From an uncultured Candidatus Actinomarina sp. (GTDB lineage: Bacteria > Actinomycetota > Acidimicrobiia > Actinomarinales > Actinomarinaceae), in assembly GCA_902510965.1 (NCBI GenBank), contig CABXDM010000004.1, forward strand, positions 1-45,477: DNA of 45,477 bases, in the 5' to 3' direction. This document shows positions 1-45,477 of the stretch, piece after piece. Numbering within the stretch: position 1 is the stretch's first letter; the number at the start of each line of letters is the position of its first letter. The translations under genes were made by a program, and so were the position numbers. The notes under the pieces are model-generated. The model made no database searches and was not told the DNA's origin. It saw nothing but the letters and a program-made list of their open reading frames with translations.

Positions 1-556
1 GAAAGTTATGGGAGGTCAAAGCACATACATCCCATTAAAAGTAAACAGTGCTGGTGTTATTCCAGTCATTTTTGCCACAAGTGTTTTGTTCTTTCCGGCA
101 CTAATTGCTACATCTTTACCTCAAGACAACTCAATAACTGCAGGAATTAGAAATTGGATTGATGTTAATCTCGCTAACTCACAAGGAACAAGTTGGTTTT
201 ATATCTTTTTTCTTGGAATGTTAATCATCTTCTTTACATATTTTTATACAACAATTCAGTTTGATCCAGTAAGGCAATCTGACATGATCAGACGTCAGGG
301 TGGTTTCGTACCTGGAGTTAGACCGGGTATATCTACAACAAATTACCTTTCACATATCGTTAGCAGAATTACTCTGCCTGGTTCAGTTTTTCTTGCATCT
401 GTTGCGGTTCTTCCTTCTATTGCTTCAGCAATTTGGGATATCCCACTCGGATTCGGGGGGATATCAATATTAATTACTGTAGGTGTTGCATTAGAAACTA
501 TGAAACAAATAGAAAGTCAATTAAGCATGAGAAATTATGAAGGGTTTATTGATTGA
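1..556 (+). CDS. secY: Preprotein translocase SecY, C-terminal part (gene runs off the 5' end of the window)
   Basis: Motifs YIPLKVNSAGVIPVIFA, GGFVPGVRPG and C-terminal QIESQL..RNYEGF; sits directly before adk-map-infA. Confidence 0.98.
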   Translation, partial: KVMGGQSTYIPLKVNSAGVIPVIFATSVLFFPALIATSLPQDNSITAGIRNWIDVNLANSQGTSWFYIFFLGMLIIFFTYFYTTIQFDPVRQSDMIRRQGGFVPGVRPGISTTNYLSHIVSRITLPGSVFLASVAVLPSIASAIWDIPLGFGGISILITVGVALETMKQIESQLSMRNYEGFID

Positions 557-1113
557 CCAATATTATTATTTTTCTGGGACCTCCAGGTGCCGGAAAGGGA
601 ACACAAGCATCAAGATTAGCCGAAGATAACAACCTTGCACATATTTCTACTGGGGATATGTTGAGAGGTCATGTCTCTAATAATACAGAATTAGGTAAAA
701 CAGCAAAATCGCTTTTAGATGAAGGGAAACTTGTTCCAGATTCACTTGTTATCGAGATGCTCATTGAACGATTAAATGCAGATGATTGTAAGAATGGTGC
801 AATCCTTGATGGTTTTCCAAGGACTTTAGCTCAAGCCAAAAGTCTTGAAACATTAAATGAAAACTTCTCCATTAGCAAAGTTATCGTATTTGAAGCTGAA
901 CAAAATGAATTGATAAAGAGAATTTTGCATCGTGGTGAAACTTCTGGACGAGGCGATGACACAAAAGAGTCAATTAGTGTTCGTTTGGATGTTTATAAAG
1001 AAGATACCGAGCCACTAATTGAGTATTACGACAAAGGTAATTTAACTGTAAAAATTAACGCTGTAGGAGAAATTGATGATATATACAATCTCATATCAAG
1101 GAGTTTTAGTTAA
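553..1113 (+). CDS. adk: Adenylate kinase (short-LID type)
   Basis: P-loop GPPGAGKGTQA, HISTGDMLR, LDGFPRT; TTG start overlaps the secY stop. Confidence 0.97.
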   Translation: MTNIIIFLGPPGAGKGTQASRLAEDNNLAHISTGDMLRGHVSNNTELGKTAKSLLDEGKLVPDSLVIEMLIERLNADDCKNGAILDGFPRTLAQAKSLETLNENFSISKVIVFEAEQNELIKRILHRGETSGRGDDTKESISVRLDVYKEDTEPLIEYYDKGNLTVKINAVGEIDDIYNLISRSFS

Positions 1114-1860
1114 ATGATTACTTTTAAATCCCAGGAAGATTTTCTGAACATGGAAAAAGCAGGACGTATTGTTGCAACTATACATTCTGAGTTACGTGAA
1201 GCATCAACTCCAGGTATACCACTTACTACTCTTGATGAACTAGCTAAAAGTATTGTAGAAAAAAGTGGTTCTACTTCAAGCTTTTTGGGATATATGGGAT
1301 ATCCAGCTTATATCTGCGCATCTCCAAATGATGTTATTGTCCATGGAATACCTGGTAAATACATATTAGATGAAGGAGATATTCTATCTATAGACGTTGG
1401 TGTTTCAGTTAATGGATATCATGCTGATGCTGCACTCACCTACGGTGTTGGAAAAATTTCTGCTGAAAACCAAGCATTAATCGACGTAACAAGAGATGCC
1501 CTATATGCAGGCATTGCGTTAGTTGGAGATGGACAAAAGCTCGGAACAATAGGAAATAAAATAGAAAAAATTGGAAACAAATTTTCTTATGGAGTTGTTA
1601 AAGAATATGTTGGTCATGGAATAGGTCTTGAAATGCATGAAGATCCTCAAGTACCCAACTATGGAAAAAAGAATCAAGGATTTACTCTCAAAAAGGGGAT
1701 GGCTATATGTATAGAGCCAATGTTCAATATAGGTTCTGCTCAAACGAAAGTTGACGATGATGAGTGGACAGTCAGAACTTTTGATGGAAGTAATTCAGCT
1801 CATTGGGAGCATACGATAGGGATAATGGACGATGAGGTACGAATATTTACAGAAAAGTAA
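1114..1860 (+). CDS. map: Methionine aminopeptidase type I
   Basis: SPNDVIVHGIP, GHGIGLEMHEDP, IEPM and SAHWEHT motifs; conserved synteny. Confidence 0.97.
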   Translation: MITFKSQEDFLNMEKAGRIVATIHSELREASTPGIPLTTLDELAKSIVEKSGSTSSFLGYMGYPAYICASPNDVIVHGIPGKYILDEGDILSIDVGVSVNGYHADAALTYGVGKISAENQALIDVTRDALYAGIALVGDGQKLGTIGNKIEKIGNKFSYGVVKEYVGHGIGLEMHEDPQVPNYGKKNQGFTLKKGMAICIEPMFNIGSAQTKVDDDEWTVRTFDGSNSAHWEHTIGIMDDEVRIFTEK

Positions 1861-1873
1861 TTTTAAAAACATG

Positions 1874-1902
1874 TTGGTAATAGTTTTTAATCGCACTATT
1901 CT
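1874..1902 (+). promoter_or_regulatory. Putative sigma70-type promoter for the infA-rpmJ-alpha operon
   Basis: TTGGTA (1874-1879), 17 nt spacer, TATTCT (1897-1902) in the map-infA gap. Confidence 0.5.
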
Positions 1903-1931
1903 GATTTATCGGTCCTAATTACAAGGTGATT

Positions 1932-2156
1932 TTGGTAGAAAAAGAGAAAAATATAATAAAGGTTCAGGGAACAGTTACTGAAACTTTGCCAAACGCATCT
2001 TTTAAGGTCGAGCTTGAAAGCGGTGCAGAAATTCTTGCACACGTGTCAGGAAAAATGAGAATGAGGTATATAAGAATACTTCCTGGAGACATGGTAGATA
2101 TGGAAGTATCGCCATACGATCCTACAAGGGGTAGGATAACTTGGAGACATAAATGA
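1932..2156 (+). CDS. infA: Translation initiation factor IF-1 (probable TTG start at 1932; ORF open from 1926)
   Basis: [36 protein letters not shown]; SD-like AAGGTGA precedes the TTG. Confidence 0.97.
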
Positions 2157-2269
2157 AAGTTAAATCAAGTATTAAAAAGAGGGGTCCTGGCGACCAGATT
2201 GTTAGGCGTAAAGGTAAGCTGTACGTAATCAACAAAAAAAATCCTCGAAATAAACAAAGGCAAGGCTAA
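2153..2269 (+). CDS. rpmJ: 50S ribosomal protein L36, 38 aa, zinc-free type (not in the ORF track)
   Basis: Hand translation [38 protein letters not shown]; ATGA overlap with the infA stop; canonical infA-rpmJ-rpsM position. Confidence 0.97.
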
Positions 2270-2272
2270 AGA

Positions 2273-2650
2273 ATGGCAAGAATTTCTGGAATTGATATTC
2301 CAAGAGACAAAAGGGTTATTGCATCCTTAAGATACATTCATGGTGTTGGAGCTAAAAGATCTTCCGACATTTGTACAGATTTAAAAATAGACCCAAGTAC
2401 AAGAGTAAGTAATTTAACAAATGATGAAGTTGCGCAAATAAGAAAATATATTGAGGCGAACTTTAGAGTAGAGGGAGATCTTAGAAGAGACGTTTCTCAA
2501 AACATTCGTAGAAAGACAGAAATAGGTACATATCAAGGTTTAAGACATAGGACAGGTTTGCCTGTAAGAGGTCAAAGAACACATACAAATGCCAGGACAC
2601 GTAAGGGTCCTAGATTTGCAATAGCAGGTAAGAAAAAGGTAACTAAATAA
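2273..2650 (+). CDS. rpsM: 30S ribosomal protein S13
   Basis: [28 protein letters not shown]. Confidence 0.99.
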
Positions 2651-3033
2651 TGGTTGAAACAAAATCAAAGAAAAAAAATAAAAAGAATATACCTTCAGGA
2701 GTAGCTCATATAAAAGCAAGCTTTAATAATACAATCATAAATATTTCAGACTCAAATGGTGAAACAATTGTTTGGACTTCAGGTGGATCAGTAGGTTTTA
2801 AGGGATCAAGAAAATCTACACCGTATGCAGCACAAGTCGCAGCAGAAGAAGCAGTAAGAAGAGCAACAGAATTTGGTGTTCACAAATTAGATATCATTAT
2901 TAGTGGCACAGGTGCAGGAAGAGAAACTGCTGTAAGAACTTTACAAAATATGGGTATGGATGTTGGAACCATCAAAGATATTACTCCCACCCCTCACAAT
3001 GGCTGCAGGCCAAAAAAGCGCAGGAGAGGATAA
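2650..3033 (+). CDS. rpsK: 30S ribosomal protein S11
   Basis: [35 protein letters not shown]. Confidence 0.99.
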
Positions 3034-3647
3034 TGGCCAGATATACAGGACCCAGAGTAAGAATATCAAGAAGAATTGGATTTAATGTATTTGAGAACAA
3101 AAAAGGTGATAAGGCCCTCCAAGACAGACCTTACCCACCCGGAGAAAATGGCAGAAAAAGAGTTAGAGAAACTGACTATGGTACGCAGTTAAAAGAAAAG
3201 CAAAAAGTAAGGTATATGTATGGAATTTTAGAAAAACAATTTCGAAATTACTACAAAGAAGCTTCTCGAATGTCAGGTATCACCGGAGAAAACTTATTAG
3301 TACTTTTGGAGTCAAGGTTAGATAATGTTATTTATAGAGCTGGATTTGCTTCTACAAGGCCTCAAGCACGACAAATAGCTTCTCATAGACATCTAAAACT
3401 TAACGGTTCACTAGTTGACATCCCTTCTATTCAAGTGAAACCTGGAGATAAAATAGAATTAAAAGACAGTAGTCAAAATATGATCATTGTTCAACACACA
3501 ATTGATACCGGTCAAGATAATGAAATACCTTCATGGTTGTCAGTTGATAACAATAAGAAGACTATTGAAGTCTTATCTCTACCTTCAAGGGGAGACATAA
3601 GTCATCAAATAGAAGAACAGTTAATCGTAGAGCTTTATTCAAAATAA
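3033..3647 (+). CDS. rpsD: 30S ribosomal protein S4
   Basis: MARYTGP, QLKEKQK, LESRLDNVIYR, C-terminal VELYSK. Confidence 0.99.
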   Translation: MARYTGPRVRISRRIGFNVFENKKGDKALQDRPYPPGENGRKRVRETDYGTQLKEKQKVRYMYGILEKQFRNYYKEASRMSGITGENLLVLLESRLDNVIYRAGFASTRPQARQIASHRHLKLNGSLVDIPSIQVKPGDKIELKDSSQNMIIVQHTIDTGQDNEIPSWLSVDNNKKTIEVLSLPSRGDISHQIEEQLIVELYSK

Positions 3648-3668
3648 AAATTAGAGAGGAGAATTAAA

Positions 3669-4628
3669 TTGCTAATACTACAAAGACCTGAAATATCTCA
3701 AGAAGAATTGAGTACAAACAGAGCAAAGTTTACAATTGAACCACTAGAACCAGGATTTGGTTTAACTCTTGGTAATACCATGAGAAGAGCTTTATTGTCC
3801 AGAGTTCCTGGTGTCGCTGTTACTGGAGTCAAAATTCAGGGTGTGAACCATGAATTTACATCAGTCCCTGGTGTAGTTGAAGATGTTTTAGATTTATTAT
3901 TAAACCTAAAACGACTTGTTCTGCATGTAGAAGATCAAGAAAACCATACCTTAACCGTTAAGGCAAAAGGCCCAGGAGATGTTACAGCCGCACAAATACA
4001 GTGTCCCGCTGGCGTAGAGGTTGTGAACACCGACCTAAAAATTTGTACCCTTTCTGGTGATGCGACTTTAGATATGGAAGTTTCAATTGCTCATGGGGTA
4101 GGGTATCGTTTAGCTGATAAGAACAAAACTAGCGATTCAAGTTTCATTCCTATTGATTCAATATTTTCTCCAATCGTAAAAGTAAGTTACGGGGTATCAC
4201 CAACACAAGTTGGTCAAGTTACAAACTATGACAAACTTACCTTAGACGTTGAGACTGATGGATCAGTAGCACCTAGTGAGGCAATGTCATCTGTAGGGAA
4301 AACTCTTGGTGAATTATGGAAACTTTTCGCTGACATTGATGAAGGAATTGGTCTCGAGTTAGGCGAGCTAACAGTATCTGAAGGAAGTTCTCCAGATTTA
4401 TCAATTTCTGTTGATGCATTAGATTTATCTGAGAGGCCAATGAACTGTCTAGGCAGAGAAAATATTACTACTGTTGGACAAATCTTAGAATACACGGAAG
4501 ATGATCTTTTGAATCTAACTAACTTTGGTCAAAAAAGCCTTGATGAGCTTGTTGCAAAGTTAGATGAATTAGGATTAAGTTTACCAACTAGCTCTGATTT
4601 GGACTCTGAGGAAAACGCGGATGCCTAA
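3669..4628 (+). CDS. rpoA: RNA polymerase alpha subunit
   Basis: [38 protein letters not shown]; actinobacterial-type N-terminus MLILQRP. Confidence 0.99.
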
Positions 4629-4971
4629 ACCAACAAAGGGAAAAAGACTAGGTGGCTCTGCCTCGCATGAAGATCAAATTATTAGTAATTTAGTTAGGTC
4701 ACTCATTCAGCATGAAAAGATTGAAACAACTATAACTAAAGCTAAAGTTGTTAAACCTTATGCAGAAAAAGTTATAACAAAAGCAAAAAAAGGAACATTA
4801 CACGACAGACGACAAGTCTTAAAAATGATTCAGGATAAAGCTGTTGTTGCTAAATTATTTGAAGAAATTGGTCCCAAGTATCAAGAGAGAAACGGTGGAT
4901 ACACAAGGATCACAAGAACAACTTATCGAAAGGGCGATGGTACAGAGCTAGCTGTACTAGAACTAGTTTAA
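4621..4971 (+). CDS. rplQ: 50S ribosomal protein L17
   Basis: [30 protein letters not shown]. Confidence 0.98.
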
Positions 4972-4972
4972 A

Positions 4973-5518
4973 TTGAGTACTTTCAGGGATGTCTGGAAAA
5001 AGTTTCAAGCATTTCTAAAGTTCAATCCCTCCTTGATCCAAAATATTGTTAACGATAGATATGAAAGTGGCAATGCCTTTTTAATTGTTATCACAAGTCT
5101 TACCTCAATATACACAGCACTTTTTATCACAACTAGATTTTCAAACTTCTTTGATATTGTTTTTTATGGAATATTAGATGGTGCATTCGCCTGGATAATA
5201 TCGAGTTTGGGAATGTGGTTTATTTTATCCAGAGTTTTTAAAGAAAATTTAGACATAAACAGTGTTTCAACAATGACTGGTTATGCACATGGAATTGTAG
5301 CTGGAATCTCTTTTGTTATATTGCTTCAAAGTTACTTGAATCTAAGTGCAAGAATTATTGAAATTTTAATATTGAGTATTTTTTTGTGGCTCTTCTACAC
5401 AATTTCAAGAAGTTTAGAAATTGGATTTTTTGTTGAAAAACGAAATTCTAGAATTGCTGCCTCTGTCTTTATCGTTATACTTATTTGGACTTCAGGTCCT
5501 CTAAAAATATTTTTCTAA
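4973..5518 (+). CDS. Hypothetical integral membrane protein (about 5 TM segments, possibly Yip1-like)
   Basis: Several long hydrophobic stretches; fills the rplQ-truA gap with 1-nt spacers. Confidence 0.7.
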   Translation: MSTFRDVWKKFQAFLKFNPSLIQNIVNDRYESGNAFLIVITSLTSIYTALFITTRFSNFFDIVFYGILDGAFAWIISSLGMWFILSRVFKENLDINSVSTMTGYAHGIVAGISFVILLQSYLNLSARIIEILILSIFLWLFYTISRSLEIGFFVEKRNSRIAASVFIVILIWTSGPLKIFF

Positions 5519-5519
5519 C

Positions 5520-6245
5520 TTGAAAAACTATAAGATAGTAATTTCATATGATGGAAATAATTTCCATGGTTTTCAAAAGCAGCCAAAGGACTTTACAGTT
5601 CAGGAAGCCTTGGAAGCAGCATTAGATAAGCTTTTAACTTCATACCAACTAACCTATGCCGGGAGAACAGATAAGGGTGTCCATGCTAAGCAACAAGTTT
5701 TAAGCGTTACTACAAGTGACCTATTAACGGATTCTTTTAAAGAATCATTAAATGCATTAGTAGGCAAGAATATTTATATAAAAAAGATTACATTGGCTAA
5801 TAAGAATTTTCATCCTAGACACGATGCAAAACAAAGAACGTACAAATATTTTGTTAATACTCCCAGTAATTATGAAGCTTATAACCTGGGTTATAGTTAT
5901 TTTGTAAAGAATGAATTAAGTATTGTAGAACTGAATCTTATTGCAAAATCTTTCATAGGAAAAAATAACTTTACTAATTATTCAAAACTGAGAATTGATC
6001 AGAATCCATTACGTGAAATTGCTCTCAGTAAATGGACCAAGAACAGTCAGTATTTTATTTACACGATCACTGGAAATTCTTTTTTACACAACATGGTTAG
6101 GTCCATAGTAGGTGTACAGTTGGCAGCATTTGATGGAAAGTTGGAAAGTAAATCTATTGATACTTCTCTAAAAACTCCGCTTGAACAAAGATTCAAACAT
6201 GTTGCACCGCCAGAAGGTTTGTATCTTTGGAATATTAAATACTAG
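5520..6245 (+). CDS. truA: tRNA pseudouridine(38-40) synthase
   Basis: YDGNNFHGFQ, AGRTDKGVHA (catalytic Asp), FLHNMVRSIVG, APPEGLYL. Confidence 0.97.
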   Translation: MKNYKIVISYDGNNFHGFQKQPKDFTVQEALEAALDKLLTSYQLTYAGRTDKGVHAKQQVLSVTTSDLLTDSFKESLNALVGKNIYIKKITLANKNFHPRHDAKQRTYKYFVNTPSNYEAYNLGYSYFVKNELSIVELNLIAKSFIGKNNFTNYSKLRIDQNPLREIALSKWTKNSQYFIYTITGNSFLHNMVRSIVGVQLAAFDGKLESKSIDTSLKTPLEQRFKHVAPPEGLYLWNIKY

Positions 6246-6305
6246 TTTTCATAAATATCAGTAACCTTTATACTTAAAGCTCGTTACAATCCAATAGGTT
6301 TATAA

Positions 6306-6767
6306 ATGAGTACAAAAACGACATTCAAAGGAATAGAAGCTTCTGATAGAAGTTGGCATGTAGTTGATGCGAGCAATCTTCCAGTTGGTAGATTAGCTAG
6401 TGAGATTGCACAAATTTTAAAAGGTAAACACAAGCCACAGTATGCACCACACTTAGATGTTGGAGATCATGTTGTTGTAATTAACGCAGATAAAATTCAA
6501 GTTACATCTAAAAAGCCAGAACAAAAAATGTACTATAGACATTCAGGGTATCCCGGCGGAATAAAAGAAGAATCCTTTAACGCACTCAAAAAACGTAAAC
6601 CTGAATTAATCATTGAAAAAGCTGTTTGGGGAATGCTTCCAAAAAATAGGCTAGGAAGAGCAATTATTAAAAAACTTCATGTATATTCCACAGATACCCA
6701 TCCTCATGAAAGTCAAAACCCCGTAGAATTAAGTTTCAATATAAAGAAGGTTGCAGATAATGAGTGA
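6306..6767 (+). CDS. rplM: 50S ribosomal protein L13
   Basis: WHVVDA, GKHKPQYAPHLDVGD, YRHSGYPGG, GMLPKNRLGR. Confidence 0.99.
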   Translation: MSTKTTFKGIEASDRSWHVVDASNLPVGRLASEIAQILKGKHKPQYAPHLDVGDHVVVINADKIQVTSKKPEQKMYYRHSGYPGGIKEESFNALKKRKPELIIEKAVWGMLPKNRLGRAIIKKLHVYSTDTHPHESQNPVELSFNIKKVADNE

Positions 6768-7149
6768 AGCAATATTAGGCACAGGGAGAAGAAAAAGCTC
6801 TGTGGCAAGAGTAAGACTCACCGAAGGTACTGGTGAATATACCTTTAATGGCAAGACAATGGAACAATACTTCCCAAGCCCAAATATGAGAATGAGGGTA
6901 AACAAACCTTTTAATGTTGTTGAAATGGATAAGCAGTTTGACTTACACGTGACTCTAAATGGAAGTGGATTGTCTGCACAAGCTGATGCGGTTGCCTTAG
7001 GAATTTCTAGAGCTTTAATACAATTTAATCCAGAGCTAAGAGCAAAACTCAAAAAAGCAGGGTTACTCACAAGAGACTCCAGAAAAGTTGAGAGAAAGAA
7101 ATACGGACTTAAGAAAGCTAGAAGAGCCGAGCAGTTCACTAAAAGATAA
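6760..7149 (+). CDS. rpsI: 30S ribosomal protein S9 (probable ATG start at 6760)
   Basis: GTGRRKSSVARV, GLLTRDSRKVERKKYGLKKARRAEQFTKR. Confidence 0.98.
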   Translation: MSEAILGTGRRKSSVARVRLTEGTGEYTFNGKTMEQYFPSPNMRMRVNKPFNVVEMDKQFDLHVTLNGSGLSAQADAVALGISRALIQFNPELRAKLKKAGLLTRDSRKVERKKYGLKKARRAEQFTKR

Positions 7150-7156
7150 TCTCTCA

Positions 7157-8461
7157 TTGAAAAAACATTTTGGTACCGATGGCATTAGGGGTATCCCTGA
7201 AGAATCCCTTACCGAAGAAATAGTCTCAAAAGTTAGTGCTTCTGTCGAAAAAATATTAAAGCCTAAATCAATAGCTTTGATTACTGACACTCGGAGTTCT
7301 TGTGAAGTAATTGCTAAGTGGATAAGTAATGGTTTTAGCAGTGAAGTACATATTCTCAACTATGGAATTCTACCATCGGGATCAATGCCCATACTACTTA
7401 ATGAGCTCAATCATGATATGGGAATTATCATTTCTGCTTCGCACAATCCAAGTGAATACAATGGAATAAAGTTGATTGATAAAAATGGATCTAAATTGGC
7501 AGATGAAGTTGAAATTTCAATCGAAGATACAATGGATACGATTGGATTACCAAGTAAATCTTCTCAAATAGAGGATTCGCACTTAGGTTATGAGCAGTAT
7601 AAAAACTTTCTTGACTCAATAAATGACGTAGATTTCTTACAGTTCAATTTAGTAATTGACTCAGCTAATGGTTCTGCTTACAAGGTGATAAAAGATTTAG
7701 TTTTAGATCAAAATGCTACTGCAACTTTTATTGCAAATGAACCAAATGGTGAAAATATAAATGAATATTCTGGTGCAACAAATACCAAGAATCTTATAAA
7801 TACTATGAAAAATGGGCAACTAGGTATCTCTTTTGATGGCGATGCAGATAGATTAATTATGATTGATGAAAATAAAGAAGTTGCTAATGGGGACGTCATC
7901 ATCGCGTTACTAGCTAATTATCTTTCAGAAACTAAACAATTAGAAAATCAAAGTGTTGTTAGTACAGTTATGTCCAACTATGGATTTAAAGTAGCTATGA
8001 AAAATAAAAATTTTAATTTGATTGAAACTCCTGTAGGTGATAAATATGTAGCGGAGTCTATGAAGAAGCATGATGCAGTTCTTGGAGGAGAGCAGTCTGG
8101 GCATATTATTTTTTCTAAATATTTACCAGTAGGAGATGGATTAGTAACTTTTCTTCTTACCTTGAAGGCACTCAATTATTTCAAAACAACGCTTGCAGAA
8201 TTTAGAAAACAAAATATTCAAGAATATCCACAAAAATTAGTAAACATAAAGTTACAAAATCAGCTAAATAAAGAAGAGCTTGAGTTCATTAATCAGATTG
8301 CATTTGCTCTGTCCAATAAGAGAGACTTGGATGGTAGATATCTTATAAGAAACTCTGGGACGGAACCTTTGTTAAGAGTTTTAGTTGAAGCTAAAAATAG
8401 TGATGAAATGGATGCTTTTCTTGATGAGTTACTTATTAAAATTAATGGCTACCTCAATTAA
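7157..8461 (+). CDS. glmM: Phosphoglucosamine mutase (probable TTG start at 7157, not 7088)
   Basis: FGTDGIRG, ISASHNP (catalytic Ser), FDGDADR, GGEQSGH, SGTEPLLRV. Confidence 0.95.
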   Translation: MKKHFGTDGIRGIPEESLTEEIVSKVSASVEKILKPKSIALITDTRSSCEVIAKWISNGFSSEVHILNYGILPSGSMPILLNELNHDMGIIISASHNPSEYNGIKLIDKNGSKLADEVEISIEDTMDTIGLPSKSSQIEDSHLGYEQYKNFLDSINDVDFLQFNLVIDSANGSAYKVIKDLVLDQNATATFIANEPNGENINEYSGATNTKNLINTMKNGQLGISFDGDADRLIMIDENKEVANGDVIIALLANYLSETKQLENQSVVSTVMSNYGFKVAMKNKNFNLIETPVGDKYVAESMKKHDAVLGGEQSGHIIFSKYLPVGDGLVTFLLTLKALNYFKTTLAEFRKQNIQEYPQKLVNIKLQNQLNKEELEFINQIAFALSNKRDLDGRYLIRNSGTEPLLRVLVEAKNSDEMDAFLDELLIKINGYLN

Positions 8462-8472
8462 AATATCTTCGT

Positions 8473-8478
8473 TATAAT
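8473..8478 (+). promoter_or_regulatory. Putative -10 box of the glmS leader promoter (predicted TSS about 8485)
   Basis: Perfect TATAAT 6 nt before A8485; no recognisable -35. Confidence 0.5.
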
Positions 8479-8497
8479 TATATTAACGAGCAAATAT

Positions 8498-8629
8498 AGC
8501 GCCAGACCTTGAAAAAGGTGACGAGGAAGTGTGTTATCGAAAATTCGGCGGATGCATACTCGGCTCTACAGTCGTAATAAATTGTTTAAAAACAGAGAGA
8601 AATCTTTGAACAGAAGCAATTTAACGTAG
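8498..8629 (+). ncRNA. glmS ribozyme (GlcN6P-activated self-cleaving riboswitch), cleavage predicted between A8498 and G8499
   Basis: Conserved core AGCGCCAG..GACGAGG..TTATCGAAAATTCGGCGGATG. Helices traced by hand: P1 ACCTT/AAGGT with GAAA loop (8506-8519), P2 AGTGTGT/GCATACT (8528-8534 with 8554-8560), P3 CGGCT/AGTCG, P3.1 pseudoknot CTAC (8566-8569)/GTAG (8626-8629), P4 8578-8587/8614-8623, P4.1 CAGAGA-GAAA-TCTTTG. Lies directly upstream of glmS. Confidence 0.97.
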
Positions 8630-8659
8630 TCTAATTTCAACTTGCTCGTTGGAATGGAG
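8630..8659 (+). promoter_or_regulatory. Putative RBS-sequestering hairpin in front of glmS
   Basis: TCT-A-ATTTCAAC (8630-8641) pairs with GTTGGAAT-GGA (8648-8658), covering most of the SD GGAG (8656-8659); its loop and 3' arm TTGCTCGTT are complementary to AACGAGCAA (8485-8493). Confidence 0.6.
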
Positions 8660-8664
8660 ATAAT

Positions 8665-10461
8665 ATGTGTGGCATTATTGGGTATTCGGGCCCTAAGCAA
8701 CCTTTACCTATTTTATTGGAAGGACTATCTAGATTAGAATATCGTGGCTATGATTCAGCCGGTATTGCAATAACAGATGGCCCAAATCTAACTATCGAAA
8801 AAAAAGAAGGTAAATTACAAGTTTTAAAAGACCATTTACTTAATAAAGAAATTAATGGGAATATTGGAATTGGTCACACTCGATGGGCAACACATGGTGT
8901 TCCAAGTGATGAAAATGCTCACCCCCATTATGATCGCAATAAAGATTTTGCAATAATACATAACGGTATAATCGAAAATTATGCCGAAATGAAAGAAGAA
9001 CTACAAAGTGATGATTATCAATTTGAATCTGAAACAGATACAGAAGTTGTAGCAGTTGAATTGAGTAAGCAATGGACAGGTAATCTTTTGGAAACCGTCT
9101 GTAAGGTAGCTAAAGAACTTGATGGAACTTATGCACTTGTAGTTACCACAACAAAGCAGTCTGACACTATAGTCGCAGGGAGAATGATGAGCCCATTAGT
9201 TCTTGGGGTGGGAGAGGGAGAAGTCTTTCTTGCTTCAGACTCAGCAGCAATACTTGAGCACACAAATAAGATGATCTTCCTAGAGAATGGAGATTTTGTT
9301 GAGATTAAAGATGGCAGTTATCAATTATTTGACATCAACATGAATAAAATATCAAGAGAAGTTCAAGAGATTGATTGGGAAGTCTCTGAAGCAGAAAAAT
9401 CAGGCCATGACCATTTCATGTACAAAGAAATACTTGAACAAGCAGAAGTAATTGAAAGGACAATAACTGGACGTTTAGAGATTGGGTCAGAGGAAATCCC
9501 TGTCGACTTAAATAAGGCCAAACAATTTGAAAAAATATGGATTGTTGCGTGCGGTACTGCTTACCATGCTGGATTATTCGGTAAGGATTTGTTTGAAAAA
9601 GTCTTAGGAGTTCCAGTTAGTGTAGAACTTGCATCAGAATTTCGATATCGGGAACCTATAGTTGGTGAAAATGATTTAGGTATCGTTATTTCTCAATCTG
9701 GAGAAACAATGGATACCATTGCAGCAACAGAACTCCTTAAAGAGAACAATGCTCATGTTCTCGCTCTAGTAAACGTTGTCGGTAGCTCTCTTGCTAGGAT
9801 GGCTGACAGTGTGTTATATCTTCATGTAGGGCCAGAAATCGGTGTAGCCTCAACAAAAGCGTATTTAGGAATGCTTGTTGGGCAACTTCTTTTAGCTAAG
9901 CACTGGGATGAATCTGAGAATCTTGAAACAACTTTTGATGAGATTAAACAGTTACCTTTTTTGATCAAAGAAACTTTGAAATGTGAATCTCAAATTAAAG
10001 AAATATCAAAATCAATTAATGAGAAGAAAGATATTTATTTTATTGGTAGGGGATTGGACTATGCATTAGCAGCAGAAGGCGCATTAAAATTAAAAGAAAT
10101 ATCCTATCTACATGCAGAAGCTCTTGCGGCTGGTGAACTTAAACATGGCACCTTAGCTTTGATAGAGAATGGCACACCAGTAATTGTTACTGCCAGTCAA
10201 CATCACCTTCTTGATAAGACAACAAGTAATGTTCAGGAGGTCAAAGCAAGAGGAGCATATGTAATTGCAATAGGAGACAACTCATCAAAGAAATTGCAAG
10301 ATATTTCTAATGATTACGTCACTCTTCCAGAAGCAAGTGAAATGTTATCAACAATTGTGTCAATTATTCCACTTCAATTCATTGCATATCATGTTGCAAA
10401 TTTGAACGGTGAGTCTATTGATCAACCTCGTAACTTAGCTAAATCAGTAACGGTGGAGTAG
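8665..10461 (+). CDS. glmS: Glutamine--fructose-6-phosphate aminotransferase
   Basis: MCGIIG (N-terminal nucleophile Cys), RLEYRGYDSAG, GHTRWATHG, SQSGET, C-terminal PRNLAKSVTVE. Confidence 0.99.
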   Translation: MCGIIGYSGPKQPLPILLEGLSRLEYRGYDSAGIAITDGPNLTIEKKEGKLQVLKDHLLNKEINGNIGIGHTRWATHGVPSDENAHPHYDRNKDFAIIHNGIIENYAEMKEELQSDDYQFESETDTEVVAVELSKQWTGNLLETVCKVAKELDGTYALVVTTTKQSDTIVAGRMMSPLVLGVGEGEVFLASDSAAILEHTNKMIFLENGDFVEIKDGSYQLFDINMNKISREVQEIDWEVSEAEKSGHDHFMYKEILEQAEVIERTITGRLEIGSEEIPVDLNKAKQFEKIWIVACGTAYHAGLFGKDLFEKVLGVPVSVELASEFRYREPIVGENDLGIVISQSGETMDTIAATELLKENNAHVLALVNVVGSSLARMADSVLYLHVGPEIGVASTKAYLGMLVGQLLLAKHWDESENLETTFDEIKQLPFLIKETLKCESQIKEISKSINEKKDIYFIGRGLDYALAAEGALKLKEISYLHAEALAAGELKHGTLALIENGTPVIVTASQHHLLDKTTSNVQEVKARGAYVIAIGDNSSKKLQDISNDYVTLPEASEMLSTIVSIIPLQFIAYHVANLNGESIDQPRNLAKSVTVE

Positions 10462-10469
10462 ATTAATTT

Positions 10470-11558
10470 ATGGATAGAGGATACATTTATGTCAATAAAA
10501 ATAATTTTCGACATAATATTGACTATTTGAACAACCTCACGGATAGAGAACTTTGTATTGTTGTTAAGGCTAATGCATATGGTCACGGTATAGATTGGAC
10601 TGTCAATACAGCTATAGATTCAGGAGTAGTATGGTTTGCTGTCGCAACAATAGACGAAGCCATTTTAGTCAGAAGTATTTCAGACGATATTAGAATTCTG
10701 CTACTTTCAGAACCAGCTGTTTCAGAATTAGAAAAATTAGCCATTCACAATATTGACACAACTGTATACAACGAAACCTTTATTGAGGCTTTAGGTGAGT
10801 CACAGCACTCATTCAATGTACACCTTAAAATTGATACTGGCATGCATAGAGTTGGGTGCAGCCCAGATAAATTTGATATGTTATATGAAAAAATTTCATC
10901 TTTCAACAATTTAGCTCTAGAGGGTATCTGTACACATTTCCCTGTTGCAGATACGGATGAGAGACAAACGAATCACTCCGTGAAAATATTTAAGGAGACA
11001 ATCTCAGCTGTTGATATAGAAAACCTTTTAATACATGCCGATAACTCAGCATCTACTACTTACAATAATGAAAAGATTTTTAATATGACAAGGGTTGGAT
11101 TAGCTGCTTATGGGCACAGTATATCTCCTGTTAGTATTGCTAGTGAATTAAAACCAGTAATGGAAATAAAAACTCGAATATCAAATATCCAAATCAGAAA
11201 AAAAGGAGAATCTGTTTCATACGGTAAAGCACTCATTCTAGAAAAAGATGCTTTAATTGCTACTGCTCCGATTGGGTATGGAGATGGATATCCTTGGAAC
11301 TCTTTTCCGGACGGGAAGGTAATAGTCAATAACAAGTTTTGTAGGTTGATAGGTAGGGTCACAATGGATCAAATTCTATTTGACATAACAGGAATGGAAG
11401 TAGAAATTAATGACGAGGTAACTATTTTAGGAGTATCGCTTGATAGCAGCATTGAGATTTCTATTAAAGATATTGCAGAATGGAATAACACCATTGAGTG
11501 GGAAATACTTACCAATATTAAAGACAATCGATTAAATCGAGTTGAAATTGAGAACTAA
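10470..11558 (+). CDS. alr: Alanine racemase
   Basis: VVKANAYGHG (PLP Lys), HLKIDTGMHRVG, IGYGDG, GRVTMDQ. Confidence 0.97.
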   Translation: MDRGYIYVNKNNFRHNIDYLNNLTDRELCIVVKANAYGHGIDWTVNTAIDSGVVWFAVATIDEAILVRSISDDIRILLLSEPAVSELEKLAIHNIDTTVYNETFIEALGESQHSFNVHLKIDTGMHRVGCSPDKFDMLYEKISSFNNLALEGICTHFPVADTDERQTNHSVKIFKETISAVDIENLLIHADNSASTTYNNEKIFNMTRVGLAAYGHSISPVSIASELKPVMEIKTRISNIQIRKKGESVSYGKALILEKDALIATAPIGYGDGYPWNSFPDGKVIVNNKFCRLIGRVTMDQILFDITGMEVEINDEVTILGVSLDSSIEISIKDIAEWNNTIEWEILTNIKDNRLNRVEIEN

Positions 11559-11952
11559 AGAGTTAAAACAAGATGATTTAAAAAAATTTGCTGAACAGTT
11601 TATTTTAGACTTAGCAGTCCCCTCAGTACTTGGACTAAAAGGAAATCTGGGTAGTGGCAAAACTACTCTGGTAAAGAGCTTTATTCGTGCATTGGGAGTT
11701 GAGGAAAAAGTTACGTCACCAACATTCAATATTGTTAGAACTTATAAAAAAGAAGAGTTGACTATTTATCATGTGGACCTTTATAGATTATCTTCCATAC
11801 ATGAATTTTATGATTTAGACTTGCCTCTAAATGAGGAGGATACATTATTTTTTATTGAGTGGTCTGATATGATTCCGGAATCAAAATCTACAGAGTGGAG
11901 ATTTTTAGATATAGAGATTGTTGATGAGATAACAAGGAAAGTAAGATATTAA
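11542..11952 (+). CDS. tsaE: t6A biosynthesis ATPase TsaE
   Basis: GNLGSGKTT, VTSPTF, HVDLYRL, IEW. Confidence 0.96.
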   Translation: MKLRTKELKQDDLKKFAEQFILDLAVPSVLGLKGNLGSGKTTLVKSFIRALGVEEKVTSPTFNIVRTYKKEELTIYHVDLYRLSSIHEFYDLDLPLNEEDTLFFIEWSDMIPESKSTEWRFLDIEIVDEITRKVRY

Positions 11953-11954
11953 AT

Positions 11955-12659
11955 ATGTATAAATTATCAATCTCTACCTCAGGTTCTTTTATTTCTGCTT
12001 GTCTTCACGAAGAGAAGTTAGTTGGGAGCTTAATATTTCAATCTGATCAAGGATCTACCAATTTGTTGCTAAATGAAGTAGATGAGTTATTAGTAAAAAC
12101 AAATGTAGACAAGAGAGATCTTGAAGCAATATATTTAGATACAGGACCTGGTTATTACACTGGACTCAGAATAGGTTATTCAGTGGCTCAAGGCATTGGA
12201 GGAACACTTGGAATTCCATTAGTCCCAGTAAATGGCCTTGATTCACTAGCATTTTCGGCTCATACAAGCCATAGAAAGATTTGCGCCATAGTAGACATTA
12301 AAAGGAATGAATTTGCATTCTGCACCTATAAACCGGTTCCTGGTGGGGTAGTCAGAGAAACTGAGCCCGAAATTTTAGACACTGAAACTCTAAAACTAAA
12401 ATTTGCTGAGGATGTTGAAAAAAAACTTTTAGTTGGTAACTGGGACTTAATTTCTGAAAATGATTTACCAAATGATAGCAATACAAAATTAGCTGATCCA
12501 AAGATTGTAACCGCAGAGACAATCCACGCAGTAGGCGAAAGAATATTTCAAAATAATAAGTATCCGAACTTCAATGAAATCCCTATTAACTATATGCGTG
12601 AGCCAGATATTTCACTTTCACAGACATCACTTGAAAAAAAGGTTGAGTTTAATGATTGA
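11955..12659 (+). CDS. tsaB: t6A biosynthesis protein TsaB
   Basis: GPGYYTGLRIG motif; position in the tsaE-tsaB-rimI-tsaD cluster. Confidence 0.93.
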   Translation: MYKLSISTSGSFISACLHEEKLVGSLIFQSDQGSTNLLLNEVDELLVKTNVDKRDLEAIYLDTGPGYYTGLRIGYSVAQGIGGTLGIPLVPVNGLDSLAFSAHTSHRKICAIVDIKRNEFAFCTYKPVPGGVVRETEPEILDTETLKLKFAEDVEKKLLVGNWDLISENDLPNDSNTKLADPKIVTAETIHAVGERIFQNNKYPNFNEIPINYMREPDISLSQTSLEKKVEFND

Positions 12660-13095
12660 GAATGTATCTTTATGTGATTTAAAAATGTCAAAAGAGCTTG
12701 AAGAAATAGAAAATGAGATATTCACTACAGCCTGGCCAAGTGAGACCATAAAGCAAAAAATTAATAATAAAGAATTTCAGTATTGGGTATATAAAAAAAA
12801 TGACAAGTTGGTTGCTTATTTAGGAGTTCAGTTTATTAATGACTTTATAGAGATACTAGGTATTGGGGTAATTGAAGAATACAGAATGAATGGAATTGCT
12901 GGAGAACTTATGAATGAGCTTTTAGACTTTTTTAAAAAGTCTTCTTATCTAAAAATAATATTAGAAGTACGTGAATCAAATGACACAGCAAAAAACTTAT
13001 ATACAAAATTGGGTTTTAACAAAATATCCAAAAGAAAAAATTATTATAAAAACGAGGATGCTGATATTTATTTAAAGGAAAAGGTCTATGTATAA
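12652..13095 (+). CDS. rimI: Ribosomal-protein N-acetyltransferase RimI (GNAT; probable ATG start at 12652)
   Basis: YRMNGIA, LEVRESN..AKNLYTKLGF..RKNYY..EDA. Confidence 0.92.
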   Translation: MIENVSLCDLKMSKELEEIENEIFTTAWPSETIKQKINNKEFQYWVYKKNDKLVAYLGVQFINDFIEILGIGVIEEYRMNGIAGELMNELLDFFKKSSYLKIILEVRESNDTAKNLYTKLGFNKISKRKNYYKNEDADIYLKEKVYV

Positions 13096-14089
13096 AGATA
13101 AAGTTATCTTAGGTTTTGAAACAAGTTGTGATGAAACGGCTATTGCGATTATGAAAGATAGCAAACTACTAGTCAATAAAATATCTTCACAGGTAGACAT
13201 ACATGAAAAATTTGGGGGAGTTGTTCCAGAAGTTGCATCTCGAGCTCATTCAGAAATGATACGCAACTTATTTCACACATCACTCAACGAAGCACAGTTA
13301 GAACTTTCAGATATTGATATTGTTGCTTCTACAGATGGCCCAGGACTAGTAGGTAGTCTTGTTGTTGGCTACAATTTTGCAAAATCAGTTGCGTGGTCTT
13401 TAGATAAGCTATTTTTACCGGTAGATCACATGGTGGGGCATTTAAGTGCTCCGTTGATAGAATACCCACAACTAGAACCGCCATTTCTTTCTTTACTAGT
13501 TTCCGGTGGGCATACACAAATTGTTTTAGTTGAAGAGTGGGGAAAGTATGAACTTTTAGGAACCACTATAGATGACGCTGCGGGAGAGGCTTTTGACAAA
13601 CTTTCAAGATATTGTGGATTTGGCTTTCCAGGAGGACCTGCAATACAAAAGATAAGTGAGGGTGGAGATGAATCAAAGGTACCCCTTCCAAGACCAAAAC
13701 CTTCAGGGGAGTTTGATTATTCTTTTTCTGGTCTTAAAACAGCAGCTGTTTATTACCTTCAGGACTTGAAAAAAGAGGATGAGGTTTCAAGGAAAGATTT
13801 TGCTGCTTCATATCAAGAAGCTATAGTTGACTCTTTAATGGGAGTATTTAAAAAAGCTGTAAGAGAAACAAAAGTACCAACAATATCTGGTGGTGGTGGA
13901 GTAATGGCAAACAAAAGGTTAAGAGAAAAATTAAGTACTTTTGCTGAAGAAGAGAGTAAAAATATATATATTCCATCACCAGCACTATCTACTGATAATG
14001 CAGCAATGATATGTAGTGCAGCACAAATGAATTTAACTACGAAAGACCTTAACATCAATGATGTAAGGCTTTCTTCCATAATTAATTGA
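13088..14089 (+). CDS. tsaD: tRNA N6-adenosine threonylcarbamoyltransferase
   Basis: ETSCDET, GGVVPEVASRAH, HMVGH, VSGGHT, DDAAGEAFDK, TDNAAMI. Confidence 0.98.
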   Translation: MYKDKVILGFETSCDETAIAIMKDSKLLVNKISSQVDIHEKFGGVVPEVASRAHSEMIRNLFHTSLNEAQLELSDIDIVASTDGPGLVGSLVVGYNFAKSVAWSLDKLFLPVDHMVGHLSAPLIEYPQLEPPFLSLLVSGGHTQIVLVEEWGKYELLGTTIDDAAGEAFDKLSRYCGFGFPGGPAIQKISEGGDESKVPLPRPKPSGEFDYSFSGLKTAAVYYLQDLKKEDEVSRKDFAASYQEAIVDSLMGVFKKAVRETKVPTISGGGGVMANKRLREKLSTFAEEESKNIYIPSPALSTDNAAMICSAAQMNLTTKDLNINDVRLSSIIN

Positions 14090-14165
14090 TAATTAAAATA
14101 CATTTATAAACGCAACCGTATTAAATTTTCTTATGTACAAAAAAAATATTTAGGAGGTAATGTAA

Positions 14166-14459
14166 ATGAATCTTCAACCTTTAGGAGACAGAGTTGTAGT
14201 TAAAGCTATGTCTGAAGATGAAATGAAAACAGCATCAGGAATTTACATTCCTGACACAGCTAAAGAAAAACCACAAGAAGGTGAAGTCGTAGCTGTAGGG
14301 CCAGGAGAGCCTAACGATGCTGGAGAAAAAGTAAAGCCAGATGTTGAAACAGGAGACAAAGTTGTCTATTCAAAATATGGTGGAACAGAAATCAAAGTCG
14401 ACGGACAAGAATACTTGATCTTATCAAGTAGAGATATTCTTGCAAAAATTACTAAGTAA
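14166..14459 (+). CDS. groES: Co-chaperonin GroES
   Basis: [36 protein letters not shown]; SD AGGAGG. Confidence 0.99.
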
Positions 14460-14471
14460 TAGGAGATATAA

Positions 14472-16103
<1,632 letters not shown>

Positions 16104-16124
16104 TTACATCAAAAATTTAAAAAT

Positions 16125-16151
16125 GGAGCGGATTTAGGTCCGCTCTTTTTT
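16125..16151 (+). terminator. Intrinsic terminator of groESL
   Basis: GGAGCGGAT-ttag-GTCCGCTCT stem followed by a T-run. Confidence 0.9.
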
Positions 16152-16167
16152 ATAGTAAGCTAAAAAT

Positions 16168-16509
16168 ATGATAGGAATTCGAGGAGCAATTGCTGAGGTA
16201 CAAAATACTTCAGAGAACATTATTCAATCGAGTAAAAATCTTTTTACTGAAATCCTTGAAGTAAATAATTTAGAAATTGATAAAATTATTTCAGTTTTAT
16301 TTACACTTACACATGATTTAACAGAAGCATTCCCAGCTAAAGCACTGAGAGAACTTGGGCATACTACTATTCCCGCAATAGATACTTTAGCTCCAAATAT
16401 AGAACATGACTTAAAGGGTTGCATACGAATATTGGTTCACTACGAAGATAATGTGAATGTTAAACACGTTTATTTAGGAGAAGCTAAAAAACTTCGTCCA
16501 GACCGATAA
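16168..16509 (+). CDS. aroH: Chorismate mutase, AroH class
   Basis: GIRGA (Arg7), DL...FPAKALR, CIR (Arg90), HVYL...KKLRPD; TAAGCT -10 box 6 nt before the ATG. Confidence 0.93.
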   Translation: MIGIRGAIAEVQNTSENIIQSSKNLFTEILEVNNLEIDKIISVLFTLTHDLTEAFPAKALRELGHTTIPAIDTLAPNIEHDLKGCIRILVHYEDNVNVKHVYLGEAKKLRPDR

Positions 16510-16515
16510 AAGTAA

Positions 16516-16543
16516 TTGGCAAAGTGAATAAAGATGGTAAGAT
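16516..16543 (+). promoter_or_regulatory. Promoter of the aro operon (would give a leaderless leader-peptide transcript)
   Basis: TTGGCA (16516-16521), 16 nt spacer, TAAGAT (16538-16543) with extended TGn; ATG 7 nt downstream. Confidence 0.65.
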
Positions 16544-16550
16544 AATCACA

Positions 16551-16595
16551 ATGAAACTAAACAATACTTTTTTTTACTTTAGTGAGCACATATAA
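16551..16595 (+). CDS. Phe/Tyr attenuation leader peptide MKLNNTFFYFSEHI (14 aa)
   Basis: Consecutive TTT TTT TAC TTT codons (16569-16580) overlapping the first attenuator hairpin, upstream of aroF-tyrA...pheA. Confidence 0.85.
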   Translation: MKLNNTFFYFSEHI

Positions 16596-16645
16596 GTTGC
16601 CCTAAAGTTGTGTTGTAATAAATCGGGCAAAAGCCCGATTTTTTT
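16576..16645 (+). terminator. Transcription attenuator (protector / antiterminator / terminator)
   Basis: 1:2 ACTTTAG (16576-16582)/CTAAAGT (16602-16608); 2:3 TTGCCC (16597-16602)/GGGCAA (16625-16630); 3:4 AATCGGGC-AAAA-GCCCGATT followed by a T-run (16621-16645). Confidence 0.88.
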
Positions 16646-16659
16646 ATTTAGGAGAAGAA

Positions 16660-17676
16660 ATGATAATTGTAATGAAACAAGCGGCCTCTGAGGAAGATGT
16701 CGAGAAGGTTAAAAGTAAAGCTATAGAACAAGGTCACGAACCTCTGACTATATTTGGCGTTGAAAGAACTGTCGTCGCCGTGAGTGGGAAAGTTATTGAA
16801 GATAATAGAGCCATTATGAGACTTTTAGATAATGTTCATGAGGTAATTCCTATAGGTAGGCCATACAAGCTAGCAAGCCGCAGTTATAAAGAAGAAAATA
16901 CTCAAATTAAGATCAAGGACTTAATTATCGGAGGAAGTGAGCTGGCTCTTATTGCAGGACCAGACAGTGCAGAAACAAAGGAACAAACTCTTGAAACAGC
17001 TGAGGCTGTTGTAGCTGCAGGAGGTAATGGATTAAGAGGAGGTGCTTTTAAGCCAAGAACATCCCCATATAGCTTTCAAGGATTAGGTGAAGATGGTTTG
17101 AAAATGCTCAAAGAGGCTTCAGATATAAATAACCTTCCTTTATTCAGTGAAATAATGGATACTCAGCATTTATCAATGATGGAAAAATATGTTGATGTTC
17201 TTCAAGTTGGAGCTAGAAACATGCAAAACTTTAAGTTGTTAGAGGCAGTAGGTGAATCTAAGCTACCTGTTCTACTTAAAAGGGGAATGAGTGCAACTTT
17301 AGAAGAACTCTTACTTGCTTCTGAATATATTTTAGCTCGAGGAAATGAAAATGTGATGTTGTGTGAAAGAGGTATAAGAACCTATGAGACAGCAACAAGA
17401 AATACATTTGATGTAAATGCTATACCCTTTCTTAAAATGAACTCACACCTACCAGTTATTGCCGATCCAAGTCATGCAACTGGAGACAGTAAGCTTGTTG
17501 AGCCTGTTGCTCTAGCAGCTATTGCAGCAGGGGCTGACGGACTTTTGATTGAGATTCATCCAAGACCAGATGAAGCTCTTTGTGATGGCCCTCAAGCATT
17601 AGTTCCCACGCAGTTAAATGAGTTAAGCAAAAAAGTTAGCTCTATTGCAAAAGTAGTAGGAAGAACACTTAACTAG
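16660..17676 (+). CDS. aroF: DAHP synthase, type I-beta with N-terminal regulatory (ACT/ferredoxin-like) domain
   Basis: MIIVMK N-terminus, RGGAFKPRTSPYSFQG, GARNMQNF, LKRG, CERGIRT, DPSH. Confidence 0.95.
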   Translation: MIIVMKQAASEEDVEKVKSKAIEQGHEPLTIFGVERTVVAVSGKVIEDNRAIMRLLDNVHEVIPIGRPYKLASRSYKEENTQIKIKDLIIGGSELALIAGPDSAETKEQTLETAEAVVAAGGNGLRGGAFKPRTSPYSFQGLGEDGLKMLKEASDINNLPLFSEIMDTQHLSMMEKYVDVLQVGARNMQNFKLLEAVGESKLPVLLKRGMSATLEELLLASEYILARGNENVMLCERGIRTYETATRNTFDVNAIPFLKMNSHLPVIADPSHATGDSKLVEPVALAAIAAGADGLLIEIHPRPDEALCDGPQALVPTQLNELSKKVSSIAKVVGRTLN

Positions 17677-17678
17677 AA

Positions 17679-18509
17679 ATGAAATCAGTAAGAGTTTATG
17701 GGCTTGGCCTTATGGGAACAAATCTTGGGCTTAAATTACTTAGTAAAGGGATAAAAGTCTACGGTGAGGATGTCAACACTAAATCACTCGAGAGAGCATC
17801 TAACCTGGGAATTGATGTAGCTAATTCATCACAGGCAGTTGATTTGGCTATTCTTGCTATGCCTATAAATAGTATTGTATCAACTCTTAGTTCAGACAAA
17901 TTAATTGCTAATACCAAAGCAATAATTGATATAGGTGGGACAAAGGAGAAGATTTGCAATTTAATGGATAGTTACGAGGTTCCATCAATTGGTGGCCATC
18001 CAATGTGTGGTATTTCGGACAATAGCTCATGGGAACCTGACCCAGAAATTTACAATGGAGCTACATTTTTATTGTGCGAAACCAAGTCAATGGATCCTAC
18101 GTCAAGAGAGATTGTTCTTGAGATGATTCAATTATTAAACTCTAAGGAAGTCTGGATTGATAGAACTCATCATGATGAGATAATTTCGATTACTAGCCAT
18201 CTTCCACACTTAATAAGTACAGCTCTAGTTGGCACTGCTAGAGATAACTATGAGATAAATGAAATTATGGGTATGGCAGCTGGTGGTTTTGACGGAGCTA
18301 CAAGACTTACTAGAACTAATCCTGAGATGATAAAAGACATGTATGACACTAATTCTGAAAATATTAATAAATTCCTTAAATATTTCTTAAGTGAATTAAT
18401 GGAATTAGTTGACCTACAAGAAAGAGATGAACTCATTAGTTATTTAAATAATTCTGTCCATTGGAGAAGGGCATTATCTGACAAATTTGGGGAAAGACCA
18501 CTAAGTTGA
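17679..18509 (+). CDS. tyrA: Prephenate/arogenate dehydrogenase
   Basis: GLGLMG Rossmann motif, GGHPMCG, HDEIISITSHLPH, GGFDGATRL. Confidence 0.93.
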   Translation: MKSVRVYGLGLMGTNLGLKLLSKGIKVYGEDVNTKSLERASNLGIDVANSSQAVDLAILAMPINSIVSTLSSDKLIANTKAIIDIGGTKEKICNLMDSYEVPSIGGHPMCGISDNSSWEPDPEIYNGATFLLCETKSMDPTSREIVLEMIQLLNSKEVWIDRTHHDEIISITSHLPHLISTALVGTARDNYEINEIMGMAAGGFDGATRLTRTNPEMIKDMYDTNSENINKFLKYFLSELMELVDLQERDELISYLNNSVHWRRALSDKFGERPLS

Positions 18510-19783
18510 ATCCTGAAAAAAAGCTTTCAGGTGAAATTTCCCTTATAGGTGATAAGTCAATTTCTCACAGATCTATAATATTTGGATCCATAGCTGAGGG
18601 AGTATCTGAGTTTTCTAATGTTCTAATATCTGGAGATACAACCGCAACTATTGAAATCTTCAACTCTTTAGGCGTAAACATAGAGGTTAAAGAACACAAT
18701 ACTCTCGTTATTCATGGCGTAGGGCTTAACGGTCTATCTAAGTCAAAACAGGCCCTAGATGCAAAAAGTTCAGGAACCACTGCCCGTCTTCTAACAGGTT
18801 TGCTTGCTAGGCAAAACTTTTCCTCAGAGTTGATCGGAAGTAGTCAATTAAGTAAAAGACCAATGGGAAGGGTCATTAATCTTTTAACTGAGCATGGTTC
18901 AGGTATTAAATCTAATGAAGGGTATTTACCAATAAAGTTTGAACAAACAGAATCTGCATTCAACACTATAAATACAATTGTTCCTAGCGCACAGGTAAAA
19001 AGTGCCTTAATTATAGCTTCTTTATATCACCCAGAACCAACTGTAATAACAGAGGACGTTCCCACAAGAGACCATACAGAGAGGATGCTTTCACATATGG
19101 GAGTGGGGTTAGTCAGGATGGGTTCATCTATCACTGTTCCTCCCAACCAGATTTTGAAACCTAGCAGTTTTAGGATACCCTCAGATATATCATCTGCAGC
19201 CTTTCTTATTGCAATAGGTATTTTGTCGTCAGATAAAATAGTTCTCAATAAAGTTCTTATCAATGAAAGGCGTATTGGTTTTCTCAAGATTCTAAAAAGA
19301 ATGAATGCGAACATCACAATTAGCAATATCACTGAAGTTGGAAATGAACTAATAGGCGATATAGAAGTTATTAAGTCAGAATTAATAGCTACACAGATAG
19401 AGCCTGATGAGATTCCCGACCTAATTGATGAGATTCCTTTATTGACCTTTTTAGCATCTCAAGCAGAAGGAGAGACAACTTTGAGAGGTGCCGAGGAGTT
19501 AAGAATAAAAGAATCGGATCGTCTTGAATCTATGAAAGAGTTTATACAAACCCTAAATGGAAAAATTAAAATGTATCCTGATGGATTTAAAATAACAGGG
19601 AAGCAAAATTTAGATGCGGGAGTCATCAAAACAAAAGATGATCATAGGATTTCGATGACAGCTTTAGTAGCTAACTTAACCCTTAGTAAGAAAATCCTTC
19701 CTGATAATATTCAATGTATTAACGATTCGTATCCTTCGTTCTTTGATGATATAAACAAAATAGGTGGTGAGATAATTGAATAA
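18506..19783 (+). CDS. aroA: EPSP synthase
   Basis: GDKSISHR, SGTTARL, RPM, SAQVKSA, RDHTERML, ELRIKESDR, DHR. Confidence 0.97.
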   Translation: MNPEKKLSGEISLIGDKSISHRSIIFGSIAEGVSEFSNVLISGDTTATIEIFNSLGVNIEVKEHNTLVIHGVGLNGLSKSKQALDAKSSGTTARLLTGLLARQNFSSELIGSSQLSKRPMGRVINLLTEHGSGIKSNEGYLPIKFEQTESAFNTINTIVPSAQVKSALIIASLYHPEPTVITEDVPTRDHTERMLSHMGVGLVRMGSSITVPPNQILKPSSFRIPSDISSAAFLIAIGILSSDKIVLNKVLINERRIGFLKILKRMNANITISNITEVGNELIGDIEVIKSELIATQIEPDEIPDLIDEIPLLTFLASQAEGETTLRGAEELRIKESDRLESMKEFIQTLNGKIKMYPDGFKITGKQNLDAGVIKTKDDHRISMTALVANLTLSKKILPDNIQCINDSYPSFFDDINKIGGEIIE

Positions 19784-20561
19784 ATTTGGAGTACTTGGTT
19801 GGCCTCTGACGAATACATTTTCACCACAGATACATGAATTGTTATTTGTTCACACTGGTATTAAAGGTTCTTACAGTTCAATCAGAGAAGAAAATATTAA
19901 TCAAGAAACTATTTTAAAAATAAATCAAGGCTTTGATGGATACAACATTACAATTCCACACAAAGAAAAAATACTGAATTTAGACAATACTGCAATCCTT
20001 AGTAAAAGTGTTTTAGAAATTGGAGCTTGCAATACGGTTTTAATTAAAAATTCAAGAATGTATTTATTCAATACTGACTTTTCTGGCTTTAGGGACTTTC
20101 TAGATATGATTGATCACAACTTTAATAATAAGGAAGTGTTAATTCTTGGTTCTGGTGGAAGTTCAAAGGCAATAGCATATTCTTTAAAACTATTAAATAT
20201 TAAATATCACATCGTAAGTCGATCACTTAGAGATAATACTATTTCATATAATGATGTTCCTAATTTCAGTTCTAAAATAGGAATGGTCATTAACACAACC
20301 CCTGTAGGCATGCCGCCATATGAAAATGCTGAACTACCAATAAAGTGGCATGAATTAGTTAATTTACAAACTGTAATCAATCTCGGTTATGGTCCAGAAA
20401 ATACTTTTTTAAATAATTTTGATGATTCAATCTTAAAATATGATGGATTGGGAATGTTAATCTGTCAGGCTATAGAGTCTTTTAATATATGGACATCTGC
20501 AGCAGTTAGTACAAGTAGTATTTATGGTGAAGTGTTAAATAAATTGGAAGGTGAAAAGTGA
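19776..20561 (+). CDS. aroE: Shikimate dehydrogenase
   Basis: SPQIH, NITIPHKE, GACNT, NTDFSGF, LGSGGS, INTTPVGM, DGLGML..QA. Confidence 0.95.
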   Translation: MNKFGVLGWPLTNTFSPQIHELLFVHTGIKGSYSSIREENINQETILKINQGFDGYNITIPHKEKILNLDNTAILSKSVLEIGACNTVLIKNSRMYLFNTDFSGFRDFLDMIDHNFNNKEVLILGSGGSSKAIAYSLKLLNIKYHIVSRSLRDNTISYNDVPNFSSKIGMVINTTPVGMPPYENAELPIKWHELVNLQTVINLGYGPENTFLNNFDDSILKYDGLGMLICQAIESFNIWTSAAVSTSSIYGEVLNKLEGEK

Positions 20562-21730
20562 TTAGATATCTAACCGCAGGCGAAAGCCACGGACCCGAGT
20601 TAACTGGAATTCTAGAAGGGATACCCGCTGGTTTCAATATTTCGAAAAAATATATAGATAGCTTTTTACAGAGGAGACAAAAAGGTGTTGGTTCCGGGGG
20701 CAGAATGAACATTGAACAGGATGAAGTTTTAATTAGTTCAGGAGTAGTTAATGGAGTTTCTACTGGAGCGCCAATTGCTATACGAATATTAAATAAAGAT
20801 TGGAAAAACTGGAAAGATAAGGATATAGACCCCTATGTAGTACCAAGGCCGGGACATGCAGATTTAGTTGGAACAGCAAAGTATAACCATGAAGATATCA
20901 GATTAGTCTTAGAAAGAGCAAGTGCCAGAGAAACTGCTATGAGAACTGCAATAGGAGCGATTGCAGCAGAGGTTCTGGAAGAACTAGGGATTGAAGTTAC
21001 AGGTTACGTATCAGCAATAGGAGACATCACCTATCAAAATAACATTAAAGATAAAATCGAGAGGGATAAAGTTACAGAGTCTGATGTTGGATGTCCTGAG
21101 ACTGCAACTAGTAAATTGATGGAAGAAGAGATTCTTTCAGCAAGAAAAAATAAGGATACCCTTGGGGGCTCCATAACATGTGTAGCAACAGGAGTTCCAG
21201 CTACAATTGGTAGCTTCGTACACTGGGATAAAAAACTTGATGCAATTCTCGCAAAACAGTTTATGTCTGTTCAAAGTGTAAAGGCTGTCGAGATTGGAAA
21301 AGGAGTTGATATTGCTAAAAAATTTGGTACAGAAGTTCAAGATCAATACTCTCTAGATGGAAAAAAAATAACCAAGATTTCGAATAACCTCGGAGGTTTT
21401 GAGGGAGGTATGACAAATGGTGAAGAATTACACATCACGGCATATTTAAAACCAATTAGCACTACTTTAACCCCGATAAGCAGCATAGATTTAGCCGAAA
21501 AAATTGAAACTGAAACAGTCTATGAACGTTCTGATACATGTGCTGTGCCAAGAGCTATACCAATATTTGAAGCAATCATGGCATTTGAAATATTAAATAA
21601 CCTATTAATCAAAACAGGAGGAGATCATAAAAAAGAAATAACTCAAAGTTTCAACAACATTCCGAAACTTGAAATTGACGAATTCGAGATAAAAAATGAA
21701 TTATGGAGTATGAAATACGATGTCGAGTAA
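20558..21730 (+). CDS. aroC: Chorismate synthase
   Basis: TAGESHG, PRPGHAD, ERASARETA, NNLGGFEGG, KPIST, ERSD. Confidence 0.98.
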   Translation: MIRYLTAGESHGPELTGILEGIPAGFNISKKYIDSFLQRRQKGVGSGGRMNIEQDEVLISSGVVNGVSTGAPIAIRILNKDWKNWKDKDIDPYVVPRPGHADLVGTAKYNHEDIRLVLERASARETAMRTAIGAIAAEVLEELGIEVTGYVSAIGDITYQNNIKDKIERDKVTESDVGCPETATSKLMEEEILSARKNKDTLGGSITCVATGVPATIGSFVHWDKKLDAILAKQFMSVQSVKAVEIGKGVDIAKKFGTEVQDQYSLDGKKITKISNNLGGFEGGMTNGEELHITAYLKPISTTLTPISSIDLAEKIETETVYERSDTCAVPRAIPIFEAIMAFEILNNLLIKTGGDHKKEITQSFNNIPKLEIDEFEIKNELWSMKYDVE

Positions 21731-22232
21731 TACAGCTTTTTTAGTTGGGTTTATGGGTTCTGGAAAATCTTCTATTTTAAATATCTTAAAACTGAATACA
21801 GAAATTCATACTATTGACTTAGATGACTTTGTATTAAGCGAAAGTAAAGATGATTTAGAAAGTATTGAGCAATTGTTTGAAAAACACGGAGAGGAATATT
21901 TTAGAGACTGTGAAGTTAAAGCTTTTCAGAAAATTTATCAAAATCCCAACACAGTGGTTTCTCTTGGTGGAGGATCGATGATATCTAGCCCTATTAAATC
22001 TGCGGTATTAAAATCCGAACGTGCTTTTTACTTAAAAAATGAATTTGAAAATCTATGGAAAAATATTAAAGACAGTAAAAGACCGTTAGTAACTACCGGA
22101 AAAGATAATGTAATGAAAATTTATCTTGATAGACTTCATACATATAAGCACTGTAAAAATACAATCGACATGTCTAAACATAGTCTTCAAGAAGCTTCAG
22201 AAATCATCATCAAGCGACTAGGTTGGGTATAA
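21720..22232 (+). CDS. aroK: Shikimate kinase
   Basis: GFMGSGKS, DLD, GEEYFR, SLGGG, RPL. Confidence 0.93.
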   Translation: MSSNTAFLVGFMGSGKSSILNILKLNTEIHTIDLDDFVLSESKDDLESIEQLFEKHGEEYFRDCEVKAFQKIYQNPNTVVSLGGGSMISSPIKSAVLKSERAFYLKNEFENLWKNIKDSKRPLVTTGKDNVMKIYLDRLHTYKHCKNTIDMSKHSLQEASEIIIKRLGWV

Positions 22233-22233
22233 A

Positions 22234-23241
22234 TTGCAAGAATCAAATGTCCAATACTTTAAAAACTTAAATGAATTACTGATTTATTGTGATAAATTAA
22301 CCGAGGACAAAATCTCTAGGACCTACATTGATAAACAAGTTTTAGTTAAATTTCCGCAACTTAAAAAATTTTCCAAAGAATTTAAAGAGATTGAAATTAA
22401 AGAAGATAAAAAAAATCTAGATACTGTATCAAAAATTTGGGAAGATATGTTTGAGAAGTCCATACAAAGAAGTTCAACTGTCTTATGCATCGGGGGAGGA
22501 GCATTATCCGATGCTGTTGGATTTGCTTCAAGTACATATAAAAGAGGTACTGGACTTGTAATAATCCCTACAACACTTTTATCAATGGTTGATGCTGCAC
22601 ACGGTGGAAAAAATGGAATTAATACTACACACGGAAAAAATCAAATTGGAACTTTTATGATGCCTGATCAGGTATTAATCTGCCCAGAGTTTTTAGGAGA
22701 ACTACCAGAAAAACAAATTAAAAATGGGTTGATTGAATTAATCAAAGCAGGATTCTTAAAGAGTCCTGAATTAGTTCAACAGGTTTATGAGACCGATATC
22801 TCGAAAGTTAATATCGAACTTATAAAAGCAGCAGTAGACATTAAAAACGAAATAATAAAAAATGACTTTAAAGAAAGTTCTGAGAGAATGTATTTAAACT
22901 TTGGTCATACTATTGGACATCTAATTGAGGTAGATTCCAAACATAGTATTCCCCACGGCGAAGCAGTAGGTATAGGAATTTTAAAAGCCCTAAAAATATC
23001 GGAAAAAATGTGTAATTTAGATAAAAATATTTCTGACCATTTTGAAAATTTTCTAAAAAAGTTAGACCTTAATGTAGATTATAAGTTTAGTAGTAATCCA
23101 GAACAGCTTAAAGAATTATTGTTTAATGATAAAAAATTTTCTAAGGATATTGTGAAGTACGTTCTTCTTGAAAATATTGGAAATCCAGTTTTAGTTGATT
23201 TCAACTTAAATGATTTACTTAACGAGGTAACCTATGCATAA
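22234..23241 (+). CDS. aroB: 3-dehydroquinate synthase
   Basis: GGGALSD, PTTLLSMVDA..GGKNG, KNQIG, LNFGHTIGH, HGEAV, DKK. Confidence 0.96.
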   Translation: MQESNVQYFKNLNELLIYCDKLTEDKISRTYIDKQVLVKFPQLKKFSKEFKEIEIKEDKKNLDTVSKIWEDMFEKSIQRSSTVLCIGGGALSDAVGFASSTYKRGTGLVIIPTTLLSMVDAAHGGKNGINTTHGKNQIGTFMMPDQVLICPEFLGELPEKQIKNGLIELIKAGFLKSPELVQQVYETDISKVNIELIKAAVDIKNEIIKNDFKESSERMYLNFGHTIGHLIEVDSKHSIPHGEAVGIGILKALKISEKMCNLDKNISDHFENFLKKLDLNVDYKFSSNPEQLKELLFNDKKFSKDIVKYVLLENIGNPVLVDFNLNDLLNEVTYA

Positions 23242-23665
23242 AATACTTGTGGTTAATGGTCCAAATATTAATATGTTAGGAATTAGAGAGCTAGATAAGT
23301 ATGGAAAAACTTCTTATCAAGAACTAAAGGACATCATACAAGATTATTCGATTGATAAATTTCATCTAGAAACCTATCAATCAAACGTTGAAGGGGAAAT
23401 TGTATCAAAGCTTCATAAAGCAATAGAAGAGGATATAGACGGCCTAATAATTAACCCAGGAGCATATACACATACCAGTATTGCAATTAGAGATGCGCTA
23501 GCGATACTTAAGATACCCTCAATTGAAGTACACATTAGTAATATAAAAAACAGGGAAGATTTTAGACAAGTAAACTTAATATCAGATTTTTGTGATTTGA
23601 CTATCACTGGAAAAGGTATCGATGGCTATATCGAGGCAATCGATTATTTATATGAAAAATATTAA
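23234..23665 (+). CDS. aroQ: Type II 3-dehydroquinate dehydratase
   Basis: NGPNINMLG.RE..YG, QSNVEG, INPGAYTHTS, EVHISN..REDFR. Confidence 0.96.
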   Translation: MHKILVVNGPNINMLGIRELDKYGKTSYQELKDIIQDYSIDKFHLETYQSNVEGEIVSKLHKAIEEDIDGLIINPGAYTHTSIAIRDALAILKIPSIEVHISNIKNREDFRQVNLISDFCDLTITGKGIDGYIEAIDYLYEKY

Positions 23666-24470
23666 TAAAATATATTATCAAGGCTCAAAAGGTTCTTATT
23701 CAGAGTCTGTTTTAAAAAGCTATTTTCCTAATAAGCAATACGTTGAATGTCAGACTTTCAGAGAGGTTGTTGCCCAGGCGGGTGAAGATAATTATGGTTT
23801 ACTCCCTGTTGAAAATTCACTGGTAGGGACTGTTGTAGATTCTTACGAAAATTTAATTCAGAGTGAATTAAATGTGTACGGAGAGTTCAAGAAAAAAATT
23901 ACACACGCACTTATCGGATTAAAAAATTCAAAAATTGAAAATATTGAAAGAGTTATTTCTCATCCACAAGCTCTTCAGCAATGTAGCAACTTTTTACAAG
24001 ACATGAATGTACAACTTCAACCAGTTTTTGATACAGCTGGAAGTGTCTTAAGTTTATTAGATGAAGAATCTGAAACTATCGCTGGAATTGCAGGGGAGCA
24101 TTTTGAAGATGATCATCGTTTTAAAGTTCTAAAAAAAAGCATTTCAAATCATGTAGAAAACTATACTCGTTTCTTTCTTGTCGGGGATCAAGATCCTAAT
24201 CTTGAGGTATCTAAAAATAAAAGATCCGCAATATTGATAGCAGATGACAAGCCTGGCTCATTACTCTCTGCTCTGAAAATATTTGAGGAGACTAACGTTA
24301 ATTTAACAAAATTAGAATCTAGGCCGATCATTGGAAGTCCGTGGGAGTATAAATTTTATATTGATTACCAAAACTCTGTTGCTGATATTGATACTCAATT
24401 GAAAGATAAATTAGATTTGGTAACAAAAAAGTTTAAAATAATAGGTAGATACGGAACTATTGACCTTTAA
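23652..24470 (+). CDS. pheA: Prephenate dehydratase with ACT domain (probable ATG start at 23652)
   Basis: LPVENS..G, SHPQALQQC, NYTRF, PGSL, NLTKLESRP, YKFYID. Confidence 0.95.
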   Translation: MKNINKIYYQGSKGSYSESVLKSYFPNKQYVECQTFREVVAQAGEDNYGLLPVENSLVGTVVDSYENLIQSELNVYGEFKKKITHALIGLKNSKIENIERVISHPQALQQCSNFLQDMNVQLQPVFDTAGSVLSLLDEESETIAGIAGEHFEDDHRFKVLKKSISNHVENYTRFFLVGDQDPNLEVSKNKRSAILIADDKPGSLLSALKIFEETNVNLTKLESRPIIGSPWEYKFYIDYQNSVADIDTQLKDKLDLVTKKFKIIGRYGTIDL

Positions 24471-25533
24471 ATTTCCAGCTTGAACCTGTTTTATTGTCTT
24501 CAATTGTTATATCAAGGTTATCGAGTAGATCCCGAATTTCATCAGATTCACTATATTTCTTTTCAATCCTAAATTTATTTCGCAAATTAATAATTTCTAA
24601 TATTGTTTTATCAAATAAAGTTGTAAAGTCATTATTATTTTTTATCTCTAAGTTAAGTTTTGCTATCTCTTTTTTGAGAGAATTTACATCAATATTATCT
24701 GAAGAGGTTTTTTTAGGTTGCTGCTCTTTCTTATTTGTTGCTTGAAGAATGCTTTGTAATTCTGAAAGTGAATATTCGTTTCCTGCTTCAAAAACTTTCT
24801 GACCATTACTTGTCTTAACTGTAACTGATCCAATTCCATCGACACTGAATATTTCCTTTTCACCATTGATCACAAGTGCAGTATGTTCATCAATTCCTAA
24901 AATATTTGTATACTCCCCATCAATTAGCATATTTAATCTATTTTTACCTATATAGCTACAGCTTGTATCGTGATTACCACCCTCTTTATTATTAAAATGA
25001 GGAACAACTGTACAACTTAACCCATAAAGCTCAAGTGTATTTAACCCTTCTTCCCAGAAAGGAGTCATTCCAACTTTGTATATTTCATAAACTGGGATTG
25101 TTTTCTCTCCCAAAGTAGAAGCAGCTGCGCTTGAAAATACCGCGTTCTTACCATCCTTTAGATGATTCGTAATTACATTTGGGATGTCTGAATGTAACCA
25201 TGTTTTAGAAGCATAGCTAGGACTACCAGGACCAGAAAATATGAAATTTGAACTTTTGAGCTGTTCAAGCATTTCAAAATATTCAACCGAGTCAATATTA
25301 TTAGTATTTCTTAAACTAGCTAATTTAATTTCTATCTGGACACTTTTTTTAAAAAAGAGTTGTAATTTATCAACGAGTACATTTGCATTTTCTTGAAATC
25401 CAAAAGGAGTATCTATTAAAAATGCATTTACCTGGTTGTCTAACATTTCAACAAACTTTCTGTGAACAGAAACAAGCGCAGGACTAGTTTCTCCTGAACC
25501 CATGATTGCAATGCTACCTTTAACTATTTCCAT
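24457..25533 (-). CDS. Peptidase S51 / class I glutamine amidotransferase-like protein fused to a CysRS C-terminal-like domain
   Basis: GSGE, FSGPGSP, nucleophile elbow FSSAAA, VVPHFNN (His), LGIDEHTA (Glu); C-terminus LRNKFR..KKYSESDEIRDLL..LDITIED..TGSSW resembles the CysRS C-terminus. Confidence 0.8.
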   Translation of the reverse strand: MEIVKGSIAIMGSGETSPALVSVHRKFVEMLDNQVNAFLIDTPFGFQENANVLVDKLQLFFKKSVQIEIKLASLRNTNNIDSVEYFEMLEQLKSSNFIFSGPGSPSYASKTWLHSDIPNVITNHLKDGKNAVFSSAAASTLGEKTIPVYEIYKVGMTPFWEEGLNTLELYGLSCTVVPHFNNKEGGNHDTSCSYIGKNRLNMLIDGEYTNILGIDEHTALVINGEKEIFSVDGIGSVTVKTSNGQKVFEAGNEYSLSELQSILQATNKKEQQPKKTSSDNIDVNSLKKEIAKLNLEIKNNNDFTTLFDKTILEIINLRNKFRIEKKYSESDEIRDLLDNLDITIEDNKTGSSWKFKGQ

Positions 25534-25585
25534 TTAAACTATTATAGGGATTTCTTGAATCTTCCATAAAATGTATAATTAAAGT

Positions 25586-26584
25586 ATGTTAAAACTTATT
25601 ATTAAGATTCTTGAAGTTTTCACTTTGGATTACATACCTAAGTTCCCAATTTCTATGAGAACACGCCTATTTTACATAATTTTGCCTCTCAGAAAATATA
25701 GAGATAAGATCCGCATGAGCAAACCAGTTAATCAGGTAACTTACCAAGAAAGAGTTGAATTCGCAAAAGTTTCTCGTGACGGTATAAATTATTCTGGGAT
25801 TAAATTAAATGAATTTCATCCAGATATCGAGATAACAAAGATGGAAAATGCTAAATTCAATACTCACAAGCTAAGTCCAAAGAATCCTAAAACAGATGCA
25901 TATGCAATATATTTTCATGGAGGAGGTTATTATTCTGGAAGTGTAATCTCTCATAAGAATCTGTTATCTCAAATAACAGCATCAATAAATATGGTTACTT
26001 ATATATTTGAATATAGACTCTCTCCTGAAGCGGTATTTCCAAATGCGCACGATGATGCAAAAGAAATAGTTACATTTCTAGATAATATTGAAGAAGGTAA
26101 GAATTCAATATGGATAGGTGAATCTGCTGGTGGTGGATTAGCAACTGGATTATGCGTCGATGACAAATTCTCACTTAGACCTAAAAAACTAGTACTTATG
26201 TCGCCATGGCTAGATTTATCTGATAAAAATAAAGATAGAAATTTTCTCAAAAACAAAGATATTTTAATTTTATTAGATGGGATGCACATGATGGGGGAGT
26301 ATTATTCAGGAGATCATGATCCGTCAAATCCAATTCTCTCGCCTGTTTTTGCAGATATAAAATCATTTCCAGATGTTCTAATTCAAGTCTGCTCTAATGA
26401 GTTGCTTTATAATGATGCAGTTGAATTCTCCAAAAAATTAGAATTGATCAACAGTAAACATGAGTTACAAGTTTGGGATGATTTGTGGCATGCTTGGCAA
26501 TTCTTTCCTATTAAGGAAGCAGAAGAGGCAAGGGAAAAGATAACAAAATTTATTAATACAGAGTCTTACTCTTCATCTAAGTGA
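25586..26584 (+). CDS. Alpha/beta hydrolase, hormone-sensitive lipase family esterase
   Basis: YFHGGGY, EYRLSPE..FP, GESAGG, SPWLD, HAW. Confidence 0.93.
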   Translation: MLKLIIKILEVFTLDYIPKFPISMRTRLFYIILPLRKYRDKIRMSKPVNQVTYQERVEFAKVSRDGINYSGIKLNEFHPDIEITKMENAKFNTHKLSPKNPKTDAYAIYFHGGGYYSGSVISHKNLLSQITASINMVTYIFEYRLSPEAVFPNAHDDAKEIVTFLDNIEEGKNSIWIGESAGGGLATGLCVDDKFSLRPKKLVLMSPWLDLSDKNKDRNFLKNKDILILLDGMHMMGEYYSGDHDPSNPILSPVFADIKSFPDVLIQVCSNELLYNDAVEFSKKLELINSKHELQVWDDLWHAWQFFPIKEAEEAREKITKFINTESYSSSK

Positions 26585-27312
26585 TGTAATGCAAACCCGT
26601 AGGGGAGCTCTAATCGATTTTCCTTCATTACCTTATTGTTAGTAAGCAAATCTTTTGTTTTTCCATTTTCTGTTATTAATCCACTATTAACAACAATACT
26701 TTTTGGACAAATTTCTAAGGCCATCGGCAAATCGTGAGTAACAAGAACTATAGAGATTTCTAATGACAGTAATATATCAATTAATTCTCTTCGTGAAGAG
26801 GGGTCAAGATTTGAGCTGGGCTCATCAAGCACCAAAAGCTGGGGCTTAGATGCAAGGACACTAGCAATAGCGACTTTTCTTTTTTGTCCAAAGCTCAGAT
26901 GATGTGGAGCTTTTTCCTGATAATCATTCATTCCAACCATTTTTAATGCTTCTTCAGCATTCTCTCTACTGGCCTCTTCTGAAAACCCAAAATTCTTTGG
27001 ACCAAACATAACATCTTCTAAGACAGTAGGCATGAACAACTGATCGTCAGGATCTTGAAAAACAACGCCTACTGTTTTTCTAATTTCAGCTAAATTATCT
27101 TCAACAAACTCTAAATTATTTAATTTAATAGAACCATCCATTTCACCAAGGATGCCGTTTAAATGAAGTATTAGGGTAGTTTTTCCTGCACCATTTGGTC
27201 CAAGTATTCCGAGAGAATCACCCTCTTCAAGGTCAAAGCTAATTTCATTAAGAGCTTTATAGCCGTCTGGATATTCGTAGGTTAAATTAGAGATTTCTAA
27301 ATACTTACTCAT
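26566..27312 (-). CDS. cbiO: ECF transporter ATPase (CbiO/NikO)
   Basis: GPNGAGKTT, VFQDPDDQLF, HLSFGQKR, LDEPSSNLD, VTHD. Confidence 0.92.
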   Translation of the reverse strand: MSKYLEISNLTYEYPDGYKALNEISFDLEEGDSLGILGPNGAGKTTLILHLNGILGEMDGSIKLNNLEFVEDNLAEIRKTVGVVFQDPDDQLFMPTVLEDVMFGPKNFGFSEEASRENAEEALKMVGMNDYQEKAPHHLSFGQKRKVAIASVLASKPQLLVLDEPSSNLDPSSRRELIDILLSLEISIVLVTHDLPMALEICPKSIVVNSGLITENGKTKDLLTNNKVMKENRLELPYGFALHHLDEE

Positions 27313-28070
27313 AAGCTAATATCCAAGACTAAAACGAAGACTGATATTGTTGTGAGAAACATTAGATAATTTGATTTGGTATATTCTCTATCTTGTAATT
27401 CAATCACACCGGTAAAACCTCTTGAAATCATTGAAAGATAAACTCTTTCACCACGTTCGTAGCCTCTAATTAGCATAGCTCCTGAGGCATAGGCTATGGG
27501 AAGTAAAGTCTTAATGCCCTTTTCTATATAGCCTCGAGATTGCATTGAAATTTTTACTCTTTTAAATTCATCTATAAAAACATCAATGTATCTGATAGAA
27601 AAGGACATTATTGCGATTATTATTGAGGGCAATCTAAGCTTCTGAAGTCCATAAATTATTTCAATGTTAGTAGTTGTGGCAGTAAGAATAATTCCCATTG
27701 AAAGACCAGCTGTAGCTTTAAAGAGTATTGCAAACATCTCTAGTAGGCCAGTTTTATAGATATCGAAGGTAAAGATAGTTGTAACTACATCATTATTACC
27801 ACTGCTTAAAAAGGGCAAAAATAGTGCAAATAAGATGAAGGGAATATCTAAAGTTAGTCTTTTGAGATAAGTCTTGATCGGAATTTTTGAATATCTAATA
27901 ATAAGAAAAACTATGAGTGTATGGGACAGAATTTGAATGGGATTAATAATTTTTGAAAAAGCAATTGAAATGACAATCAACAATACAGAAAGAATTTTAA
28001 GTTGAGGACTTATGCTATGGAGTTGTGATTTACCATGAAGAGATAAATGATGAGAATGTGTTGTTTGCAT
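27309..28070 (-). CDS. cbiQ: ECF transporter T component (CbiQ/NikQ)
   Basis: Multi-TM; IRYIDV..E..R...SRG and ERGERVY.SM.SRGF motifs; overlaps cbiO. Confidence 0.9.
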   Translation of the reverse strand: MQTTHSHHLSLHGKSQLHSISPQLKILSVLLIVISIAFSKIINPIQILSHTLIVFLIIRYSKIPIKTYLKRLTLDIPFILFALFLPFLSSGNNDVVTTIFTFDIYKTGLLEMFAILFKATAGLSMGIILTATTTNIEIIYGLQKLRLPSIIIAIMSFSIRYIDVFIDEFKRVKISMQSRGYIEKGIKTLLPIAYASGAMLIRGYERGERVYLSMISRGFTGVIELQDREYTKSNYLMFLTTISVFVLVLDISL

Positions 28071-28083
28071 AAGTTCATATTAA

Positions 28084-28098
28084 TGCAAACAGTTTGCA
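28084..28098. promoter_or_regulatory. Fur-family (Nur-type) operator upstream of cbiQ/nikQ
   Basis: Perfect 7-1-7 inverted repeat TGCAAAC-A-GTTTGCA (TGCAA-N5-TTGCA) adjacent to the minus-strand -10 box TAATAT (28077-28082). Confidence 0.75.
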
Positions 28099-28108
28099 AA
28101 TAGAATAA

Positions 28109-28519
28109 TTATTTACAGTTTCCGCAGGCTCCAGAATAAATAAAATTATTATGGATTTTTGTAAACTGTGTCTCTTGGATCAACAGGCTATTAATTTTAT
28201 TGTAGGTCTTAGAGCTAACATCTAAAATTTTATTACAATTTATACATATTATGTGCATAGTGTTCTCATTATTTTTTAAAAAATAAATTCCTGAACCGTG
28301 CGCTTGATGAAGGTGTGCTATTAATCCTATTTCTCCCAATAGTTCTAAAGTTCTGTAAACAGTAGCAAGGTCTATATTTGAATTTTTTTTAATTACCTTC
28401 TGGTATATTTCGTCAACAGTAAAGTGTGCGTGTCCAGATTCTTCAAGAATTTTACATATAAGTTCTCTTGATTGTGTTACTCTATGACCTTTTTTCTTAA
28501 TCTGACTTATCAATTCCAT
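28109..28519 (-). CDS. nur: Fur-family metalloregulator, Nur-like (probable ATG start at 28519)
   Basis: RVTQSR, ATVYRTLELLGEIGLIAHLHQAHG (Nur-type HxHxxHG), HIICINC, C-terminal CGNC; adjacent to Ni/Co ECF genes. Confidence 0.75.
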   Translation of the reverse strand: MELISQIKKKGHRVTQSRELICKILEESGHAHFTVDEIYQKVIKKNSNIDLATVYRTLELLGEIGLIAHLHQAHGSGIYFLKNNENTMHIICINCNKILDVSSKTYNKINSLLIQETQFTKIHNNFIYSGACGNCK

Positions 28520-28558
28520 GTTCAAAGTATAATTTACTTGAACCAGAAAATTAATTTT

Positions 28559-29032
28559 ATGAAAAATTCAATTATTAAAATACTAAACAGATATAGCTTA
28601 ATTTATTTACCATTTGGATGGGTTGTTGGTCTGGCAGTCATTTTCATTGCTTATAAGCCTATTGCTATTTTATATTTTTTAAGCTTTGTAGTATTGGGTT
28701 CATTTTTTGGTCTCTATTTATTTACTTCAAATAGAGGTAAAGTTATAGATGATCATGACTTTGCAGCAAGTCCATTCACAATTATTGAGTATTATTCCGA
28801 TTATTGACTTGGATGTAGTGCTTCAAAATTCATAGTTAATGAATTCAAAAAAAACAAACCAGAAATCCCAATTGTCTCTGTCAATGCTTCAAAGAAGGAT
28901 TACAACGAGATAGTTGAGAAGTATGGTTTAGAATTTACACCAACTTATGTTCTCGTTGATAATAATGCTGAAAAAATTTATAAAAGAGTCGGTAATTTCA
29001 AACTAGAAAAATTCACATCCCTTACAATATAA
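28559..29032 (+). CDS. Membrane-anchored thioredoxin-like protein with an in-frame TGA (28805-28807) in a UxxC motif; putative selenoprotein, 157 aa
   Basis: Reading through the TGA gives IIEYYSDY-U-LGC...YGLEFTPTYVLVD...YKRVG; the frame stays open for 74 more codons to TAA at 29030-29032, abutting the convergent csaA stop. Confidence 0.75.
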
Positions 29033-29368
29033 TTAAGCTATTTTATCACCAACAGATGCATTTATTTCTGGTGACAATAGTTCAACTGTACGATCTTTAG
29101 AAATTGAACCCAATACCAAGCATTGACTCATTATTGGACCAATTTGTCTGTCACCAAGATTAATTATTGCGATACATTTTCTACCAAGGAGTGATTTTTT
29201 ACTGTAATTTGTCACTTGAGCACTAGTTTTCTTAATTCCAATTTCTTTTCCAAAATTTATTTTGATAATATAGGAAGGATTTTTCGCTTCAGGAAAGTCT
29301 AGAACATCAAGAATTTCACCAACTCGAATATCTAGTGAAGTGAAATTTTTTAAGTTATCCTGTCCCAT
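29033..29368 (-). CDS. csaA: tRNA-binding / export chaperone CsaA (Trbp111-like OB fold)
   Basis: LDIRVGEI..FPEAKNPSY...FG.EIG.K.TSAQ.T.Y, NL..RQIG..SQCLVLG. Confidence 0.9.
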   Translation of the reverse strand: MGQDNLKNFTSLDIRVGEILDVLDFPEAKNPSYIIKINFGKEIGIKKTSAQVTNYSKKSLLGRKCIAIINLGDRQIGPIMSQCLVLGSISKDRTVELLSPEINASVGDKIA

Positions 29369-29396
29369 AATTCAAAGTTAATTGCATAATTAAGGG

Positions 29397-29936
29397 ATGT
29401 CAAAAATTCTATTACTTTCAGCTGGTACTTCAGAAAATTCTGGTAATAAAAAGGCAGCTCAGTATGCATCAGGATATTTAGAAGAAAAAAAAATTAAAAC
29501 ATATCTATTTGATAATCTATACAGCGAAATACCTTTCATATTAGAGGGCGGTATAGTCCAACCAGATAAAATTATTGAGATTAGAGATGCTCTAATTGAA
29601 TGTGATCAAATAATAATTTTTAGTCCAGTTTTTAATGGTGGATATGCGTCTCATCTTAAAAATACACTAGATTGGCTCTCCCTTGCGTTTAATGAATATA
29701 AGTACAATGAACTTTTTCAAAATAAAAAAGCAGCAATTGTTTCTGCGGTACTCGGCAAAGGCGGAAATTCTTATGATGCTTATAGTTCACTTTCGAGCCA
29801 ACTTGAGAATTATGGTTTAAACGTTTTTAAAGACTTTTATTTATTTTCCTCAGAAAATAACTTAGATAAAAAGCTTGAAGAAAGTACTCAGCATCCAGAA
29901 TTTAATACTTTCTTAGATGAGTACTTAGGAAGCTAA
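29397..29936 (+). CDS. NAD(P)H-dependent FMN reductase (flavodoxin-like)
   Basis: SPVFNGGYASHLKNTLDWLS matches the P.YN....LKNA.DWLS motif. Confidence 0.85.
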   Translation: MSKILLLSAGTSENSGNKKAAQYASGYLEEKKIKTYLFDNLYSEIPFILEGGIVQPDKIIEIRDALIECDQIIIFSPVFNGGYASHLKNTLDWLSLAFNEYKYNELFQNKKAAIVSAVLGKGGNSYDAYSSLSSQLENYGLNVFKDFYLFSSENNLDKKLEESTQHPEFNTFLDEYLGS

Positions 29937-30650
29937 GTTCTCACTTACTTTTAAATAAATCAAATTAGTAAGTTCGTCAATATCATAATCTTCTATATTT
30001 GTAATTGGATCTAATATTTGGACATGAATTTTTCCAGATTTAAACCAAACTGATCCCTTGATCATTAAGTTGTGTGAATTGTGTGTTACAACAGGAATAA
30101 TTGGTAAATCAAACTGTTTAGCAACATGTGCCGCCCCTTTTTTAAAAGGGAGCAAGTCTTTTTGATTACTTCTTGTGCCTTCAGGAAAGATCATTATGGA
30201 GTTTTTATTGTCAATAACCCTTTGAATTGACTCATTAATTTTTGGAAGATTCATTTGAGCATTTTTTCTGTCTATTCTAGGTAGGCCAAGAACCTTAAGA
30301 GCACGACTTAATATAGGTATTCTAAAAAGCTCAGTCTTAGTAAGAAATCTAATTGAAACGGGTAAGGCGGTGATGTGAGTAAATATATCAAGAGTAGAAG
30401 GATGATTAGATATAACAACATAGCTCTGAGATGCGTCTATTTTTTCGGCACCGGTAACTTTTAAATCAATCCCTGCAGCTATTAATCCCGATAAACCAAA
30501 AATGTTATATAGTTTTGTACCCAGTATCTTACCGTTAGGTAAAAAGGAAGCGAAGATAATTACTAATAAAAGTATTCCAAAAAAGGTTATATATAAAGGA
30601 AATAACATAAATGTCCGGAGCATGTCTTTAGGAGTTATTTGAAGACTCAT
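29925..30650 (-). CDS. plsC: 1-acyl-sn-glycerol-3-phosphate acyltransferase
   Basis: SNHPSTLD (HX4D), IDR, FPEGTRS, FKKGA. Confidence 0.93.
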   Translation of the reverse strand: MSLQITPKDMLRTFMLFPLYITFFGILLLVIIFASFLPNGKILGTKLYNIFGLSGLIAAGIDLKVTGAEKIDASQSYVVISNHPSTLDIFTHITALPVSIRFLTKTELFRIPILSRALKVLGLPRIDRKNAQMNLPKINESIQRVIDNKNSIMIFPEGTRSNQKDLLPFKKGAAHVAKQFDLPIIPVVTHNSHNLMIKGSVWFKSGKIHVQILDPITNIEDYDIDELTNLIYLKVSENLAS

Positions 30651-30704
30651 AAAGCTATCTTATACATATTTTTTAATTTTCTATTAATAAGTAATTATAA
30701 CAAT

Positions 30705-31298
30705 TTACCTAAGGTCAAAATAAGGAATGACTAATTGGACAACTGGTCCAATTGATATGGCTATTACAACTGAAGATAAACCAACAGTTCCACCAAGTAA
30801 CCAACCCAGAGTTAGTGCAGTGACTTCTATTACGTTCCTAGCCATTCCAATTTTTAATCCCTTGCTTTCGAGACCCACCATTACGCCGTCTCTTGGTCCA
30901 GAACCCATGTCTGCTCCAACATATATTGCAGTTCCAGAGCCTATACATAGTATTCCTATAAAGACAAATATCCACTTAAGGACTAAAGTTTCTGCATTAA
31001 GATCTAAACTAATTACTAAATCTGCAACAGTCCCTATCCAGAAAATATCAACAAGTGTTGCAATTCCAGGTTTTTGTTTAAGTGGTATCCATAAAAGTGT
31101 TACAAAAATGCCTGTAGCTATGATTGCATTCCCAAAGGTGAGGTTTGTATTAAGGGAGATACCTTCGTGAAACACTCCCCATGGCCCTAGCCCCAATTTT
31201 GACGAAAAATTTAATGCAACGCCGGTACCGATTAAAGTTGTGCCTACTAATACTTGTATTACTTTTCTTGAGGTTAAAGCCATATTCAAATCTAGCAT
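30705..31298 (-). CDS. YczE/YyaS/YitT family membrane protein
   Basis: LGLGPWGVFHEG, KPGIAT, MGSGPRDG, GWLLGGTVG, IGPVVQ. Confidence 0.85.
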   Translation of the reverse strand: MLDLNMALTSRKVIQVLVGTTLIGTGVALNFSSKLGLGPWGVFHEGISLNTNLTFGNAIIATGIFVTLLWIPLKQKPGIATLVDIFWIGTVADLVISLDLNAETLVLKWIFVFIGILCIGSGTAIYVGADMGSGPRDGVMVGLESKGLKIGMARNVIEVTALTLGWLLGGTVGLSSVVIAISIGPVVQLVIPYFDLR

Positions 31299-31334
31299 TT
31301 TATGTCTTTAAAGAATCAGTACTACAATAAAAAT

Positions 31335-32042
31335 ATGAAAAAATTATTAATCTTAATTCTATTCTTCTCATTCTGTTCATCTCAAGATACAGTATCAGAT
31401 GAGGAGTTATCTGTTGAAAGTACAATTTTAGAGATTCAAGAAACTGATGATACATCCACAACAACAAGTATTGAGGTTACTCAACTGGAATCTTTTGATG
31501 GAGCCATATACACAGTGAATAAAGAATTAAGTACAGTTAGCTACCTTGCGCCTAAACAATTTCTCAATGCAAATTTAGAGATAGTAGAGGGGATAACTAA
31601 TGAAGTTTCTGGAGATTTCGAATTAACCCTAGGAGAGTGTGATTTAGCTGATTCTTGTTTACAGGTTAGAAACTTATCCATAACTGCCGATTTATCGACA
31701 TTAAAAAGTAGTAGCAGTATAAGAGATAGTGCCATCAAGACTAAATGGCTAGAGTCAAAGATCTTCCCAAATGCGGTTTACAGTGTTGATGAAATTGTAT
31801 TACCAAATAATAATTTTGACTCCAAAATAGACGAGACAATAGTTGGCGTTCTCAGTATCAGAAATATTGAGATAAACGTACCTTTTTCAATAACAGCTTT
31901 TATGGAGGATGATAAGGTTTATGTTACAGGCGTAACTGAAATTGATACAACCTGGTTTGGCTTTGATGCACCTACAAAATTTAACGCATGGGAAGTTTTA
32001 AACCCTATAGGTATAAAGATATCGATAGTAGCTGAAAAATAA
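31335..32042 (+). CDS. YceI-family lipid/polyisoprenoid-binding protein, probably a lipoprotein (probable ATG start at 31335)
   Basis: Signal MKKLLILILFFSFC, acidic Ser/Thr linker, STVSY, ADLSTLKS..IRD..I...LE...FP.A, GVLSIR. Confidence 0.8.
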   Translation: MKKLLILILFFSFCSSQDTVSDEELSVESTILEIQETDDTSTTTSIEVTQLESFDGAIYTVNKELSTVSYLAPKQFLNANLEIVEGITNEVSGDFELTLGECDLADSCLQVRNLSITADLSTLKSSSSIRDSAIKTKWLESKIFPNAVYSVDEIVLPNNNFDSKIDETIVGVLSIRNIEINVPFSITAFMEDDKVYVTGVTEIDTTWFGFDAPTKFNAWEVLNPIGIKISIVAEK

Positions 32043-32045
32043 GAA

Positions 32046-32561
32046 TTGAAATCACACCTCGTATATGAAGATTTAAAACTTCCTTACAAAATACACGACG
32101 AGCCTTATGCAGCTGTCTCGATTTTAGTGTACAAAGAAAAAGAAGTTCTTTTTATTAAAAGATCAAATGATATGCCAACCCATAAAGGCCATATTGCTTT
32201 TCCTGGAGGAAAAAAAGAACAAAGAGATTTAAATATTGTAGAAACTGCTGTGAGGGAAGCATCCGAAGAGCTATTAATTTTAAAAAATGATGTTGAACCC
32301 TTTGGTGTCCTAGAACCAGTCGACACAATAGAATTTAAATACAATGTTTTTCCTATTTTATGTAGGTTGCATAAAAAACCAGAATCCTTCAACAAGTCAG
32401 AAGTACAGGAAATTTTTTTCGTTTCTATTGATGAATTAAGTAATCAACAAAACTGGAGGTTTAGAGGAATTTATCCAAATGATTGGATATTTAAAATCCA
32501 TAATGAGACTCTCTGGGGTGCAACAGCAAAAATGACACGGGAGTTACTTGGCTTGGCGTGA
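32046..32561 (+). CDS. Nudix hydrolase, CoA pyrophosphatase (NudL-like)
   Basis: KRS....HKGHIAFPGGK, ETAVREASEE, NKSEV, LWGATA. Confidence 0.9.
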   Translation: MKSHLVYEDLKLPYKIHDEPYAAVSILVYKEKEVLFIKRSNDMPTHKGHIAFPGGKKEQRDLNIVETAVREASEELLILKNDVEPFGVLEPVDTIEFKYNVFPILCRLHKKPESFNKSEVQEIFFVSIDELSNQQNWRFRGIYPNDWIFKIHNETLWGATAKMTRELLGLA

Positions 32562-33458
32562 ATTGGTGAGTTCATCTTTTACAGCTAGATAAAGAGAGAT
32601 AAATATCATTGTCAAAGTGACAAAAAATATATTACTTATAACTTCGTCTAGAAAAATGTACCCAACTATTATTCCAACAATTGGAACAACATAATCAACA
32701 AGAGTTGTAAACGTAGCGGAAAGTCTTTTGATGGTGTAAAAAAATAACGAGTAGTTGAAAATATCTATAAAAACTAAACCAAGAAGCTTCAAAATCTCTG
32801 GCTGGGTTAAAAGTACCACTCTTCCACCAAGGAAATTGAATAATACTATTGAGATGAGGGTTGCAGCAATCCACTGTGTTAAGAGGTATGTTTTTGCTGG
32901 AATAATTTGTGAATCTTTTTTATTTGTAATATTACTTATTGCTAGACCCTGAACCCCAAGTAAGGCTAACAATCCACCAATTAAAAGACTACCTTCCTCA
33001 GACAGTCCTGTTACCCCAGATAAAAATAATGCAATTAACCCTAGTAATCCTATTGCAACAGATGAAACTTTTAACTTAGTAATTTTTTCTTCCTTGTAAA
33101 AAAAATATACCCAAAATACTGTAAACATAGGAATTGTTGAAATAAATATACTTTGTAATCCAGACGAGATATTTTTTAAAGCATATATAAAAGTCCATCC
33201 TGGAATAAATATCGCAAGAAAGCCGGTCCAACTACCTCTTAATAGGTAATTAAAATTTATTTCAGATTTAAATTCCCTAAAGCAGTAGAAAAAAAGAATC
33301 AGTGTAACAATTGTGATACGAGATGTGACAATATAAATTTCTTCAACACCATCAATAAGTAGACTTCTATTAAGTAAACCGTGAAAACCAAATAGTGAGC
33401 CAATCAATATAATATTCCTTAATCCTGAGTATGGAGACATTGTATATTCAGGTTTCAT
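32544..33458 (-). CDS. DMT/EamA family transporter
   Basis: About 10 TM segments, ISSG...IST.PMFT, EKIT, Y.VP..G...G...LDE. Confidence 0.85.
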   Translation of the reverse strand: MKPEYTMSPYSGLRNIILIGSLFGFHGLLNRSLLIDGVEEIYIVTSRITIVTLILFFYCFREFKSEINFNYLLRGSWTGFLAIFIPGWTFIYALKNISSGLQSIFISTIPMFTVFWVYFFYKEEKITKLKVSSVAIGLLGLIALFLSGVTGLSEEGSLLIGGLLALLGVQGLAISNITNKKDSQIIPAKTYLLTQWIAATLISIVLFNFLGGRVVLLTQPEILKLLGLVFIDIFNYSLFFYTIKRLSATFTTLVDYVVPIVGIIVGYIFLDEVISNIFFVTLTMIFISLYLAVKDELTNSRQAK

Positions 33459-33498
33459 AAGCTACTCCAAATTGATTTAAGACATTAGAATAGCAGAT

Positions 33499-34470
33499 AT
33501 GAAAACTGTTTTTTCTGGCATACAGCCAACAGGAAAAGTTCACTTAGGAAACTTTTTGGGCGCAATAAAAAATTGGGTCCATCTATCAAATGAAGAAAAT
33601 AAAAACTTTTTTTGTGTTGTAGATCTTCATTCCATTACAACACACCCAGATCCCAAGGAATTGAAATCCAATATTGAACAGACTCTTAAGTTGCTAATTG
33701 CTGCCGGCATAAATTTAGATAATTCAATTATTTATGCACAAAGTAGTGTCCCTCAACATGCATATTTATCATGGATACTCTCAAGTTTTTGTCAAGTTGG
33801 AGAACTTCAAAGAATGACACAATACAAAGAAAAAGCTGACAGTCTTGGGAGTCATGCTGGGATTTTTACATATCCTGTGCTTATGGCATCTGATATATTA
33901 ATTCATAAAGCTAATGAAGTACCAGTAGGAGATGATCAAACGCAACACTTGGAGTTAACTAGAAATATCGCCGAAAGGTTTAATAATAAATATGGAGTAG
34001 TTTTCCCTTTACCTGAAAAATCTTCTGGAAAATCTGGGGCTAGGTTAATGTCATTGAAACATCCTGATAGTAAAATGTCTAAAAGTTCAGATGATATCAA
34101 TGGCACAATTTATTTTGATGATGATAAGGATACAATAATGAAAAAATTTAAATCATCGGTTACAGATTCAGACGATATTATTCAATATAATTTAAGTGAA
34201 AAAAAAGGGATAAGCAATCTCATAGACATATATGCTTCTATAAATGGGCTGTCTCATAAGGAAGTCGAAAAAACATTCACAGATTCCCGGTATGGAGAAT
34301 TTAAAATGGCAGTTGGTGAATGTGTCGCAGATTACTTAAACCCAATTAATCTTAAATTTACAGAACTTGAAAAAGAAAATATTTCGGAAATAGTCAAAAT
34401 CAATCTTCAAGAGGCCCAAACTTCTGCAGAAGTAACGATAAAAGAAGTAAATAATATTCTAGGTCTCTGA
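33499..34470 (+). CDS. trpS: Tryptophanyl-tRNA synthetase
   Basis: SGIQPTG..HLGN, YPVLMASDIL, VPVGDDQTQH, KMSKS. Confidence 0.98.
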   Translation: MKTVFSGIQPTGKVHLGNFLGAIKNWVHLSNEENKNFFCVVDLHSITTHPDPKELKSNIEQTLKLLIAAGINLDNSIIYAQSSVPQHAYLSWILSSFCQVGELQRMTQYKEKADSLGSHAGIFTYPVLMASDILIHKANEVPVGDDQTQHLELTRNIAERFNNKYGVVFPLPEKSSGKSGARLMSLKHPDSKMSKSSDDINGTIYFDDDKDTIMKKFKSSVTDSDDIIQYNLSEKKGISNLIDIYASINGLSHKEVEKTFTDSRYGEFKMAVGECVADYLNPINLKFTELEKENISEIVKINLQEAQTSAEVTIKEVNNILGL

Positions 34471-34474
34471 AATC

Positions 34475-36610
34475 ATGGTTAATAATCTACCTATTCCAGA
34501 AGAGTGGAAGAGTCTAGTTAACGAAAAGCAAAAAGAAGCAATTGAATATACAGATGGACCATTACTTATAGTTGCTGGAGCGGGATCTGGTAAAACAAGG
34601 GTATTAACATATAGGTACGCGCACTTAGTCATGAACTGTTCAATAAACTACTCAAATATATTAGCAATTACTTTCACCAACAAAGCAGCAAACGAAATGA
34701 AGGAAAGAATTAGTAAGCTCTTAGGTTTGGATGTTTCACCTAAATGGATTTCAACATTTCATAGTTCTTGTGTAAAAATTTTACGCACACATGGCCAGTT
34801 AATTGGATATAAAAGTAATTTTACAATTTACGATCAATCAGATTCTTCAAAATTGATAAGGAATTGTATGAGAGAAAATAATGTGGATCTTAAACAATAT
34901 TCACCTAGAAGATTTCAAGCCGCTATTTCTGGATTAAAAAATATGAGAACTAGTCCAGGGGAAGCAATTGAATTTGCTGAAACTTTTTTTGATGTAAAAG
35001 TTGCTGAAATTTATACCTCTTATGAAAAAAAATTAATGTTAGCCAATTCAATGGATTTTGATGATTTGTTAATTAAAACAGTAGATTTACTTGAAACAAA
35101 TGAAGAAGCATTAAAATTTTGGTCATCGAAGTTCCAATATATTATGGTCGATGAATATCAAGATACAAACCTGGTGCAGTATAAGTTAATAGAACTTCTA
35201 TCTTCTAGGCATAAAAATTTGTGTGTAGTGGGGGATTCAGATCAAAGTATTTATGCATTTAGAGGTGCAGATATAAGAAACATACAAGAATTCGAAAAAG
35301 ATTTCCAAAATGCAAAAATTATTACCTTAGATAAAAACTACCGATCTTCTCAAAATATTTTAGATATTGCAAATGCAGTAATTTCAAACAATCCAAGAAC
35401 ACAGGATAAAAAGTTATGGACTGACAATTCAAGCGGGATGGATGTAAATGTAGCAGAATTCAGCTCAGAAAGAGATGAGGCAAAATGGATTACCTCTGAA
35501 ATACAGGAGATTTTAAAAAAGGACAAAAAAATGGAAATTGCTATTTTTTATAGAACAAATAATCAATCAAGAATATTTGAAGAAGAGTTAAGACGTAATA
35601 GCATTAATTATAAAATTGTTGGAAATGTAAGATTTTACGATAGAAAAGAAATAAAAGATATACTTTCGTATCTAAATTATTTAGTAAATCCTGATGACAC
35701 GGTTTCCTTTGAAAGGGTTCTTAATGTTCCAAAAAGAGGGATAGGGGAATCCACTTTACAAAAATTAAGAGATTTCTCTAGTTCAAAGGACTTATCGGTT
35801 TCGAATGCACTAGATGATTTTGAAAGTTTAGATTTCTTGTCAGCACGAATTCTTAATAAGCTTCAAGAATTTAAAGACTTAATAATAGATTTAAAAGGCC
35901 ACGCAATAAAAGGTCCTTCAGAAGCAATTATCAAAACCTTAGAGCTAACAGGATACAAAAATCAGCTAATTAAAGATAGCACACTTGAATCCCAAATGAG
36001 AATCGAAAATCTTGATGAACTAATTAACTCAGCTTTCGAATTTGAAAACCTTTACGAAGAAGATGTTGATGATCCTTATATAGTTCTTAGAGATTATTTA
36101 GAATCTCTAGCTTTGTTCACAAACACTGACAGTATAGAAGATGAAGATAATGTATTGTTGATGACCTTACATAACGCAAAAGGTCTTGAATTTCCTTATG
36201 TTTTTATGACTGGTATGGAGGAAAATATTTTTCCTAGTCAAAAATCAGAAAGTGAATTTGAAGTACAAGAGGAAAGAAGGCTATGTTATGTGGGAATGAC
36301 CCGTGCTGAGCAAAAACTTTATTTAACCTACTCTCAAACAAGAACGCTATGGGGAGGTACTACGTATAATTTAAAAAGTCGATTTTTAGATGAATCAGAA
36401 AACTTTTTTCAAGAAATCAAAGTTAAAGATTTTAGTGCCACTTCAGCTACCTCACCTGGGATTGGAAAAGTAGGAAATACTGTCACACATGAAAAATATG
36501 GAAAAGGATTAATTGAAGAAATTTCAGGCAATGAAATTACTATCAATTTTGGTGGTGAATGGGGTGTTAAATATCTAGATATAGAGTGGGCCCCGTTAAA
36601 ATTTGATTGA
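34475..36610 (+). CDS. pcrA: ATP-dependent DNA helicase PcrA/UvrD
   Basis: AGAGSGKT, TFTNKAA, VDEYQD, VGDSDQSIY.FRGA, NYRS, KGLEF, EERRLCYVGMTRA, C-terminal Tudor-like H.KYG.G. Confidence 0.96.
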   Translation: MVNNLPIPEEWKSLVNEKQKEAIEYTDGPLLIVAGAGSGKTRVLTYRYAHLVMNCSINYSNILAITFTNKAANEMKERISKLLGLDVSPKWISTFHSSCVKILRTHGQLIGYKSNFTIYDQSDSSKLIRNCMRENNVDLKQYSPRRFQAAISGLKNMRTSPGEAIEFAETFFDVKVAEIYTSYEKKLMLANSMDFDDLLIKTVDLLETNEEALKFWSSKFQYIMVDEYQDTNLVQYKLIELLSSRHKNLCVVGDSDQSIYAFRGADIRNIQEFEKDFQNAKIITLDKNYRSSQNILDIANAVISNNPRTQDKKLWTDNSSGMDVNVAEFSSERDEAKWITSEIQEILKKDKKMEIAIFYRTNNQSRIFEEELRRNSINYKIVGNVRFYDRKEIKDILSYLNYLVNPDDTVSFERVLNVPKRGIGESTLQKLRDFSSSKDLSVSNALDDFESLDFLSARILNKLQEFKDLIIDLKGHAIKGPSEAIIKTLELTGYKNQLIKDSTLESQMRIENLDELINSAFEFENLYEEDVDDPYIVLRDYLESLALFTNTDSIEDEDNVLLMTLHNAKGLEFPYVFMTGMEENIFPSQKSESEFEVQEERRLCYVGMTRAEQKLYLTYSQTRTLWGGTTYNLKSRFLDESENFFQEIKVKDFSATSATSPGIGKVGNTVTHEKYGKGLIEEISGNEITINFGGEWGVKYLDIEWAPLKFD

Positions 36611-36662
36611 AATTCTTACCATGCATAAATTAATGAACTATATATAATTTGTAAGTTAAATT

Positions 36663-37796
36663 ATGGATTTATTTGAATATCAGGGAAAATCACTTTATGC
36701 AAACTATGATATTGCACATCCAAATTCTTTTCTTGTAAATAAAATTGAAGATTTAGAACATGGTTTCAATTTAAATTACCCTGTTGTTGTTAAAGCCCAA
36801 GTCCAAGTTGGAGGTAGGGGGAAAGCTGGTGGTATCAAATTAGCCACTAATAATGATGAACTCATTACGCACACTAATGAAATTCTTGGAATGGACATCA
36901 AAGGCCACACTGTTGAAAAAATCTTGATTGAAGAGGCTTCTGATATAAAAGAGGAGTACTACTTATCATTTACTCTTGATAGGTCAGAAAAAAAATATTT
37001 AATGATGTTAAGCGCAAAGGGTGGAATGGATATTGAGGCTGTTGCTGAAGAAAATCCAGACGATCTAACAATGATTCACATAGATCCCTCTAAAGAATTA
37101 GATGAAGCCGTGTTAATTGATGCAATAACTAACTCCAAGTTAAATCTTGATTATGAATCTGATTTAGTGGAAATAATAACTAGATTATTCAAACTATTTA
37201 TTTCTGGTGATTGTGACTTAGTAGAGGTAAATCCATTAGCAATAACTAGTAGCGGGGTAATGGCGTTAGATTCTAAAGTTTCATTGGATATGAATGCAAA
37301 ATATAGGCACGAAGACTTTGATCAAATTGAAAAAGATATACCAATTCCTCCTTCAGAAAAGTCTGCAAAAGAAAAGGGCTTAAATTTTATTAAACTTGAT
37401 GGCTCAGTAGGCATCATTGGCAACGGGGCAGGACTTGTTATGTCAACTCTTGATGTTGTAGCTGAATATGGTGGCAGTGCTGCTAATTTCCTAGACATAG
37501 GAGGTGGGGCAAAAGCAGAAACTGTGAGTGCTGCGCTAGAAGTTCTAGAAACAGATGACTCAGTGTCCAGTGTTTTTATAAATATATTTGGGGGAATAAC
37601 AAGATGTGATCTTGTTGCGCAAGGAATTGTAGAAGCAACTAAAGGAAAAGATCTTAAATGGCCAATAGTGATTCGACTTGATGGAACAAATGCTACAGAG
37701 GGATTAAAGATTCTCAGAGATAACCCTAATGAGAAAATAATTATTACTGAAACTATGAATGAAGCAGCTGAGTTATCCGTGAAAGGAAATAGATAA
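36663..37796 (+). CDS. sucC: Succinyl-CoA synthetase beta subunit
   Basis: [41 protein letters not shown]. Confidence 0.98.
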
Positions 37797-38665
37797 TGGC
37801 AATACTCATAGATGAAAATTCAAAGGTGGTTGTTCAAGGAATAACTGGAAGAGAGGGTCAATTTCATGCTCTCAGAAATAGAGATTATGGAACAAAGATA
37901 GTCGCAGGAACTCGTCCTGGCAAAGGCGGAGAGCAAGTAGAGTCAATCCCTATATTTAATACAGTACAAGAAGCAATTGATGAAACAGGCGCAAATGTTG
38001 CTCTAACTTTCGTACCACCTGCTTTTGCAAAAGATGCTGTTCTTGAAGCTGCTTATGCAGACTGTCAGTTAATTGTTTGTATAACGGAAGGAATTCCTGC
38101 CAAAGATGAAGCTGAAATGTACAATCTAATTAAAAACAACACTAAATCTAAATTGCTTGGACCTAATTGTCCTGGTTTAATTTCTCCTGGAAAATCAAAC
38201 GTTGGTATTATGCCTCATGAAATTACACTTCCTGGAAACGTAGGAGTTGTATCTAGGTCAGGAACACTAACTTATCAAGCTGTACATGAATTAACTCAAT
38301 TAAATATCGGCCAATCAACATGTATTGGAATTGGTGGAGATCCAGTTCCAGGAATGTCATTTATAGATATTCTTAAAGAATATCAAGAAGATGAAGAAAC
38401 AAATGCCATAGTAATGATTGGTGAAATAGGAGGAACTGCTGAAGAGGAAGCGGCTGAGTATATTAAAAATAATATAACTAAGCCAGTAGTTTCATACATT
38501 GCAGGTGTAACAGCCCCTCCAGGTAAAAAAATGGGTCATGCGGGAGCAATTGTTTCTGGTAATAAAGGTACGGCAAAAGCCAAAATGGAAGCTTTAGAGG
38601 AAGCAGGAGTATTAGTTGTTAGCAATCCAACAAAGATTGGAAAAGCGGTAAAGGAAGTAATCTAA
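37796..38665 (+). CDS. sucD: Succinyl-CoA synthetase alpha subunit
   Basis: [26 protein letters not shown] (phospho-His). Confidence 0.98.
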
Positions 38666-39894
38666 TGGTTGAAAATTTGAATAGAAGCGAATTAAATATT
38701 GCAATTAATAAAACTAGAGAGTCTTTTGATACAGATAATCCAACGGTTCCATTTATAGAAGGTGATGGTATTGGAATAGATATATGGCCAGCATCACAAT
38801 CAGTTTTTGATGCAGTTGTAGAAAAAGCTTACAACGGTGAAAGAAAAATTAACTGGGTTGAAGTTTTAGCTGGGCAAAAAGCTTACGATACTGTATCAGA
38901 ATGGTTACCTAAAAAGACATTAGATACTTTTGATGAACATGGAGTGGGAATAAAAGGTCCTTTAACAACTCCAGTTGGAGAAGGTATAAGATCAATAAAT
39001 GTTGCAATAAGACAAGAACTGGACCTTTATGTATGCTTAAGGCCAATAAAGTACTTTAAGGGGATTGAAACACCAACGAAAAGTCCTCAAGACGTAGATA
39101 TTGTGCTCTTCAGAGAAAATACAGAAGATGTTTACTCAGGTAAAGAATTAGAAGAGGGCAGTGATGAAGTTTTAAAATTAAATAGCTTTCTTGAAGATGA
39201 ATTTGGTTGGAAAATTCGAAAAGATAGCGGAATAGGCATAAAGCCAATCTCCAACACTGGATCAGAAAGACTTATAAGAGCTGCTATCAATTTTGCTGCA
39301 GAAAATGGAAAGAAAAATCTAGCTATTGTTCATAAAGGCAACATTATGAAATTTACAGAGGGAGCTTTCAGAAAATGGGGCTATGAGTTAATAGAGCGAG
39401 AATTTTCAGATGTTGCTGTTTCGTGGGAGGATTCAAATGGTAATCCAGGTGATAAAATATTGGTGCAAGATGTTATAGCTGATGCTTTCTTACAGCAGAT
39501 ATTGATTAAACCCCAAGAATTTGACGTTATTGCAACTACCAACTTAAACGGAGACTATGCTTCCGATGCATTAGCAGCACAAATAGGGGGAATAGGTATA
39601 AGTCCAGGTGGGAATATTAATTATGAAAATGGGAAAGCAGTTTTTGAGGCAACACATGGTACAGCTCCAAAATATGCTGGAATGAATAAAGCAAATCCTG
39701 GCTCATTGATTCTATCAGGTGAAATGATGTTCAGGTATATGGGATGGAATGAAGCTGCAGACTTAATAATTACTAGCATGGAAAAGTCAATTCTCGAAGG
39801 AAATGTTACTTATGATCTTGCAAGAGGAAGAGAAGATGCAACTATTCTATCAACCTCTGAATTTGCAGATTCTCTTGTCCGAAACATACAATAA
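38665..39894 (+). CDS. icd: NADP-dependent isocitrate dehydrogenase (homodimeric, E. coli/Bacillus type)
   Basis: [61 protein letters not shown]. Confidence 0.97.
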
Positions 39895-39912
39895 GATTAT
39901 TGAAAGGAAGTT

Positions 39913-40851
39913 GTGAAAAAAGTTACAGTAGTTGGCGCAGGTAAATATGGCTCGATGACCGCTTTACGGGTTGCAGAATACAATTTAGCAAGCGAAGTTG
40001 TAATGACAGATATAGTGGAGGGCTTGCCCCAGGGGCTTGCTTTAGACATAAATCAGTCAAGATTCGTTGAAAAATTTGATACAAAAGTTTCTGGTACCAA
40101 TGATTATAAAGAAACAGCTGAAAGTGATGTAGTTGTTATCACTGCAGGTTTGCCTCGAAAACCGGGGATGTCACGTATGGACCTACTAGAAGTAAATGCT
40201 GGAATTGTTACTGATGTTACTAAACAAATATTAGAGCATTCCGAAGATCCAATAATAATTGTAGTTACAAATCCTTTAGATCAGATGACAACTCTAACTG
40301 CTGAAGTTTCAAAACTCTCCAAAGGCAGAGTTATAGGTCAAGCGGGTATTCTTGACTCTTCTAGGTTTGCATACTTCATATCTGAAAAACTAAATGTTAA
40401 GATGAGTGACGTTTATGCTCTAACACTAGGTAGCCATGGTGAGACAATGGTCCCAGTACCGTCTCTTTGCACAGTTAGTGGTGAGCCACTAGTTGATATT
40501 TTATCTGAAAAAGATATTGATGAACTTGTGAAAAAAACTTCGGAAGGTGGAGCTGAAATAGTTGGGCTTCTCAAAACAGGAAGTGCTTATTTTGCTCCAG
40601 CATCCTCTGCAGCAACTATGGTAAAGTCAATAATCTCTGATTCAAATGAAGTTTTTCCAGTATGTGCATGGCTTGAAGGGGAGTATGGAATAAATGATGT
40701 TTATCTTGGAGTCCCTGCAAAACTTGGTAAAGGTGGAGTCACTGAAGTTGTAGAATATGACTTAACCACAACTGAGCTAGATGCATTAAGAGAAGCTTCA
40801 AAAGCGGTAAAAGACAAGGTTTCCGAGCTTAATAGCATAAATAGTCAATAA
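39913..40851 (+). CDS. mdh: Malate dehydrogenase (LDH-like)
   Basis: GAGKYG, TAGLPRKPGMSR.DL, VTNPLD, LDSSR, GSHG, LLKTGSAY. Confidence 0.96.
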   Translation: MKKVTVVGAGKYGSMTALRVAEYNLASEVVMTDIVEGLPQGLALDINQSRFVEKFDTKVSGTNDYKETAESDVVVITAGLPRKPGMSRMDLLEVNAGIVTDVTKQILEHSEDPIIIVVTNPLDQMTTLTAEVSKLSKGRVIGQAGILDSSRFAYFISEKLNVKMSDVYALTLGSHGETMVPVPSLCTVSGEPLVDILSEKDIDELVKKTSEGGAEIVGLLKTGSAYFAPASSAATMVKSIISDSNEVFPVCAWLEGEYGINDVYLGVPAKLGKGGVTEVVEYDLTTTELDALREASKAVKDKVSELNSINSQ

Positions 40852-40960
40852 AATCAGCCTTTTAATAAAAAAAGCCATTAATTATTGAATAATAAGATAA
40901 TTTATTTAAAAAAACTATAATTAGCATATAGTAAAACGCAATAAGAAAGGCAAAACAGCT

Positions 40961-41233
40961 ATGAATAAAGATCAATTAGCAAGCGTTGTAGCAGCAGAAG
41001 TAGGGTTGTCACAGACAGACGCTAAAGCAGCTGTGGAAGCAGTGTTTGGCGGAATAACAAACGGAATGAAAAATGGCGATAAAGTAAGTATTGCTGGTTT
41101 CGGACAGTTTGAATCAAGATACAGGGCTGCAAGACAAGGGAGAAATCCAGCGACAGGTGAAACAATCCAAATAGCTGCTAAAAATGCACCAGCATTTAAA
41201 GCTGCAAAAGGATTAAAAGATAGTCTAAACTAA
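40961..41233 (+). CDS. hup: HU DNA-binding protein
   Basis: MNKDQL, GFGQFE..RAARQGRNPATGE.I.I.A...PAFKA.K.LKD. Confidence 0.97.
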   Translation: MNKDQLASVVAAEVGLSQTDAKAAVEAVFGGITNGMKNGDKVSIAGFGQFESRYRAARQGRNPATGETIQIAAKNAPAFKAAKGLKDSLN

Positions 41234-41252
41234 GACATCTTAAAACCTTATT

Positions 41253-41283
41253 GAAAAGACGGCTTAGCCGTCTTTTCTTTTTT
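41253..41283. terminator. Intrinsic, probably bidirectional, terminator between hup and the convergent sdh operon
   Basis: GAAAAGACGGC-TTA-GCCGTCTTTTC inverted repeat followed by a T-run. Confidence 0.9.
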
Positions 41284-41572
41284 ATTTAAGTAAATCTAAG
41301 TTACCCTTAATTTTAATTTTTTCATCGAACATTAAGTCTTCTGGATGCTTTACATTATCCCTAAGCTCAAAGAAAGTTGATTCTTCCATCTTTATTGTTA
41401 AGTTTTCCACATTGTTTTCTGAATTTGTGTTCTCTTCGAGAGTCCCTAAATTTATATTCCAAACATTATCTTGAGACGTTATTTGTAGATATATCTTGTT
41501 TAGATTCTCTTTTTTATTTATGTTTAAATTTTGTGTAATAATTTCGAGATAGTTTATTATTTCTTTGTTCAA
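41282..41572 (-). CDS. SCP2 sterol/lipid-carrier-like domain protein
   Basis: C-terminal TIKMEESTFFEL....HPEDLMFDEKIKIKGNLDLL resembles the SCP2 pattern; TTG start overlaps the sdhB stop. Confidence 0.6.
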   Translation of the reverse strand: MNKEIINYLEIITQNLNINKKENLNKIYLQITSQDNVWNINLGTLEENTNSENNVENLTIKMEESTFFELRDNVKHPEDLMFDEKIKIKGNLDLLK

Positions 41573-42264
41573 TTATTTAGTAGAGTTTCTCTTTTAACAT
41601 CTTCAATTGCTTTTGTTACTTGTATGCCCCTTGGACATGCACTTGTACAGTTAAAAGCAGTACGGCATCTAAATGCTCCGTTAACATCTTTCATGATTTC
41701 TAGTCTTTGCTTAGATCCCTGGTCTCGTGAGTCCATTACGAATCTATGAGCATTAACAATTGCTGCTGGACCAATGTATGAGTCAGCAGTCCAAAAGACA
41801 GGACAGCTTGTAGTACAAGCAGCACAGAGAATGCATTTTGTTGTATCTTCAAATTTATCTCTATCTTCAGGTGATTGAAGTCTTTCTCTATCTCCTGGTT
41901 CATCATCATTGATTAAAAATGGCATAACCTTTTTGTAACTATCAAAAAATGGTTCCATATCTACTATTAAATCTTTTAATACGGGTAAGCCCCTTATTGG
42001 TTCGATTTTGATCGGATTGCTTACTTCCTTTACTAATACTTGGCAGGCAAGCATGTTTTCACCATTTACTACCATTGCATCCGAACCACATACGCCATGA
42101 GCACAAGACTTTCTGAATGAGAGCGATCCATCTTCAAACCATTTTATTTTGTGGAGTAAATCAAGGATTCTTTCCTCTGGTTCAGCATCAACTTTGTAAT
42201 ATTCCCAATGTCCCTTTTTATCATTCTCGGGGTCATATCTTAATATTTTTAAATCAATTTCCAT
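41569..42264 (-). CDS. sdhB: Succinate dehydrogenase iron-sulfur subunit
   Basis: SCAHGVCGSD, CILCAACTTSCP, CRTAFNCTSACP. Confidence 0.98.
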   Translation of the reverse strand: MEIDLKILRYDPENDKKGHWEYYKVDAEPEERILDLLHKIKWFEDGSLSFRKSCAHGVCGSDAMVVNGENMLACQVLVKEVSNPIKIEPIRGLPVLKDLIVDMEPFFDSYKKVMPFLINDDEPGDRERLQSPEDRDKFEDTTKCILCAACTTSCPVFWTADSYIGPAAIVNAHRFVMDSRDQGSKQRLEIMKDVNGAFRCRTAFNCTSACPRGIQVTKAIEDVKRETLLNN

Positions 42265-44006
42265 TAGTATTTTCTTTCCATTGGTTCATACTTTCCAAGT
42301 TCAACATCTTTATATTCTAGTTTTACAGAATCACCATTTTTAAATGCAAACGAGTGTTTCATAAACTTTGTGTCATCTCTATCTGGGTAATCTTCTCGTG
42401 AGTGAGCTCCTCTTGATTCTTTTCTTGCTAAAGCACTAGCTACAGTTGTATCGGCCATATCTAGTAAGTAATCAAGCTCAATTGCTTCAAGGAGTTCACT
42501 GTTGAATACCTTGCTCTTGTCTGAAATAGTAACATTTTTGTATCTTTCTCTTAAGTCAGAGAGAATTTCTGTTTGATTGTCTAAAGTCTCTTTAGATCTG
42601 AAAATTTTAGCATTTTCTTCCATAGAATCTTGTAGTTCTGATCTGATTTTAGCCACTGAAAATTCTGTAGTGTGTTCTTTTTCCATAAACCCAGAAATTT
42701 TGTTTGATAAATCATCTGCAGCTGATTCATTAAGAGGGGAGGCCTTAGTACTAGATACGTAATCAACCATACTTTGTCCAGCTCTTTTACCAAAAACAAC
42801 AATATCTAATAAAGAGTTAGTCCCTAAACGATTTGCTCCATGAACACTAACACAGGCAGCTTCACCTGCTGCATAGACTCCCTCAATGACGCCTCCTTTA
42901 TGATCACTAAGAACTCTACCATTAACATCAGTAGGGATACCTCCCATTGCATAGTGAGCTGTTGGTTGAACTGGAATAGGGTCATTTATTGGTTCTATCT
43001 TTACATACGTTCTAACAAAGTCTGTTATATCAGGAAGTTTTTTCATAATAGCTTCCTCACCTAAGTGGGTTAAGTCGAGGAATACATAGTCACTATTAGG
43101 ACCTGCACCGTTGCCTGCACTTATCTCGGTTGCTATTGCTCTTGAAACCATATCTCTTGGTGCTAAATCTTTAATAGAAGGTGCATATCTTTCCATAAAT
43201 CTTTCACCATCCTTGTTTCGAAGAATGCCTCCTTCACCTCTAGCAGCTTCAGATAGGAGTATTCCAAGTCTGTAGATTCCTGTCGGGTGAAATTGATAAA
43301 ATTCCATATCTTCAAGAGGAATACCTTTCTGATACAGCATGCCAGGTCCATCTCCAGTGAGAGAGTGTGCATTTGAGCTGACTTTGAAAATCTTACCAAA
43401 TCCACCGGTTGCAAATGTTACTGCTCTTGCTTCAAAAACGTGTAGATCACCAGTTGCGATTTCATATGCTACTACACCTTTACAAACACCGTCTTCAATT
43501 TTTATATCTAAAACTTGAAATTCATCAAAAAACTCGACACCCATAGACACGCATTTCTGATATAAAGTTTGGAGGATCATATGTCCTGTTCTGTCAGCTG
43601 CATAACATGCCCTAAAAGCAGGTGCAGCACCTTCTTTCACTGTATGACCACCAAATCTTCTTTGAGCAATCTTTCCGCTTTCTAATCTACTGAATGGGAG
43701 TCCCCAATGTTCTAATTCAACCACTGCATCAATAGCTTCTTTACATAAAATATCTACAGCTGGTTGGTCTGCTAAGTAATCAGAACCCTTTACTGTATCA
43801 AAAGCATGCCAATTCCAATTATCTTCTTCTACATTTGCTAAGGCTGCACTCATTCCACCTTGAGCTGCACCAGTATGAGATCTTGTAGGGTAGAGTTTGG
43901 TGATTACTGCAAGTTTCATTGTAGGTGCTGCTTCAATAGCAGCCCTAAGACCTGCTCCACCAGCTCCAACAATTATTCCATCAAAGGAATGTTTGACTAT
44001 CTTCAT
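42264..44006 (-). CDS. sdhA: Succinate dehydrogenase flavoprotein subunit
   Basis: GAGGAGLRAA, RSHTGAAQGG (covalent FAD His), QFHPTG, HYAMGG, HGANRLG, ESRGAH. Confidence 0.98.
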   Translation of the reverse strand: MKIVKHSFDGIIVGAGGAGLRAAIEAAPTMKLAVITKLYPTRSHTGAAQGGMSAALANVEEDNWNWHAFDTVKGSDYLADQPAVDILCKEAIDAVVELEHWGLPFSRLESGKIAQRRFGGHTVKEGAAPAFRACYAADRTGHMILQTLYQKCVSMGVEFFDEFQVLDIKIEDGVCKGVVAYEIATGDLHVFEARAVTFATGGFGKIFKVSSNAHSLTGDGPGMLYQKGIPLEDMEFYQFHPTGIYRLGILLSEAARGEGGILRNKDGERFMERYAPSIKDLAPRDMVSRAIATEISAGNGAGPNSDYVFLDLTHLGEEAIMKKLPDITDFVRTYVKIEPINDPIPVQPTAHYAMGGIPTDVNGRVLSDHKGGVIEGVYAAGEAACVSVHGANRLGTNSLLDIVVFGKRAGQSMVDYVSSTKASPLNESAADDLSNKISGFMEKEHTTEFSVAKIRSELQDSMEENAKIFRSKETLDNQTEILSDLRERYKNVTISDKSKVFNSELLEAIELDYLLDMADTTVASALARKESRGAHSREDYPDRDDTKFMKHSFAFKNGDSVKLEYKDVELGKYEPMERKY

Positions 44007-44398
44007 AATTTACTCACAAAAGCCACAATAACATAAGTTCCTAAAATAAAGAAAACAGTGCTTGTCACATAAAGTACTGATAATGAGAGTTTCCTAACAG
44101 TTTGATCCGATATATTGTCATGAAGGACTACCCTGAGTCCATTTGTACCATGAAGAAGACTTAAGGCTAAAAGTAACCAGTCAAAAGCTCGCCAATAAGG
44201 TGTATCCCATCTTGCAGCAACAAATTCATAATCAAGGTTAAGAGTATCATTGAATACATGCATAATGAACATATGTCCTACTGCCAGAAGTACAAGTAGT
44301 AGTCCACTGACTCTCATAAAAAACCATGCGTACAACTCGAAACTAGATCCTGCTAGAGGTGGCTGCCTTCGGCCCCAGTCTGTCCTTTGAGTTTTCAT
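44003..44398 (-). CDS. sdhD: Succinate dehydrogenase membrane anchor subunit
   Basis: FELYAWFFMRVSG, GH, HGTNGLR; actinobacterial SdhD pattern. Confidence 0.92.
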   Translation of the reverse strand: MKTQRTDWGRRQPPLAGSSFELYAWFFMRVSGLLLVLLAVGHMFIMHVFNDTLNLDYEFVAARWDTPYWRAFDWLLLALSLLHGTNGLRVVLHDNISDQTVRKLSLSVLYVTSTVFFILGTYVIVAFVSKL

Positions 44399-44402
44399 AT
44401 CC

Positions 44403-44858
44403 CTACTTCCAATCCGGAATAGGTCTTACAATACAATCAGTGACGGTGGTTCCTGGTGAACTTTTCTCTAAACATAAATCAAAATATGAATCTACCATTT
44501 TGTATGTAGAGGGAACAAAAACACCGATAAAAATTACTAAAGATATTACATTAAGCTGTTTTTGATAATCAGAACCTTTTCTCCATAGATCTACTGTAAT
44601 TATTCTAAGACCATTTATCGCATGTGCTAACACTGCTCCAAATAAGCCTATTTCAGCTACTCTAAAATAAAAATTCTTGTATATTGCTTCAGCACCCTCA
44701 TAAACCTCAGGTCCTAAAAGAATTAAAGCTGTTGATATGATATGCAGTAAAAGATATCCAAATAAAGCTACACCAGTAACTCTATGAAATATGTAGAGCC
44801 ACATGCTTGTCTTACCTTTGTAAATTCCTCCAGAGGAAACTAATTTTTGATTAGGCAT
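44403..44858 (-). CDS. sdhC: Succinate dehydrogenase cytochrome b556 subunit
   Basis: YKG...MW...HRVTG...YL..HI, HAINGLRI..VD.W. Confidence 0.93.
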   Translation of the reverse strand: MPNQKLVSSGGIYKGKTSMWLYIFHRVTGVALFGYLLLHIISTALILLGPEVYEGAEAIYKNFYFRVAEIGLFGAVLAHAINGLRIITVDLWRKGSDYQKQLNVISLVIFIGVFVPSTYKMVDSYFDLCLEKSSPGTTVTDCIVRPIPDWK

Positions 44859-44914
44859 TATTTAATTATCCTACATATCTAAAATTACGCTAAATTAAAT
44901 GAAGAATTAGCCCC

Positions 44915-44943
44915 TTGACAATTGTTGTAAAACTATATAGATT
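44915..44943 (+). promoter_or_regulatory. Sigma70-type promoter of whiB
   Basis: TTGACA (44915-44920), 17 nt spacer, TAGATT (44938-44943). Confidence 0.8.
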
Positions 44944-44957
44944 ACACACATGTAATT
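44940..44957. promoter_or_regulatory. Palindromic operator over the whiB -10/TSS (McdR/BldO-type)
   Basis: gATTACA-CACA-TGTAATT; fits AATnACAnnnnTGTnATT except at the first base. Confidence 0.7.
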
Positions 44958-44981
44958 TAGTTTTCTATATAAGGAGCAAGG

Positions 44982-45263
44982 GTGGAAAATTCAAAAATGG
45001 AAGATCTAATTGGAGGAATGCCTTCATGGACTGAGGAAGCAAACTGTAAGGGTGCAGACGCCGATATATTTTTCCCCGAGAGAGGTGCTTCAACAAGAAA
45101 AGCCAAGTCTATTTGTAGAGCCTGCAACGTCCAAGAAGATTGCCTAGAATTTGCCATAGAGCAATCTGAAAAGTTTGGTATATGGGGCGGACTCTCTGAA
45201 AGAGAACGGAGACGTATCAAAAGACAGAGAGTACAAAGTTTTGATATTAGGGAAGTTAGTTAA
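44982..45263 (+). CDS. whiB: WhiB-family Fe-S transcription factor (WhiB2/WhmD orthologue)
   Basis: W...ANC, FFPERGAST, CRAC.V...C, FGIWGGLSERERR; SD AAGGAG before the GTG. Confidence 0.96.
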   Translation: MENSKMEDLIGGMPSWTEEANCKGADADIFFPERGASTRKAKSICRACNVQEDCLEFAIEQSEKFGIWGGLSERERRRIKRQRVQSFDIREVS

Positions 45264-45477
45264 AAGCCAAAACTTTCTTTATATTCACTAAAGTCTCTCT
45301 CAACACCAATTTCATCACTTTTGATTATTTCAGTGATTACATTATTTTCATCAGTTATGTAAGAGTACCTTAAAGAAATACCAGCTTTTTCATGGAAGCA
45401 ACCAAATTTTTGTGACACTGCTCCATGAGGCCAAAAATCCGCAAGTATTGGAAACTCAATACCATAATGTGCAGCCC
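45260..45477 (-). CDS. ahpE: Peroxiredoxin, AhpE-like, C-terminal part (runs off the window; not in the ORF track)
   Basis: Hand translation AAHYGIEFPILADFWPHGAVSQKFGCFHEKAGISLRYSYITDENNVITEIIKSDEIGVERDFSEYKESFGF*; DFWPHG is typical of actinobacterial AhpE. Confidence 0.85.
   Translation of the reverse strand, partial: AAHYGIEFPILADFWPHGAVSQKFGCFHEKAGISLRYSYITDENNVITEIIKSDEIGVERDFSEYKESFGF

Follow-up and report, generated by a model that had tools for sequence, protein, structure and literature searches.

A conserved leader/linker helix in the glmS ribozymes of Actinomarina and a plausible translational OFF switch driven by self-cleavage

The glmS ribozyme and its genetic context

The window analyzed here, by which we mean the whole stretch of 45,477 nt from an uncultured Candidatus Actinomarina sp., contains a match to just one Rfam family, a glmS ribozyme (RF00234) at 8487–8633, scoring 93.6 bits (gathering score 37; E = 1.4e-20) over model positions 1–167. 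It occurs once in the source genome and occupies the 5′ UTR of glmS, whose open reading frame runs from 8665 to 10461. The core strands A/GCGCC (the slash marks the point of cleavage), GACGAGG and CGGCGGAUG are all present, and are invariant across 35 congeners; the ribozyme is retained in 31 of 35 genomes of the genus. We take self-cleavage to occur between A8498 and G8499, an assignment made from established knowledge of the glmS family, and cleavage presumably depends on GlcN6P by analogy with other members of the same Rfam family that share this predicted site. The last paired position of the core is 8623, so that the segment 8642–8650 lies outside the ribozyme on its 3′ side. The features of the locus are as follows, H0 denoting a helix between leader and linker and SD the Shine-Dalgarno sequence.

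7088–8461, + strand: glmM (phosphoglucosamine mutase); best NCBIfam match TIGR01455 at 350 bits, below the curated cut-off of 447.55; ends 23 nt before the leader
8473–8478, + strand: −10 box TATAAT, recognized by conservation; start predicted at about A8485
8485–8493, + strand: 5′ strand of H0, AACGAGCAA, in the leader; the bulk of a predicted 5′ cleavage fragment of about 14 nt (8485–8498)
8487–8633, + strand: glmS ribozyme (RF00234), with core pairing to 8623
8498–8499, + strand: predicted self-cleavage site A/G, aligned to the Rfam consensus A/GCGCC
8630–8641, + strand: 5′ arm of a hairpin, forming the anti-SD strand; substitutions in congeners are nearly all compatible with pairing (e.g. 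C-G to U-G in 13 sequences)
8642–8650, + strand: 3′ strand of H0, TTGCTCGTT; equivalent to the hairpin loop (8642–8647) and the first three nucleotides of its 3′ arm
8648–8658, + strand: 3′ arm of the hairpin, which continues into the SD, as predicted by folding
8656–8659, + strand: SD GGAG, 5 nt before the ATG; invariant in the genus alignment
8665–10461, + strand: glmS (NF001484, 770.6 bits; TIGR01135, 759.7 bits)
10470–14089, + strand: alr, tsaE, tsaB, rimI and tsaD, tightly packed; gene names confirmed by profile matches; 8 nt from the glmS stop to the alr start

The TATAAT at 8473–8478 was part of the first-pass annotation of this DNA, which placed the transcription start just downstream of it and so predicted a very short 5′ cleavage product. 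The hexamer is confirmed by direct reading, and a −10 box is found at all 45 loci of the genus (TATAAT in 32, TATACT in 13), separated from the H0 strand by 6 nt in 43 and by 5 nt in two; the spacer and the sequence upstream of the box are variable. Given this fixed spacing, transcription probably begins at the helix, close to 8485, and the proposal of a short 5′ fragment is strengthened. No −35 box accompanies the TATAAT at 8473. The promoter call rests on conservation, since a consensus promoter scan omits that site; the scan returned one weak site, TTAAAA-17-TAAAAT at 8436–8464, where 2.1 would be expected from shuffled sequence.

No terminator-like site was found in 8200–8800, a region that includes the interval between glmM and the ribozyme, and an intrinsic terminator, considered as a candidate, was rejected because a U-run is lacking. 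Two contigs assembled from RNA libraries cross from glmM into the ribozyme (X1, 7110–10501; X8, 8264–10152), so that read-through transcription, yielding a long 5′ fragment, is possible. Two further contigs (X2 and X4) break inside the ribozyme at 8561/8567–8571, and none ends at 8485 or 8499; assembled contigs show neither transcript ends nor strand, and DNA may have been present in the libraries.

A helix connecting the leader and the linker

Nine nucleotides of the leader (8485–8493) are the exact reverse complement of nine in the linker (8642–8650), as the first-pass annotation had claimed and as we have confirmed by reading the sequence. Could this complementarity have arisen by chance between AT-rich intergenic segments? 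Segments of nine nucleotides are short, and the genome is rich in A and T. Yet a 14-nt leader and a 41-nt linker offer 198 placements, for which the expectation of an exact 9-nt complement is about 0.002 at this base composition. When the leader of the window was combined with 40 foreign linkers, none of them outscored its own.

The genus alignment comprises 43 sequences, of which 35 are distinct, and the helix is kept in all of these. Within it 93.7% of the cells are paired, with six of the nine base pairs invariant and seven fully kept. There are two changes of A-U to G-U, and one compensatory change from A-U to U-A that is found in two sequences (L079 and L087). The spacer sequence flanking the two strands is freely variable. 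A 16-nt block GCTCGTTGGAATGGAG, containing the 3′ strand of H0, is invariant aside from a single G-to-T change in one of the 35 distinct sequences (L077), and the sequence ATTT(C/T)AAC is also nearly invariant in the genus. An RNase III site was considered as a role for the helix and rejected, as 9 bp is too short for one.

The helix extends well beyond the genus. In 42 ribozymes of the class Acidimicrobiia the best leader/linker helix has between 4 and 14 bp, and in 39 of them between 7 and 14 bp. Its 5′ strand lies mostly at −22 to −8, and a helix at this same position is present in all eight other families of the class, with a sequence that differs from family to family. The mean score of leaders with their own linkers is 19.5, compared with 15.0 for foreign linkers (z = 9.1), and no permutation in 20000 reached as high a value. 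The result was stable over three choices of window for the comparison, and the mean z was positive in each of the eight other families. One sequence with a 198-nt linker (L072) was excluded from the own-versus-foreign and two-strand comparisons, and five more (L074–L076, L080 and L081) wherever core or start codon was missing. Loss of the complementarity in relatives had been named at the outset as a finding that would speak against the first-pass interpretation; what we find is that it is conserved and covaries both in the genus and in the class. Neither the compensatory change nor the recurrence of an equivalent helix with different sequences is expected of a fortuitous match, which we regard as extremely improbable. 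The leader/linker helix H0 is well supported by these comparisons as a real structure.

Is H0 found in all glmS ribozymes? A broader survey, in which the linker was crudely defined as the segment from +125 to the start codon, retained 64 of 120 pattern matches on the basis of a glmS start within 110–520 nt and at least 60 nt of upstream sequence; the other 56 were discarded as spurious (e.g. in Burkholderia and Streptomyces) or truncated. No more than 5% of swapped linkers equaled the natural one in 8 of 49 ribozymes from Bacillota, 0 of 5 from Chloroflexota, 1 of 2 from Acidobacteriota and 2 of 8 from named Acidimicrobiia or Actinomycetota. With the linker so defined, 41 of the 49 Bacillota ribozymes had no leader/linker helix better than the swaps. 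On these counts H0 is not universal.

What might such a helix do? It could act as a structural clamp, insulator or 5′-end cap, the hairpin over the SD being constitutive and repression proceeding by some other nuclease route. As a clamp H0 would close the ribozyme domain, keep the linker, which is rich in pyrimidines, from mispairing with a catalytic strand rich in purines, and bury the 5′-triphosphate against decay that depends on the 5′ end. Such mispairing can be envisaged because the leader sequence AACGAG repeats GACGAG of the core (8520–8525), so that CUCGUU of the linker could otherwise pair with the core. The predicted start places the 5′-terminal nucleotide within H0, and H0 is formed across the class even in lineages where its 3′ strand lies 50–78 nt away from the start codon, or is not predicted to contact the SD at all (f5, 0 of 6, and much of f2). 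A clamp leaves unexplained why the whole of GCTCGTTGGAATGGAG and ATTT(C/T)AAC should be nearly invariant in the genus, and there is further evidence against it in the relationship between the leader and the SD, discussed below. Overall we think it rather unlikely that clamping is the main role.

A hairpin that includes the Shine-Dalgarno sequence

The linker can also form a hairpin that involves the ribosome binding site (RBS). The annotation had drawn this between 8630–8641 and 8648–8658, and it can be formed as described, with 11 base pairs that include two G-U pairs, and with A8633 bulged; the GGAG at 8656–8659 and the ATG at 8665 are likewise where they had been placed. Among 21 distinct variants of the genus its calculated energy ranges from −7.7 to −12.1 kcal/mol, and in one subclade GGAGA is covered by a perfect stem of 13 bp. 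RNAfold favors a different register in the lower part of the stem, pairing U8632 with A8658, C8631 with G8659, U8630 with A8660, and CGUA (8625–8628) with UAUG (8664–8667); GG is then bulged out and the AUG buried. A helix containing either the SD or the start codon is predicted in silico in every fold. On its own the hairpin region is thermodynamically unexceptional (z = −0.87; 39 of 200 shuffled sequences fold equally well). No compensatory double change was found in the hairpin within the genus, the changes being one-sided and compatible with pairing. L079 and L087 have lost the lower stem, and their GGAG is predicted to be about 0.7 unpaired even when the RNA is cleaved.

Possible competition between the helix and the hairpin

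The two structures were originally described as mutually exclusive, which claims too much. They share 8642–8650, but this overlap is limited to the 6-nt loop and three pairs of the hairpin, and H0 and the remaining stem could coexist in a pseudoknot. On an estimate of the geometry, three nucleotides just span the deep groove of a 9-bp helix, about 16 Å, and an H-type pseudoknot is possible.

When forced, the two structures are nearly isoenergetic, at −51.4 kcal/mol with H0 and −52.9 kcal/mol with the hairpin. Unconstrained minimum free energy folds show the hairpin whether or not the RNA is cleaved; they do not form H0, and they pair GCGCC of the core with coding sequence. Since pseudoknots are not modeled in them, they were set aside as non-native, and folds with the ribozyme helices of the Rfam model enforced were used instead. 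In the equilibrium prediction for uncleaved full-length RNA the hairpin form predominates, with a probability of H0 of 0.08–0.24. For transcripts ending at 8650–8660, with the native ribozyme helices enforced, the probability of H0 is 0.91–0.94. With those helices enforced in the cleaved RNA the probability of the hairpin is 0.97–0.99, and that of the AUG being unpaired is 0.02–0.19. In the energy model the hairpin outcompetes the 5′ fragment when the latter is in trans.

Over the 21 genus variants the median energies are −12.8 kcal/mol for H0, −9.3 for the hairpin and −3.8 for the stem that is left when the H0 strand is taken (range −1.2 to −5.9). By the last two medians, H0 costs the sequestering structure about 6 kcal/mol. 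The consequence for the SD depends on the model. Its predicted accessibility in the window rises from 0.25 to 0.56 if the blocked segment is taken as 11 nt, thereby counting two G-U pairs that lie before the likely start, and from 0.25 to 0.32 in a two-strand model, in which 3 of 12 foreign leaders do equally well. In a nested model, blocking 8642–8650 leaves accessibility in the window unchanged, the remainder of the stem being kept, and blocking that segment alone raises access from SD to AUG by at least 0.2 in 2 of 31 genus variants. The folding models thus disagree among themselves, and are ambiguous on whether H0 opens the SD in this genus; a clamp, with the SD paired whether or not 8642–8650 is occupied, accords with the nested folding.

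The remaining stem raises another possibility, that the uncleaved RNA holds H0 and the lower 8–10 hairpin pairs together in the pseudoknot. The SD would be similarly occluded before and after cleavage, which would serve to detach a stabilizing upstream portion, either a glmM co-transcript or a triphosphate end. H0 and the 3′ arm adjoin with no nucleotide between them, the crossing of the 9-bp deep groove by 8639–8641 is estimated to be within reach, the residual stem is still stable, and the absence of a terminator after glmM together with the contigs that bridge glmM and glmS could provide the co-transcript. But a crossing of 3 nt would be strained, and the loss of some 6 kcal/mol should affect initiation in any case. 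Moreover the conserved −10 box favors a dedicated start at the helix, and the contigs show neither transcripts nor transcript ends. We consider this reading improbable.

The relationship between leader and SD is clearer elsewhere in the class. We defined a footprint of the leader as the anti-SD arm where at least three base pairs with the SD window are expected after removal of the leader. It is found in 23 of the 42 class ribozymes, comprising 6/6 in f10, 5/5 in f12, 2/2 in f25, 4/5 in f15, 1/1 in f23 and 5/15 in f2. Footprints of the natural leaders have a mean of 3.36 expected base pairs with the SD window, compared with 2.14 for foreign leaders, a preference that a simple clamp does not explain. 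In the sister families f10, f12 and f25 the models give a strict competition between leader, anti-SD and SD that is unambiguous. By contrast f5 (0/6) and many f2 sequences show no such coupling, or a negative one, and H0 may therefore have a different primary role.

RNase J and the output of cleavage

No match to RNase J (TIGR00649) over the cut-off was found in 36 genomes of the genus, nor in a set of 31, including genomes that are 90–94% complete and one in a single contig; the genome of the window is itself 67% complete. The best match in the genus reached 367.5 bits and contains an in-frame TAG (genome G136). Over the class as a whole RNase J exceeds the cut-off in 112 of 151 genomes, all 112 of which lie outside the genus; the enzyme is present in those families where the switch is clearest. 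Of 31 genus genomes, 24 carry RNase E/G. The Bacillus-type output, in which the 5′-OH product is passed to RNase J, therefore probably cannot run in Actinomarina. The 5′ sensor of RNase E is not known to favor 5′-OH ends. With RNase J not found, a helix that was purely a clamp would leave cleavage with no other output at hand.

A proposed OFF switch

We propose that the locus encodes a GlcN6P-dependent glmS ribozyme to which a three-part output module has been added, such that cleavage acts as a translational OFF switch. This is plausible, and we hold belief and doubt in it about evenly; transcription start, cleavage, release of the fragment and the effect on translation are all steps that we infer. 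The primary transcript would begin at about 8485, and its first nine nucleotides would pair with 8642–8650 to form H0 and close off the whole ribozyme. H0 would occupy the loop and the top three pairs of the hairpin 8630–8658, which otherwise covers the SD or the start codon. Being the first to form during transcription, it would leave the ribosome site weakly structured, and glmS would be ON. On binding GlcN6P, cleavage between A8498 and G8499 would untether the leader of about 14 nt, which would depart; the full hairpin could then close and translation of glmS would fall (OFF). The ribosome-free mRNA might then be exposed to RNase E. Since RNase J was not found in the genus, the module would be the main or only route from cleavage to repression there. 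In this way glmS might be silenced while alr-tsaE-tsaB-rimI-tsaD were spared.

A more general proposal, towards which we are somewhat more doubtful than persuaded, is that throughout the class the leader is a cleavable anti-sequestrator, which in many families mimics the SD in pairing with the anti-SD, and that cleavage irreversibly locks the ribosome site. In Actinomarina, a streamlined marine genus from which RNase J would have been lost, this could be the sole output, sparing the alr-tsaEBD-rimI message.

If the switch is real then the glmS ribozyme has a second output that is independent of RNase J, and this would explain how selection can maintain the ribozyme in ocean bacteria that are very abundant and in which that enzyme was not found. 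It would also bear on ideas for drug design that assume killing to depend on RNase J.

Comparison with known systems

The glmS ribozyme is the textbook example of a metabolite-sensing RNA that lacks an expression platform. The first-pass annotation knew of no description of the present architecture, and our search of the full-text literature likewise found none in print of a leader/linker helix or an SD-sequestering platform for glmS ribozymes, though alignment figures or supplements of earlier studies (McCown 2011, Collins 2007) could still show the helix.

The ribozyme of Bacillus subtilis, with its decay by RNase J1, was reportedly characterized by Winkler in 2004 and Collins in 2007. The RNA described here belongs to the same Rfam family, has the same place before glmS and the same predicted cleavage site, and presumably shares the GlcN6P chemistry and the negative feedback. 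In B. subtilis the output is attack by RNase J1 on the 5′-OH product, as set out in two reviews (PMC3997798, PMC10907184). By contrast, the Actinomarina RNA has a conserved leader/linker helix, an SD hairpin and a predicted leader of about 14 nt, in a genus where RNase J was not found.

Translational riboswitches, such as the thiM TPP riboswitch and that of lysC, use helices that act as sequestrator and anti-sequestrator of the SD. The resemblance is that alternative pairing would decide access to SD and AUG, with the untranslated mRNA then decaying, as outlined for riboswitches in one of these reviews (PMC3997798). Where the riboswitches are reversible and depend on a ligand-folded aptamer, the proposed switch would be irreversible, operating by cutting off the anti-sequestrator.

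A natural ribozyme under the control of a metabolite has a precedent. In Clostridioides difficile a c-di-GMP-II riboswitch is coupled to a group I ribozyme, and the choice of splice site builds or destroys an RBS. There too processing decides whether there is a functional RBS, as we propose here, but it does so by splicing and not by release of a competing strand, and both the class of ribozyme and the ligand are different.

A further parallel lies in synthetic biology. Escherichia coli naturally lacks RNase J, and twister aptazymes have been engineered there as RBS switches. Engineered hammerhead switches in the same host show that ribozyme cleavage can release a short strand and alter access to the RBS in vivo (PMC3664830). 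The proposed mechanism is alike in that self-cleavage would free a short strand and change the accessibility of the RBS. The sign is opposite, however: in the artificial switches the ribozyme stem masks the RBS and cleavage frees it, whereas in this natural RNA cleavage would release the anti-sequestrator and mask the RBS. If our reading is correct, the Actinomarina glmS ribozyme would be the natural counterpart, of opposite sign, of these engineered ribozyme RBS switches.

Locus and transcription start

The glmS ribozyme is the sole Rfam match within the window, and it is flanked by a leader and a linker strand that can form a helix, H0. The positions given in the first-pass annotation for the promoter element, both H0 strands, the cleavage junction, the Shine–Dalgarno (SD) sequence and the start codon are all borne out by direct reading of the sequence.

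Features of the glmS locus (window positions, forward strand)
7088–8461, glmM (top match 350 bits)
8473–8478, −10 box TATAAT
8485–8493, H0 leader strand AACGAGCAA
8487–8633, glmS ribozyme (Rfam glmS model, 93.6 bits; gathering score 37)
8498/8499, predicted cleavage junction, A8498/G8499
8642–8650, H0 linker strand TTGCTCGTT, exact reverse complement of the leader strand
8656–8659, SD sequence GGAG
8665, glmS start codon ATG
Downstream of the ribozyme, glmS (770.6 bits)
3′ of glmS, alr, tsaE, tsaB, rimI and tsaD, in that order and tightly spaced

The final paired position of the Rfam match is 8623. The glmM-like ORF, matching TIGR01455 under the curated cut-off of 447.55, is a divergent GlmM, and it ends 23 nt upstream of the predicted glmS transcription start. 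The tsaB (11955–12659) and rimI (12574–13095) ORFs overlap by 86 nt as listed and the rimI family match starts only at residue 40, so that the true rimI start is probably further downstream. The genome is an 810 kb assembly, 67% complete; genomes of Candidatus Actinomarina are of low GC and ~1 Mb, and those of the rest of the class Acidimicrobiia are of high GC and 1.5–5.2 Mb.

Where does the transcript begin? All 45 loci of the genus have a −10 box upstream of the H0 leader strand (TATAAT in 32, TATACT in 13), at a spacing of 6 nt in 43 and 5 nt in two; the spacer and the sequence further 5′ are variable. There is no −35 box at TATAAT 8473–8478, and no terminator was found between glmM and the ribozyme. 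Public RNA-library contigs span glmM into glmS; being assembled, they do not allow transcript ends to be read. Those from two runs of one study stop at 8561 and restart at 8567–8571, within the P2a loop of the ribozyme, a break that probably comes from strain differences in the assemblies and not from an RNA end. Transcription probably begins at the H0 leader strand; given the conserved −10 box, a 5′ fragment of ~14 nt is a well-founded prediction.

The H0 helix

H0 is very probably real and is well supported by comparative sequence analysis, for which the evidence from outside the genus is stronger than that from within it. The original proposal had hinged in part on leader/linker complementarity in relatives, and this is kept in both genus and class. 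In the genus alignment, where 43 loci reduce to 35 distinct sequences, 93.7% of H0 cells are paired and six of the nine pairs are invariant. A–U becomes G–U in two sequences, and one pair is changed on both sides, from A–U to U–A, in loci L079 and L087, and is unpaired in three sequences. The outermost pair is present in only 18 of the 35, and because this and other pairs vary, H0 is 7–9 bp in length according to species.

How general is H0? Across 42 class ribozymes, leader and post-ribozyme linker can form a best ungapped helix of 4–14 bp, with 39 of them at 7–14 bp. Its 5′ strand lies mostly at −22 to −8 relative to the cleavage site, and its sequence varies between families. In a 41 × 41 matrix leaders reach a mean score of 19.5 with their own linkers and of 15.0 with foreign ones (z = 9.1; 0 of 20 000 permutations), figures that overstate independence since the sequences are mutually related. 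Consistency by family is the sounder basis: the outcome is stable under three window choices, and mean z is positive in all eight families outside the genus. The own linker ranks first in only 8 of 41. Several loci, including L016, L038 and L046, give no own-linker signal over background in this matrix.

Outside the class the helix is sporadic. No more than 5% of swapped linkers matched the own-linker score in 8 of 49 Bacillota; helices of 11–13 bp are found in some Clostridia, and most Bacilli are without one. Since five ribozymes of Clostridia and other Bacillota (L149, L117, L094, L124 and L138) have 11–13 bp helices that outscore swapped controls, the clamp is not limited to Acidimicrobiia. 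Acidobacteriota loci L107 and L191 share a helix GCGTGCG/CGCACGC, similar to that of L050 in family f2. At five further loci (L131 and L136 in Chloroflexia; L184, L114 and L208 in Bacillota) a pyrimidine-rich leader beside the cleavage site could pair with the SD itself, one such complementary match being 9 bp and ending 7 nt upstream of the start codon. This may imply the opposite logic, whereby cleavage would free the SD, or the matches may arise by chance in purine/pyrimidine-biased sequence.

The SD hairpin

The linker can also form a hairpin (8630–8641 with 8648–8658), of which the 8634–8641/8648–8655 pairing and a lower stem are present in all folds. Across the genus alignment its cells are 98.4% paired, with six unpaired. 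The 5′ (anti-SD) arm has 17 pairing-compatible substitutions, all one-sided (e.g. C–G to U–G in 13 sequences), and the genus alignment contains no double compensatory changes in the hairpin. In the same alignment the block GCTCGTTGGAATGGAG equals the catalytic core in conservation. H0, hairpin and SD jointly account for the entire block; the hairpin is needed because GGAAT and the ATTT(C/T)AAC arm are otherwise unexplained. One subclade has an unbroken 13-bp stem over GGAGA (−12.1 kcal/mol), and the lower-stem register preferred in the window buries the AUG, not GGA. L079 and L087 have the compensatory H0 change, yet have lost the lower stem (5′ arm CT to AA), and folding predictions leave their GGAG ~0.7 unpaired even in the cleaved RNA.

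Possible coupling of H0 to the hairpin

In the first-pass annotation H0 keeps the ribosome binding site (RBS) open until GlcN6P-triggered cleavage frees the leader and the hairpin shuts it. For the genus, such a translational OFF switch is plausible, at about even chances. With native ribozyme helices enforced, P(H0) is 0.91–0.94 for transcripts ending at 8650–8660, where the SD arm is still incomplete. At equilibrium in the full-length RNA it is 0.08–0.24, and the H0 and hairpin states are nearly isoenergetic (−51.4 vs −52.9 kcal/mol). The cleaved RNA is predicted to adopt the hairpin form at 0.97–0.99 with the AUG unpaired at 0.02–0.19, and the hairpin is predicted to outcompete the 14-nt fragment in trans.

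H0 takes the loop and three closing pairs, weakening the sequestering structure from −9.3 to −3.8 kcal/mol (medians of 21 variants). In a nested model, occupying 8642–8650 alone leaves the remaining stem intact, opening it in 2 of 31 variants, and a two-strand model of the window raises SD access from 0.25 to only 0.32. By an estimate from A-form geometry the three nucleotides 8639–8641 would have to bridge ~16 Å, strained yet possible, so that a pseudoknot could accommodate both H0 and the residual stem. Thus, with nearly isoenergetic states as well, ‘mutually exclusive’ is too strong for the genus. The version that fits the evidence is kinetic, a co-transcriptional ON state that cleavage would make irreversible.

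The main alternative, that H0 is a folding clamp or 5′-end cap without switching, we hold to be possible but rather doubtful. The leader AACGAG (8485–8490) repeats GACGAG of the catalytic core (8520–8525), so that the linker CUCGUU (8645–8650) could pair with the core (six pairs, one G–U), and H0 may guard the ribozyme against this misfold. Core-like or SD-like leaders also occur in several high-GC relatives (e.g. L030 and L014).

The switch logic finds its clearest support in the sequences of sister families. In f10, f12 and f25 the linker hairpin is of the type GUCUCCC...GGGAGAC with the SD as 3′ arm, and an SD-like leader pairs with the 5′ arm; competition would be strict because leader and SD pair with the same anti-SD arm. 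We calculated the pairs expected between the leader's linker footprint and the SD window after leader removal. At least three are expected in 23 of 42 class ribozymes (f10 6/6, f12 5/5, f25 2/2, f15 4/5, f23 1/1, f2 5/15, f5 0/6, f34 0/1); the window, whose footprint lies on the SD side, is bound by construction to score 0. Own footprints average 3.36 pairs against 2.14 for foreign-leader footprints. SD access gives a weaker result, rising by >0.1 in 14/42 by one measure and 14/41 by another, and falling by >0.1 in 3/41. H0 is general; SD coupling, for which these measures are positive in only part of the class, is common, not universal.

RNase J and the output of cleavage

Two reviews (PMC3997798, PMC10907184) describe degradation of the 5′-OH cleavage product by RNase J in B. 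subtilis. Two profile searches (TIGR00649, NCBIfam cut-off) gave no RNase J over the cut-off in 31 and 36 genus genomes (among G000–G036 and G061–G168), which are 60–94% complete, so the nuclease is ‘not found’ rather than absent. In the class as a whole, 112 of 151 genomes have a match above this threshold, every one of the 112 outside the genus and together nearly all of the other class genomes; the contrast is sharp despite incompleteness. Among the genus genomes, 24 of 31 encode RNase E/G and 31 of 35 retain the glmS ribozyme. One genus genome (G136:C8:7772-9133) has a 367.5-bit RNase J match under the cut-off, covering profile positions 1–423 with an in-frame TAG; it is among the few members without a glmS ribozyme match.

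A ribozyme that is conserved where the nuclease known to act on its product is not found requires a different output; the sole conserved extra structure available is H0 with the hairpin, which is hence the candidate. The families with the clearest switch have RNase J, so that the module cannot be explained as a mere substitute for the nuclease; it seems to be ancestral in the class and to have been kept in the genus.

Comparison with known systems

A literature search of accessible article main texts found no description of a leader/linker helix or SD platform for glmS ribozymes. The element belongs to the glmS ribozyme family, and its proposed output module differs from known forms. Among the nearest analogues of the proposed module is the c-di-GMP/group I ribozyme. 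Classical SD-sequestering riboswitches exert analogous control of the SD, but reversibly and without cutting. Engineered hammerhead RBS switches (PMC3664830) couple ribozyme to RBS analogously, but there the RBS is freed by cleavage.

Follow-up and report, generated by a model that had tools for sequence, protein, structure and literature searches.

Results

A probable attenuator ahead of the aroF operon

The aroF operon of an uncultured Candidatus Actinomarina sp. is, we are confident, preceded by a classical ribosome-mediated (leader-peptide) transcription attenuator, which very probably turns this nine-gene aromatic operon on when Phe/Tyr is scarce. Candidatus Actinomarina has not been cultured; among free-living marine actinobacteria it ranks with the smallest and most abundant. 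The window analysed was a stretch of 45,477 nucleotides (contig CABXDM010000004.1, assembly GCA_902510965.1). The features of the locus are the following:

16168 to 16509, + strand: aroH, AroH-type chorismate mutase (Pfam CM_1, E 2.5e-34)
16516 to 16543, + strand: promoter, with a -35-like TTGGCA (16516-16521), a 16-nt spacer and an extended -10 TGgTAAGAT (16535-16543); consensus scan
16551 to 16595, + strand: leader ORF MKLNNTFFYFSEHI, 14 codons, ATG at 16551 and TAA at 16593-16595; sequence
16561 to 16582, + strand: region 1, outer arm ACAATAC (16561-16567) and core arm ACTTTAG (16576-16582); minimum free energy (MFE) fold
16569 to 16580, + strand: control codons TTT TTT TAC TTT, Phe-Phe-Tyr-Phe (codons 7-10); sequence
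16597 to 16616, + strand: region 2, TTGCCC (16597-16602, antiterminator strand), CTAAAGT (16602-16608) and GTGTTGT (16610-16616); folding
16620 to 16645, + strand: regions 3 and 4, intrinsic terminator (9-bp stem, AAAA loop, 7 T in a row); terminator scan
16650 to 16662, + strand: AGGAG Shine-Dalgarno (16650-16654) and aroF ATG (16660); sequence
16660 to 24470, + strand: aroF-tyrA-aroA-aroE-aroC-aroK-aroB-aroQ-pheA operon; ORF coordinates, Pfam matches for 9/9 genes

The initial annotation placed nine genes behind the attenuator, and this was borne out by the ORF coordinates, in which successive genes either overlap or are separated by no more than 2 nt, and by Pfam matches for all nine. The product of aroF is a DAHP synthase with a ferredoxin-like domain (DAHP_synth_1, E 2.1e-73), and both tyrA and pheA are part of the operon (Pfam). 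The aroH gene was found directly upstream of the attenuator in every relative inspected; it lies 5' of the attenuator promoter and is outside the attenuated unit. Anthranilate-synthase-type (Chorismate_bind) and IGPS genes were found in none of the five Actinomarina genomes searched (controls detected: 14/14), and the 'common' pathway seems here to feed Phe and Tyr only. As no Trp branch was detectable in these five genomes, Trp codons are not needed in the leader, and their absence, already pointed out when the element was first described, is not odd.

Promoter and leader ORF

The -10 element consists of TAAGAT (16538-16543) with a TG ahead of it (16535-16536). The gap between this element and the leader ATG is 7 nt, and a purine-rich Shine-Dalgarno is absent; this start, as well as the 14-codon ORF with Phe-Phe-Tyr-Phe, had been described in the initial annotation, and the sequence and the consensus scan agree with both. 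This arrangement suggests probable translation of the ORF from an mRNA that is leaderless or has a leader of only 1 nt. In the leader of the window, Phe accounts for three codons and Tyr for one. The genome has a GC content of 34%, TTT is its most frequent Phe codon, and Phe and Tyr make up 8.4% of its codons. Of the intergenic ORFs of 8-30 codons that start with ATG in the 0.81-Mb assembly (675 in all), only two had at least four consecutive F/Y codons. The second of these ORFs (C8, MYRIFKKKYFYFLLVYK) was rejected as an attenuator and is regarded as chance, since it has no terminator and precedes a transporter-like gene.

Conservation among relatives

We collected 66 Actinomarina aroF loci (18 + 48, from overlapping sources), corresponding to 44 distinct upstream sequences. 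The leader ORF with its aromatic run, the promoter spacing and the terminator were kept in all 44. TGnTAnnnT was located 6-8 nt before the leader ATG (7 nt in 31 sequences, 8 nt in 12 and 6 nt in one), no sequence had a Shine-Dalgarno-like motif ahead of the leader ORF (0/44), and the Shine-Dalgarno of aroF (AGGAG or GAGGA) was present in every one (44/44). Conservation of the F/Y codons, on which the original proposal depended, was thus complete. The aromatic run reads [F/Y]-F-Y-F, with F-Y-F at positions 2-4 in all 44 sequences; the commonest form was Y-F-Y-F (two Tyr and two Phe), and the divergent leader L108 has Y-F-F-Y-F. Codon 7 switches between TTT (Phe) and TAC/TAT (Tyr) and is always aromatic, while adjacent codons are free (T/V/A/S; S/R/G; E/A/L); these exchanges fall where the fold of the window leaves the RNA unpaired. 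Because the conserved TAC and TTT nucleotides take part in the 1:2 helix as well, structure could account for some of the codon conservation. Conservation of the leader RNA was strong at the nucleotide level, non-coding parts included.

A covariance model built from 33 sequences (R1) was run on 65 genomes of the family/order and detected a single copy with a strong score (72.8-118 bits) in 54 of them. This copy adjoined aroF in all the loci inspected, and the window contained one real match. By contrast, a convincing aromatic-run leader was found in none of 30 loci of distant aroF homologues (Chloroflexota, Planctomycetia and others), indicating that in those loci the element did not travel with the enzyme type; upstream GC was ≤0.35 in six of the 30.

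Alternative folds

In the MFE fold, the protector pairs ACTTTAG (16576-16582) with CTAAAGT (16602-16608) and is extended by the pairing of ACAATAC (16561-16567) with GTGTTGT (16610-16616). The core arm of region 1 overlaps the Tyr-Phe control codons, which are thus involved in the 1:2 pairing; this pairing also ties up the antiterminator strand. The antiterminator pairs TTGCCC (16597-16602) with GGGCAA (16625-16630), which belongs to the 5' arm of the terminator. The terminator reads AAATCGGGC, AAAA loop, GCCCGATTT at 16620-16641 and is followed by the T run up to 16645; its stem has five G-C pairs and the terminator ends 14 nt ahead of the aroF ATG. The protector, the antiterminator and the U-tract terminator of the initial annotation all hold. 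The leader stop codon lies 1 nt ahead of TTGCCC and 3 nt ahead of GCCC, a position that fits a terminating ribosome covering region 2. The 3-nt gap between stop and GCCC was found in 33 of 34 aro leaders; L108 has a 1-nt overlap.

The 117-nt leader had an MFE of -26.3 kcal/mol, compared to -16.7 ± 3.1 in 200 shuffles (z -3.1; 1/200 as good). The full-length fold was the 1:2 hairpin plus the terminator in all 34 distinct leaders. When the 3' arm was absent and a ribosome mask extended to 10 nt beyond the last aromatic codon, the GCCC:GGGC antiterminator appeared in 34/34 (-5.8 to -10.7 kcal/mol). With the mask at the stop codon, the best fold of these leaders reached only -4.1 kcal/mol and contained no antiterminator. 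With the mask at the first aromatic codon, 5/34 leaders favoured another small hairpin. The antiterminator is of lower thermodynamic stability than the terminator, and it has only 5 bp in 10/34 distinct leaders and 4 bp in 3/34. Both structures are predicted in silico to be mutually exclusive. The trpL/pheL geometry recognised in the initial annotation was reproduced by folding, with its three states, in all 34 leaders. The sequence parts, their conservation and these in silico alternative folds are direct observations.

Proposed mechanism

For the transcription start, leader translation, stalling and the relevant amino acid(s), we infer the following course of events. RNA polymerase would start at the leader AUG or 1 nt before it (approximately 16550-16551), and the 14 codons of the leader would be translated by a 70S ribosome independently of a Shine-Dalgarno. 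With ample Phe-tRNA and Tyr-tRNA, this ribosome would reach the UAA (16593-16595) and cover TTGCCC (16597-16602); the terminator (16620-16641 plus the U run) would then form and transcription would stop ahead of aroF. If no ribosome is loaded, the long 1:2 hairpin (16561-16616) would sequester TTGCCC, again leading to termination. If charged Phe- or Tyr-tRNA runs short, the ribosome would stall on codons 7-10 (16569-16580), masking region 1 and leaving TTGCCC free. This strand would pair with GGGCAA (16625-16630) as soon as the latter is made, the 5' arm of the terminator would be withheld, and polymerase would continue into aroF-tyrA-aroAECKBQ-pheA. The leader may sense both Phe and Tyr. The leaderless, ribosome-mediated Phe/Tyr attenuator first proposed is supported, and all computational tests run agree with it.

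The stretch was found in 20 sequencing runs, nine of them recorded as RNA. Four of the RNA runs, drawn from two studies, were examined, and all consist of assembled contigs. Those on the upstream side stop at 16571-16617 and those on the downstream side begin at 16580-16588, overlapping by approximately k-1. These breaks were rejected as RNA ends, as k-1 overlaps correspond to graph branching at strain variants.

Sister leaders in Actinomarina

Two sister leaders were present in the genus: a Trp-type leader (W-N-W-W) ahead of a lone trpB2-like gene, and a Val-rich leader (V-V-Q-V-V-V) ahead of a micro-ORF-aceA-aceB operon (isocitrate lyase, malate synthase). They share a scaffold with the aro leader: TGnTAnnnT, 6-7 nt (in those inspected), ATG, approximately 13-15 codons, xTGCCC, a spacer, CGGGCAx..GCCCG and a T run. 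The aro-only model R1 matched them at 30-43 bits. They differ from the aro leader in the codon run, which is W-N-W-W or V-V-Q-V-V-V instead of F/Y, and in their targets; that of the Val-type leader is not an amino-acid biosynthesis operon.

A strict scan (TGnTAnnnT, 5-9 nt, ATG, 6-25 codons and a perfect GC-rich terminator within 90 nt) returned two sites genome-wide, the aro leader and the sister leader before aceA. A cruder genome scan for attenuators near gene starts returned the aro element, ordinary terminators and one false lead; its distance rule caused it to miss the aceA and Trp-type leaders. The false lead, 'MLLLKS', was discarded, being inside the leuA coding sequence. As a tentative reading, a single leaderless attenuator module may have been duplicated and re-coded to provide much of the small regulatory repertoire of Actinomarina; codon sensing would then extend to central carbon metabolism, and the aro copy, set before a shikimate pathway that has lost its other branches, would act as a true dual Phe+Tyr sensor.

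Covariation

In alignment A2 (33 rows), the core 1:2 helix was 97% paired and the outer helix 68%, with four pairs changed on both sides. The terminator was 99.7% paired, with one compensatory change (T-A to G-C) in L108. Read directly from the sequence, the core 1:2 helix of L108 shows two compensatory changes (ATTTTGG with CCGAAAT); that of L062 and L063 has two mismatches. The antiterminator core GCCC was invariant in 33/33 rows, its four core pairs lacked variation, and no antiterminator covariation was detected inside the aro family in these 33 rows. The within-family covariation score was 0.063 compared to 0.059 in shuffles (126/500 as high; RNAalifold and pair counting). This weak signal is due to the element being nearly invariant, and RNAalifold and pair counts consequently speak neither for the fold nor against it. 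Most aro leaders have T-A as the outermost antiterminator pair; the Trp- and Val-type sister leaders have G-C or C-G. Hairpin covariation, named at the outset as a check, is thus weak within the family, but the outer antiterminator pair does covary across the two sister leaders. Native 5' and 3' halves folded better than permuted chimeras (0/10,000 as low with 32 regions; 17/10,000 with 11 clade representatives), in a comparison that is inflated by relatedness and driven largely by L108.

Discussion

Alternative explanations

The alternative that survives best accepts a ribosome-dependent attenuator and differs in what is sensed: Phe and Tyr would be read unequally, the leader responding to Phe only or to general translation capacity. 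The three Phe codons against one Tyr in the leader of the window point this way, as does Corynebacterium glutamicum, in which, according to the available text of PMC11802643, transcription of the aroF operon rises under Phe limitation and Tyr availability has no effect. However, the run is Y-F-Y-F in most relatives, with Tyr and Phe equally represented, the interchange of F and Y at codon 7 suggests that Phe and Tyr codons may each serve, and the operon includes both tyrA and pheA. We consider unequal reading unlikely, though a serious competitor of dual sensing.

It is highly improbable that the leader RNA is instead a riboswitch-like or protein-/tRNA-binding element (T-box, TRAP-like or Phe/Tyr-binding RNA) with an untranslated ORF. 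The very strong nucleotide conservation, which includes non-coding parts, speaks for such an element and alone is no proof of translation. Nevertheless, no curated Rfam family reached threshold in 15900-17200 under permissive settings, the best scores (Ref84, 22.5 bits; Phe_leader, 19.7 bits) being far below gathering, and a T-box would need more than the approximately 95 nt present. Moreover, variation keeps to the reading frame, aromatic codons replace one another in a stretch left unpaired by the fold of the window, and the sister elements place W-N-W-W ahead of a trpB2-like gene at the equivalent place of the scaffold, as codon sensing predicts.

Least probable of all is that the hairpin is the 3' terminator of the aroH (or groESL-aroH) transcript, with a constitutive promoter and the ORF as a T-rich by-product: the terminator does lie 111 nt past the aroH stop, with no other terminator after aroH, in a genome of low GC where TTT prevails among Phe codons, but the terminator lies 3' of the promoter and has to be crossed by every transcript that starts there, the ORF, its frame and the aromatic run with the codon-7 exchange persist in every distinct sequence, such runs are rare among small intergenic ORFs (2/675) and missing from the 30 distant aroF loci, and ending aroH transcripts as well, which may well occur, leaves these other features unexplained.

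Relation to known systems

The preferred reading, a leader-peptide attenuator, has its closest known system, by analogy, in the aroR-aroF attenuator of C. glutamicum. There, an F-Y-F leader peptide (aroR) precedes the DAHP synthase gene aroF and is read as ribosome-mediated attenuation in the available text of Mentz et al. 2013 (PMC4046766), PMC11802643 and PMC7356990, the last two of which cite Neshat et al. 2014 for it. In this operon Phe limitation raises transcription, and Tyr availability is given as without effect (PMC11802643, available text). The statement in the initial annotation that actinobacterial attenuators are mostly those of trp, leu, ilv and cys genes is out of date in this light, the aroR leader having been overlooked (PMC11802643; PMC4046766, available text). 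Compared by motif and description, the Actinomarina F-F-Y-F contains F-Y-F and likewise stands ahead of a DAHP synthase gene. By contrast, the Actinomarina run has four codons ([F/Y]-F-Y-F), the unit comprises nine genes including tyrA and pheA, that is, the whole route from DAHP to the prephenate products, and the host belongs to the marine Acidimicrobiia, with a genome of approximately 1 Mb and 34% GC.

The element resembles Escherichia coli pheL-pheA and trpL, as presented in the available text of PMC11802643, in having control codons in region 1, a stop just before region 2, a 2:3 antiterminator against a 3:4 terminator, and a U run before the first structural gene. The Rfam model Phe_leader (RF01859) matched 16550-16647 with 19.7 bits (E 2.2) against a gathering threshold of 55, so the Actinomarina leader is not a member. 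Unlike pheL, it mixes Phe and Tyr codons, is predicted to start at the mRNA 5' end without a Shine-Dalgarno, and would control the shikimate pathway plus pheA.

Leaderless leader peptides are already documented in the available texts on Streptomyces (PMC8079986) and Corynebacterium (PMC5784534). In Streptomyces lividans, trpL, leuL, ilvL and others lack an RBS and begin where transcription starts, with hairpins and a U-rich tract behind them (PMC8079986); the ilvB leader of Corynebacterium diphtheriae also encodes a leaderless leader peptide, with hairpins and a U-rich tract (PMC5784534). Those leaders sense Trp, Leu, Ile/Val, Ala, Met or Thr, and the available text of both sources lists no Phe/Tyr leader. 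Seliverstov et al. 2005 (PMC1262725) reported, in the text available, no RNA element before Phe/Tyr genes in the Actinobacteria then available. Our search of a literature library found nothing linking Actinomarina with an attenuator and turned up no culture or reporter data for this organism, and the matches listed contained nothing naming Actinomarinales together with a leader peptide, attenuation or a riboswitch. The Phe/Tyr leader switch is new for the lineage; the kind of switch is classical, and the understanding of attenuation itself is unchanged.

With this element, a class without a matching Rfam model gains a well-conserved Phe/Tyr leader. It also offers a concrete, testable read-out of Phe/Tyr limitation, the ratio of metatranscriptome reads before and after 16645. 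In an abundant marine actinobacterium, the whole Phe/Tyr route would be gated by one codon-sensing switch of approximately 100 nt, illustrating regulation without protein regulators in genome-streamlined bacteria.

Leader region and operon layout

The spacer between aroH and aroF is 150 nt long and contains a promoter, a leader ORF, a terminator and a Shine-Dalgarno sequence, in that order. Re-reading of the window sequence returned the same coordinates and pairings as the initial annotation throughout.

Features of the region (forward strand)
16168-16509: aroH, AroH-type chorismate mutase
16516-16521: -35-like TTGGCA, 16-nt spacer to the -10
16535-16543: extended -10, TGgTAAGAT
16551-16595: leader ORF MKLNNTFFYFSEHI, ATG at 16551 (7 nt past the -10), stop codon at 16593-16595
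16620-16641: GC-rich hairpin, then seven T
16650-16654: AGGAG before the aroF ATG at 16660
16660-17676: aroF, DAHP synthase carrying a ferredoxin-like domain at its N-terminus

A purine-rich ribosome-binding site was absent before the leader ATG in the window sequence. The operon consists of nine genes (aroF, tyrA, aroA, aroE, aroC, aroK, aroB, aroQ and pheA) which overlap or are separated by at most 2 nt, with a convergent gene beyond the end of the block at 24470.

Upstream, aroH starts 21 nt downstream of the groEL terminator (16125-16146) and lacks a Shine-Dalgarno sequence; a TATAGT box (16151-16156) lies 11 nt 5' of its ATG. aroH may be expressed either by read-through of the groEL terminator or from a very short leader. 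RNA-library contigs differ from the window by strain variants: C-to-T at 16557 in four runs (a synonymous CTA-to-TTA change of a leader codon, matching relatives), C-to-T at 16503 in three of the four, and one additional T behind position 16145, within the T run of the groEL terminator, in all four.

The leader is conserved in Candidatus Actinomarina

We read 66 aroF loci (18 and 48 from two overlapping sources), corresponding to 44 distinct upstream sequences, from the near relatives, Candidatus Actinomarina (Actinomarinales, Acidimicrobiia). The leader ORF and its Phe/Tyr codons were kept in all 44, as was TGnTAnnnT 6-8 nt ahead of the leader ATG. A Shine-Dalgarno-like motif preceded the leader in 0/44, versus AGGAG or GAGGA before aroF in 44/44. 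The aromatic run is [F/Y]-F-Y-F, extended to Y-F-F-Y-F in L108, the locus that diverges most; its first codon (codon 7) alternates between TTT and TAC/TAT, while adjoining codons are free to vary.

A covariance model of 33 distinct leaders found one strong copy in 54 of 65 genomes, the family set, which is the whole order in the genomes examined. Six genomes gave no aroF match; five of them (G005, G008, G012, G017 and G019) had no strong leader copy and G023 had one, the genome sets of the aroF and leader searches overlapping only partially. In G008 (87% complete, 7 contigs) a Trp-type leader was present and neither an aroF match nor the aro leader was found; the aromatic operon may have been lost in that lineage. 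In one more distant Acidimicrobiia genome (locus L020) aroH and aroF are adjacent, and the spacer of approximately 58 nt between them holds no leader; judging from this genome, the attenuator seems to have been inserted between two genes that were already neighbours.

The leader is not a chance product of an AT-rich genome

Four results speak against a chance origin. The leader folds at -26.3 kcal/mol, compared to -16.7 ± 3.1 in shuffles. Of 675 intergenic ORFs that begin with ATG and span 8-30 codons in the window genome assembly (0.81 Mb, 34% GC, 67% complete), only 2 had four consecutive F/Y codons. A strict scan of the genome for the whole architecture returned two sites, the aro leader and a sister leader before aceA. 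No convincing aromatic leader was present in 30 distant aroF homologue loci, six of them with AT-rich upstream regions. A chance origin of the aro leader is excluded. The other F/Y-run ORF, MYRIFKKKYFYFLLVYK (G000:C8:5570-5652, between topA and a transporter-like gene), lacks a terminator and is probably due to chance.

Alternative folds support ribosome-mediated attenuation

We folded 34 distinct leaders in three states (full length, masked at the aromatic codons and masked at the stop). At full length, all 34 formed the terminator and a long hairpin pairing the N-terminal and control codons with the post-stop segment. With the ribosome mask extending 10 nt beyond the final aromatic codon and the terminator 3' arm not yet made, xxGCCC:GGGCxx formed in 34/34 (-5.8 to -10.7 kcal/mol), GGGCxx being the terminator 5' arm. 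When the mask was moved to the first aromatic codon, this antiterminator formed in 29/34 and another small hairpin was favoured in five. With the mask at the stop codon, the best fold was no better than -4.1 kcal/mol. A single nucleotide separates the stop codon from TTGCCC, which is the geometry of the trp and pheA attenuators. The in silico evidence supports the initial interpretation, and we consider a ribosome-mediated Phe/Tyr attenuator highly probable; it may sense both Phe and Tyr.

Evidence from covariation was mixed. Family-wide statistics were weak (covariation score 0.063 vs. 0.059 in shuffles) because the aro element is almost invariant; its antiterminator has four invariant and two eroding pairs. 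The outermost pair is T-A in 21/34 aro leaders and a C.A mismatch in 10/34. Most sister leaders of the Trp and Val types have G-C at this position, and one of the Trp type has C-G. L108 carries a compensatory T-A to G-C change in the terminator and two more such changes in the core 1:2 helix, the pairing of the control-codon region with the segment after the stop. In two species (L062 and L063) CTTTAGT replaces CTAAAGT, introducing two U.U mismatches into this helix, with no compensating 5'-arm change in either. Permuted chimeras folded worse than native halves, in a test that both relatedness and L108 inflate. The L108 changes, the chimera test and the outer pair of the sister leaders speak for the structure; the C.A and U.U mismatches speak against it, as does an antiterminator weaker than the terminator.

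Comparison with known systems

The nearest system described is the Corynebacterium glutamicum aroR leader, which places F-Y-F before aroF as Actinomarina places [F/Y]-F-Y-F (PMC11802643, PMC7356990, PMC4046766, PMC3890552); there, aroF transcription is reported to rise under Phe limitation, with no Tyr effect (PMC11802643). Leaderless leader peptides have been mapped in S. lividans (PMC8079986) and C. diphtheriae (PMC5784534). The initial view that actinobacterial attenuators mostly concern other amino acids agrees with Seliverstov et al. 2005, which reports no RNA element before Phe/Tyr genes in Actinobacteria (PMC1262725), but is out of date given aroR. The aro leader scored 19.7 bits with the Rfam Phe_leader model (threshold 55) and so falls outside that family. 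Our literature search brought up no publication on Actinomarina attenuators.

Sister leaders in the genus

The aro-only model also matched other loci of the genus at 30-43 bits. A leaderless Trp-type leader, MKN[IV]T[NS][LW]NWW[ST][ST]T, precedes a 451-aa PALP enzyme whose N-terminus is TrpB2-like in appearance (relatives' loci L123, L125, L126 and L130-L132); in genome G011 (L124/L128) it instead precedes the gene for a protein of 744 aa that contains a PEP-utilisers mobile domain. The window's genome has a diverged copy, MYKVNNWHWILHR (L140, G000:C5:28500-29100), apparently an orphan with no same-strand gene downstream. A leaderless Val-rich leader, MQKLNVVQVVVYIHM in relatives (L129, L133, L135, L136 and L138) and MKINNAVQVVSYIHM in the window's genome (L139, G000:C12:6500-8300), carries a GTGCCC/GGGCAC switch and a terminator; behind it lie a conserved micro-ORF (approximately 30-40 codons) and the genes for isocitrate lyase and malate synthase (glyoxylate shunt).

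The aro, Trp and Val types agree in the distance from promoter to ATG and in where the codon run sits, and all of them carry xTGCCC and the CGGGCA..GCCCG terminator. This shared scaffold with different codon runs supports codon sensing as their working principle, and it suggests that the three types may be copies of one duplicated module.

A probable lack of the Trp branch would account for the missing Trp codon

Searches for Chorismate_bind (TrpE/PabB/MenF type) and for IGPS (TrpC) gave hits in 0/5 Actinomarina genomes (G000, G009, G042, G077 and G011, including one one-contig and one two-contig assembly) and were positive in 14/14 control genomes. Actinomarina, in these five genomes, appears to lack the de novo Trp branch and any PabB- or MenF-type enzyme. 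The absence of a Trp codon from the leader, already pointed out in the initial annotation, holds and is accounted for by the undetected Trp branch. In Actinomarina, chorismate seems to serve solely as a source of Phe and Tyr, so that a Phe/Tyr sensor placed over the whole shikimate pathway would cost nothing.
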